The translations under genes and the position numbers were made by a program. Positions 1 through 64,000 of a stretch of 64,000 nt of DNA are shown piece after piece. This stretch comes from Geosiphon pyriformis uo1 (taxonomy: Eukaryota > Fungi > Glomeromycota), in the NCBI GenBank assembly GCA_016748015.1, contig JAAOMT010000439.1, forward strand, positions 145,527 through 209,526, in the 5' to 3' direction. The notes beneath the pieces were generated by a model. The model searched no databases and was not told where the DNA came from. It was given only the letters and a program-made list of their open reading frames with translations. Each line of letters begins with the position of its first letter. Position 1 is the stretch's first letter.

Positions 1-87
1 TTTTTTTTTTTTTTTTTTATATTAAAGATAAACATTAAAATAATTCAACTTGAAGAATCTAATTTTGAGGATTTACCTTTGATTACC

Positions 88-132
<45 letters not shown>

Positions 133-3100
133 GCTAATTTTTTTATGAAATGAAAACAGACAAATAAGGCTTAGAATGTTGATATTCATATTTGTCATCC
201 TATTATTGGTGCAAAAAATAAATTGATATAATAAAATTTTCACAAATCTTGCAGAGAACTGGGTTTATTGATTTTTAATTATTACGAATTTTAATTATAA
301 TTACCAAAAATTCAAGGGTCTGTGCGTATCATTATCTCTAATGTTTTTTCAAATATTAGATACTTTCTAAATTCAGAAAAGAAGCCTAATATTTATTTTT
401 AGACCTAAATTTTTTGTAGCAGCTATATATAATTATATAAATTATTTTAGTATTTGAAAGAACAAAAAAGTATTAAACAGATTGTTAAAGTGAAAAAAAA
501 ATTGTTATTACTATTTTATTTTTGGATAAAAACCAGCTTAATATAAGTTTTTATAAGAAAAAATAATTAAATCCACATTTAAAACACAAAAAATAAATTA
601 AAACCAGAAAACAAATTATTTAACCAAAGTATAATCAGAATTTTTTTAAGTAATTATCAAAAATATGTGGTGTTCAAAAGTTTATTTTGAAAGTAAAGAT
701 AAAAAATTTATAAAAAATTTTATAAAAAAAAACATAACTGAAATATTTAATTAATTAAAACATTATTATTAAGACTAATCTTTAACAATATAACACTTTT
801 TATTATTTGATTAATACTATAATTAAAATAAAATCAGATAATAAAACTAATAAATTATTTAATAAAATAAGTTATAATATAAAATGTTGATAATACATAT
901 TGAAAAACCAAAAGTAATAAAAAAATAAATAAATACATACATACATACTTTAAATATTGATAAAAAGTATTTAAAGCTTAAAAAAAAGAAAAAAAAGAGA
1001 AACATATAGAAAAAATAACTAACTATTTATTATAAAGCTATAAAAAAAAGTTGGCTCAATATAAATTAATATTTTTTTTAATTTATAAAGAATTATATAT
1101 ATAGTTAAATTATATAAAATCTATATATTATTTTAAGACTATTTTAAGTATATTAATTATATATATATATTAAATTAATTAATTTAATTATAAGCTTACT
1201 TAATATATTATTTTTTAAAGAACTAATAATTTAAATAATCAGATTTAGATAATTAAATTTAAAATTGTAATTATATATTATTAATACTAATTGTAATTAT
1301 AATTAATATAATCAGACATAAATTAATTAATTATATTTTTTGGTAATAATTTCTAAATAATAATTACAGATTTAAAATATTAAACTGCATAAATAGAGGT
1401 ATATAAAAATTTTAAAGCATAATAAAATTTGTTGTTATTAAATTACATATATTAATCCTTAATTTTTATTGGTGTTTCTTAGTTTGTCAAGATTTTTTTA
1501 TATCTAATTTAATTAAATAATTAAATTGTGATATATTTCTTTGTTATTATTAAGTTAATTATTAATTTTTTATTTTTTATTTACTGGTTAATTTTGTTAA
1601 TTAACATGATAATGTAGGCTTTTTTTACATGATTTTAATAATAATTTTTATGATATATGTTGTAATTTTTGCATTAAAAAACTGTGAAAATTTTTAGTAA
1701 TAACAAAAAAGATAATAATATTTGTTTTATATTTTTTTGCAAAAATAACTTTATTGTATTGTAAAATTATCAGATTGTATTATTTGCTATACAAACCAAT
1801 CTGAAAATTATTTGAAAAATAATTAAAAAAACATTTTTTAAAAAAGAATATAATATTAAAAGGTATTATTATATATATATTTTTTATATTTTTATAAGTA
1901 TTGGTTTATTAATAAGTTTATTGTTGCTAAATAGGCTATTAAAATTGTAAATAATTAAAAATTACTTTTACAAAGTAAAAAAAATTAAGAACAATAAACT
2001 TAATAATACCAATTTAAAAAATTAATTTAATTATTATATTTAGAATATTATTATTAATTAATACTTTAAGAATATAATAATATTATTAATTGTTAAATAA
2101 TTATGTTTTTTGGAACTTATTCAATTACTTTGGTAAATTTGATTAAACTTTATATTAATAATAATTAAGAAGTAAAAATATTAGCATAACAAATATATTA
2201 CAAAAAAATAAACATAAATAGTTAAAAAAAAATGTAAAATTAGTTATAAAGACAATTAAATCATAAAATTAAATAAAATAACAATAAATATAAATATAGA
2301 ACTAGTAAAACAGAAAGATTGTTCTTTTAATATTTTTAATAAACAGTAAAATAAAATATTATTATTATTTACAAAAAAAAATTTTTAAATTTTTTTGAAG
2401 TTTTCTGTTTTTATATAAAGTAAATATTAGAATATAACTTAAAAATATTTAATATAAATATACAGTTAGTGTTTTTATTATTAATTAATTTTTTAATTGC
2501 AGTTTTTTTATTATTGTTGTTATTTTTATGTATTTTATAATTTTATAATTTTTTATTTAATTTACTAATTATTATATTGTTGCTATTTCTAATTATAATA
2601 GCTATTATAATTATTGTATTATCAATAAATATTGAGTTATTATATTAAATTAAAATTTTAATTGATTCTGACTTTACTTATTATATTTTTGTTAGTTGTT
2701 AATTAAATTAAAAATTTTAAAATAAAAGATTAAATAATTAAAAATACTTTTATCTAATATATTTAATTTTTTATCCTATTAAATCAACAAATAATCTTAA
2801 ATATTAGATAATTAAGCAGATTTTTTGTGTCTTAGTAGAACCAATAATAAATTAATAAGTAGTCTTAAATATTAAACAATTAAATAGATTATTTGTGTTT
2901 TAAAATTAGTTTTATAACTTAATAAACAATTTTAATTAACAAAAAACAAAACAAATATTTGCCATATTACTATTTTATCTATATATTAAATCAAAAATTA
3001 CTTTTTTTTATATTTAATATTGTTAAAGTTTTTAATATAAATATTTATAAATATCAAACAATTTTTTTCTCTTATCTATTCAAAATTTTTTAAAGAATCA

Positions 3101-3200
3101 ATTTTTAAAAAAAAGTTTTTATTTTGTTTTTTTTTACTATTTTTTTTTCATAATTTTATAAAACACAAATTTTTTTGTTATTGTTTTAGCAATTATTACT
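1..3200. repeat. Extremely AT-rich decayed repeat/TE desert, family not assignable
   Basis: Almost no G/C, no ORFs in the track, contiguous with recognisable TE relics; (AAT)n at ~87-131. Confidence 0.5.
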
Positions 3201-4443
3201 AATAGTATTATATCTAAAAAAAAGTTAGCTAAAACTTTATTTCAAGTTTTATTAATAATAGTTTAATACAAAAACCTAAAATATTCATTAGCAAAATAAA
3301 ATATTTGAATAATAAAACAAATTTAGAGTTTAAAATACTTTTGTATAATATAAATTAATTTGAAAACATATATACAATTTCTGATAATATAAAAAAAAAC
3401 TTAATAATTTAAGATATTAGTTATAATATTGATAATAAAAATAAAGAGCTTTTGAATTTTTGTATTAATATTTCTAAAATAAAACAGTTTAATATTGACA
3501 AAACAGTAGTTTTTTTTCTTAGCTTTTATAATTTTGATATTAATGATAAGAATATTTTTTTTTTTCTCTAATTAACATATCTTTAAACAAAAAATAGATT
3601 AATCTTAAAATTATAAAAATTTTAGTTAAAGTAATTATTAAAAAATTTTTTGCTTTAAATATTAATCTCTTAGCAGTTAAAAACAAATCAATTATAATTA
3701 AAATACAGATTATTAAAAAAATTTTTTTAAAAATTAATAATTTTAAAAAATTTATTATCTTTTTAAAATTCGAAAAATTTATTTAATTTATATTTATTTT
3801 AAAAAATAGCATAAAACAAACAGCTTTATTGGTTAGTAAAAAAAAGATTTAAGTTAATAACAATTTTAAAAAACAGAATATTTATTCAAATTAAATTGTA
3901 ATTATTAAAAAAATTTTATAAATATGTTTAAAGAAAAGATTGTTTTGGTTTTATTTAAATATAATTAAATTATGTTTATTAATTACAGTTTATTGAACTA
4001 TAACAAAAGATTGTAATAGAATTTGTTAAATTAAACTAAACCAATAATTTTGTTAAAAAATAATTTGTATTAATTAAAAAAATTTAATGTATATAGTTAA
4101 GACTATTTTAAATTAAGTTATTTAGATTTCAAAAAATCAATTTAAAGTACTTTTGTTTATGTTGCCTATAAAAACAATTATTTATAATTTGGGCTTATTG
4201 TTAAAAAATATTGTTATTAGAGATTTTTTTACACTTTTTTTTTATTGTTAATATTATTTTTCCTATTAATTTTATTGTTAATAAAAGTTAATAAATTTTT
4301 AATAAGTTAATTTTTTTTCAAAGTATTTCTTTATACTTTGAACTATATATATTATTAGATTTATAATAAAATATCCAATTTTATTTCAATTACTTGTATA
4401 GTTACTTTGTAATAAAAGTCAATTTTTTATAAAAAAATCTTAT
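3200..4443 (+). pseudogene. Heavily hypermutated non-LTR retrotransposon (LINE) ORF1 relic
   Basis: 3640-4195 translates as KKFFALNINLLAVKNKSIIIKIQIIKKIFLKINNF...QKIVIEFVKLN...NQFKVLLFMLPIKTIIYNLG. This is a G>A/C>T-converted version of a LINE ORF1 recalled from Glomeromycotina repeats (KSFALDINLSAVEGKS...QKAVVEFA...RFRALLFTLPVGTTAHDLG). Confidence 0.6.
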
Positions 4444-4447
4444 TTGT

Positions 4448-4900
4448 TGTTACTCATAAAAATTAGAAATTATAATAATAGGTAAAATAGCCAATTAAAA
4501 ATAAATGTAATAAAAAAAAATTCCAGGATTTTAAGATTTTTTTTAAAAAAATTGAAAAATTTCAAGAAATCTTATATAATATAAATTATGTATATATAGC
4601 AAAAGTATTAAAAGCAGAAAAAATAATTCCAGAAGAATTCAATAGAATTGAGAATTTGAAATAGAGTTTAGAATAACAATATTTCTCTTTTTAAAAGATA
4701 GTATTTTATAACTTGAAGTAGAATTACATTAATATTAATAAAATATCTAATTATTATCCAATCTATATTATTATTACTTGATTAAAAATATTAATTATTT
4801 TTATATTATTAATACTTTATGTTAATAGAATTTAATACTTAATCACATTAAAACAATAGCTTTTGATCATGGCTATTAATGAAATACTAATTTTTTATTT

Positions 4901-4931
<31 letters not shown>

Positions 4932-5255
4932 GTTTCTTTGTTATTTACTAATTAATTAAAAAGATTAAGTATTGAATATTTAATGTTAAGAATAGTCTAA
5001 TAAAAAACCTAAAAACAAAAGTAAAAATTTAAGAATAGCTTACCAAAAAGGCATAACTGCCAGAATAAACTGGCCACTATGTTAAAAAAAAATTTACAAA
5101 AGAAACTATTAATTGAATCTTTGTCTATTATATAAAAGACTCAATTAAAACCTTTATACTCCAAAATTTTCAAAAATTACTAATATTCCTAGCTATTAAG
5201 CATTAAGTTACAAGTTTTTTATTTGTTTCAACACCTTAAATAATTATCTGTAATA
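4448..5255 (+). mobile_element. Solo LTR related to the Gypsy LTRs downstream, 4-bp TSD TTGT
   Basis: Starts TGTTACTCATA and ends ATCTGTAATA; shares blocks with 8640-9530 (ATTATGTATATATAGCA, AACAATAGCTYTTGATCATGRCTATT, ATAGCTTACCA); TTGT at 4444-4447 and 5256-5259. Confidence 0.85.
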
Positions 5256-5425
5256 TTGTAAGTTTTTAAAAATATATGTAGTTACAGTGAATTCTCTTTA
5301 TAATCACACCTTTTAGTTAGCATATTTGTGGTAACTATAGAGAGATGGGACTATAAAAAATGATTAATATCTTATTACATGATCTATATATTACATGCAT
5401 AATATAATAACCAATTATATATATT

Positions 5426-6985
5426 TTATTTAAAAAAGCTATCTATTTGCAACTGTTTTTTTTCTTCTTGAACTTTGAGAACAGTATTACAAATTAATGT
5501 TCTCAAAGTTTTAAAAAAGTCTGAATCAACTTTTTCACTATACTGCTCTTCACAATAGTGCAATGTATCTTCAAGTACAGTTTTATCTTGATGTATAGAT
5601 AGCAAAGGCAAAGGTTTATCTTCATCTTCACTTTCTAAATTTTCATTTGTATTAGAATTTCTACTATATTTGTTGTTAATAAGATCCACAATTTTATTCT
5701 CTAAGGCATAAGTGAATAATGGTTCAAACTTGTCAATATTAATGAAGTTTATTGCCAATAGTTTGTTAATATCAACATGCTCAATAAGAACTTGTACTTC
5801 TTGTAGGAGTTTTTGTTCAATATCTAATAAATGGGCTGGCATTTAACTATTATTCAGAATTCTTGTATGACATCAACAGTTTTGGATTGTAGTTGTTGTT
5901 ACTACTGATTATGCATCAATTAGAAAGTCAACCACATTCTTTAATGTTACTATTAATATTAAAATTTTGTCATCATACTGATTAATAAGATGAAAAAGAA
6001 ACAACTTTTGGTATTGTGTCTTAAAAGATGCAATAATTCCTGTATTTAATAGTTGCAAATAGGATGTTGTATTAAATGGTAGGTATTTAATCATAATATT
6101 AGATAATACAAAAGGTTCTCTACCATGAGGACCAGTATTATTAAACAATAACAAAATCTTTTTTTTCTTGTGATGCATTTCTTCATTTAATAAATTAAGC
6201 CATTTACTAAAAATATCAGTTTGCATTCATGCTTTTGTATTGTAATGATAAGTGATTAGAAGTACATTCATATTAATATTGCAAAAACATCATGGCTTTG
6301 TGGCTTTGCTGATAATTAAAGACTGCAACTTGATGCTGCCTGTTGCATTACAAGCAAGAAGTATGGTAATTTGACTCTTATCATGCTTGGTACCAGAAAT
6401 AGATCTTGTTGCCAAAGTTGCATTTGGTGGTATTCTAAAGAATAATGCTGTCTTATTGGCATTGTAAACATTATTTAGATCATATTTGCTGATAATTTCA
6501 CACAGTTTGTTTCATTCCTCTGGTAAAATTTCCAAGAAGGCACTGTTTGCTTCACCATACATCTTAATATGGTGCAAATTATGACGTTTCTTGAACTTTT
6601 CTAACCAACTATCTGATGCTTTAAAGTTATTTTCTTCTGAAAACTTTTCAGCAAACTTAAAGACTTTTATTTGTAAAATTTTTCCAGTAAAAATGCAGTT
6701 GATAACTAGTGCTTCAAGCATCCATTCTCCCAATACATCATTTATCTTTGGAAACATCTCTTTCCTGTTCTTTGTCAATTGATCAGAGTTGCCAGATACA
6801 TTTTTTTCAATCCATTAGTCTGATTTTGCGAATATCTTTGTTATAGTAGAGTGGTCAACCTTTAGATTAAATATTTCGATAAGTTTATTTGCTGAATAGT
6901 TAGAATGCTTTAGTTTGTACTGGCAAAGAGCCTTTTTAGTCTCCAAGGAGATTGCTGTTTGCTTTTGGTTCATGTTTTTTGGCAT
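5426..6985 (-). pseudogene. CENP-B/Tigger-type DDE_1 transposase pseudogene
   Basis: MPKNMNQKQTAISLETKKALC HTH; FKASDSWLEKFKKRH (HTH CENPB); YNANKTALF (from NADET); LLFNNTGPH and LQLLNTGII (catalytic Asp positions changed to Asn); several in-frame stops. Confidence 0.9.
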
Positions 6986-7379
6986 GTTAATAAGAACACA
7001 CTTTTTATTGCATTTTGCTTTTATAATGCATTGATGTATCTGTTATGTCTTAAATGTCATTTTGTCTTATATCTAATCAGACATGTGAGGTGTCTCATAT
7101 CATATGAGGTGTCTCAGATTATAAAAAGTGGCCAAATTATAAAAATGAAGGTTTTAATCCAACTGTAAAATTCTAAGTACAAATAACAGATTTTCAGTAA
7201 AAAAAAAACTAATTTTGATAATGCATCTGCAATACTTTTTGCCTCTTACTCCCAACTGATGATTAATAATGAAGGCTGTTAATTTGATCCTCCACATATT
7301 TGCATAATTGTGTAAAAGATAGCACAATATTATGTTGTCAAGCTCTTCAAACACAGCAATACCTATATCAATTGAAATA

Positions 7380-8300
7380 TTGATATAAAATACTTTGCAC
7401 AATATCAAGAATATCAAAGTGAAAGTCAACTGCAGTTTTTTAAAAAATGTCCTGATTATCATAAGTCGTGAGATTCAATATGTAATATATATAGACATAT
7501 AATGGCTTTCAAATTAATATAGCCATATGTTGTTTTTAAGGAAAATCTATCTGTTGAAGATTACTTAGAATGGGCCCAAAATGAAACAGATCCCACATTC
7601 AGGTTAAAGTATAAACAAGTCTTTTTTTATTTACAAGCAATTATTAACTTTCACACTGGAGTTTGTTTCAATAAGTCTTTATTAAAACTTGTAGCTAGAT
7701 AAATGTTTGCACCAATTTGGTCTGCTTGGCACTATCTTATTTACCAATTAATTGAAATTGCTAATAAAAAACAATGGCTATGATTAAAGCCTGAAGTTTG
7801 CAAGCTGATTCAAGAAAAAATTGTAATTTCTTGATCTAAACTTTCAAATCAACATCAAGGCCATAATGCAATACTTAAAAAAATTAACAAAATGCTTAAA
7901 TTGTTGATTCCTTCTACACCTTTACAATGGCATTGGGAAATTGCAGTGCATAACTGTATCAAATTTGAGAAATTGTGTACTAATCTTTTTAATATTATCG
8001 GATATTCTAAAAGTAAAATATATAGGTCTTATACACATTCTAGCTTTATTGCTGAATTAAATTGATTTCGAATTCAGATAAGAAAGACACAGTTTGTAAA
8101 TTCAAATGTTTCTAATTGTGTTTTTTGTAATATTGGCCATGAATAGATATTAAGTAAAGAAATGAAAAAATTCAGTGAAATTGCACGGATGAAAAAAATA
8201 GACTTTTTTAAAGCAAGGTGAATTAAGAAAACATTGTTAGGTACTTGGAAACCAATTCCAATAACAAGTGAAAAAACAGATCATCAAAAAATATAAATCT
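7380..8300 (+). pseudogene. Degenerate fragment of a repetitive hypothetical-protein family carried inside the pogo element
   Basis: Stop-interrupted frame IDIKYFAQYQEYQSESQLQFFKKCPDYHKS*DSICNIYRH...FFYLQAIINFHTGV...NQHQGHNAILKKINK...; stops explained by single transitions. Confidence 0.55.
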
Positions 8301-8639
8301 GTTAATAAAATCACAACTATTATTTATTATTAACTCTCTAATACCTCTTTTAAGTGATCAATTTTTTAAAGCTTATCAAGTTAATTGTGTAACAGCCTAA
8401 TAAATATCCTTTAAGAAATTAGAAATATATTGTATTGTGTATAGTTTTGTTTACATTGAGTTGGGTGTATTACCATTTATAATTGGCATTTTTAAAACAT
8501 GATATATTAAGTCTAAGTCCGAATCTCTATTCTGCATGATTATGTTTAAATTATGAAAAGCATTCAACACAGATTTATTTGCCCCAAAAAAGTTGATTTT
8601 TAATATATCTTTAAAACTATCAGTCAAATTTTTGCTTGC

Positions 8640-9530
8640 TGTTACTCATAGAATATAGAAAATATAGTATTATTAGTCAGTAGATATTAGCCAATCAGAA
8701 GTAGACATAGTAAATGTGGAATTCCAAAATTCTTTTCAGAGAAATTGCAGGATTCCAGAAATTTCAGGATTCCCTGACAAGGAATTGCAGGATTCCAGAA
8801 TTCCAGGATTCCTCTCATCAGGAATTACAGGATTCCAGGAATTCCAGGATTCCTGTCGCAAAGAATTGAGGAATTGAGAAATCTCAATTATGTATATATA
8901 GCAGTAGGATTAGAAGCTGAAAAGACAGACCTCTCAGTTTAGAATTAATCTAAGCAACATTCTAGTTTCCAATCATCAAATAAATAATTATTCCATATCT
9001 CAACCCACTCTCCACTATCAGCACTTCATGTTAATAGTAATTGATACTTAACCATGCTAGAACAATAGCTCTTGATCATGACTATTGACGAGATACTAAC
9101 ATACCAAATTGCCTTGGCTTATTTTCTCTATTTTCTTTATTTTTTATTTTCTTTATTTTATTTTCTTTCTTTCTTTGATTTTGTTATTATATACTAATTG
9201 ATTAAAAAATTAAGTACTGAGTTATTGATGTCAAGGATAGCCTGGTAAAAGACCCAGAAATAAGGGTAGGATTTTATATATTATTGGATAGCTTACCAGA
9301 AGAGCATGACTGCCAGACTAAATCTGGCCATCATGCTGAAAAAAAATTGGAAAAACTATTAGAAAGATACATCTACTATCGACACTATTGAATCTCTGTC
9401 TGTTATACAAAAGACTCTATCAAAACTTTCAGATACAACACTTACAGAACATCATCAATGAAAGTAGCTTTTGAGCACCAAGTTACGGATTTGTTATTTA
9501 ATTCAACAGCAAAAATAATCATCTGTAACA
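8640..9530 (+). repeat. 5' LTR
   Basis: TGTTAC...GTAACA inverted termini; CCAAT box ~8691; TATA-like TATATATA ~8893; about 91% identical to 17937-18828 by hand alignment. Confidence 0.97.
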
Positions 9531-9532
9531 TT

Positions 9533-9550
9533 TGGTGCTCCCTGTGAGAT
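9533..9550 (+). promoter_or_regulatory. tRNA primer-binding site TGGTGCTCCCTGTGAGAT
   Basis: 2 nt after the LTR, begins TGG (pairs with tRNA CCA); resembles the complement of Ile(UAU) or elongator Met tRNA 3' ends, identity uncertain. Confidence 0.85.
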
Positions 9551-12500
9551 ATAATCCTACAGAGAACTAGCACCAACAAACACCATCCAAAAGTGGCAGA
9601 ATCAGAAAATATAGGAGCAAACCATTTAGAATTCGCAAAATTCTTATTTCAACACTATTGTCAATACTTGGAATTAAACCACAATCATATATCCACCGAA
9701 TCAGCCTTCAATTTCTACATCAACGAAAAGATTTCCTTTTTATTAAGAACACCAGTGAATACTGAATCAGCAAGGGAAACTTTCTATAAGGAGTTAATTC
9801 AAAACACCAACTTACCAACAAATCATAATTTCACATCTATCATCACTAAGATCAACAAAAAAATTGAACATCACACTCAACAAAGATATCCAATTACATA
9901 TGCTAGTAAAGGCAAGAGAAAATTACAAACACCAGCAGTAATACTCAGAAAAATACAGCCACCTACTTGGAAGAAAAACAGAATTGAATCCCCAAGCAAT
10001 CCATCCTACCACTATACACCTGGAAGCACCATCAACATATTATCAACAGATGTGTTCCCATCAACTGCAACATCAGCATTTGGACAATTCCTATTCTAAA
10101 GTAGACAAAGGAAAACAGAATTATTAAAACCATACAGCGAATACTTTGAGGGATTTAATTCGCGATCATCAACCCCATTAGGACTTTGATCATTACCGCC
10201 TCCATTAGATTTCGGAATCTCTGATCCATGGAAAGCAGCAGAATCAAAAAAAAAAGAAGAAGAATCAGAAGATCAAGAATTCACTTACCAGTATCTGATT
10301 ACTGAAAACCCGGAAGTTGAAACCCCAAATTTTCAAACTTAGCAAAATCTAAATCTAGAAAATTCAGAAATCGAAACTTCAAATCATCAAAGGCAGAACA
10401 ATCCAAACCCCAAATTAATTAATCAGCAAAACTTACCTTCAGTAATCGTCATCGATTAACCACCAATTAATCCCATAGCCAAACCCATACAACAGCCACT
10501 TCAATTACCACCTTAACAACCAGTACAACAACAACTGCTTCAACAGCTACCACAACCACCTAACTTAGATCCAATGGCCTATGTACCAATCGCAAAACTT
10601 GACAACTTTACTGGCGAAGAGGAAGATGCTTAAGTATGGCTGAATGATGTAGAAAAGGCCATCACAGCCAACAGATAGAATAATGCCCAAGCAATATAAG
10701 CCATTCCCTACTTTTCCAAGAATACTGCCAATTCATGGTATCAGAGCTTGGTTAATAAACCACAAGATTTCAATGCCTTCAAAGTGGAATTCCTAAGATA
10801 CTTCAGTAACAATAACAGCATCAATCATCTAGTCAATATATTTACCACCATGAAACAAAGAGAAACTAAAGCAGTCACCACTTACCTGAGATGCTTCCAT
10901 CAAAACCTGTGCCAAATTCAAGCAATTGACACCAACTATTTCACAGCACCACAGATACTCAATCAGTTTATTCGTGGCCTGTGCAGCAGCATCTTGCAAC
11001 ATGTATGTCTGTTGTATCCAGGCACTCTTTAAGATGCAGTTACATGCACCAGAGATTTTGAATCCGCTGAGTCAGAGGCTAACCATGTCCAAGCTGTTAA
11101 TCTAGTAATGAACAAATCATCTGAATTGGATTCCAAATTGGAGAAGTTCAGTGAATCAATTAATAAGAGATTGGAAGAATACTTAGCTGACAATCACACC
11201 ATTTATCAGCCTCCACAATGACGCAATAATCAAAGAAACTCTAATCGTGCCCAAAATCAACCATGTCCATCTTCATTGACCAATCAACAGTGGTAATAGG
11301 AAATACGTATTTGCCACTATTGTGGTAAACAAAGACATATCCAAATTGACTGTCACCAGCATTTAAATAGCCAACGATCAGGAAATCAATATTGAAACCC
11401 TGATTGCAGTTCCAAACTCCGAATCAGTACCCAAATCAAAACCAATCCACTTATCTACTACTGACGCAGTTATCAATCTATCAGTCTCCAGTGTATCAAG
11501 CTCCAATCTATCAACCACAGCCACAAGTGATTTATTAACAACCACAGCCACAAATAATCTATCAACCCCAACAAATCCAAACACCACCCCAAAGCTTACT
11601 ACCCAATGGAACCCAAAAACTGAGAATGACTTAACAGAGCTGAAGATCAGCGATGGTAGTCCATCAACTGATCTCCAGTTCTTCACAGCAACCATCTGGA
11701 TTATGCCAGCAGAATTCAGGTACTGGTTAACTCCAGAACCCAAATTTTCAGAACTATTTAAGTCTTCTGGTTACCCCAGAAGACACCTCAACCAATAACC
11801 TGGCATTTGCCCAAAAACAACTACTTACCAGTAATATCCCATTTGCTACCATCACCGAAGACGAGTTGTTGACTGCTATATTCCCATTCAAATTCAAGAA
11901 AACAACTATAATACCATTATTTAGTGGAGCCACTCTTGAAGCCAAACCAATTACCATGATGTACACTAATGCCAAAGTCGAGAGACAATCCATCAAATTG
12001 ATCCTTGACAGTGGTTCAGCAGGCAGCATCATCACATGACAACTCATGGATCAATTAGGTCACTGAGTTGATCGAGCTGCTAGCGCCAGAATCATCACAG
12101 CTGATGAAGCAACCAAAACTCTAATTGGCAAAATCGATGACTTTCCTTTTAAAGTCAATGGCATCATGACTCCTATTAAAGTTCTAGTGATAGAAGCCAC
12201 TTAATACCAAGTTCTTGTTAGTAATAACTGGCTATTCAAAGTCAATGCAACATTAGACTGAAATACCCAGGAACTCCAGCTAACATATCAGGGCCGACAC
12301 ATACATGTACCAGCCATGTGTGGCCATTTCAAAACTTCTCCAAGAGAGAAATTATTGATCGAACTGGAGGAGGAGAAAGAGAAACCTACCTGAGAAGCTT
12401 ACCAAGTCTCCTGGGCCAACGCTGACCACAACAAACTACCACTAATACTCTCGTGGAACGACAATCCTAAGGAAAAGCAAAAAGAGGAACTGATCTGGAA

Positions 12501-15500
12501 AACAGACAATTTGACCTGGACTGACAATGAACAGGAAGAACCATTGAGTTGGGAATGAAACAAAAATAAGAGAAAAAGAAAAGAAAAGAAAGAAGAAATG
12601 CCACTAACCACTGCCATTTATAATTCCTACACCCATCACACTCCACAACAATCCAATTATTGACGGCCAAGGCTTGTATGTGTCAATTGCGACAAGAAAC
12701 TGTTGTCAATGGGCACATGTTGTGGCGACAATGAGGAATACCACACCACAACAAAGTTCTACTGTCGTCCATGCTTACTTGAACACTTTGGATGACCAAA
12801 AAGGCAAGGAAAATGGGATAACCAATCTTGTCTCACTTGTGGGGAGACTCTACTAGATGAAGGGATATGGAACAACATTCCAAAATGTGGAGAAACATGC
12901 AACGAATTGTGCCAATACACAATTCTGATAAGTGATTGGGTAAGAAAAAAAACACCAATAGAAGCAGCCTGGAGAAGAGCCATGCAGCAACTGGACAGTT
13001 GTTCACATGACAATGACAAAATTTGGCAAATAGCACTTGCCAAAATCGAAAGGGCATCGCCTAAGGAAATAAAAATGATTAAAGACAACCTCCCAGAACC
13101 TTTAGAGCTTGACTGAGATGCAGAACCCATCATAAATCTCCTGGATCCGGAACAATTCTACAAACACTACCAAGAATTAGTGCCCACAAGGAAAGAACAA
13201 GAACAACAGTTAGAGCAGTTGAATGTTCCACTATGTTAATACTGCCTAATTCCCTGTGACTTCCAGTATTGTGATGAGTGTGACCTCATTTACAATCCAC
13301 CACTATGCATGATCTATATAATCCCTAAAGAGAAAGAACCAATCAGCAGATGTGCATCAGAATTGGAATCGAATTTCAATTCCGATTCAAACTCCGACAA
13401 TGACGACAACAAAAACACTGGTTCCAGCTCTATTCAATATGGCAACAACAACGATACTGATTCCAACTCAGATTCAAACTCTGATTTAAACTACAAACAA
13501 TACATTGCACTACCAGATCTCTCCAAGAAACAAAAGTTGAAATGGTATAGTGACAATAGGGAAGATATTATACCAGAACGTGCACATAATATTGATGCAG
13601 GGTTTGATCTGAGGTATTCAGAAAAAGAGGCCATCAAATTGGAATCACATTCACACACCTGCATTGATTTGAAAGTAGCACTAGAAATTCCAGCAACAAT
13701 AATGGTTCAATTAGCATTTAGGAGTAGTTTAATGAAAAAAAGGATTAATATAAGAGGAGGAATAATTAACACGGGATATGTAAGAAATATTATTGTTATG
13801 CTATAAAATGACTCAGAAAAGACCTATATAATAGAGCCCAATGAAAAGATAGCATAGGCAATATTCCTGCCTCTGGTCAGAGTAGCTCAGTTAGTATCAG
13901 TGGAAAAGAGGGAGGAATTAGGAATAACAGCAAAAGGAATACAGGGATTCGGATCAACAGATAAAATAGATGTACCAGTTAATATGGCAGAAAAAAAAAT
14001 TGTTGGCCAAGGAGAAATTATCTCAACCAGTCAAGCTATTTCCATTCCACCATATAACTAGTACATGCTAACAATAGAAAGGAAAAAAAAAGACCAAGCA
14101 CAAATTTTTGAAGCAGAAACCAGTCTTTGTGAATTAGGAGAAGTTGGACTCATTAATCTTTATATACCAGCCAAAGATTACAGCCACATCAAAATTCCCA
14201 TCTACAACAACACAAGAAATGTCATAGTAATACCAGCCAGAACCATCATTGGATACTTAAACACTGAAATAGAGAATCAACCACCAAACCCCATTCCAGA
14301 CTTTCCACAACTTTGTGGATATGTCGATATTATGTCACAAACAATATATGGACAAAGTGAATGTTATTTGCTCCAACCAGAACAATTGAAACAAATAAAC
14401 ATGGGAAACTTAGATCCACTCCAATGTATACAACTCAAGATGTTGCTTAACCAGTTTAATAACATCTTTGCCAGTGAAAATGAGTTTGGCCAAACTGACA
14501 TCATCCAGCATCAGATCAAGACTGAAGATGCAATGCTAATTAAACAAAGAGCATACAAAGTGCTACCAGCCAGCCATGAGATTATTCATTAAGAGATAAA
14601 TTGAATGCTTGACAATAGGTTAATTCAGCCATTAATGAGCCCATAGTCATTACCAGTAGTACTCATCTGTAAGAAAAATGGAAAGATCCGATTTTGTGTA
14701 GACTACAGGAAACTCAATGGTGTAACTCATGGAGACAGCTATCCAATTCCACAAATACAGGAATTATTCGATGCTTTTGGCGGGAACAAATGGTTCTCAA
14801 CATTAGACTTGGACAGTGGTTACTGGCAAGTGGCCATGGATCCAGCCGACAAAGAGAAGACAGCATTCACCATGAGAGAAGGGAATTTCAAATTTGAAGT
14901 AATGCCATTCAGTTTAACCAATGCACTAGTCACTTTCCAATGGCTAATGGAAATTGTCTATACTGGCTTATTATGGAAATCAGTAATTGTATACTTGGAC
15001 AATACCAACGTATTCTCAAAAACATTTGATGATTATCTTTATCATCTTCAACAAGTGTTTGAAAGACTAAGAAGAGCAAGACTAAAGTTAAATGCAACAA
15101 AGTGCTTCTTTGACAAGACAGAACTAAAATTCTTGGAACACATAATCAGCAAAGACGGCATCAAAACAGATCCAGAGAAAATAGAGATAATAAAGAACTT
15201 TCCAGTACTGATCAATATGACAGAACTGAAATCATTTTTGGGATTCACCAGCTACTATTGACGTTTTATCAAGAACTTTTCCAAGATAGCACAGCCACTC
15301 AACCAACTGCAAACCAAGAATACAAAATATGAATGGACAGAAAGTCAACAAGAAGCTTTTGATATCCTGAAAAGAAAACTTATTCAAGCTCCAGTACTGA
15401 TTTATCCAGATCACAGCAAACCATTTATCATTACTACCAATGCATCCGGCCAAGCATTGGAAGCAGTATTATCTCAAAGAGAACCAGACGGCAGAGAACA

Positions 15501-15795
15501 TTTAGTAGCATATGCCAGCAGAGATTTAACACCAGCCAAAAAAAACTATGGAACACTGGAACAAGAACACTTAGCAATATACTGGTCAGTCATGAAATGG
15601 AAAGAATACTTGAGCCAGAAGTTTGAAGTATACACAGATTACAAGGGATTAACATCACTCCAAAAACAAGAATTTGGAGATAGAAAACAGTCAAGATGGA
15701 AAATGGCACTCGTACTATACAATTATACTATACATTACAAAAAAGGAAAAGACAATAGAAATGCTGACGGTTTGTCATGAATGAGACAAATCTAA
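9548..15795 (+). pseudogene. gag-pol polyprotein pseudogene: gag, CCHC knuckle, aspartic protease, Cys-rich insert, dUTPase, RT, RNase H
   Basis: CHYCGKQRHIQIDC 11312-11353; LDSGS 12004-12018; AGFDL...GFGST 13597-13959; LDLDSGYWQ, VMPFSL, YLDN 14992-15003; RNase H VYTDYK...NADGLS; many transition-derived stops and one frame change near 11405. Confidence 0.93.
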
Positions 15796-15857
15796 GAACA
15801 TTTTAACACAAAAATATAACAAAACCAGAACAATACCAACGAAAAATATAACAAAAA

Positions 15858-17240
15858 ATGAACATACAAAAATATCAACAACTTCAACATTATATAAACA
15901 CTCAACAGTTCAAGGAGAATTTATCTCAAACAGAACAAAAGAGTGTCAAACAACAATCAAAATATTTTATCACTTACCAAAATATACTTTATCAAAAAAA
16001 TAGAAAAGATTCAGATCAACCAACCAGAGTAATTACAGAGCCAGAAAAAGAGACAATATTATTCAACATGTACTTAAATCCAACAGCAGGACATTTTCAT
16101 AAAGAAGCAACCATAAAAAGAACCAGAAAAAGATACTATTGGCCATCAATATATCCAGACATCATCTAATATGTTCAAAATTGTGATGCTTGTCAGTGAA
16201 GAGGAGGTATGAAACCCAGTGAACCATTAAGACCAATCAAAGTAGGACAACCATTTGACCGTATTGGAATTGATTTAGTCAGACCATTAACAATCACCAG
16301 TGGAGAAAACAGATATATAGCAGTAGTTATAGACTATCTTACTAAATGGCCAGAGGCAAAAGCAATTCAAAAAGTGGATGCAGAATCCATTGCTGAATTT
16401 GTTCATCAAGATTTGATCTGTCGACATGGATGTCCAAAAGAATTATTATCTGACCAAGGAACTCATTTTGTAAACAAAACATTAACAAAATTGAGCCAAA
16501 GATTCGGAATTAAGAGACCATTATCATCACCATACCATCCACAAACCAATGGATTAGTTGAAAAATTTAACAGAACATTGTGTGAAGCAATAGCTAAACT
16601 CAGCCAAAAAAACCAGAACAATTGGAATTTGTTAATATCATCAGTACTATTTGCTTATCAGACAATAAAGCAAGATACTATACAAGCAACACCATTTGAA
16701 TTAGTATATAGTAGAACAGCAACACTACCAGTAGAAATAGAAGTCAGCACATATTCAACCGAACCAATAACAGAAGAAAATTTCAAAAATACATTGTTGA
16801 GAAAAACATATAACTTAATAAAAACATTAGAAAACAAATGACAAAGAGCAGCTGATAACATACAAAAGTCACAAGAGAAACAAAAAAAAAGACATGATAA
16901 CCAACTATCAGATAAACCAGTTGAGTTCAAAATTGGAGACAAAGTACTACTATATTGTATCAAAGCAGAAAAACAATGGAGTGGAAAATTTGACCCCAAA
17001 TGGGACAGACTATTTTACATAGAAGAAATTCTAGGAAATGGAGCTTACAAATTAAGATTGAATAACAAAATCTTGACCAAAGCAGCACATAGAAATTGAC
17101 TGAAACCATACCACCATATAGTATCATCATCTATCAGTAATATTCCACAATTAGGAGTACAGAAAATACTAGTCCAACCAGATGAGATTCCACAAGATCT
17201 GGAACCAATCATTATCATTGACAACAACACATCCAATTGA
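15858..17240 (+). pseudogene. Gypsy integrase (HHCC zinc domain, DDE core, GPF/Y-like C-terminus, no chromodomain seen)
   Basis: GHF...RYYWP...CDAC; IGIDLV, LLSDQGTHF, YHPQTNGLVEKFNRTL; own ATG at 15858 in a different frame from RT/RH. Confidence 0.92.
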
Positions 17241-17263
17241 TCAACAAAAGAATATATAAGAAC

Positions 17264-17917
17264 ATGGTCAACGTGACAGAAGAAATCAGAAAAATGGAGA
17301 TTACAGACAATATCCATTCACTAGCCCAACAAATTTTTCAATTAATCCAACACCAGGAGATGAAAATTACCATCAATCAACAAACCATTCGTTACAAAAA
17401 TATGGCAAAGATACCACAAAACAAAGCACAAAAAAGACTTGAAAATGTGGTCAACAAGATCATGACCAAGATAAAATTGGCCATGAAAGAACAACAAATA
17501 GTCGGATTACACCAAGAACTTACTAGAGAAACTTGGACTTGGTGGATACAACAATTTCCAAAAAACTATTGTTATTTTTACTTGGGACAATATGTAAATA
17601 TCCAGAACTTGTATACCGACAAAACAAAACGGTTATTCGACACCACAATACTGGGACAACTAGAACAATTTGTGGGAAAAAACAATCTAACCACACAAGC
17701 TCGAGCTATTTACCAACTATATATGAGATTTCAAGACTGACCAAAAATTTTACTCAACACAGCAATGGATACAGTTATAAGTAATCAATTGGGAAAAATG
17801 ACCAATGCCCAATTTAAAGAACTACAAAATAAAATAACACAAGTAATACTCGAAAAAAAAGTTCAAGAAATAATTCAAGAAGAGGAATTAAAAAAATTAG
17901 ATTTTGATGGAGCTTAA
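17264..17917 (+). pseudogene. Extra ORF of unknown function between integrase and PPT (~217 codons, one internal TGA)
   Basis: ATG 23 nt after the integrase stop; frame continues past TGA 17738-17740 (PKILLNTAMDT...LDFDGA*) up to the PPT. Confidence 0.7.
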
Positions 17918-17921
17918 TATT

Positions 17922-17936
17922 AAAAGGAGGGAATAA
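17922..17936 (+). promoter_or_regulatory. Polypurine tract
   Basis: AAAAGGAGGGAATAA immediately before the 3' LTR. Confidence 0.85.
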
Positions 17937-18828
17937 TGTTACTCATAGAATATAGGAAATATAGTATTATTAGTCAGTAGATATTAGCCAATCAGAAGTA
18001 GACGTGATAAATGTGGAATTCCAGAATTTCTTTCAGAGAAATTGCAGAATTCCAGAAATTTCAGAATTCTTCAACAAGGAATTGCAGGATTCCAGAATTG
18101 CAGGATTCCTCTTATCAGGAATTGCAGGATTCCAGGAATTCCAGGATTTCTGTCACAAAGAATTGAGGAATTGAAGAATCTCAATTATGTATATATAGCA
18201 GTAAGATTAGAAGCTGAAAAGACAGACTTCTCAGTTTAGAGTTAATCTAAGCAACATTTCAGTTCCCAATCATCAAATAAATAATTATTCCATATCTCAA
18301 CCCACTTTCCACTATCAGCACTTCATGTTGATAGTAATTGATACTTAATTACACTGGAACAATAGCTCTTGATCATGGCTATTGACGAGATATTAATGTA
18401 CCAAATTGCCTTGGCTTATTTTCTTTATTTTCTTTATTTTTTATTTTCTTTATTTTATTTTCTTTCTTTTTTTGATTTTGTTGTTGTATACTAATTGATT
18501 AAAAGATTAAGCACTGAGTTATTGACATCAAGGATAGCCTGGTAAAAGACCCAGAAATAAGAGTAGGATTTTATATATTATTAAATAGCTTACCAGAAGG
18601 GCATGACTACCAGACTAAATCCGGCCACCATGCTAAGAAAAAAATTGGGAAAACTCTTGGAAAGATACATCTACTATCCACACTATTGAATCTCTGTCCA
18701 TTATACAAAGAACTCCATCAAAACCTTCAGATACAATACTTACAAAACATTATCAACGGAAGTAGCTTTTGAGCACCAAGTTATGAGTTTGTTATTTAAT
18801 TCAATAGCAGAAATAATCACCTATAATA
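17937..18828 (+). repeat. 3' LTR
   Basis: Direct repeat of 8640-9530; terminus mutated TGTAACA>TATAATA; followed by TSD TTGC. Confidence 0.97.
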
Positions 18829-19747
18829 TTGCTAATACTAAATATTGGTCGAATAATAAATATAATTGCTAGTATGAAGCCATTTTTTAATTGCGGATGC
18901 CAAAGTTGGTGTGAAAATATATTTATTGGGTATATATCAGAATTCTCATGCTTTGAGTTTTATTACTGGTCACATTTTTTTTTCTAAGGAAAGGTAAATT
19001 CAAACTCCATTCCCAGTTGATTTGCTCAAGCAATGTTCTATTAACAAACTTGTTTCCAGAGGATTCCATTGGGCCATTATTCTTGCTTGTAGGTCTGTTA
19101 ATTTCTTCTTCCAATATGGAGAAAAAGTAATCTTGTTAGCCAAAATTTGATTCAGAATAACTTTATCAATACTTGTAGCAATAGTCTCCAAAGCACTATC
19201 AGTTTTTGAAGCACTACCAGTCTCCAAAGCACTAAGAACAGCAGTACTGTACTATATGTTAACTATTATTAAAACTCTCATAATACCCATAAACAACAAG
19301 CCAGATATAATAATTCTATCATTGTCTTCTGATAATAATAATAGCTTATAAAGAAGAAAAGTAATTGAATGTTGTAATATTTCAAAAATTTTGTTTAGTG
19401 TTCTACAATCATTTTCAGAAACTTCTTTAATTTTTTTTACTACCATAAAAAGAATGATTTTCATTGACAAATCGGGAAATCTCTCTAACTATACATGTCT
19501 GATTAAATATGAGATGATATCTAATGTTCATATCTAATATCATATGATTATAGTGTGACTATAGAGAGTAGAAATTACTTATATTTTGCTATCATATTTG
19601 TGGAGATAGGAACTATAAGGAGATATATATAGTAAAAGTGACTATAAGGAGATAATATTATATATAAATAGTTTTGGTTTTTAAAAAAATGTGATTATAA
19701 GAAGATAGTGACTATAACCAGAAGGACTATAGAGAGAGTTTACTGTA

Positions 19748-20825
19748 CCTAATTTTCAAAATAAATACTAAACCAAAAAACAGCATATGGCTAACTTAAT
19801 TAAATTTAAAAATATTTTTGTTAGAAAATATTAACAATGACAGAGCTGATGTTTTCATAAGTGTTATAATACAATTTGGTGTTTTTTATTTATTAGTGTA
19901 TATAAGAGATTTATCTTAACAGATAGTTTAATTGTTTTAAACAATGTTTACTATTTTGTTTGTAATATATATTAAACAGTTAGTTAGGCTTAATAAAAAG
20001 CAGATTTAAGTATAGAAATTTTACAAAATTTTTTCATTTAAAACATTAATTGAAACTGTATTGCTTTAGTTTGGTATTTTAATTTCTATATGTTTTTTGG
20101 TTTTACTAACAGACTTTTAATAGTTTTTTGTATGTATTTAATAAAAGCAGTTTATAAAAAACTGTCAATTACAATTAGAAAGAGACTATTTAACAAAAAG
20201 TACTCAAATATGTTGTATTTGTTTTGTAGTAATATTAAACTGTCTAATCATGTTTTTATTTATTTAAAAAATGCTTTGATATGCTTTAAAATTTTGTTAA
20301 ATTATGTTAAATTATAAAAGTTTTTAATAAGATCTTGTTTTTTATCAACTTTTTTGTATACTTTCTTTTTAAAAGCATTTGATATTGACATTTATAAAGT
20401 TCTGTGCAAGAGATTTGTTTTTAGGAATTAGATTAGTAAAGCAATATTAAGATTTGAAAATAAAAAAAAGACTATAATAATAATGACCAATTTTGTCTAA
20501 TATTTTGCTAATATGTATTATAATAGACTGTAAAATTTTAGGTTGAAATATAGAGTTAATATGAAAAAAAGTGGTTTAGTTTATCTGTTTGGAATTGTTG
20601 AATTTTTTGCTGTTAGTTTTGAATTGTGCAAAACTTATTTGTTTTTTTCAGATTTAGATAATAGTTTAGAAGTTAATATAAATATATAGTGTAGTCTTAA
20701 TTGGCTTAAGTTGCCAGTCATATATAATAAGTATATGAGTTATATTTAATTTAAATTACTTAGTTTGTTTTTGTATATTAAATAATAATTAGACTGCATT
20801 CATTAATAAATAATAATAATAATAA
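19748..20825 (+). pseudogene. LINE ORF2 3' end relic (RNase H end, C-terminal zinc knuckle), possible (TAA)n tail
   Basis: PNFQNKY*TKKQHMANLI..., VWYFNFYMFFGFTNR...YLIKAVYKKLSITIRKRLFNKKYSNMLYLFCSNIKLSNHVF is a transition-decayed form of a recalled LINE ORF2 end (VWHPDxHMxxGFT...KALHxxLPVAVRKRLY..YP..LCL.C.....DHVF.C). Confidence 0.65.
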
Positions 20826-21267
20826 AATTCTAATTTTTTTTTGATAAATAATAAAGTAATTTTTGAAAATACTTATTATTTTATAAAAAATTTGTTTAAG
20901 TTAATAAATTTTGCCAGTTAAAAAACCAAATATGCCAATAAATTTATTGATAAGTTTTTAGTAATTTAATAAACATTTGAAAATTGATTTATTAAATTAC
21001 AATATTACTGATTTTTATATTTAGTTATTTAGTGTAAAAAAAAGTTTTATTGTTTTTTTTTTCTTGAAAAAACCGAAATACATATGTTCTACTCAATGAA
21101 AATTTAATTTGCTATTTTATTGTGCTCATCCTTGGGTTCAAAACATTATTATTCTCGGGTTTTCGTTAATGTTTGAATATTCAAATTGATATATATGGTT
21201 GAAGTTGGAAAGCAAGATAAAAATTCCTTTATTGTGTATATCCGAATATGGCAAACAAGAATAACTC

Positions 21268-22800
21268 TTACCAAGCGGAAATGTTGGTGGATAACTCGGG
21301 TTCTTTTTCTTGTTCCTGCTCATATTCAATTTCAACGTACGCTTCACCTAAGATATTGATATGTGAGTATCTTGTCACAATGATTAACCAATAACTAAAA
21401 AGAATAATTATCTCACGTTTCTTTCGGAAATGCTTTTCTTTTCCGATAAGCTTTCGCTTACCCTGTAAAGGAAAAAAAATACAGATATTTGATGTTGAAA
21501 AAATACAAATGTTAAAAAAAAGAATCTATAAGTTCTCACCGTGATTATCTTTTCAGTTGCAGGTTCTTCATTTTCCTCCAATGTTTCATTGCTATCTATA
21601 CTGATCTCTTCCTCTTCAGATAGATCATTACGGATTTCCTCAATTTCCTGTTGACAATATTTTAATAACCACATTATGACTTGGAGAAGCATGGATTTTG
21701 ATCAAAGAATTATTTACCGATTCCAAAATATCTTCCAAATCATCCATATCGCCTTCACTATTTTCGGAAACGAATTCGCGTTCATTCTATATTATGTGAT
21801 GGTAAATCTCATACTAATTATACATTAAAAATTTCTTATTGGAATTTTATTTCAGAGAGAAGCTAATAATTAAGCAAACCTCAAGTTCAGTCTCTTCAAT
21901 CTCGCTCTCACTTGTCATATCGTCTTCAACTTCTACCTTATCTCCTTCCAAAACAGATTTCCAAACTTCCTCATTTACATTGAGGGGCGCATCGCCATAC
22001 GCTTTCGTTTTTAAACGACTGATCAGCTCCTTTTCAATTGCCTTATCTAACCGAGCGGCAGCTTCTGCTTTTCTCTCCCGGGTAGCTTCACGTCTTTCAA
22101 CTTTTTTCTTAATTCCGACCAATTTCGGTCTAGAAATAGAGATACACCAATCAGTGAGATGAGAATTAGAGACGTAGGGAACACCTCACTAACCGATCTT
22201 TCAGCTTTAGTTTTCTCATTTTTATCAAATACTGCGTGATTTTCGTCATGCGTTGTTTACATTTGTGAATCAGGAAATTAGGCCAATTGAGCAATTCTTT
22301 ATCAATCTTTTACAATTGAAATGATGAAATTAATCCAAAAATTAGACCGTTTTCATCAGGGTAACATTCGGGAAAGAACAAAAACGAAAAAAATTTACTT
22401 GATCTAGTGCTTGTTCATAATTTTTTGATAATTTGATTTTTTCCCACATTTTTGCTGGCGTAAACGCTCGTTCGGGAGTTTTTATGTATAAATAAAGGAT
22501 GCCTAGCCGAAGTGAGAACTTTCAAATTGGAGGCAGGTCAAAATGAGTTGAATTTAAAGTTCACCTTGCTTCTCACGAACAGTAGCATATCGACTATTTG
22601 CGAGAGGGCAAGACTGCCTGGTACAGAAACCAGTGACATTGTATTCATTTCGGCAGAAGTTCTGGGTTACAGTTCTATAGTGAAGTAGTTCAAAATTATT
22701 TCTATTATTGAAGAAAAACTTGATTCCGAAACGTATCTTACTTGACTTTATAAGAACAAAACTGCTGGTTAATGATTTGCCAGATTACTTCGTCTGACAT
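21268..22800 (-). CDS. MAK16: Ribosome biogenesis protein Mak16 (multi-exon)
   Basis: [71 protein letters not shown]-terminal YVEIEYEQE. Confidence 0.95.
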
Positions 22801-23043
22801 GGTGAACAGAAAAGTTCGGGCAACTTGATAAGCTAGCGCGTTGATTCAAATTTTCACCATCGAAAATTTATTTCAGTAGAATTTAAATACGCATGTCTGG
22901 GATCTGAACACAAATTTTCCCCATCTAGTTCTGGCCAAAATAAATAACCCATTAAACAATTTTAATTCCTTGCAGATTTGTGCAGTAGAATTTTCACCTT
23001 TACCTCTTCTTGTACGCAAGCTTCTTCGAAGTTCGAGTATTCG

Positions 23044-24438
23044 ATGTCTCAAACCACCACACCAGTGCCCGCTCAGAATCACCACCCTCAAACTTTACCG
23101 TTGAGAATACTGGCTATTGGAACGGCATACGAAGACACTATTCTTTATGTGGATAAATTTCCTCCAGAAGACGGCAAACAGCGAGCCCAACGAGTAGAAA
23201 AACGACGGGGCGGAAACGCTGGCAATACGTTGACAGTGTTATCCCAGTTTCCAATAACACTGTCTTTTTTCATGGCTTCCATGGCTTCAAAGGAAGCTTC
23301 CACGTGAGTTATAAAATGATTGGGATATTTAATTCATGGACCTTAAGCAGCAATTTTCACCGTATTTACATCCGGATCGTCTTGTATTTACACCAACATC
23401 AATTTTTAAAAAAATATCATCATAATAATTTTTTTACTTAAAATTGTTGGGCAGTTTCTTGTTACAAGACTTCGAGGCGCATAATATAAACACTTCAACC
23501 TGCATTTTCAGATCGAATGCAACCCATGCCCCAGTAGCGTACATAATTCACGCAGATAATACAAGTTCACGGACTATCATAAATTATAATAGGTAATGTG
23601 ATGGAAAATGGCCATTCTATCGAGCTTAAGCAAGATATTACTCTGGTCATTTGGGAGATTGTATTATTTTCTTATTTTCTTAATACTGCTTTCAAAGTAT
23701 AATGATCAATTCCCAACTTTTAATCTTACCAAGTATTCATGATTATTTAAAGCATAGACGAACTGACATTTGAAGAGTTTGAACGAGAATTTGAAGCTTC
23801 ATGTGCTGAGGCTTTGTCAAATGATCCCAACAATGGTTTACCTTTTAATTGGATACATTTTGAAGGCAGGAACACAGAAGAAGTAGCCAAGATGATTGAT
23901 TTTATTGATGGAAAATCATGGCGGAATAAATGTATTATTAGCGTAGAATTGGAAAAGCCACATCGAAGGGGACTTGAGAATTTAATGCACCGGGGAGATG
24001 TGGTATTTTTCTCCAAAGTATTCGCCGAAGGAAAAGGATATGATCATCCAGGGGATTTCTTACAAGTGATGGGACCATATTGTAAAAAAACGTGAGTTTC
24101 TTCTTTACTTAATAATCTAATATTTTAGTGGCATTTACTAGTCCTAATCGTTGTTTCTTCTCTCAAGAGCTTACCTTTTCTGTACTTGGGGGAGTGCTGG
24201 GGCTTCATGTTATCATAACCCTACACGTAAGCTATGTAATGCACCTGCATTAGCAATTTCTAATGTGCTTGATTCAGTTGGAGCAGGTGACACTTTTATA
24301 GCTGGAGTAATATATGGTTTGACACAGGGAATGCCACCTGAAGGTTGTCTCCGATTTGCTTGTGAACTGGCTGGTCGTAAATGCGCGCAAGTTGGATTTG
24401 AAAAGGTTGTAGAGAAAATGAATCAGTTAAACTTTTGA
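23044..24438 (+). CDS. PfkB-family carbohydrate kinase, ketohexokinase-like (4 exons)
   Basis: RRGGNAGNT, WIHFEGRN, SVELEK, DSVGAGDTFIAG, KCAQVGF. Confidence 0.92.
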
Positions 24439-25233
24439 CTATATGGCTGGAAATACCAACCAGAACCTTTCAAAGAAACAATGGAACTCAGAAAAGAAGA
24501 TGAATATGAAGATGAAGAATTTTTACAACAAAAAGATCAAAGAATTCAAATGGGTCAAGAAAAAAGACAACAGCAAGATTTCATGCAAAAGCAAATACAA
24601 ACAACACGGCCAAAAGATTATGAAAATTTACAATCGCCAACCAAAGAAAAACGAGGGTGGTTGACGATGCAGTGGCCATTGAAAAGAATTAATAAAACTT
24701 CAAATACTAGTTCTAAATCAGAAACCGCATGGTATTTAAGCTGGATGCGAATGGCGGGAAAGAATTTTGGGACTGCAAAGGGTAAAACAAGTCAAAATTC
24801 GCCTGAATTTGACAGTAGAAAGGGCAAAGGAAAAAAACATACAGAAAAAAACCTAGAACAGCAAGATAATCATAAAGATGAACTTGAAAATTATTTTGAT
24901 GAAAACGATTTGCACAAGGAAGGGGAATCTAAAGAATATGGAGAGGAATCTGAATACACTGATGAATATGTGGATGAAACAGAAGATGACAATCATTTTA
25001 ATAATGATCCTAGAGAAATTGCTTATAATAGGGTGAACTTTATCAATCAAGAAAGGAATAGTGTTTTTGATGGCGGAGGCGTTATGCAATCATTTGCGAA
25101 GACGGATGATTTTTATCGCTACAATTTTGGAATAAATAGTTTCAGAGATTCGACCGTTTCATCTTCAAGTGCGAAGAGCAATAATAATATTACCGCTGAG
25201 ACAAAAATCTCGAACAGAGGAAAGTCTACTTAG
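24439..25233 (+). CDS. Open frame directly continuing the kinase frame; candidate readthrough extension (or separate 250 aa ORF from ATG 24481)
   Basis: Same frame as the last kinase exon, 264 sense codons after TGA-CTA; acidic and Lys-rich low-complexity sequence. Confidence 0.7.
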   Translation, partial: LYGWKYQPEPFKETMELRKEDEYEDEEFLQQKDQRIQMGQEKRQQQDFMQKQIQTTRPKDYENLQSPTKEKRGWLTMQWPLKRINKTSNTSSKSETAWYLSWMRMAGKNFGTAKGKTSQNSPEFDSRKGKGKKHTEKNLEQQDNHKDELENYFDENDLHKEGESKEYGEESEYTDEYVDETEDDNHFNNDPREIAYNRVNFINQERNSVFDGGGVMQSFAKTDDFYRYNFGINSFRDSTVSSSSAKSNNNITAETKISNRGKST

Positions 25234-25596
25234 AAAGATGAAATCTTGATTTCGGTACTACTAGTCTTTAAACCCCATTCTGTATTCTTGTTTACCTGGA
25301 ACATTTACCCATCTAAATATGACTAGGATGCTTCTGTTATATAATCGCAAATTAGATCAAGGTGAAGATCAAATAAATTTTAATCAGCTCTGGAGCTATC
25401 ACGATCCTTCATAAAAAAGAAAAAAGTTCAGGTATTCTCTGCACTTCTAAAATTGTTTGGAAACCATCAGATGCGAAAATAAATCCAATTTCGTGACAGA
25501 AACCCTTTATGTGTAAATGTTTCGAGCATCGATCAACAAGAGTGATTGCTTGAAACGAGTAGAATATAAACAACTTTAACATTATTAAATTCTAGA

Positions 25597-27018
25597 TTAT
25601 AAATTCCCACTCCCATTATCATCTAATAATTCGTGTAGACATCTGAGCAATTGATGATTCTGTTCTGGAGTGCCAACGGTGATCCGTATACATCCTTTAC
25701 AACCGACCTCAGTACCACGATATCTAACCACAATTCCCAACCTCTCGGCCAACTCTGTGTATACCCAGAGAGCACGTTCATTACTTGGTGTGCCACTTTT
25801 GGCATCCAAGATTTGAACTAGTAAAAAATTCGTGTCTTTGCCTCCAATAATTTTCCCAATACCAGATATTTTTTTAATATTGAAGGTGATTTTATTTCGT
25901 TCAGAAAGAATTAACGAGATTGTCTCACGCGTTTTTGAGATATTTTCATCGGAAAGGGCAGAAAGAGCGGCTTTAGAAGTGAGTGTGCTGATGTTGTAAG
26001 GGGCTTTTACATTATTCATTAAACGAATAATCTTTGGATTAGATATTGCAATCCCACATCTGCACCGAATAGATCAGTCTCAAGATGTTAAAATCCTATT
26101 CGTACTTGATAGCTGGGGATCGGTAAAAAAAATTAAATCCGAAATACCTGATTCCTGCCAGCCCAAAACTTTTACTTAAGGTTTGGATCACAACTAAATT
26201 TGGGTATCGTTCTACCCATTTTGCCACGCTTCCAAAGGTCCCATTGAGATTTTCAGTAAAATCTATATAAGCTTCGTCTACAGCCACAACACCCTTTAAA
26301 TTTGGATCTTCGAGAACAGATTTGATCGAAGATAGAGATAAAGCATTGCCAGTGGGATTTCCTGGAGAACATAGGAAAACGATTTTTACATCAGAATTTT
26401 CAGATAAAGCCTTCGAAATCTTTTGTTTGTTTCGGAAAATATAAAAAAAAGTTTCGTTAGCGAATAAAATATATTGGATTCAAATAGATTCGAAAGTTTA
26501 GTTGAAGTTAAAAATATTAGACGAAGATTTGCATAAACTAGTTTCAAGGATTTTACCTGATTTATCTCTAATTGAAAATCTTCATTTACATTCAAATTTA
26601 CTCTGATCACTTTAACATCATTAACCTGTGCTGTTACCGAGTACATCCCATAGGTGGGAGGCGTAACCAAAACTTTATCTTTCCCAGGCACACAAAAAAT
26701 CCGAAACAACCAATCGATAACTTCATCTGAACCAACCCCTAAAAAAAAATAATCAGTTGAGGGTAGTTCCCGAAGTTTCATCAACCGTTCTTTCACTAGG
26801 ATCTGATTCGGATCAGGATATCGATTTAGGTGATCATCTATGGGTGTCAAAGTGGGGTTATGAAATTGAGTTTCGTCAAGTGAGGGACCAAACGAGTTTT
26901 CATTCGCGTCTAAAAGAATTCCTGAGGAATAATCTTCACGTGCACATCGATATGGTTTGACCGCTAGTATATTGGGCCGCACAATTGACTCTAAAGAAAA
27001 GGCGGATAAAGAAGACAT
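25597..27018 (-). CDS. HIS5: Histidinol-phosphate aminotransferase (3 exons)
   Basis: LLDANENS, NRYPDP, GVGSDE, CSPGNPTG, VDEAYIDF, TLSKSFGLAGIR, RITVGT. Confidence 0.96.
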
Positions 27019-27628
27019 TGCTGAGACGACTTTGATTTTTGAAATGATATTCGGGGATCTGATCTATAGAAAAATATTACAGATTAAATGATCTTCGAGA
27101 CATTATCAATAGCATCAAATATATATTTGAAAAATTAGAGAATTCTGGGATCTGCGTCTATTTTTATAGTTGTTAACGAAAGTTTCAGATCTATGTCATG
27201 ACTAAAATTGCTATTTACTGAGGCGATAAATGTTTGAACAGTTTCTCATAACAAATAACAAAGGCTATTTTAAGTGTCTATTTTAACCTCTAAAATCAAG
27301 AAAAATCGGTTGATCGTCTAGTTTTTGGTAACTACGGCTAAAAGGAAAAGATGAACATTTCTCGGTATAGAAGCAAAATATGTAATTATCGCCGATTAAC
27401 GCAGAGCCTAGGTCTACTTAATAGAGGTTTAAAGTAAAATTGATCAGTCTAATATAATGAAATGGCAGAAATTCTCACGGAATTTTCGAAAAATGAATAT
27501 TCAAACCGATATAACATTTTGTCTTCGAATACATAGCGTCCCATATTATGGGGCATTTCCGCAAGATACTCCACGGTTTTTAAGAGTAATGATATTTACA
27601 GAGTTTTTGATTTTAGGTTTTCACCTAT

Positions 27629-28803
27629 TCATTCGACGCCATCGCGGATTTGTCGTCCAAATTCTAACAAAAATGCAGCAACGTTGATATCATCTAATTT
27701 ATCCATTCCGATTAATTGATTGAACACTGGTTTCAGTGTTTCGTGTAAAGTATCAATTTTTTGTTTCATGAGCTGATTTTCACTCTGTAAATTTTTCAGA
27801 GTGTTTTTTTCATCATCTGCTTTTTCTTTGCTTTCCTCTACTTCTGGAATTAATTGTTGTTTTTTGCGTTGTAAACCGCGTTCTATCTCAATAAGCCTTT
27901 TGTGTTCAGTTTCTTGGGCTATTTTTAATTAAATCAAATTTAGATCTAGCTCCAGAAAAAATGAGTCAATTGGCTTGCTTAACCTGCCTTCATGAAATTC
28001 GGTAAAAGATTCCGAGAAAATTGGAAATGGTAGGTTTAATTTATTAAGCTCTGCACCATCTGTAGAAAAATAATAATAATAATAATAAAATGTTCAAAAA
28101 TTCTGACTCGTAATCAATATATTCTCATTGAATACCAAAAAAATACTTGTGAAATTAGATGCCTGTCATATTATTACAAACCTGCACACGAGAATCCCGA
28201 GTTGGAACCGATAGCATGCTAGAGCCCAGAATAATTAAAACTTTTTTAATTAAGACAAAAATTGGCACAAAAAGATAATCAACTTACATTTTGTTTTTTA
28301 TTAGTTATTGCTGAACTTGATGCCTCGCCTTCTCCAATTACTAACTGTTCCCCTGGTGCCATGGGAGACTTACCTTTGACAGAGGTTTTACGTACTTTTG
28401 CCGGTGGTTTATCTACTAAAAGAACTATTTCGTTGAGATATAGACGTTATGTATTAATGGCAAAATTCTATTTCACTCACCCTTTCGACTCGAATTTCCA
28501 TTAGCTGTGGTAGCAGCTTTCTTTCGACCACGTTTCAGTTTACCCGCTGATGGCTCAGAATAGGAGCTACCTATTGATAAATGGTAAAAGAGTGTGATGA
28601 AAAATTATTATCAATATATATTTTTTTTACCTAAATTCAAACTGAAATTCAAATTAGCATAAAGGCCTACCATCATCAGAAGGCGAAGTTGCCGAGGTAT
28701 CGCGTTTTTCTCCGTCATCCTCACCGTCATTGTTATTTGGTACAAATTCTTCGTCAGAGTCATCTTCTGAGGAGGCAAAAACTTGGTTCAACCAATCGGT
28801 CAT
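27629..28803 (-). CDS. Hypothetical multi-exon protein: acidic/basic disordered N-terminus plus C-terminal coiled coil (HMG20-like C-terminus)
   Basis: ATG 28803 MTDWLNQVFASSEDDSDEEF; GT-AG introns; last exon QETEHKRLIEIERGLQRKKQQL...LLEFGRQIRDGVE*. Confidence 0.7.
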
Positions 28804-29328
28804 AATTAAAAATTAAGGTTTCTACGTTGAAAAGAAGATATCGACTTTTTGAAGGGGTTTAATAACTGATCAAACTATTAAATTCTCGAATTTCTGAGTT
28901 ATCTGATAATCCGTTATCCCGGGATCACCGCATTTAGAGAAAACTAGGTAATGTCAATAGCTTTACAATCGATTTTATTCATCTAAATATGTAAATTATC
29001 TACATTAAAAGATAGCTTTTAATTTTTTCAAAAGGCCATTTTCAATTTTAAGGAAAAATTTGAAAAAGGAAAATAATTTTCCAGCTCGAAATCAATTTGA
29101 ATTTCTTAAATCCAATTTATTTTAAAAGAAATTATTTTTTCACACGTTTTTAACATTGATGTTTAGCATGGTTTGGAAATCTAAAAATAAAAACAACATG
29201 TTATCATTTTAAAAAAAAAACTTTGAAATTAAATAACGATAATTTTTTAACATTATTTCAGTATTGATAATTTGAATTTATATTTGTTGCATTATTATTT
29301 AAATGTGTTTTAATTTAATAATAACAAT

Positions 29329-29330
<2 letters not shown>

Positions 29331-29420
<90 letters not shown>
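29331..29420. repeat. (AAT)30 microsatellite
   Basis: Perfect trinucleotide run. Confidence 0.95.
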
Positions 29421-29860
29421 TAAATTATATCAAGCATCAATTTTGAAACAAAATTTCTGGCTATTTGGATAAGCCATTTGTAATTTTCCTTTTGCCTTGA
29501 AATCTCCAGTATCAATTAAAAGTTGCATATTTGATTTCAAAGCCTAAAAATTAAAAAATCAGATTTCAAATCAATATTTCAAACATTCTACAAATGAGAG
29601 GTCCTCGGTTTTCTATCCAATGCGAGCCTATATGCTCAACAATAGATTTTCTTGGTAATTTCAAACATTTTTTTTATCACTCATCCGTAGCTAAAAAATA
29701 GAGTGCAAAGAAAATATCTGTCTAACTAAAGCAATGCTCAATATCTGCTAAAAATTCATTCAAAATAAATTGATGAGAAGTAGCAAGCAAAATGAAAAAT
29801 TTAATTTAAAGATGTATTCAAAAACGATTATAATTCGTTATAATATGTCAAAAGGGCCTT

Positions 29861-31577
29861 CTACTTTTGGTCCCCATCCTCCTTTTTATCTTGTCCTTTT
29901 TTTCCTTCATTCTCTTTTTTATCGGGTAAACCTTCTAGACTTCGAATCCTCGGGTCGTCACGATTAACACCAGGAAGTGAATCAAAAACAGATGAGACGA
30001 AACTTGGATCTTCTATTATGTCATTTGAAGGCTGCTGATCGTAATAATGAAAAAATTCATTTTAATTATTAATAATTGATGAAAATTTCGAGTATTACAC
30101 AAATCAAGATGAAAAACATTTACTGTTGCTGAACTTCCGCCTTGCATTGACATTTCAATAGCGCGTGCTATTTGTTCATCCTCAGTCATTGGTAAATCCG
30201 AATCCATATGAACATCGCCCGTCTATCAAATCAAAAAGTGAATTTTACATAGACTGAATATGATAAGAAAAAAATTAGGACATATGTGAATGGACCTCTT
30301 TTTACTTACATGATCTTGGCCAATAGAAACAGCTAAAGCTTGGGCGAGGCTGTCTTCCTCACTTCTGTCTCCTTGTTCCACTACAGCATTGTCAACAGCC
30401 ATGGTTGTCGATTCTCCTTCGACAGCACTCGTAGCAGCCTTGGCAGCCTCAGCCTCCTGCCTAGCCTTTTCTTCTTCCAGAGAGATTCTCAGTGCCTAAA
30501 TTAAAAATATAAGGTCATTTGAAATTAAAATAGGAAAATGATTCATGATAAAATCTAGAAAACTGACGAGGGCAAGCTCTGGATCTAGATTAGGATCAAC
30601 ACCGAATTCAAAGCTGCCACCACCCCCTGGTGTAAATCCAGCCGGAAGTCCATCTTCACCAGAAATTATGGGGGATGATATCAAGAGCTCACTAAGAATA
30701 TGTGGACCTGGAGGAATAGTTACAAGATGACTGCATAGAATCAATGAGTTGGTTATTCAAGAGCCCAAAAATCATCATAATTGACAAGATGCGTGCCTAT
30801 TATCAGAAGCATTGACATTGGCCAAGAATGCCTCAAGTTTAGTTGTGTTATTTGTCTCTTCTCCGAAATTGACAATGTCGACGGCCACATTGTTTTTTTT
30901 CATTTTCTTGGCTAATTTGACCAAATTTTTTTCATCGGAATCGATTGGGCTACCCACGAACACTATGATCCGTTGTCGCTGATTCTTATTTTGTCGATGT
31001 TTCAATGCCAGCTTCGAAAGTATTGAGTAAAAAAAATTTGGAATAAAGTTATTTTGATAATCAAGATAAATGTGGGAACAATTCGAAATCTAGACCGAGA
31101 TCAAAATTGAATAAACCTGTGCAACTTGTATCCCTGTGGTAAGGTTAACGGCACCACCAATTTTGATATTATGCATAGCTGTGAGAATTTTGCCCATGTC
31201 CGAAGTCAAGGTAACAAGAACTTCTGGACTAGAATTTGATGAAAATTGATCAAGAGAGAATCTTTGATTAGTATTATTTTTTAGAGTGAAAAAAGATTCT
31301 CATACCGCAGATGCCACTGACCCTTTTCCTGCCATGGTTAATAATCCAACCGTGTTTTCAGGGTTCGATTGAGTTTTGGAGGAGAATATAAGATTAACAG
31401 CGTCACTTTGCGCCTCTAAGCGTGTCGGTGTATAGTCACCATTACGCATCCATTCCGAGTTATCAAGCCTTTAAAGGGATTTTGAGGATTTTTGGTTGAT
31501 TTGATGGCAAATCAGAGAGTGGCTAGTGAACTTTGAAGGCTCAAGACTTACACTAGCATAGTCGCTTCCAAAGGCAT
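29861..31577 (-). CDS. RPN10: 26S proteasome ubiquitin receptor Rpn10 (vWA plus UIMs, multi-exon)
   Basis: [67 protein letters not shown]. Confidence 0.96.
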
Positions 31578-32301
31578 ATTGAAATACTGGAAATTTCTTT
31601 GGAAGATAGTCGAGAATAATTTTTATTTTGATGGTGAAGTATATATCTTGGGGAAAGTTGCGTAATTTGGATAACCGATATGGTCATTAAATCATGTGAC
31701 CTAAGACCAAAGATGGTATTTTTATATATGAAATTTACTTGATTTAATATTTTCATTTTTTTAATGATTTTTTTAAAAAGAATGAAATACAACATAGATA
31801 TATATATATTTCAATTTTTTTTGTATTGTATTGTTATTTATATAAATATAAATATAAATTACAAATTAATATTAAAATATATGATATAATAGAATAGAAT
31901 AGAATATAATAGAATATAATAAAAAAGGTTATATTTTTATTTCTAAAAATTACAAATTATAAAAATTCTCAAAGGTTTCATTGAATTTTCTAGAATGTTG
32001 TACAATCAAGTACTTAAAAGTTTTTGAAACTTTATTTCGTTACACTATTTTCCTCTATGGGTATTATTATACTTAAAAAAAGATTGACAACACATCGGGA
32101 TCGGGATCTAAACAAGCACTAACAGTGTTACCGATACCACGATCCAAAAGATCATGAATTGTTGAAACTGTCTTAGAAACCATTAATAAGAAAATAGCAG
32201 TAGTAAGAAATCAAGAAAAAGAAGTTTGCGATAGAATGGAAGGTATGTAAAAAAGAAAATGCAGTAATTGTGAATTCTTTATTACTAAAAATGTGATTAT
32301 T

Positions 32302-32334
<33 letters not shown>

Positions 32335-32580
32335 GGATTTTTTGGTCTGCAATGAAAATTATTCAATGATTTTCAGAAATCGGCCGGAAGTACGAGTACA
32401 AAATTGTTGGGAATGATGTACATATACATACGATATACAATTTTTACATTTGAAAAAAAAAACGGTCTGCCCGCATATATACACATTGTAGTTTCTTTCA
32501 TTGCTGCATTATTATCAATAAATGACCCAATTTTTTTGTTATCTTAATCTTCTTCTACTTTTTAAATAGAAAAAATACCC

Positions 32581-32610
32581 AACTAACTAAACTAAATTAA
32601 CTAAACTAAT

Positions 32611-32663
<53 letters not shown>

Positions 32664-32670
32664 CACTAAC
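32581..32670. repeat. (CTAA)n tetranucleotide array
   Basis: TAACTAAC repeats upstream of the SAP gene. Confidence 0.9.
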
Positions 32671-33752
32671 TCGTTCTCAAACCTGTTCTTATCCCGCACC
32701 ATAAATTAAATAAATTTTTGGTACAGGGAAAAAAAAACGTGCTTTTAATAACAAAACATTCCCAAAAAATCATTTTTTACCTTCTCTCTCTTTTACAAGT
32801 GTCAACTTAAAAGTCTTTCCAGTTAAAAGTCACTTTAAAATTTTCTTTTTCTATTTGACCTCCCAAAATATCTTTTCTTATTCGTTTTATTTAATCATTC
32901 TTTTATTCTAATCTTTTTCTTCGCTTTTCTCTTCTTTCATTTGGCTTCAAAAAAAAAACTTTCTATTCTCTTTCTTTAACTCCCTTTCTTTTTTTCTCGT
33001 GTCTCCCTTCTTTTCATTTATAGAGTGAAATTAAATACTTGTTCAAAGCCTTATATAATTATATTAATACTAATTTTATATTAGTTAATCAGTTATTAAT
33101 AATTCACGATTTAGAAAATCCCATCAACATAACACCACTGCACGACATTACAATATCTATAAATTTCTAGCAACAAACGAATACTTTCTTATACACACAC
33201 TTTTTTCTGTTTCCACAAACTTTCGCTTTGCCGTTCTTTTTTTTTGACGCTTCTTTTGTGGAACAACTGTGGGTAACGCTTATTCGACGGGAATTTTTTT
33301 CCTTTGATTCTTCGTCGTCCACGCGTGTTCTAATATTAAAACTCCGTCCTCCCTGTCGACGATCTTTTCAACCTATACATTCGTTTGTTTTCTATTTTCT
33401 ACTCCCTAGACAAACTTTGCTTGCCTTCTCTGCAAGCACCCCTTTGTTTTCTTAACCCTAACCTTCGTAACCTCCATCTCGCTAAGTTTCTATTAGTTAA
33501 CGCTAGCTCAAAATAGTTTTATTCTTTTCTAGTTTACAATCATTTATTTTCTTAGTTGGCTTCTTGTTTAGTTCGCAAGTTTGGTTCGTATTTCTTTCAT
33601 TTTTCGTTATTGTGTCTGCCAAACAGTGTAAAAGACGTCATTTCTTGTGCCATCCAACCGCGTTTGTTAGTTCTTGAAGTGTCCCGTGAACAAACAATAA
33701 ACAAACGTCTCTTTTGCATCCACCGACCACTTTATATCAATTGGTTTATTTT

Positions 33753-33755
<3 letters not shown>

Positions 33756-33792
<37 letters not shown>
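33756..33792. repeat. (CT)n microsatellite
   Basis: Perfect dinucleotide run. Confidence 0.9.
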
Positions 33793-33794
<2 letters not shown>

Positions 33795-34002
33795 ATTCAC
33801 ACGCATATACAGGTTTAATTGCTTTTTTATACTCATTGACTTTTTTTCTTCTTCTCCTTCTCCTCCTTTCTCCTCCTTATCTTCTTCCTTCTACAATAGA
33901 CTTTTTCTTAAGGCGACACCGAACTAAGCGTTCTATTCATTTATTATATAGCTTTTTCGCTACAGGATTTTCTTGAGATTAATTTAATCGTGATAGACGA
34001 AA

Positions 34003-36762
34003 ATGTTCTCCCAAAGAAATCCAGTTTCCACTAGTCTTTTGACCCAACCTTTTCATCCTTCCATGCCTGAGGATCAGCTCAACAATCTTCAAGTAAATCT
34101 AGAGAATTCTCACCAGCAATCACATCAGCAACAAAATCAATATAATAATGGTCAAGAATTATTGTCAGACCAACTGAAATTTCAAATTCTACAAGGATAC
34201 GGTCTAAATCCAACTGTATATGCTGGTCAATCACTCGATGATAGTGTTATACCTAATTCTTTATATACAGGTGATTTCACAATTGGATACCATAATGATG
34301 ACATAAATCAAATGGGGGAAGTTCCTGATTTTGGAGGTACCCTCTTCTTTAGCGATTTAGCTTCGGAAAATCTTTCGGAAAGTTCATGGTTGATTGATTC
34401 AGTAACTACATCACCACCACAACACCAAGATTTTGAGAAACAGGATCAACAACAACATCAACAACAGATCTCACAGTCCTTGTCAAGTCTACCTTTACAA
34501 GGCCATCCTCAACTTTCACATCCTCCTGTCTCATCAATGCTAACTTATAATAATGACCAAGTTCCTAATCGTGCTCAAACTCCTGGTCCTTTTCCTCGAA
34601 GCATACCAAATTATTTGACCGCTCGTCGTCGAAGTTTATCCGCTGACAATATACACGCACTAGCAAAAAATCACGCCAATGCAAACCGTAAAATCTTACT
34701 AAATGCTCAATCACAAAATTTTGAACAAATCTCTTCGGCTGATCGACCTCCTTTTTATCGTGACACTATTTCTACTACGTCAGTTGGAGAATATACAAAT
34801 CAGAATCAATACTCTAATCCGATGATTAAGAATGAAGAGGAGCAAGAAATGATGCAAAGTGTTATCAATCAAACTATATTGCATGGAAATTCTATTTCCA
34901 GTAATATGTCTCTTGAGAATCACCATCATCATCATCATCATCACCACCATCAACAATCAAATATTGATAGTGATGTACAAAGTATTGATAGTAATGACGA
35001 AAATCAATCATTAACAAACTTGCAGTCCAGAGCTCAATTGATTAATGAACCTATTAATCATACTCAGAGGTTAAATGAACGACAGGCTAGATTTAAAGTT
35101 AAAATTGATAGGAGAGTTCCAAGAAATATTCCTAGCATTCAAGTACCAAATTCGACACCTGGAATATGTAGCCCAATGAATGCAATCATACCTGCAGGGC
35201 CTTTTCCTATAACAATGCCTTCTATGGAAATGCCAATTTCAATGTCTACACCTAATACTCCTACCTTTTCACCCCAAATACCAAATATTAATATCGTGCC
35301 GACTTCATCCCCAACAAATAATCCAAATAATTTAAATAATCCAAATAACAACAATAAACTTAGTGCTGCTCGTCGTGGTGGTCATATGCGCAAACGTTCT
35401 TTATCTGCGCCTACTCAACCTTTTGGTTTAACAGGGGCTATGCCCTTGCAACCCGCTCAATCTTTTCCATTTAACATATCTTCTGTTTCCCCATCATTTC
35501 GAAGGCCTGGCGCTGTTCCTATACAAATTCAACGAAATCACAAACATTCTCATACGGCTACACCAATGTCATCCGAAGAGTATCAACGTAAATTAAATGA
35601 AGAACTGGAAAAAATCGATTTCGAAGATATTACCGTGAGCGAACTAAAGGATATGTTAAGACAACGTGGAAAACCTGCTACCGGTAAAAAGGCTGTACTG
35701 ATGCAAAGGTTACAGGATGAATATGAGGCGGTAAAAGCAATGAAACAAAATAATCTACAAAAGCCTCAAATCAATACCAACGCTAATTTTAGTAACAACA
35801 ATAATCAATATAATCCAATCTTATCTTCACCAACATCACCTTCTGGTGGATCATTACATCGTAGTATTGCTAATATGCATATCTCAAGTCCACCTGTTCA
35901 TCAAAGACGTTTCAGCCCTTATGGAAGTGTTAGTATTCCAAATAGTCCTAGATTAATACCGACTGGGATGGGTAATAATCGTGCAACTTCGACATATAAC
36001 AATGGAGTATTCCCATTTTCAGCTGGTGTAGATGAGTGGCATTTTAATAGCGTTGGTATTGTTCATCATCCCAGTTACGGGTCTCAACAATTAGCTCAAA
36101 TGGAAGAAAATGGCCCAATGCTTCATCCAATGATGATGATTGAACCATCATCACCATCACAACAACAACAACAACAACCCACACTTCAATCACAGTCACA
36201 ATCCCACGGGGCACAGCAACAGCAACAACAAAATGAAAAATTTTTCATAATGCAACAACCTTCTTCAGCTCCTTCAACAACTACTGAATTCGACACATTT
36301 CAGGAACCGCCATCATCTGCTCCTGCAACAACTACCGAGTTTGAGTCATTTCAACAACCACCCTCCTCTGCTCCTCCAATGACAACCGAGTTTATGAATA
36401 CCTACGACTTTATGCGTTCAAATTCAATGGGTGGCATAACGATGAACATGAATGAAGAGATCTTGAGAATGAATATGGGCACCCAAACAAATATTAACAA
36501 TATCCTTTTAAAACAAAAACCAGGTGATACAAAAGATAACCCACTCCAATCTTCAACTCCTGGGATGATCTCGTCACAAGAATTAGGATTTGAGTATCAA
36601 GAGCATCATCAAATGAGTATCAAGCCTGTATTTGAATTTAATCAAGCTCCCACGGGATATATGTCAATGACAAATCCTGCTCAATCGCAGCATCAACTTG
36701 AACTTCATCAAGTGCAATTACAACAACAGCAACATCAAAGCTCTTTTGGTAGTGGATGGTGA
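34003..36762 (+). CDS. 919 aa SAP-domain low-complexity protein, putative transcriptional regulator, single coding exon
   Basis: ITVSELKDMLRQRGKPATGKKAVLMQRL SAP motif; poly-Q/H/N tracts; RRRSLS and RKRSLS. Confidence 0.88.
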   Translation: MFSQRNPVSTSLLTQPFHPSMPEDQLNNLQVNLENSHQQSHQQQNQYNNGQELLSDQLKFQILQGYGLNPTVYAGQSLDDSVIPNSLYTGDFTIGYHNDDINQMGEVPDFGGTLFFSDLASENLSESSWLIDSVTTSPPQHQDFEKQDQQQHQQQISQSLSSLPLQGHPQLSHPPVSSMLTYNNDQVPNRAQTPGPFPRSIPNYLTARRRSLSADNIHALAKNHANANRKILLNAQSQNFEQISSADRPPFYRDTISTTSVGEYTNQNQYSNPMIKNEEEQEMMQSVINQTILHGNSISSNMSLENHHHHHHHHHHQQSNIDSDVQSIDSNDENQSLTNLQSRAQLINEPINHTQRLNERQARFKVKIDRRVPRNIPSIQVPNSTPGICSPMNAIIPAGPFPITMPSMEMPISMSTPNTPTFSPQIPNINIVPTSSPTNNPNNLNNPNNNNKLSAARRGGHMRKRSLSAPTQPFGLTGAMPLQPAQSFPFNISSVSPSFRRPGAVPIQIQRNHKHSHTATPMSSEEYQRKLNEELEKIDFEDITVSELKDMLRQRGKPATGKKAVLMQRLQDEYEAVKAMKQNNLQKPQINTNANFSNNNNQYNPILSSPTSPSGGSLHRSIANMHISSPPVHQRRFSPYGSVSIPNSPRLIPTGMGNNRATSTYNNGVFPFSAGVDEWHFNSVGIVHHPSYGSQQLAQMEENGPMLHPMMMIEPSSPSQQQQQQPTLQSQSQSHGAQQQQQQNEKFFIMQQPSSAPSTTTEFDTFQEPPSSAPATTTEFESFQQPPSSAPPMTTEFMNTYDFMRSNSMGGITMNMNEEILRMNMGTQTNINNILLKQKPGDTKDNPLQSSTPGMISSQELGFEYQEHHQMSIKPVFEFNQAPTGYMSMTNPAQSQHQLELHQVQLQQQQHQSSFGSGW

Positions 36763-37637
36763 TTCACTTGCACTCTTTCTGATCAATTCAGATTAGACCC
36801 TATTGTCTCATCTGCTCACTAAAGAAAAAAAAACGTTTTCAAGATCCTTTTTCAAAAAAATTAAGCATATTTCTCCTCATCTTTCACCCTTGATCTTTTT
36901 TATCATTATTTATATATTCATATCATTTTATTTTTTTGCATTTGAAACTTTCCACTCTTCTGATCTCTCGTATATCTACATACGAAACATCGAATTTCGG
37001 CGACGAGTTTCAAAATGGACAATATTTTGACCTTTAAAAGAATCATACTGCATATCAACCATTTTTAATCAATTACCGGGTTGGTTGGTTAGGCAATCAT
37101 CCATGTTTTTATGATGTGAATTGGGATTTCTTTATTTGGTTTTTCCTCAAAGTCGTTTTTTTATTTTATTTTTTTCTTGTAGTATAGTTTCCCCCTTCCC
37201 CTCCCAAATTGTGGCCAAAATTATAGACTATTATTTTTAACGTTATACATATTATTATTTTGTTTAATCGTGAACCACCAAAATATTAATAAATCAATTG
37301 TGCTATTTAAATCAAACCGATAAATCATTTGATTGATTCATTTCTAAAAATTTATACGCTATCATCATTTATTGAAGAATTTTATAATCTCAAAAGAGTA
37401 TTCATGGTAATGAGATTATGTCTTCTAGAGAGAATTTTGATCTTTGTGTGCTTGGACGAATCAAAGTCGAATACGTAACATTTAAATTTCATGATCCGAG
37501 CACTATTTTACAAAAGAATGATTACTGTGCAGAATTTTTTTACTGCACATATTATTTGTGTCACAAAAAAATATTTTTTGCATGGTATCTTGTAGCAGCA
37601 AGATAATTCCAACTTTTTTCCAATTGAAAAAAAGAAA

Positions 37638-40295
37638 ATGGTCTATCATAAAGCCATCGTCAAGTCAGTCCTCTCTGGTGATACTGTAATTCTTCGTGGC
37701 AAAGCCAATCAATCAACACTTGAAAAACAGTTGAGCCTTGCTTATGTCGAGGCACCAAGATTGAAATTGGGGCCAAACTCAAAGACTGACGATGAGCCTT
37801 TTGCGTTCGACTCTCGTGAATTTCTTCGTCGTTTACTTGTCGGAAAGGAAGTTTCTTTTTGCATTGCCTATACTACCCCCAATTCGAGGGAGTATGGTAG
37901 CATATTTCTTAATAATGGCGAAAACGTTACCTTTCAAGCCTTACGAGAAGGTTGGGTGAAAGTACGTGAGCGGAAAAATAAAGGTGATTCGTCAGTAGAC
38001 GAACTTGAGGTACTTTCGGTAATTGAAAAAGCCGCTCAAGATGCCCAAAAAGGTATATGGGGTGATAAGGAAAAAGCCTCACGCGTTGTAAATTACAATT
38101 TACAAGGTGATACGGCAGATTTCCTCAAAAAATACAAGAAAACTCCCATTAATGGTATCGTGGAACAAGTACGTGACGCTTCTACCTTACGCGTTCTTCT
38201 CTTGCTCGAGCCTCCTGAGCCACAACAACATATTAGCCTCATGCTCTCGGGGGTTAAGGCTCCCACTGTACGCAAGGGGATCCCAGATGCGGAGGATCTC
38301 GTTGAACCTTTTGGGGAGAAAGCAAAATTTTTCGTTGAATCTAAATTATTGCAACGAGATGTCAAAGTAATATTAGAAGGACAATCGGGCAACAATCAAG
38401 CCTTGGTCGGAACGGTATTGCTTCCAGGTTCTAATATTGCTGAAGATTTGGTGTCGAATGGATTAGCCAAGGTGGTTGATTGGAGCATTATGTTGGTCAC
38501 GGATGGTCCAGTAAAATTAAGAACTGCTGAAGCAGTCGCCAAAGAGCAGAGGTTGGGAATTTGGGAGGATCATGTGGCAAGGAGTAAAGCAGGTGGTGAA
38601 GACCATGAATTTGATGGGATCGTTACAAAAATTATTTCCGGAGACACTCTTCAGATTAAGGTCATTCGTTCTGGTGTCGAAAAGAAGCTGCAGTTATCTA
38701 GTATACGTCAACCGAAACCTAAAGATCCAAAAGTACCAGAGTATAATTATGAAGCCAAAGAGTTTCTTCGTAAAAGACTAATCGGAAAAACTGTTCACGT
38801 GATTATTGATTACGCGAAACCACCGCAGGATAATTTCGAAGAGCGTGAATGTGCTACCGTCAAACTAGGGGAAACTAATATTGCTGAGAAATTAGTTGAG
38901 AATGGGCTGGCTCATGTTGTTCGCCATAAAAAAGATGACGAAGATCGCTCTAGTTCTTACGATCAATTATTAATCGCCGAGCAAAAGGCCATTAATAACG
39001 CTAAAAGGATTCACAATGGAAAAGAACCACCTGTATATAAAATCAGTGATGCATCCGAGACAGCTGCCAAAGCTCGTCAATTTCTTCACTCTTTTCAACG
39101 TAGCGGTCGTATTGCGGCAATGGTTGATCATGTAGCAAATGGTTCAAGATTTAAAATATACATTCCGAAAGATAATTGCAAATTGACATTCCTTCTTAGT
39201 GGTATTCGTTGTCCTCGACTTGGTCGTTCTTCCTCTGAGAAATCGGAGCCATTTGCCCTTGAAGCGGTTGAATTTGCCAACCATAAAACATTACAACGCG
39301 ATGTAGAAATCGAAATCGAAAATGTTGACAAAACTGGCGGATTTATTGGAACTCTTTGGTTAAATAAATCCGAAAATTTTGCTGTTTCACTTTTAGAGGA
39401 AGGACTTTCAACAATTCACGAATACAGTGCCGATCAAAGCCCCTATACCAATCAGCTTTATGGGGCTGAGAAATCTGCAAAAGCTAGTCGAAAAAATATT
39501 TGGTCACAAGATCCTGATTCCGTGCAAGTTGGTGAAGATCTACCCGCTTCAGAAGAGAAAGAACCTCAGAAAGAATATGTGGATGTGATTGTTTCCGAGA
39601 TACTCTCTGGTGGACATTTCTATGTTCAAATCATGGAAGGAAGCGTTCATGCGCTTGAAAGATTGATGTCAGAATTTTCACTCTATCACAAAAATTCCGC
39701 CGATAATTCGCATGAGCAATTCCAACCTCGAGTCAATGAAATTGTGAGCGCTAAATTCACCGAGGACGATCAATGGTATCGTGCTCGAATCAAAGGTTTT
39801 TCTCCCGAGGCAAAAACTGTTGATGTTACATATATTGATTACGGTAATGGTGAGACTATACCATTGTCACGTACTCGTCCTATACCTCCCAATTTTTCAC
39901 AACTCCCACCACAATCACACGAGGCAGTCCTCTCCTTTCTTAAGGTTCCCGCGAAAGAAGAAGATTATGGTGAAGAGGCCTATGAGCGATTTCGCGATCT
40001 TGCTCATAACAAACAATTAGTGGCAAATATTGATTTTGTTGATAACAAAGTGCGTCATCTCACCTTATACGATCCGAGGATATCTCAATCTCCGGAGATG
40101 TCTCTCAATGCAGAATTGGTACGTGATGGCTTGGCTCTGGTAGATAAAAAATTACGATACGTCAGAGTTAATTCGAGCATTGTTAAAAAGTTAAGCGAAG
40201 CTCAAGAACAGGCCAAGAAAGATAGGCTTGGAATGTTTGAGTATGGCGATGTTACCGTTGATGAGGATGAGGATAAGGTTAAGCGAAAATATTAA
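37638..40295 (+). CDS. SND1: Tudor staphylococcal nuclease (Tudor-SN/p100), intronless
   Basis: VKSVLSGDT, repeated SNase domains (EPFA..REFLR), Tudor AKFTEDDQWYRA...YIDYGNGE, C-terminal GMFEYGD. Confidence 0.96.
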   Translation: MVYHKAIVKSVLSGDTVILRGKANQSTLEKQLSLAYVEAPRLKLGPNSKTDDEPFAFDSREFLRRLLVGKEVSFCIAYTTPNSREYGSIFLNNGENVTFQALREGWVKVRERKNKGDSSVDELEVLSVIEKAAQDAQKGIWGDKEKASRVVNYNLQGDTADFLKKYKKTPINGIVEQVRDASTLRVLLLLEPPEPQQHISLMLSGVKAPTVRKGIPDAEDLVEPFGEKAKFFVESKLLQRDVKVILEGQSGNNQALVGTVLLPGSNIAEDLVSNGLAKVVDWSIMLVTDGPVKLRTAEAVAKEQRLGIWEDHVARSKAGGEDHEFDGIVTKIISGDTLQIKVIRSGVEKKLQLSSIRQPKPKDPKVPEYNYEAKEFLRKRLIGKTVHVIIDYAKPPQDNFEERECATVKLGETNIAEKLVENGLAHVVRHKKDDEDRSSSYDQLLIAEQKAINNAKRIHNGKEPPVYKISDASETAAKARQFLHSFQRSGRIAAMVDHVANGSRFKIYIPKDNCKLTFLLSGIRCPRLGRSSSEKSEPFALEAVEFANHKTLQRDVEIEIENVDKTGGFIGTLWLNKSENFAVSLLEEGLSTIHEYSADQSPYTNQLYGAEKSAKASRKNIWSQDPDSVQVGEDLPASEEKEPQKEYVDVIVSEILSGGHFYVQIMEGSVHALERLMSEFSLYHKNSADNSHEQFQPRVNEIVSAKFTEDDQWYRARIKGFSPEAKTVDVTYIDYGNGETIPLSRTRPIPPNFSQLPPQSHEAVLSFLKVPAKEEDYGEEAYERFRDLAHNKQLVANIDFVDNKVRHLTLYDPRISQSPEMSLNAELVRDGLALVDKKLRYVRVNSSIVKKLSEAQEQAKKDRLGMFEYGDVTVDEDEDKVKRKY

Positions 40296-40435
40296 TCAGC
40301 AGAGGTTTCCTCTATTTATCAAAAGATATAATTACCGATGGGTCGCTCCTGGATATTTCTATGGCTGAACAATTTTTTAAAAATTTTCTTTGATATAAAT
40401 TGCATTTAATAGAAGTTTCTTAGTATAACATGATA

Positions 40436-40469
<34 letters not shown>

Positions 40470-40841
40470 TTATGATTTTTTTATTCAGATTCTTTTAAAC
40501 AATTCAAAATTATCTTTAACACTGAAATAACCCGTGATCAATCAAGCTTGAACGTCGTAATATTCAAACGAGATCTGATGGGTTTTCTTGGACACTATTT
40601 GATTCTCAAAGGCCCATTGTCTACCTTCTAATTATTAATCAGGGGTAATTGCAAAATTTTTATTTTTTCAGTCATCTAAAAGATTTCTTAATCCGCTGTC
40701 GTAAATTAATTATCTCAAAGACGCGATATTTGATAAAGTATAATCAAATTTGCAAAGTTCTTTTTTCCTGTTGAGAATTTTATTAAAGTGAAAGATAAAG
40801 TATAGCAAAAAATAAAAATAAAAAAAGCTAGGAAAGTATCA

Positions 40842-43331
40842 TCAGGCCCCAACTCCGCCATCACTTATACTGCCGTTGGTCCCATTTCGCTTCAGGGTGG
40901 AAGCAAAACGAGCCATTGACATTGCAGATTCTGATTTAATCCACCTCATTTCTACGAAAAAATCGTATATCCGACTGGTCTTATTCACGTCAATCTTTAT
41001 CAGCTCTCTTGCCTCGCGTCTTTTCAAATTGAATCCTCGACGAGCATACTCTTTGAGAATGGTCTCCTTTATTACGAGGTATGGTTTGGGATAAATACGC
41101 AGATGAGAGCACAAGGTACGCTCTGCAGCCGTGAGCATATGAACACATTCGGAATTTTCAAGATCAATAGGACCAGATTGCTTTCGCATAGGGCGCGATT
41201 GAATCTGCTAAAACAATTAACAGAGCATGGGAAAAGCCATCAATGGAAGTATAATAATTTTTTCTAAAATGTGTATAATTATAGTAATGAATACCTCATC
41301 CGTGCGAACAGGTGGTATGTCAACAACATATCGCGGTGCTAAACGATCACTGGTGGTACCAATATTGGGACGTGTTGGTGGTGCTCGATTTGCCTCCTGG
41401 TTATTATAAGGAGGAAAAGTTTTTTCAATTAATCACCGGATAATCAATATTTCCTCTCCATAAAGCCAAAATATTTATTACTCGTTGTAATTTATCTGCT
41501 TCATATTTTAAACCTTCTTTTTCAGTAGCTATTCCATTACGGCGCCATTCTTGTAATTTTTGAACCTCCGCTTGAAGACTCGCCTCCTCTAGAAATAGAA
41601 ATAGAAATAAATTAAAAGACTCCAAGAAAAAGCTGGCAGATGAGATAATTGAAGGAGAAAAAGGAGGCATAATATTCTGTTACTCACTCAAGATCCCTTC
41701 GACAAAATTCTCGTAATCAGTTTTGTTCATCAATTTTGAATATACTTTAAGCTTATTACTTATTTCACGCTCCTCTTTAGTGCGTTTTTTTTCGTTATTA
41801 GCAAGCTTTAATTAATAAGGCGTTATTAGAAAAGGAATCCCTATCAATCTTTAATGATTGGGAGCATAATTCAAACACATTTTGCTTTTCCCTGCTAACC
41901 TTTTTATAATCCAAAAGGCCGTGCTCAAATATAAGCCTTTTTTTCTCTTTCCGTCGTTGCAGCTTTTTGTTATACACATTTAAAGTGGCCAGCTTCAATT
42001 CAACTAATTTTGGAATGGTATAACAGGAAAGCAGGTGGTGGAGAAATTTAATCAGCGAGTTTGAAAAAAATAGATATATAACCAAAAAGCCATGAAAAAT
42101 ACATACTTTCTTCAGGGGTATTTTCGCTCTCAAACACCATATCTTTTATGAGTTGTTCAGCATCGTTTTCCGGTTCTTGCTCAAACTCGCATCGAAAGGG
42201 CATATACCCTTGAATTTCATGATTCGCAGGAAGACTTTGTATTGACTGATAGATAAAAAATAGAAAAAAGAATACAATATTGATAAATGAATATTTTGGG
42301 GCAATAGAAATAACAATTGTTCCGAACAATAAATGAGTGTTAGCCGAAGGGAAATAAATAAACCTTAGAACGAGGTTTTGGTTTTTTATCTAAATGAAAT
42401 AAAAGAAATTTGATAAAATATTTATTTCAGAGAGAATTGAATTGATGCCGTTTGAGACATCCTAATCATATTTTACATACCATTTCCACGTCTAATCTGA
42501 TCAATTCTTCGACGTTTCTGCTCACGATATTCAGTTTCGTTGACGTTGGGAAAACCCTTGTTCATGTTCTATATTATTATTATAAGAAATTTTTATTTTG
42601 AAGATAAAGTATCGATTTTTAAAGTTGAGATGGTCTCATCATTCAAAAATGAGTTCGATAATGTCGAAGTGTTGAAAATAATTAGGTCAAAGCTTACAGG
42701 GATGAAGTTCTTTGAATTTATATAATTTTCCAAGTAATGTTGTTGACATTCCTCTGGCCTCCTGCTCCCTATATGGGCGGCAATAGCAGTCCAATTGCCT
42801 AATCCAACTTCACTACAAGCCTCGATTAACATTTCTTCTTCTTCTGCGAGCCAATCTTGCGTGAAAATCGGAAATGAAAAAGTTTCCTTATTTGAATAAT
42901 AAAAAAGGTTTAACAAAGAGGGTGAATATCCTTCGTAACTACACTTGAATGCACATGGCTCTGCATGGAGATTGGGATTATTAATATTATTTTGGTTAAT
43001 GATTTCTGTGTTAAATAGTTTTAGATGGCAGTAAAACGAACATACGCGCAATAGCTGCAACGATATGAGGTGCGGTTGAATAATTCAAAATTCTTGACAA
43101 GATTCAAATGATTTTCTGAACAAATCCTCAAACTACACTTACCATCACGCGGTAAGGATGCCAGTTAAAGTGCGGTGGTTCTTTAGCCTTGTTTCCTTGG
43201 CCTTCTTTAGTTTCTTCTGGCCTTTGTTCTCTTCCTTCACAAAAGCATGAAACGCAAGAGTTATAATTGGAACAATCCACGCAATTGATGTGGGTAGTGT
43301 TGATTAAGGCGTTGCAGTAGCTACAGCGCAT
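40842..43331 (-). CDS. ADA2: Transcriptional adapter Ada2 (ZZ, SANT, SWIRM; multi-exon)
   Basis: CSYC..CVDC..CVSCF..HPYRV; DWLAEEEEMLIEA..GLGNW; GYMPFRCEFEQEPENDAE; KIDVNKTSRIYDFF. Confidence 0.93.
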
Positions 43332-44181
43332 TTTTTGAGATAATTCCAAACAGAGAAATTTTTGAGAATAGAATGTATTTCAAAATATATTTCCTGTCAA
43401 AATTTTCTTTTTCTTGGTTGACCAGAAAGTTGGTGGAGAAAAACGGAAATGCGGAATGGTTGGCGTTACGAGTTCGCGTAGTGTGCAGTTTTCACAATTT
43501 TTTTTAATTCTTAGTGATAATCCTGGGCTGGGTAAGTGCTACCAAAGTCATTGATCAATAGATATTATTGGCAAAAAAGGTCTGGGTCATAATAACAACT
43601 AATAAAGATCATACAGGTGGGGAGTTGTGCTAACACAAAAAAGGACATTTCAAATTAAAAATGTACGAAGCAATTTGAGAAATTTTCCATGAATTTTTTT
43701 TTAATTTTCATCTTTTAGTTGTTAATCACTAACAAACATTAGCCAAACAATGATACAGAGGAGATTATAAAGATCGACTTTCATTAATCTTTTTTCCTTC
43801 TTTCGGATTTTTGAAACTCAGGAAAACTGGTATGAAAAAATTGTATTTTGATTTGGATGAAATTCAGTTCTAAAATCTATGCCTATTATTTACGATTTCT
43901 GAAATTAAAGAATATTGATATGAGTAAAATAATTGGTAGAATGATAGAATAGATCAAGAGATAGAAGAAGAAAACAATTTTAAGGTTAGAAATTAAGATA
44001 GTGAAGAATGAAATGAGTTTCTTTGTAAATTATTTCAAAAGAAATATTTATTAAATAATTAAATTTTTTATTTAATATGGGATTTTATAAAATAATTAAT
44101 TAAAATTTTCGAAATATTAAATTAGTACTGGTGATTAATTTATTAAAAGTTAGGCTGAACTCCGATCTATGATGGGAAAAA

Positions 44182-46316
44182 ATGATGTTAATTCCCGGAT
44201 TTAGTTCCTTTTCTAATCTCCCTTTTTTAGTGTCGTGCAGGTTACTGAGAACCTCAACTTTTTACAAGATGAACGTATTAATTTACACTGGTCTAGGTAC
44301 TTCCTCTTTATCAGTATCCAACACTATTGATACTTTGAAAAATGTACTTGGGAACCACTACGATATTATCAGAGTAAATTCTCAAATTTTACGGGATGAA
44401 CCTTGGTCTGATAGCACTGCTTTGATTGTCATACCAAATGGAAAATTTCTAAAGTATCATGATGAAATAAAGGATGTGGTGAATGAAAAAATCAGGAATT
44501 ATATTAATAATGGTGGAAAGTACCTTGGTTTTGGAGCTGGCGCAAATTACCCCTCTACTCAAATTTTTAATTCCCATTATCAGGATGAATCTATTCATTT
44601 CCAACCTTTTGTGAAATTGGAATTGACTCATCAAGTTTTAAATAATTATAACCCGAGATTACCAAAGGAAATCAGTTTAACTTTGCCTTCAAATGAGCTT
44701 GCTGATCAAGTTATTGGCTACTTTGACGTTTCTGAAACGAATCCACATATTACAACCCTTGCTAAATACAAGAATAACACAAATCTAGGATGTGGAAATG
44801 CAGCTGCCATTGTTCAATATAGCATGGGAAAAGGCATTGGGATACTTAGTGGAGTTGATCTTGGGCACGAACCATCAACTGACCTTCAAAATGATTCACC
44901 TATTATTTATGCTTTGGGTAAAGGTGAACTTTTACGTAGGATCCTTGGAATTTTGGGATTGGCCATGACCACGGTAGATACAAAAATCTCAAAGATAACA
45001 CATTTACATGCATCATTTCAAAGAACTGCATTAGCTGATTTATGGTTACGCTCAGTAAATGATATAATAAAAAAAGAAGACAGTTTAATCAAAGAAAATC
45101 AAGAAATTATTTTAATCATTCAAGATAATACCTTGCCTATACAAAATAAAGGTGAAATCAAAGGTGACCAAGATCCTCAATCAACACTCACCAAGATTAT
45201 TGTTCATCGTGATGAACCACCTTCCAGAAAGATAACACCTTTTTTTGATTTTAATGAATATTTTAAATATTTGAGTAAAGCAAGAAATGAACAAATTGAG
45301 TCTCATCATATGGAATTCGGTTCTTCTGTATTGTATGGTGAAGTGATGGGAAGCACACAATCATTTCTAGACAAGTAAGTTAACTTTTCTTTACTACCCC
45401 CCGTCTTGAATTTATTACGATTGATTCAATTAAGAAATTTTTTTGATAAAATACGAAATAGAAATTTTCAATTTTCAAAAATCCAACCAACAGGTTTAGT
45501 TTGTGTAGCCACTCAACAAATCCAAGGTCGTGGTCGTGGTCGTAATTCATGGATCTCACCTATGGGATGTTTACAATTTTCGGTAGTAGTTCGACATCCG
45601 ATACATATTCCTTCATCATCTGTCGTTTTTATTCAATATATTTTGGCGTTAGCAGTGGTGGAAGCTGTTAGATCTAAAAAAGGCTATGAAGAGATTCCAC
45701 TAAAACTTAAATGGCCAAATGATATCTACGCTCAAATATCTTCATTTTCTTCTTCAACCGATCATGTTGATGATCCAAAGTTGGTAAAGATTGGTGGTGT
45801 TTTGATTACTTCTCAATTTGTCGGAAATCAATTTTTGATAATTGCTGGTAGGTTTATTTCTCTTGAACTTTGTTTTTCAATTCGATTTAAAAAATAGTAA
45901 TAATAATAATAATAATTTATAACTGTAAATTTAGGATGTGGTGTGAATACAAATAATTCGGCCCCTACAATCTCGATCAATGATATCATATCAAATTATA
46001 ATAAAACTCATCAAACCGAATTACCAATTTTCTCTCAAGAAGAATTGTTATCACGAATTCTGGTAAAGTTTGAATCAATTTACATTGGATTTTGTAATGA
46101 TACTATTAATGGTCAACCAGGATTTCATCGATTCCTGGAATTATATTATAAAAGATGGCTACATAGGTGTGTTTATTTCAAAAATTTTCTTTGTTTATTT
46201 CATTTTATTTTATTTTAAACTCTCTTATGATTCGGTTTTAATGAAATTTCTAGTAATCAAATTGTTAACATACAAGCTGGCGCAGTTATTTATAACCACG
46301 ATAATATTTATAACAA

Positions 46317-46397
<81 letters not shown>

Positions 46398-46587
46398 AAA
46401 TAATTTAAAAGTGAGAATCATTGGAATTACTCAAGATTTTGGATTTTTAAAAGCCGTTATTGTTGATAATCAAAAAGACAATGATGATAAAAATATTAAT
46501 ACACAGCCTTATCAAATTATTACTTTACAACCGGATGGTAACAGTTTTGATATGTTTAAAAATTTAATTACACGAAAAGATAAATAG
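44182..46587 (+). CDS. BPL1: Biotin-protein ligase (BPL_N, catalytic, BPL_C; 4 exons; start may be at 44269)
   Basis: MNVLIYTG, GGKYLGFGAG, QIQGRGRGRNSWISP, LKWPNDIY, KIGG, LQPDGNSFDM. Confidence 0.94.
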
Positions 46588-46750
46588 CTATAATAAAAAA
46601 CTTTTTATAAAACATTCGATTTACAATAAATATTTTGAATATCATTTTCCGAAACAACTTTCATAATTTAAAAATATTCCATATCTGGTTTTTTTCATTT
46701 CAATACCAACACTCGTAGACGCGTTTTTTTTTTTTTTTTTTTTTAGGGAA

Positions 46751-49521
46751 ATGGACCGTGTCGCTTTCAATGACAACCTTTTCCCGAATAATCAAGTTTT
46801 CTTGAGCCTCTTTTCTCCCTCCCTTCAGTTACGTCTCGACTTGAGCGTACAACATTCCGAAAGAACCATCGGAAAAGAAAAAGACTGTGATCTGGTAATC
46901 CCAGACTACTTCAACCAAGTTTCTGGACGCCATTGTACAGTTTACTTGGTAATAGAGAGTTGACGAAGTCACACTGGTTCAATCTTCCACCGCCATATAT
47001 GCCAACAAGCTGCACCTCAAAATGTCTTGACAGGTATCATCCAATAATGAAATGTTCCAGTCAAAAATAAAAAATTATAGCCCATTTGGAACATTCGTTA
47101 ACGGCCTAGATGTTGGGTGTGATAAACTTTACGATCTTAACGACGGCGATCGAGTAACATTGGGTCCGCAACCTGGTTTAGGTACCGAAATTTTACCTTA
47201 AAAACATTGTTGTTGTTTTTTTTTTTTTTTCTGAATTCCATAAAAACTTTATACCCATTTCTTACATGACTCGTTTTTTAATAAATTCAGAATTTATCCT
47301 CTGTAAAAATGCAAAATGGGTAAATACCAATTCGTCGGAAAATGGACACGTAGGAAATTTAAGTTAACTTTGATTGAATTGGAATTCAATTAATACTTAA
47401 AATCCCTTTAATCAATTTTATTAACAAAAAAAAAACCATAAATTCACAGAGTGTTCCTCCTTCTATGGGTAGGTTCGAGATTTTGGAACATAAAGAACTC
47501 GGACGGTAAATATCAACCCTCAAATCTCCAAAAAAGATTTGACTTGATGTTAAATTTTATTCGAATTTTTTTCTTGCCCCAGTGGATCGTTTGCTTCTGT
47601 ATATCTTGCCAGGGATATTACCACAGGCGTTTTGGTCGCCTGCAAAGATTTACAACTCGGTGGAACGATCAATCTAAATACAATTAAACGTCTTCTTCAA
47701 GAAGCAGAGATAATGAAGAAGCTTGATCATCCCAATATCGTTTCCCTTGTCGACTGCTATCAAAACATTGGAAAGCTATGGATATTTACTGACCTGATGA
47801 CAGGTGGTGATCTAAAGACTTTCATTTCAAATAATCACGGAAAACGTGGCGAGTTATCATACCGGGAGAAGTGCCAAGAATTCAGTCGTCAAATATGTGA
47901 TGCTCTTGAGGTATGAATTTTTTTTTATACTAAAATTTCCAATATATAAATTAATCCAAAATACCGTTTATTAGTACCTACACAGCAAGAATGTTATGCA
48001 TCGGGATATAAAACCCGATAACATATTGCTGGTGGATCAAACCGAGCAACAGGTCAAGATAACAGACTTCGGTTTGGCCAAATATTTCAATCCGCTTCAA
48101 ACAAATATGTCTCAAGTTGGCACACCTTTATATCAAGCCCCGGAACTATTCTTGTTTCAAAGCTACAGCAATACAGTAGATATGTGGTCTTTCGGCGCTG
48201 TGGTTTATCATATGCTCACCGGGGATCCCCCTTTCCCCGAGGATAACTATGCTATGTTGAAGGAACTGGTTATTAATGCTGAAGTTGACTACTCTAGATT
48301 GTTAATATCGTGTCAAACATTAGCCGTCCATTTTATTCAAGGATTATTGAATAAAAATCCAAATGAGAGAAAAACCGCAAAAGAAGCGCTTCAGCATTCC
48401 TATATGAAAAAAGTATGTAAATTTTTGTAATTAGGACAAACATTCCAACTCACGAAAAGCTAATTTCTTGAAATATGTGTGGTTAAAAACATCTAGAGGT
48501 CATATCAACTAAGAAGTTATACCAAGATTTCAGGCTCAAATCTTGCCTTAAATACCTCTGTAACTCTTGAGCCGATTCCGATCCAATCCAGCGCAGAATT
48601 AATCCATTCTACGTCATCTTTCTCCACAATAAAATCCATTCCTATACATATCCCTTCTCGCACGTTAGTTCATAGAGCCAAAATACCTTCTTCGCGACAA
48701 AATAAAAGCGTCAAGGGAACCAAGAAAAAGGTATATATTCTATGTTCTCACTAAGCTTAATTGAGTGGATACTACAAATTTCATCTTGGATATATTTCTT
48801 ATGAGAATTCATTCGATAATAATCAAACTAATAGAAACAAAACTCAGACGTTAATATGTGGGGCACTCTTCAAGAATTTCCTAATGGAAAAACCATTTTA
48901 TTAAACGAAGAGGAATACATAATAGGACGGGGTGAAGGTGATGGGATGTCTCTTTTTCAGCTGTATGAGCTTAACATTACCATTTTGAATTTTTTTTATA
49001 AAAGCACATGAAGCTAACCAATCAATCAATCAATCCTTTTTTTTTGTTACAAATTTAGACTGTCATCCTTCGGTAACATTTTTCAAACATATCGCGCTCA
49101 GTAAACAACGTAAAATCTAGTTTCTAATTGACAGATTCAAGTGACTTGGGAAAAGTTTATCAACTCTATTCTCAATATTTCCAAAAATTTAGACGCAGTT
49201 ATCTCTTTTGAGAACGGTAAAGCATATTTACGAGATACATCCACCAATGGCACCTGGGTACAAGGAGAAAAACTCGGGAAAAATAAAAGGAAGGAGCTAC
49301 ATGGTGGAGAGACAATATACTTTGTTCATGTCGCATCAAATTTACGCAGGGATTTAAAAGGTATTTTGTTTTTCATGTACTTCAACCGTTTTCATCTTGA
49401 TAATTAATTTCTTTCCATTACTTTTATAAATTCTCAAATTTTTATTATCTACTTGTAGAATTGACTCAGGGAAATTTAATATTCAGGTTTTTTTATTTTG
49501 GGTAAAAATCATGATCCATAA
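46751..49521 (+). CDS. FHA-Ser/Thr kinase-FHA protein, Rad53/Chk2-like (multi-exon)
   Basis: N-terminal FHA (IGK..DCD..VSGRH..SPFGTFVNG), kinase (VACK, HRDIKPDN, DFG, APE), second FHA (IIGRG...LRDTSTNGTWV). Confidence 0.88.
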
Positions 49522-50299
49522 TAAAATTTTGAATTGGTTTGCTTTGTCATCCAAGAATGGCGGAACCTAACTAAATCCCTGTTTCTTTAAACCATTATTA
49601 TAGTCGAGAGCCAATTTATACGGACGTTCAACTTATGAAATGAGTATATCCCGATATTCGTGCTAGTTCAAGACCACAAAGATTATTTCGTTTATTATCA
49701 GGTTTTGTTAATGTGTACCATTGCATTTGTAGAGTATAATTATTTTGGGCCACTTCTCAATCTCCTAAAGTCGAAACGCAGGTGAAATTAGGTCGGAGTT
49801 TGAATTCTCATAATTACGTAATATTTTTTCAATGCTTCCTCGTTAAATTGTGTAAATATAATTTTCAGGTAAAATCTAATTTGAGGTTATCGAGACATTT
49901 CTCAGATCCCCAGCTTGTGATTCTCGTCAATAAAAATAATAGGATTGTAAAAAAACGAGTTTCCAAATATTTTGAGACAACAAACAAAATATTTTCATAA
50001 TGTGACAAAGCAAACATTTACACGTCAACACGTCATCTTGTCTATTTGTTTGCAAATAAAATTATGTAATTTAATTTATAATAATTTACTTTCAAATTAA
50101 TATATCTATTATAATTAGTGTTAAAGTTAACGAAGATGGATAATTATAATCGATATCATATTCATCATCATATACTCGGATGGATTGAGTCGTACAGAAA
50201 GTGTTTAAGATTAGAGTATACAATCTTATAATAACAAGTGTAGCATAAAGTTAATATTCCCAATATATATAACATATTTGAAACTTTTATCTGTTTTTA

Positions 50300-52560
50300 C
50301 TTGGCACAGTCCAATTATTTCCATTTTTTGTTTTGCATTTAGATTTTCAGATTTCTTATTATTTTTTCCATTTTTTGTTTTTTTTGAATATAAAAAAGAA
50401 GATTTGCTTCAATTTTACTTTTTGTTGTTTTTTTTACTGTTAATAATTAAGGTTTATATTAATTATAATAATATTTTTAATTAAATTATTGATTATAGAA
50501 TTAGATAATAAATTATTTTATGTATGTATTGTAATAGTTTTTGTGTTGTTAAAATAAGTTAATATTAGTAAACAATTATAGTTTAAATATTAAAATAATA
50601 AATATAAGTTTTTATTTTCAAATAATAAAGAATAAAAAAAAACATATCTTTTGAACCAAATTATAATATAATTATTTCAGTAAAGTTTTATTTACATTAG
50701 TAAAAATAAAATAAAAAAAATAATTGTTGTTTTTATTAAAAAAAAAACAAAGCATAAAATATGTAATAAATTTATAAAAATACATAAAAATTTAGTAATA
50801 TATAATAATATTAATAATAATTTATTTTTTTATTTATTTTTAAAAGTTTTAATAATTTATTACTATAAATTAGTTTTTTTTAATAACAACCAAATTTTTT
50901 AATATTATATGTTAAATATTTAATATATAAAAAAACTACTTTATAAATTTATAATAATTTATATAAATAATTTGAACAATTATTTTATTATTTTACTTTT
51001 AAAATACTTTAATTAAAAATTTTTATAAATATTATCCCAAAAATTATTTTTTTAGTTTAAATAAATAAAATTTATTAAATATTTTTTTTAACTTTTTATA
51101 AAAAAAATAGATTTTATAATCTTGTTTTTTAAAAATTAAAATTAAAACCAAATATATTTAAAATATTGTAACTTAAAATATTTTTTAAAGAAATTTTTAT
51201 TTAAATGCTTACTTATTTGTTTTAATTAATTATTATATTAAATTCAAAATTTTTTTATTGTTATTTTAAGTTTAAAACATTAATAATATGCTTAAAATTC
51301 AATTATTTTAAATTAATTAAGAGTTTTTTATATTTTTTAAGATTTTATATTTTTTTAAAATAAGATTAAAGTTTATAAACACAATTTTATTTACAATATT
51401 AAATACAGCAAATTTAAAAACTTAGATTTAATGCTTGTATTTCTTGTAATAATATATAATAAAAAAGCATATTGTTAAATATAATTTACTTAACCAAAAT
51501 AGAACATCAAAAAAATTAAAAAATTTTTTTTTTAGATTAAAACACATTTATACAATTTAATTAGTATTATAAAAAAAATATAATAAAACTAAATAAAAAA
51601 ATAGATAAAAATTTTGTTGTTATTATTGTAAATTATAATACAAATACAAGATTTTAAAAATATTAAAATATAAAATTATTAAGTAAACCAAATTAATATT
51701 TTGTATTATTATTATTTAAAATTTCTGTTTAATTAATTCTAATTATTTAAATTTGAAATACATTAAAATAATTTTTTATTATTAAAATTATTATCTAAAA
51801 TGTTTAATTAAAAAAAACAAAAATTAATTATTATTATATTTTACAAAAAAATCAATTTTTGATTAATTTAATTTTTGTTTTATTTAATTTTCTATTTTAT
51901 AATATATTTATAATAATATTTTGTATAAAAAAATATATATATGTTAAAATATAAAAATATTACAATAATTTTTGTAAAAGTATAATTTTTTCAGTTTTTC
52001 AAGTACTTTATTATTGTTTAAACTTATAATAAATTTTCCAAAAATTAGAAATTGAAAAGTTTTAATAAGAAATATTTAATAAATTTATTAATTAAATATT
52101 GTAAAATAAGATAAAACCATTAATTATTTAAAAATAAATTTTTATAAATAATTCTAATCATTATAATTTTAATATATATTTAATTACATATTATAATATT
52201 TGTATATTGTAATTTTATAAGTTGTAATTATTAAACAACAAAACAAATATTTAGTTATAATTAATAATTATTACTATTAATTACATCTTTTTTAATAAAA
52301 TTATAGTTTTTATATACTTAATTATAAATATTTATATTATTAATTATATATATATAAAAAGAATTTTTATTTTTAAATCAAATTAATTTTTAAAAAAAAA
52401 TTGTATTTATTTAATAAAGAAAAATATTTATTAAAATCATAAAGCTATAATAATTGTGTTAATTTTTATTAAATTCGCAACTGTGATTTTAAAATTGTTC
52501 ACATTCATTGAATTACTTATATATATTAAAAAGAAAAATAGACATAATTTAATAATTTTT
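50300..52560. repeat. AT desert, probable mutation-saturated TE relic
   Basis: Abrupt drop to very low GC between genes, same texture as 1-4400. Confidence 0.6.
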
Positions 52561-52681
52561 GACTAATCGCAGGGCTTTCCCAGACCTGATAATCACGTGA
52601 CAATCACCCATTACCTAATGATAGTGCAGTTCAAATCTTTGATGATATAATGTTCCCTTTGTCTTTTATGTCCCCAAATAC

Positions 52682-54402
52682 ATGTCGATAAAAATGAATT
52701 TGCTTCATAAATACGACGCTGCGATCATCAAAAATGCTTCACAAATCAGCTCTATTGAAAGTTCTTTGCGCATGCTAACTTATATATTGCCAGGTAAAGA
52801 AGACGTTTGCTTAATTCAAGTGAAAATCGGGTTTAATTTTTCCTGCTCTAGTTAAATTTAGTATAACTTGTCAAAAAAAACTTTTTTATTTCTAACCAAA
52901 TTCTTACCTTTGACTCTAGGGCGTTTTGAAGACTCAGAGTTTGCATCAGGAGCGCGTAATGTATTCTTACACTTTCGAAAACAACTTGTTTTTTTTGGAA
53001 GGCTAAAAATCAATCTTTAATGCTCCAAATTTTTGCAATTGATTTCTAGTTTTCGCTGCATTGAATCTGATTGGGTTATATCATGATTCGATCTTGGTCC
53101 GTGCTGCTGCCAACCTTCCCCCATCTAAAAAGCCTATACCCTCTCCTCACAACCGATATACCAGATATTGGGTGAATTCATCGAAAACTTATCAACGCGC
53201 TGCTTTCCTCTTAACACTTTTACAATACACGGAGGTTTTACTCGAAATGGGTGTTCAGAAAAAGTGGGGAAAAGAAGTAAAATGGAGACTGATTGTTACC
53301 ATCGAGTCGATAAAGTAGGCAAGGCTTTTCGATTAAGAAAAAATATATATATATATATATATATATTTAAGTATTCGCCTATCCCATTAAACTAATATTT
53401 TCATCTGATTATTTGGCTCAGATCTATATGTAGAATCGTCCTTCTCTATAAAACAAAGAAACGAATTGTAGTACAACCTAGCATTCCAAGACGTGAAATC
53501 GATCCAGCAATTTTTAGTGAAGAACTATCGATAAAGGAAACTAGAATGGCAAATGGCTATTGGCCTGATTCAGTAGATAATGCTAAACAGATAAACAGCA
53601 GTTGGACAGGAGCACGCACAGGACTAAAGAGACCACATATATCTACTATATCTCAATCGTACAACTTGGGATCTAAGGATGTAACTGAGTATTTGATGAG
53701 CAGAGTCTTAATGGTTGAAGATGTAAGAAATCCAAAAGATTTAATTCATGTTTTGGGTAGCTTTGGGACAATTGGTGAATTATTATTCATTTTTAAACCA
53801 TTACTTTACGGTAAGTTTATTGAACTGGATGTCGATTTCGCAATATAGTTCATACTTTAATTCTTACATTCATAGTGCTTGCCATCAAGAAATTTGGTAC
53901 AAAATCATGGGTGCCATGGTTGAGCTCATTAGGAATCGAGATCTCAGCGCGTTTGCTGATAAATTTATTTTATAAGGCGCGAATCCCTGGGGGCTATCGT
54001 TGGTTGTCGAGTCTTGAAAAAGAAGAACATAAAAGAAGATTCTATCAATTCTTTTTCTACCTTTTAAGGGGACCATTCTATGATAAATTCACCAAGTAGG
54101 TTTAAGCTTTAAAGTGTCAACATGAAAAGAAGCGTAAAATTCTCAACAAATTCATATATTCTTTCATTCACCCTAATTTTTGGTAACAGGCCAAAAATTA
54201 ACGCTTTTTGCAATTCCGTGAGTACCAAACCTATCTTGTCACTTTTAGGTGGTATTCTTAGGGATTATCAACCATTGTTGGAAAACTTTTACTTTTACAG
54301 TAAGTTGCATTTTTATTTAATTTCCTTCCTCCCCTTTTTCATAATGCTCTTCGACTTAACTTCTTTTGAATTAAATATCTCCTTTTAGCCGCTTCATCCT
54401 AA
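52682..54402 (+). CDS. PEX16: Peroxisomal membrane protein Pex16 (multi-exon)
   Basis: NASQISSIESSLRMLTYILPGRF, PSPHNRYTRYW, YTEVLLEM, YLLRGPFYDKFTK, DYQPLLENFYFY. Confidence 0.93.
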
Positions 54403-54965
54403 AAAATAACGCAGGAGAATTCCCAACCAGTAGATGAGTATGATAATTTTTTACATGGACAAAAATTTGTGAATTATTTCACAAGATAGATGTGATTTTT
54501 ACTCGCAGTGCTTGTATATCAATATGGTGATTCTAATATATTTCAAGGAGAAATCAATTTTGATGGAAAACCCTTTGTTCAAGTTAATCTTTCGGTTCTC
54601 TATATGAAAGAAAAAAGTTGAAGGACTCGTTTGTTTCCCAAATTATGATGTTGATTTTTTGTTCTGTCTTATATTCACGCTATTGAAATTGAGATTTATA
54701 GACCGATTCTGACATAATACACTAATTATATAGCTTTGTGGAAAGCTGTACCAAATCTTGGTTTGGATTATCCTCCCAAATCCATCTCCAAGATTACGGT
54801 AATAGTAGAGTGTTAATGTTCATACATAGTAAAGGTCATTCTTGTATCAACAACACTTCTGTTGAAAGCAACAAAAAGTTACGTAGCCCTCGGAATATTA
54901 AACATTATGATAAATCGCTTGTGGAAACAAAGGTTTCGATAAACAATCGTTATTGGGTACTGAAA

Positions 54966-55659
54966 TCACTTTTCAATTTGTGCGGTAAGTTGATCCCAGA
55001 GATAATGCCAGTCTTCTTCTGTCCTTGAATTGGAACTGGATAGATCAACTAACCCAAATTTCAACACTATATCACCCTTGACTTCCTGTTTCGAGCTCCT
55101 TTTTTGTAAAGTAAAAGCAGCTGGTTGGTTTCTTGGATCTTCAAATGCGCGAGGCTGACCATCATTTAGTCCGCCATTATTACGAGCAAAAAGTTGTTTC
55201 ATTGGAATCGTAATTTCACCAAGGAAATCACGACCAAATCGATCTTCATCCCAGACGGTGATAGTTACAGAACCAGGAATCTTTTCGGGCCCGAGTTTAA
55301 TATCAAAGGTAGTATTCCAAACAGGATTTAAATTTTTATTAATTACTGGTGTCTGGTATTTTTGATTGCCGACTCGAACCACTACATATGGATCCGAGGA
55401 ACCATCTTTATCACTAAAATGATGAAGTCATTGTTCGTTGATTAATTTCCAAGTGTTTTATTATTTATTGTATGAAAACGTCTTTCCGGGATTCTTGCAG
55501 CTCAATAATGTGAATTTTAAAACTCTCGTCACTTTCCAACTAAAACTGACACCAATCTAGATAAAAACATCAGGCGCTGCCTTTTTTTAATACTCACGCA
55601 GCTGCCAGGTCTCTCGCCGCCAGTACACCAATGCGCAGAATTATACCTTTATCACTCAT
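54966..55659 (-). CDS. Small single C2-domain protein (2 exons)
   Basis: LRIGVLAARDLAA/DKDGSSDPYVVV, KNLNPVWN, VWDEDRFGRDFLGE; Ca-binding Asp residues present. Confidence 0.88.
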
Positions 55660-55935
55660 TATAATAAAACGGGTTGGAAGGTTTTTATAATGAATGAGTT
55701 TTAATTCTCCATTTAAATACTAAAATCCTAATTCAATATATAAAGATTAGCCAATAGATGAATGTTACAGAAAACGAATCCTTTGTTGTTTCATCAATGA
55801 CCTTTATAGATGATGATTCATCAAATATTTCCGATTGGCCAAAGAATTTGGGTAATTATACAACGTGAAGCATTATTAAATGGATCATACCATTGTAAGT
55901 TATACTTTCTTTGAAAACTTAACTCTCTTTGAGTA

Positions 55936-56621
55936 ATGGAAGCCGAAACAGCCACTCCACCAGAGTCCACCAATAATCAATTACCGCCTATATTATCTCC
56001 ATCTCTGCCGCAGCATCAAGACGACACAGAACAATTGCCACACCAAGGACCCTCATACCATGCTTTTAATTATTTTCTTGAGGAGATGCATGGCATGTTA
56101 AATGATGCGGATTTGGAGAAAATCGTGGAAAATCAAAAAAACATGTAATTTCCCCCTTTTAATCACAAAATTAAAATTAATTTAGAAATTTGATATTCAT
56201 ATTAAATTGACTCTAAAAATAGTTTTTTGAATTTAGAAATTCTTTTTTAACCAATTAATAATTAATTTTTTTCAAAAGGCATGAAAATCTAGAGCAAACC
56301 GCAGTAACGCTTACTTCTTTGAACGATTTGAGTACCCAAAAATATGATGAATTACTGAGGAAATATGATTTGCATGCGAAATGTTTGAAAGAAATGAAAA
56401 ACGATTTGGAATATATATTTAAGAAGATTCGGTGAGTTAAAGGCAATTCTGCTTGAGATTATATTCGTTGGCAAGATTACGTTTCAAAATCTTTGGAATT
56501 TTTTATGCTCAAAAAATTTAGTCTAATCAAGACAAAAGTTGCCTCACAACATCCTGACGCATTTGCAAAGATGCAGAAAAAAATTGGCATAAAACAAGAT
56601 GGCGATGATGACGAGGACTAA
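55936..56621 (+). CDS. KXD1: KxDL-motif protein, BORC/BLOC-1 subunit (3 exons)
   Basis: HAKCLKEMKNDLEYIFKKIR-LIKTKVASQHPDAF. Confidence 0.85.
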
Positions 56622-56793
56622 AACCATTAATCTAGAATATTTTAATTTTTTCTTTGCTTTATTAATTTTTCGCTAATTCGAAATTAAGTCTACTGCCATG
56701 ATTTGGCAAATTCCACCTTATAATAGGAGAAAACATTCCATAATTGAACGCTCAATTTTTCATTCCGTCATAAATTAAAAGTTCCGAAAGTTA

Positions 56794-57551
56794 TCACCAA
56801 AATAAATCATCCCGTAACGGTGGCTCAACACCTTTGTTAAGATTCATAATTTCGGTGAGCGCTTCGAGCACCATTTTGATGTTGGCTTTTATTTTCGCTA
56901 CTTCTTTTGAATATTGATCGGCTTTCCTGTTAAAAAAAAAGATAAGTAGTATCGCGCTCAACATCATTAGTAAATAACAAATCGAAGAAATAAACCAAAA
57001 GAACGAGAATAAAAATATATATTATGACAAATACCTTTGCAATAATTTTTCCTTTCGATCAATAAATTCCACAGCCTCAGAAGATGTTAGTTGTACATGA
57101 AACCCGAAGCCAACATTTATGTATAGGAAAGATGTATCTGGCCTTTCCAAACAATTTGGTATATATATTCCTTTTTCAATTTCAAATAACATTTTCTAAT
57201 GTTCGAATGCGGTAAGAAAATACTAACACTTTAGCCTGTACATAGAAATTGGTGCCTAGATCCACCATAGTCTTCATTTCTGTCAATTCATTATCAATAA
57301 TCAGTTGAATTTGTGTCTTCAATTTTAAACTTGAAAAATATCCCAAAAGTTCAAATAAAATATTAAACTAGTTCATTCCTTTGTCTCAATTCTAGTCAAA
57401 AAATGATATTAAAAAATGATAGTTACTATTCAGATATTTGATCATAAATCACGTCCCTTAAATCCATCATTTTTTTCAAATCAGGCTTTAACGTGTCGTT
57501 TAAGAAGCCTTCATATTGTTTGACTTTGGAGGCAATATCCTTATCCACCAT
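56794..57551 (-). CDS. UXT: UXT prefoldin-alpha-like protein (4 exons)
   Basis: YEGFLNDTLKPDL, TMVDLGTNFYVQAKV, INVGFGFHVQ, AKIKANIKMVLEAL. Confidence 0.88.
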
Positions 57552-57895
57552 AGTTGATATTTCTTGGTAAAGCAGGAGATAAGAATTTTTTTATATTTAA
57601 CTGTTCAGGAAGAAAAAGAAGAAATCTAGTTTCTTACTGATCCAAAAAGCCAATCGGATATTTCTCTGACAATTGACCCAATCATTTCACATTTCACATT
57701 TGACATTAAAATCGTGGCCCATTCTCATTGAAGTGTGAAGAAACAGAAATTTTGTTTTCTTTTCTATCTAATATCACACTCTATATTCTTTCTTTTATTC
57801 GAATTTTTGCTTTGATACAGTTTTTGTGAGCTAGTTTACGTTTTATATATGAGATTGCCCTGTTTCTATTATTTACCTATCAGTCTTAAAATATT

Positions 57896-59359
57896 ATGAA
57901 CTTGCAAATTCAGAATCGAAAGTGTGTGAATTTGTACTTGGCGATGTTTTCGCTCTTGTTCGTTCTGTTGGTAGCCCAACTGCCTAGCGTCAGTACAGAG
58001 GAGGGCAAACGACAGCAGTCATCAGAGTTCCACCATCAACCCACACACTTGGCAAGTGATTGCGCTCATCTAAAAGAATTAATAAAAGAGGGAAAACATC
58101 CTGGAATCAAGGATAGCAATATTTCTGGATGCCCACACTTTAGTCAATCATTAAAAAAAGAAATTCAAGATCAAAACAATGAAAACCACTCAAAAATTGA
58201 TCATATACGAATATGCCCTTATATCCAAGAATTAAATCGACAAAAACGCCACAGGCTTAGCATTGAGAGCAATTTTACAAAAACCGTTTTCGCCTTTCTT
58301 TTTCCTGGTAGCCCACGTGTAAATTCTTTATTGGCCACCTTCTATATCTCTTCCGTACCGAATTTTATATTATTCTTTGTACCACCAGATATACGTCCTT
58401 CCTCTCTCAATTCCCTTGTCAGTTTTGCTGTGGGTGGTTTACTTGGTGATGTATTCTTACATTTATTACCGCAATCTTTTTTGGGAGAAAATAATGATGA
58501 TCAAGTTCACTTTGTACAATTGGAAGAGAAGAAAAATGTCATAATTGGGCTAGCAATTTTTATTGGATTGACCTCATTTTTTGTAATTGACAAGTTTATG
58601 CGAATAGCCAGTGGTGGAGAAGAAAGTGGTCATTCTCATTCAAAGAAATTCGAGAAAAAAGATGATTCAATCACAACTGCAACACAGAATCGTGAAGATT
58701 CCAAATCACTTCGTCATCGTACATCTGAAAAGTCGAAAAAAGGTGATAAAAATTCTACAAAAGATCATCTCACCGATGACGATCAAGATCAGAATCTTAA
58801 AAAAGCCCCATCGACAAGCATTAAATTATCTGCCTATTTAAATCTTATTGCGGATGCAACCCATAATTTCACTGATGGCCTTGCCATGGCGGCATCATTC
58901 TATGCTTCGCCTAGTATTGGAGCCACAACCACAGTGGCAGTTTTTTTCCATGAAATCCCCCATGAAATTGGCGATTATGCTATTTTAATTCAAAGTGGTT
59001 TTACAAAACAATACGCTCTCCTCTCTCAGTTCGCTACGGCCATTGGGGCATTCCTTGGGACTTTGGCAGGAATTGCGATCGAAGAGATAAGTAGAAGTGA
59101 TGACATGAATGTTGGGAGTGAACATGTTACTTTATCTGGTGCTTACTCAGGGATTCTAGGGACGGGAGTACGTTTTAGTGACTTAGTTATTCCATTCACG
59201 GCTGGTGGTTTTTTGTATATTGCCACAGTCGGGGTTATTCCTGAATTATTGGAGGTTACCGGAAAGTTGAGCAAAGATCTCAAACAAGCTGGTATTGAAA
59301 TCCTAGCAATGTTTATTGGTGTAGGAATGATGGCAATTATAGCCTGGAATGAGGGTTAA
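57896..59359 (+). CDS. ZIP (LIV-1/ZIP7, Yke4-like) zinc transporter, intronless
   Basis: FAVGGLLGDVFLHLLP, LNLIADATHNFTDG, FFHEIPHEIGD, FTAGGFLY; N-terminal hydrophobic signal. Confidence 0.93.
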   Translation: MNLQIQNRKCVNLYLAMFSLLFVLLVAQLPSVSTEEGKRQQSSEFHHQPTHLASDCAHLKELIKEGKHPGIKDSNISGCPHFSQSLKKEIQDQNNENHSKIDHIRICPYIQELNRQKRHRLSIESNFTKTVFAFLFPGSPRVNSLLATFYISSVPNFILFFVPPDIRPSSLNSLVSFAVGGLLGDVFLHLLPQSFLGENNDDQVHFVQLEEKKNVIIGLAIFIGLTSFFVIDKFMRIASGGEESGHSHSKKFEKKDDSITTATQNREDSKSLRHRTSEKSKKGDKNSTKDHLTDDDQDQNLKKAPSTSIKLSAYLNLIADATHNFTDGLAMAASFYASPSIGATTTVAVFFHEIPHEIGDYAILIQSGFTKQYALLSQFATAIGAFLGTLAGIAIEEISRSDDMNVGSEHVTLSGAYSGILGTGVRFSDLVIPFTAGGFLYIATVGVIPELLEVTGKLSKDLKQAGIEILAMFIGVGMMAIIAWNEG

Positions 59360-59675
59360 AAAAATTATGGCCTCGACTTAAGTAATTTTATTCGAATTTT
59401 TGGTCAATCTAATAAGGAATTTAACTCCTGTAAATCAATGACGCAACCTCGCTAACGCGTGTCGTTACCTGTTCTGATTTTCGCGTTAGTGTAACCTCTT
59501 GGAACATCTCGGCTATTAAAGTTAAATTGATTTAGGACCCTCTATTTTTTTGTTCGAAAACGTCGATTTTGCTACTTAATACTTGCGTGAAAAATCTAAA
59601 GCTTTAGCAATTTGAGCGTTATAATAATTATACTTTTACTCCTTTAAAACTGATATAGCGTGGAAAGTTCATTAT

Positions 59676-61410
59676 ATGTCGCTTTGGCGCTGTTTGCAAA
59701 CTGCTCCTGAGGAGTTGAGGTTAGACACCACCTTGAAGTGCGGTCAGTCTTTTCGTTGGAAGCTTTCAGGCGAAGACGAATGGTAAACTGTTGAGTTTAT
59801 AAAGATTATATTTGAAAAGGCCAAATTTGTGGTGCGGACGCTTACTCTCCTGTTTGAAGGATTTTTCCGCGTATTTTGTCATAACTTTTATCTAGGTAGA
59901 AACTTGAGCCATAATTTACAATTGAATGATAATCAAGATATGTTTCAATTTACTAAATTTTAGGTCTTGTGCCTTTAAAGGACGTCTTGTCACCCTGAGA
60001 CAAACCCGTAAGATAATAAAATTCTTGAAGGATGCATATAATTTCAAATTGCAATAAAGATGACAATAGATATATCTTTAAATTATATTTAGAAACAAGC
60101 GTATTATTTAGGACCTATCCTTCTCATTCCAAATCTTTCTCTTCGAATTCCCCAAAGAAACAAACTGCGCATCAAATTCAACAAGATTTGGATAGGATGC
60201 AAACGTTCTTAACTGAATACTTTCAATTGCACTTGAAACTGACTGAATGCTATGAGAGATGGAGCGCGGCCGACCAGAATTTTGCTAAAGTGGCACGACA
60301 ATTCCAGGGTATACGGATGTTACGACAAGATCCTGTGGAGAATTTAATTTGCTTTATCTGTTCTAGTAACAACAATATTTCTAGGATATCACAGATGGTA
60401 ATTATGAATGTTTTCAAATGAGCTTTTTTTAACTTTATCCGGGGAAAATCTTATGATACCTGGTCATTTAAGATTGAGAAACTATGCAGAACGTATGGCA
60501 ATAAGGTGTATACTCTGAACGGGGAAGATTATTATGATTTTCCAACACTCGAAAAACTTGCTCAATCGAATGTCGATGATGAATTAAAAAAACTTGGATT
60601 CGGATATCGTGCAAAGTATATTAGTCAAACGGCGAATCATATCTTACATATGATACCTGAAGGGAAAAAATGGCTTTTTTCGCTAAGAAATGCTGATTAC
60701 AAAGAAGCACATTCGGCTTTATTGCAATTATCTGGTGTAAGTTCCTAACGAGCTCTGAACTTTATTACCCTCTACCACTCTAATTGTGCAAAAATCATTC
60801 CTTAGGTGGGACCCAAAGTTGCAGATTGTGTGGTACGATTTTGAGATTATTCTGCAATTATGCTTTGAAAATTGTCGCTTTGATTAATTTATGTAATTTT
60901 TTATCTTGATAGTGTTTAATGTCACTAGATAAGCAAAATGCCATTCCTGTTGATACTCACGTTTGGCAAATCGCAAAACGTATTTATGGTTTCGGCACCA
61001 AAGGGGCTTCAACCCCAAAGACATTGACTAGTCGAATGTATGAAGCGATTGCTGATCATTTTCGTACTTTATTTGGTGAATACAGTGGTTGGGCGCATTC
61101 TGTATGTTTAAACCTCTCAATTTTTCCATATTTACTCATAATCATTATGGTAATCTAAGCCTTGATGTCTTTTCTCTATTGAATTCAACATTTTTAGGTT
61201 TTATTCACAGCAGACCTCAAAGCTTTTGAAAAGCGAAACGAAGTAGACTCATTAGCTAAAGAAAATTCGGTTATGGACAAAGAATTCATCTCGACCAAAG
61301 TAACCCTTATGTCAAAGAATTCTATCAAACGAGAACCCCTAGAGAAGGATATGTTGAATAAAGTTATAAAAAAGAAATCGCGCAAGGATCCGCAAATTAA
61401 TAAAGCGTGA
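59676..61410 (+). CDS. OGG1: 8-oxoguanine DNA glycosylase (multi-exon)
   Basis: TLKCGQSFRW, QDPVENLICFICSSNNNISRI, GFGYRAKYI, GVGPKVADC, IPVDTHVWQIA, GWAHS/VLF. Confidence 0.95.
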
Positions 61411-61698
61411 AATGATTGACCTCGAAAATCATGTTAAATGCAAAAAATTGAATACGGTGGTAATATTGCACCAACCAAATCATTGGAACTAACTAAAAGA
61501 GCTTCGGATTTGGATTTAGGTACATATATCAACATATTCAAGAGATTAAAATCGGTGATGCGGAAAAATTTTCGGCACTTTCCACTCTGACAACTTGACA
61601 AAACAAATTCAACTAATGATCTAATACCGAATTGGACTCCATAAGTTAAAAAAATAAACCCTTCACATTCCTTTATCAAAACTCTATTAATAATTGAA

Positions 61699-63974
61699 AT
61701 GGAAAGAGCAGTTCGAGGCGCAACTAAACAAAAGAATGCTGCCCCCAAGGATAAATATCTCCAAGGTACCAAGATATTAAATTTAAAACTGGCGCATCTC
61801 GTCGATCAAGATTTCGACAATCAACACTTTTTCCTTAATCATAGTACTCCTACCTGCCACCTCTAGCGACTTTTTGTTGCAGGAAATTTTCACAGCCCTT
61901 CATTATAGATTGAGGGAAAATTCTTGGACTGTAAGCTTTTAATCCTTATAAGCTAAAGTTACCGTAAAATTCACTTATACCTCTTATCATCTAAAGGTCG
62001 TTTTCAAAAGTCTTATTGTGTTACATATACTAATTCGACAAGGCTCGGGAGAAAATGTGCTTCGCTTTCTGTTGAGAGAACCAAGTATTACCAACGTCTC
62101 TAAATTCAAAGATAAGTCGGGCTCACATCGTCTGTATCCAATTTATTAATCTGTCTTGGATAAAGAACGTTAAACTCATTTTTTCTATTTTCAATACTTT
62201 GGGAAATGACACTAAAATTTCTGGATTAAAAGATATCGAACAGACAAAAAATATCCACGCGTATGCTGGGTACATTGAAGAAAAGATTTCTTCATATCAT
62301 GACCTAAAAGTTGATTTCGTTGAAACCTACTCTCAATCTGCTGTGTCCGGGCGCCTGAGAAAGCTTACAGTAGCCAAAGGACTTTTGCGTGAAGTAAAAA
62401 TACTACAGCGACAATTAGGGACACTACTGAAGTGCAAGGTAAAATCAGATATTCTCTTAAAAGACATCTTATAATGTACTCCTCAAAAATAACTGAATTT
62501 AATATTGGTTTCAGTTCTTTTTGGACGAGGTTGATAATGAAGTTACCTTGACTGCTTTTAGGTTACTTGTAAGCGACCTATTGGCTCTTTTTAAAGCAGT
62601 TAATGAAGGCGTTATCAATGTTTTGGGTCGGTAGGTCATAACCACAATCAAGTCTTAGTCATTAAATATTTGAAAAATTTTCATCTTAAGAATTCTTAAT
62701 CATTATATTTAGAGCAATATTGTGAAATGTCGCTGATTGATGCAAAAGATGCATTGGAAATTTACAGGACATTTGTAAAACAAACCGAAGGTGTAGTAGA
62801 TTATCTAAGTGTTGCTAAAAAATTAGAAGCTGCGCTTAGAATGCCTATTCCAAATCTTAAACATGTAAGTATCCCAATTTTCTACTACATCAACATTTGA
62901 AATTATTAAAAAACTTGGTAATAATTGATATCACTGGCTTAAATAGGCGCCTGTGTCTATGACAGTTTTTCTTGAAGAATACGTTAATGATCCTGATTTT
63001 GAAAAGAATCGACAAGAGTATAAACTCTCAAAAACTTCCTCCCCTCCGAGTCCAAAGTCTCAAAAGACCTTAACCAAATCTAAAGAAATAGCCAAAACTG
63101 AAGGTAGCTCAGAAATTGGGAGCAAACATAAAGAGGAGTTTGCTCTAACTGATACTACCAAAAATAGTAGGTTCTATTAGTTTATCTTTTCTGGAACCTA
63201 TTATTTCTTCTCAACTAATTTCAAACATTTTTAGACGTAATATTTGAGGCCTCCAAGCCTGAATCAAAAGAAAAGGATTTCATAGATTTATTTTCACGCA
63301 TTGAACAAGAACAAACTTTGCTATTCGGAAATCAATCTCTGACAGGAGTTTATGGACCAAGTACCACTAATCCATTTTTGGTGTTGCAGCAGCAGCAGCA
63401 GCAGCAGATAAGTCAAGAGAATACTGTACAGCAATTGAGCCAATTGACATTACAGGAATTGGGATTCCAATCCCAAATTCAACATGCTCATGATACCAAT
63501 CCTTTTCGGGCTTCAATGCTTATGCAAGCCTCTTCATCTTCATTGACTGGAAACGCGATACTTTCTTTCCCACAACAACAATCAAGTTATAACTCATTCC
63601 AAGCACAACAAATTTCAGCCTTATCACCACAGCCAGTAGCATCCACCAATCCATTTTTGACGATGAATAGCCCAATCGATGCCATGCAATTTGATTCACA
63701 ATCTTTATCCACTGGTCTCCAATCAACCACAACTTCACTTGAACATCACTTTCCCACGTCAGATAGCAATCCTTTCAGACGTCTCACTCGGTCGGCTACT
63801 TTTGACTTGTCACAACAGCAGGATCCCACCTTTCCTAGCTCCTCATCATCTTTTCCGACCAATAATAACTCACAGACTACACCATATCAACCCTTTCACG
63901 CAAATACAATGCCTCTTCCATTACAGCATCAGCACCAGCGACATTCTGCCTCGAATTTGTTCAGAGAGTTTTAA
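61699..63974 (+). CDS. ANTH-domain clathrin adaptor, AP180/Yap1801-like (multi-exon; 3' end uncertain at window edge)
   Basis: MERAVRGATK..APKDKYL, VVFKSLIVLHILIR, LFKAVNEGVINVL, IPNLKHAP, four NPF motifs in the tail. Confidence 0.92.
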
Positions 63975-64000
63975 TTTCCTGGGTGTTATTTGGTATTCTA

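What the first reader, a model, noticed from the sequence alone, without database searches (positions are those of the whole stretch)
24436..25233. Candidate programmed UGA-CUA readthrough giving a ketohexokinase-like kinase a ~265 aa C-terminal extension
Seen: the kinase ends ...AAC TTT TGA CTA TAT GGC TGG and the same frame stays open for 264 more codons (LYGWKYQPEPFKET-MELRKEDEY...RGKST*). The downstream 250 aa ORF starts only 42 nt after the stop, leaving no room for a terminator plus promoter, and an 800 nt stop-free frame is unlikely by chance in AT-rich DNA. Known: UGA followed by CUA is the canonical leaky-stop context used for functional readthrough in fungi (cryptic peroxisomal enzyme isoforms) and animals. 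Unusual: those fungal extensions are typically short PTS1 tails, while this one nearly doubles the protein, has acidic tracts, Lys clusters and two Trp-rich segments (GWLTMQWPLKR, AWYLSWMRMAG), and ends in KST, not a PTS1. Inference: a regulated long isoform that relocalises or scaffolds a sugar kinase.
Basis: partly seen in the sequence, partly recalled or inferred. Interest (0 to 1): 0.88.

Follow-up and report, generated by a model that had tools for sequence, protein, structure and literature searches.

The report
Sugar kinase stop followed by orphan ORF
A complete ketohexokinase-like gene of the fungus Geosiphon pyriformis ends at an old, conserved TGA, and the 264 open codons behind it are a species-only orphan reading frame, so a conserved programmed readthrough extension is not supported, though a low-level Geosiphon-only fusion cannot be excluded.

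Summary
TGA 24436-24438 is followed by CTA, and the same frame stays open for 264 codons (chance about 2e-10). The frame is coding-like. Spliced cDNA contigs carry the TGA unchanged and run unspliced across it to 24675.

The organism is Geosiphon pyriformis. The kinase (335 aa, deposited as G9A89_011835) is complete at the TGA: human ketohexokinase ends 8 residues earlier, and 12 Glomeromycotina orthologues end within a few residues of it.

The 264-aa frame has no relative among 1.84 billion protein representatives and none elsewhere in its own genome. It is absent downstream of seven orthologous kinase loci. An eighth locus, a metagenome contig, ends 18 codons after the stop. Stop codons there vary, and Ambispora gerdemannii has a tandem TAG-TGA. 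The frame is predicted to be disordered, and NCBI holds it as a separate 250-aa protein.

The best reading is an ordinary kinase gene plus a taxonomically restricted orphan ORF that shares or overlaps its transcript. In-frame placement has about a 12% chance.

One real oddity remains. TGA-CTATATG is conserved in three distant lineages although synonymous sites are saturated. A Geosiphon-only readthrough fusion therefore remains possible (about 15%).

The scan has noted other TGA-CTA candidates on other DNA of this genome. None of them has been checked.

The parts
23044..23303 (+). Kinase exon 1 (ATG 23044); start of the PfkB domain
   Evidence: cDNA contig joint 23303>23455; Pfam PF00294 match; matches deposited protein P0122, 335 aa
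23455..23592 (+). Kinase exon 2
   Evidence: cDNA joints, GT..AG; splice sites read
23753..24091 (+). Kinase exon 3 (holds the WIHFEGRN motif)
   Evidence: cDNA joints; aligned with orthologues
24168..24438 (+). Kinase exon 4 with the GAGDTF motif, ending in TGA; the natural C-terminus of the enzyme
   Evidence: PF00294 E=5e-15; aligns to the last 80 residues of human ketohexokinase, which ends 8 aa earlier; 12 orthologues end at about the same place
24436..24445 (+). TGA CTATATG: the stop plus a 7-nt conserved 3' flank (UGA-CUA context; also holds an ATG in the +2 frame)
   Evidence: Identical in Ambispora gerdemannii and metagenome contig L002, while third codon positions are only 34-43% identical (P=0.003 and 0.0005); 5 of 7 in A. 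leptoticha
24439..24480 (+). 14-codon stop-free linker between the TGA and the ATG (LYGWKYQPEPFKET); the stretch that would tell readthrough from separate initiation
   Evidence: DNA homology with A. gerdemannii fades about 15 nt after the TGA
24481..25233 (+). 250-aa orphan ORF (P0001), in frame with the kinase; start context AAACAATGG
   Evidence: Held in NCBI nr as a separate protein; only self-hits in two protein searches; single copy in the genome; frame-0 codon periodicity like known genes; AF2 mean pLDDT 51
24680..25025 (.). Second RNA contig over the middle of the ORF, at about one fifth of the k-mer depth of the kinase contig (9.8 vs 46.3); no RNA laid on 25026-25500
   Evidence: tables 2 and 8. 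Contigs carry no strand and cannot show transcript ends.
24691..24696 (+). AATAAA hexamer inside the ORF, just past the end of the kinase RNA contig (24675); a possible poly(A) signal of a short kinase mRNA (inference only)
   Evidence: Read; contig ends

Best explanation
There are two coding units, not one recoded gene. (1) A four-exon ketohexokinase-like PfkB kinase of Geosiphon pyriformis (335 aa) terminates at an ancestral TGA that marks the natural end of the enzyme. (2) 42 nt downstream begins a Geosiphon-restricted, intrinsically disordered 250-aa orphan ORF, deposited as its own gene. This ORF lies in the kinase's 3' transcribed region. It is most likely translated, if at all, from its own ATG (A at -3, G at +4), on an overlapping or shorter transcript that starts inside or just after kinase exon 4. 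That it is in frame with an open linker is coincidence (about 12%). The UGA-CU(A) context is an inherited local sequence, also found in relatives that have no extension. Shown: gene structure, completeness of the kinase, presence of the TGA in RNA, lack of splicing across it, coding-like statistics, and absence of the ORF elsewhere. Inferred: a separate start of transcription and translation.
For: The kinase is complete at the TGA. Three introns and the unspliced TGA were confirmed in cDNA with 0 mismatches. NCBI holds the ORF as a separate 250-aa protein. phmmer of the 264-aa frame against 1.84e9 representatives found only itself, as did the word-based search. A metagenome scan found nothing. 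It is a single copy in the 128-Mb genome. tblastn of the extension against nine loci (eight orthologous genomic loci plus one Gigaspora RNA contig) gave no significant hit; the best was E=2.5. Open codons after the orthologous stops are 0, 10, 24, 19, 53, 9 and 9, and at least 18 up to the contig end in L002. The stops are TAG, TGA and TAA. A. gerdemannii has TAG immediately before the homologous TGA. There is no Pfam family, low language-model recognition, and pLDDT 51. There is no stimulatory RNA structure, z=-0.07. Codon periodicity of the ORF (0.31/0.22 nats per codon) matches known genes of the window at 0.27-0.32, and the start context resembles theirs. RNA k-mer depth drops from 46 to 9.8 at 24675/24680.
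Against: 42 nt leaves no ordinary promoter space, so a separate transcript must start inside the kinase gene, and no transcription start was observed. The one RNA data set shows a contig running continuously from the kinase CDS 237 nt into the downstream frame. UGA-CUA is an experimentally leaky context in fungi and animals (PMC4207609, PMC4359377), so some fusion product is expected if the mRNA carries the whole frame. The 7 nt after the stop are conserved across three lineages beyond neutral expectation, which this explanation leaves unexplained. The combination of TGA-CTA, an adjacent ORF, in-frame placement and an open linker is rare if the four are independent.
Confidence: 0.6

Rival explanations
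1. Geosiphon-specific functional readthrough. A few percent of ribosomes decode UGA-CUA with a near-cognate tRNA and append a 264-aa disordered tail to the kinase. Selection on that minor isoform keeps the frame open.
For: The UGA-CUA context is present in both DNA and RNA. The frame is open and coding-like, and the 14-codon linker is stop-free. The RNA contig is continuous over the stop. All four Archaeosporales-like sequences keep UGA-CU, and three keep CTATATG despite saturated synonymous sites. UGA CU(A)(G) is a proven leaky motif (PMC4207609, PMC12233894).
Against: The extension is not conserved in seven orthologous loci and has no homologue anywhere. A. gerdemannii has a tandem TAG-TGA, and both Ambispora species close the frame after 10 codons. 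Position +7 is U, not G. There is no downstream structure. There is no domain, PTS1 or other signal. RNA depth over the ORF is about a fifth of the kinase's, and none was laid on its last 208 nt. The ORF has its own good ATG.
Confidence: 0.15
2. The ORF is not translated at all. It would be a transcribed 3' UTR or intergenic stretch whose open frame is a relic or a young proto-gene, annotated only because it is long.
For: No homologue exists. Language-model recognition is low at 902. The frame is predicted disordered. The sequence is A-rich and of low complexity. RNA cover is low and incomplete. Synonymous codon choice is uninformative (-0.02).
Against: 264 open codons have P of about 2e-10, against 6-37 stops in the other frames. 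The position-specific composition and frame score are those of real genes. The start context is good.
Confidence: 0.17
3. A minor alternative splice removes the stop and fuses the kinase to the ORF, for example the reader's in-frame GT 24426 - AG 24491.
For: An in-frame GT/AG pair exists.
Against: The cDNA contig is unspliced there and no alternative joint was reported. The donor GTTAAA is unlike the gene's GTGAGT/GTAATG donors. Contigs do drop rare isoforms, so this is not excluded.
Confidence: 0.04
4. The TGA is an assembly error or a recent nonsense allele of a formerly longer kinase.
For: None found.
Against: RNA contigs agree with the genome at every base. The homologous TGA is present in A. 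leptoticha, A. gerdemannii and L002, and all orthologues end there.
Confidence: 0.02

Closest known systems
Functional translational readthrough at UGA CU(A)(G) (Ustilago Tpi1/Pgk1/Rpe1, human LDHB and MDH1; PMC4207609, PMC4359377, PMC12233894)
   Same: UGA followed by CUA; an in-frame open extension; a metabolic enzyme of sugar metabolism.
   Different: Known cases have short extensions (about 7-20 aa) that end in a PTS1, and both context and extension are conserved across species. Here the extension is 264 aa, disordered, ends in KST, is unique to one species, has its own ATG, and +7 is U rather than G.
Ketohexokinase / PfkB carbohydrate kinases (PF00294; human KHK structures such as 2hqq, 3nbv)
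   Same: Exon 4 aligns to the last 80 residues of human KHK (E=2e-15), with the GAGDTF motif; the WIHFEGRN motif is in exon 3; 67-82% identical orthologues occur across Glomeromycotina.
   Different: Nothing unusual in the kinase itself. Its substrate has not been tested, so 'ketohexokinase' is by similarity only.
Taxonomically restricted (orphan, possibly de novo) genes of fungi
   Same: No detectable homologue, disordered, A-rich, single copy, weakly expressed, sitting in a formerly non-coding flank. Relatives have unrelated sequence after the first ~15 nt past the stop.
   Different: It lies only 42 nt behind the upstream gene, in its frame, and behind a leaky-type stop.
Polycistronic or overlapping transcripts in fungi (PMC4503453)
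   Same: An RNA contig is continuous across two same-strand ORFs with a very short spacer.
   Different: Those were shown by full-length single-molecule reads in basidiomycetes. Here only short-read contigs exist, and they cannot prove a single molecule.

Membership tests
Programmed/functional stop-codon readthrough (UGA CUA G class) | UGA stop followed by CU(A), ideally with G at +7 | tested here: met
   TGA CTA TAT at 24436-24444 in DNA and cDNA. The core UGA CUA is met; +7 is U, so the extended motif is not.
Programmed/functional stop-codon readthrough (UGA CUA G class) | Extension and context conserved in related species (the criterion used in PMC4207609 to exclude chance cases) | tested here: not met
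   The context is kept in 3-4 Archaeosporales-like sequences. The extension is absent from seven orthologous loci and from 1.84e9 proteins. The eighth locus (L002) is cut 18 codons after the stop. A. gerdemannii has a tandem TAG-TGA.
Programmed/functional stop-codon readthrough (UGA CUA G class) | Extension carries a functional signal or domain (PTS1, NLS, membrane anchor and the like) | tested here: not met
   No Pfam family; ends in KST; AF2 pLDDT 51 with one helix; no Atlas look-alike.
Programmed/functional stop-codon readthrough (UGA CUA G class) | Readthrough product detectable (Ribo-seq, mass spectrometry, reporter) | not testable with these tools
   Only one RNA run, held as contigs; no ribosome profiling or proteomics available.
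Programmed/functional stop-codon readthrough (UGA CUA G class) | mRNA carries the whole extension on the same molecule as the upstream CDS | tested here: inconclusive
   One contig runs from the kinase ATG to 24675, a second covers 24680-25025, and nothing lies on 25026-25233. Contigs do not prove single molecules.
PfkB / ketohexokinase-like kinase | PF00294 domain with the C-terminal GAGD anion-hole motif, full length | tested here: met
   The deposited 335-aa protein P0122 has PF00294.
Orphan (taxonomically restricted) protein-coding gene | No homologue outside the species, yet coding-like and transcribed | tested here: met
   no homologue; open frame, codon periodicity; RNA over 24481-25025.
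Orphan (taxonomically restricted) protein-coding gene | Own transcription start and translation from its own ATG | not testable with these tools
   Logan contigs cannot show 5' ends. The start context AAACAATGG is favourable.

The most novel reading that the evidence does not exclude
An old leaky UGA-CU(A) stop context is conserved with a 7-nt flank in the ketohexokinase-like genes of Archaeosporales-like fungi. It has exposed the 3' UTR to translation. In Geosiphon alone this allowed a 264-codon disordered C-terminal extension, or a new gene, to arise de novo behind the stop. That would be a snapshot of protein extension and gene birth by readthrough, with the fusion isoform still being made.
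Probability: 0.12. Interest if true: 0.7.

Novelty: new member of a known kind. Interest (0 to 1): 0.33.

Why it matters
If the fusion were real, it would be by far the longest cellular readthrough extension in a fungus, and a rare view of how a leaky stop can seed new coding sequence. As the evidence stands, it is an ordinary, well conserved sugar-kinase gene followed by a species-specific orphan ORF. The useful results are threefold. The gene models and introns are verified by cDNA. A clear negative result on conservation lowers the readthrough claim. A small conserved element, TGA-CTATATG, sits right after the stop and deserves a reporter test. The case also warns that the TGA-CTA 'readthrough' candidates noted elsewhere in this genome need the same orthologue check before they are believed.

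Tried and rejected
**Homologues of the extension**
- The word-based search, the exhaustive phmmer search, the ESM Atlas, the JGI metagenome scan and the own-genome protein and DNA searches returned only the ORF itself.

**Fetching Geosiphon records**
- Look-ups by exact protein for P0001 and P0122 gave nothing. Records of the window's own genome are withheld there.

**Structure**
- The extension folded without an alignment had pLDDT 51. No fold search was run because the model is too poor.
- An RNA fold of the 100 nt from the stop showed nothing beyond shuffles.

**Other scans**
- The bacterial-type promoter/terminator scan is uninformative for a fungus.
- A synonymous-codon test could not discriminate, because codon bias is weak in this AT-rich genome.

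**Gene-model problems**
- The gene ends as annotated for Entrophospora and Acaulospora did not sit on the true stop. They were re-derived by tblastn.

**Hypotheses rejected**
- Assembly error or nonsense allele.
- A dominant intron over the stop.
- A TE-derived or repeated sequence.
- A truncated kinase.

- The joined (spliced) kinase protein was never sent to a search tool. Exons were searched by reference. For the family search they were aligned as separate rows to an intronless bacterial homologue (A1).
- Only one sequencing run was offered and read laying allows a single call, so raw-read questions (strand, 5'/3' ends, rare isoforms) could not be asked.

Full report
**1. What is in the sequence**

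The window reads AAC TTT TGA CTA TAT GGC TGG, with TGA at 24436-24438. The same frame stays open to TAG 25231-25233, which is 264 codons. An ATG at 24481 lies 42 nt after the stop and is in frame.

With the local base composition, the chance of 264 stop-free codons is about 1.8e-10. None of 20,000 shuffles exceeded 102 codons. The other five frames of the stretch hold 6-37 stops.

**2. Organism and gene models**

A neighbouring Tudor-SN ORF is 100% identical to Geosiphon pyriformis G9A89_011841. Geosiphon belongs to the Glomeromycotina, order Archaeosporales. The assembly is 128 Mb in 792 contigs.

The kinase is deposited as G9A89_011835 (P0122, 335 aa, PF00294). The 250-aa ORF from ATG 24481 is held in NCBI nr as a separate protein (P0001).

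**3. RNA evidence**

The only run offered, X1, is labelled 'probably DNA'. Its contigs are spliced, so it is cDNA.

| Contig | Length | k-mer depth | Window positions covered |
|---|---|---|---|
| 1 | 1247 nt | 46 | 23042-23303, 23455-23590(+2), 23751(+2)-24091, 24168-24675 |
| 2 | 346 nt | 9.8 | 24680-25025 |

- Contig 1 has no mismatch. Its joints are three GT..AG introns.
- It confirms exons 23044-23303, 23455-23592, 23753-24091 and 24168-24438. The exon lengths sum to 1008 nt, or 335 codons plus the stop.
- The TGA is present in RNA, and no intron removes it in the assembled form.
- Transcription continues at least 237 nt past the stop.
- Nothing was laid on 25026-25500.
- Contigs carry no strand and cannot show ends or single molecules. 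Contig 1 stops 2 nt before the kinase ATG, so contig ends here reflect coverage rather than transcript ends.
- An AATAAA sits at 24691-24696.

**4. The kinase is complete at the TGA**

- Exon 4 matches PfkB (E=5e-15).
- It aligns residue for residue to positions 219-298 of human ketohexokinase, the last residues of that 298-aa enzyme. Eight more residues follow before the TGA.
- Twelve Glomeromycotina orthologues are 67-82% identical. All end within a few residues of ...VEKMxxxx, and only Gigasporaceae add about 12 residues.
- No annotated orthologue has a long tail. The search could see proteins of up to about 1.75 times the query length.

**5. The downstream frame is coding-like but an orphan**

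- Its frame-0 codon pattern scores 0.31/0.22 nats per codon over the off-frame tables. That is the same as known genes of the window (0.27-0.32), and the shifted frames score negative.
- The start context AAACAATGG resembles the A-rich contexts of neighbouring genes.
- It has no Pfam family and no Atlas look-alike, with recognition 902.
- phmmer of all 264 residues against 1.84 billion representatives returned only itself. This search has no length filter, so fused homologues would have been seen.
- There were no metagenome relatives and no second copy in the genome.
- AlphaFold2 without an alignment gives pLDDT 51, with a single long helix.

**6. Orthologous loci**

The exons were searched by reference and never joined. 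For the family search they were aligned as separate rows to an intronless bacterial ketohexokinase-like ORF from a metagenome contig (A1).

The genomic loci of the orthologues were then fetched. True stops were located by tblastn.

| Organism | Stop and following bases | In-frame open codons after the stop |
|---|---|---|
| Geosiphon | TGA CTATATGGC | 264 |
| Ambispora gerdemannii | TAG TGA CTATATGGT | 0 (10 more codons after the second stop) |
| Ambispora leptoticha | TGA CTGCATGAT | 10 |
| Funneliformis caledonium | TAA | 24 |
| Gigaspora margarita (genome and RNA contig) | TGA AAA | 19 |
| Acaulospora morrowiae | TAA | 53 |
| Diversispora eburnea | TGA TCT | 9 |
| Entrophospora sp. | TAA | 9 |
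| Metagenome contig L002 (71% identical in exon 4, same introns) | TGA CTATATGAT | at least 18, where the contig ends |

- tblastn of the extension against all these loci found nothing; the best hit was E=2.5.
- DNA similarity to A. gerdemannii fades about 15 nt after the TGA.
- The extension is therefore confined to Geosiphon as far as data exist. The stop codon is not a conserved leaky one across the subphylum. The closest relative carries a tandem stop, which is an anti-readthrough arrangement.

**7. A small real signal**

Third codon positions of exon 4 are only 34-43% identical between Geosiphon and A. gerdemannii, A. leptoticha or L002, so they are saturated. Yet the 7 nt after the TGA (CTATATG) are identical in A. 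gerdemannii (P=0.003) and in L002 (P=0.0005), and 11 of the first 12 match in A. gerdemannii. A. leptoticha keeps 5 of 7.

All four keep UGA-CU, the minimal leaky element of PMC4207609, and an ATG at +5 to +7. Three explanations are possible, and I could not separate them:

- a stop-context constraint;
- a 3'-end processing or RNA-binding element, since UAUAU-type efficiency elements are known from yeast (my own knowledge, not tested);
- the start of a small +2-frame ORF (73 aa in Geosiphon, 22-27 aa in Ambispora, with no convincing peptide similarity).

No RNA structure follows the stop (z=-0.07).

**8. Weighing the explanations**

Given an adjacent same-strand ORF, being in frame (1/3) with 14 stop-free linker codons (about 0.36) has about a 12% chance. 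TGA-CTA is expected by chance at roughly 0.5% of genes, by my estimate from base composition.

The scan's notes list several other TGA-CTA candidates in this genome. None is checked, which fits a look-elsewhere effect.

- **Against plain coincidence:** 42 nt leaves no promoter space, and the RNA is continuous over the junction.
- **For readthrough:** UGA-CUA gives percent-level readthrough in fungi and human cells (PMC4207609, PMC4359377, PMC12233894).
- **Against readthrough as a selected mechanism:** there is no conservation, no signal in the tail, U at +7, an own ATG, and lower and incomplete RNA cover.

My estimates are:

| Explanation | Probability |
|---|---|
| Two units, with separate or no translation of the ORF from the kinase | about 0.6 |
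| Untranslated relic or proto-gene | about 0.17 |
| Geosiphon-specific functional readthrough | about 0.15 |
| Minor splice isoform | about 0.04 |
| Assembly error or nonsense allele | about 0.02 |

Overlapping or polycistronic transcripts are known in fungi (PMC4503453) and would accommodate the short spacer.

**9. Verdict**

The locus is a candidate worth one reporter assay or one Ribo-seq look at the 42-nt linker, but it is not evidence of programmed readthrough. I rate the novelty as a new member of known kinds: an orphan ORF behind a conserved gene, and a leaky-type stop context. Interest is modest.

Noticed in passing
window 24436-24450; L069 2197-2217; L002 1208-1220; L068 5188-5200: TGA-CTATATG(G) immediately after the kinase stop is conserved in Geosiphon, Ambispora gerdemannii and an unidentified metagenome relative, although synonymous sites are saturated. 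A. leptoticha keeps UGA-CU and the ATG. The function is unknown: stop context, 3'-end element or small-ORF start.
   Followed up: partly
L069 2197-2202: Ambispora gerdemannii has a tandem stop TAG-TGA where Geosiphon has TTT-TGA. This is either a real extra stop or an error of a single-nucleus assembly.
   Followed up: no
window 24443-24664 (+2 frame): A 73-aa Lys-rich ORF starts at the conserved ATG 5 nt after the kinase stop and overlaps the orphan ORF. It is most likely just the off-frame reading of A-rich DNA.
   Followed up: partly
L003 3383-4258; L006 174-1139; one search list: Intronless bacterial ketohexokinase-like PfkB genes (Burkholderiales, Gammaproteobacteria; many in metagenomes) share the WIHFEGRN and DSVGAGDTF motifs with the Glomeromycotina enzyme (36-45% identity). 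No tree was made of the relationship between the fungal and bacterial clades.
   Followed up: no
window 25597-27018 (- strand): A convergent class I/II aminotransferase gene (histidinol-phosphate aminotransferase-like, PF00155) with at least two introns ends 364 nt downstream of the orphan ORF. Synteny downstream of the kinase differs in both Ambispora species (ATP synthase delta; Det1).
   Followed up: partly
window 34003-36762, 37638-40295, 44182-45378, 57896-59359: Long single-exon ORFs: a SAP-domain protein, Tudor-SN (SNase x4-5 plus Tudor), a biotin-protein ligase N-terminal part, and a ZIP zinc transporter. They were used here only as a codon-usage reference and for identifying the organism.
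   Followed up: partly
window 20000-21000 and 29000-29500: Blocks of 17-19% G+C next to the 33-40% G+C gene island. This fits the repeat or RIP-like stretches noted by the scan on this window (s1-505917).
   Followed up: no
same genome, other pieces (scan notes s1-495481, s1-495637, s1-509250): Other first-reader notes propose TGA-CTA readthrough for a SepH/Cdc7 kinase (267 codons), a NIPA transporter (83 aa) and CTK3. A genome-wide count of TGA-CTA stops and their 3' open frames would show whether there is any excess.
   Followed up: no
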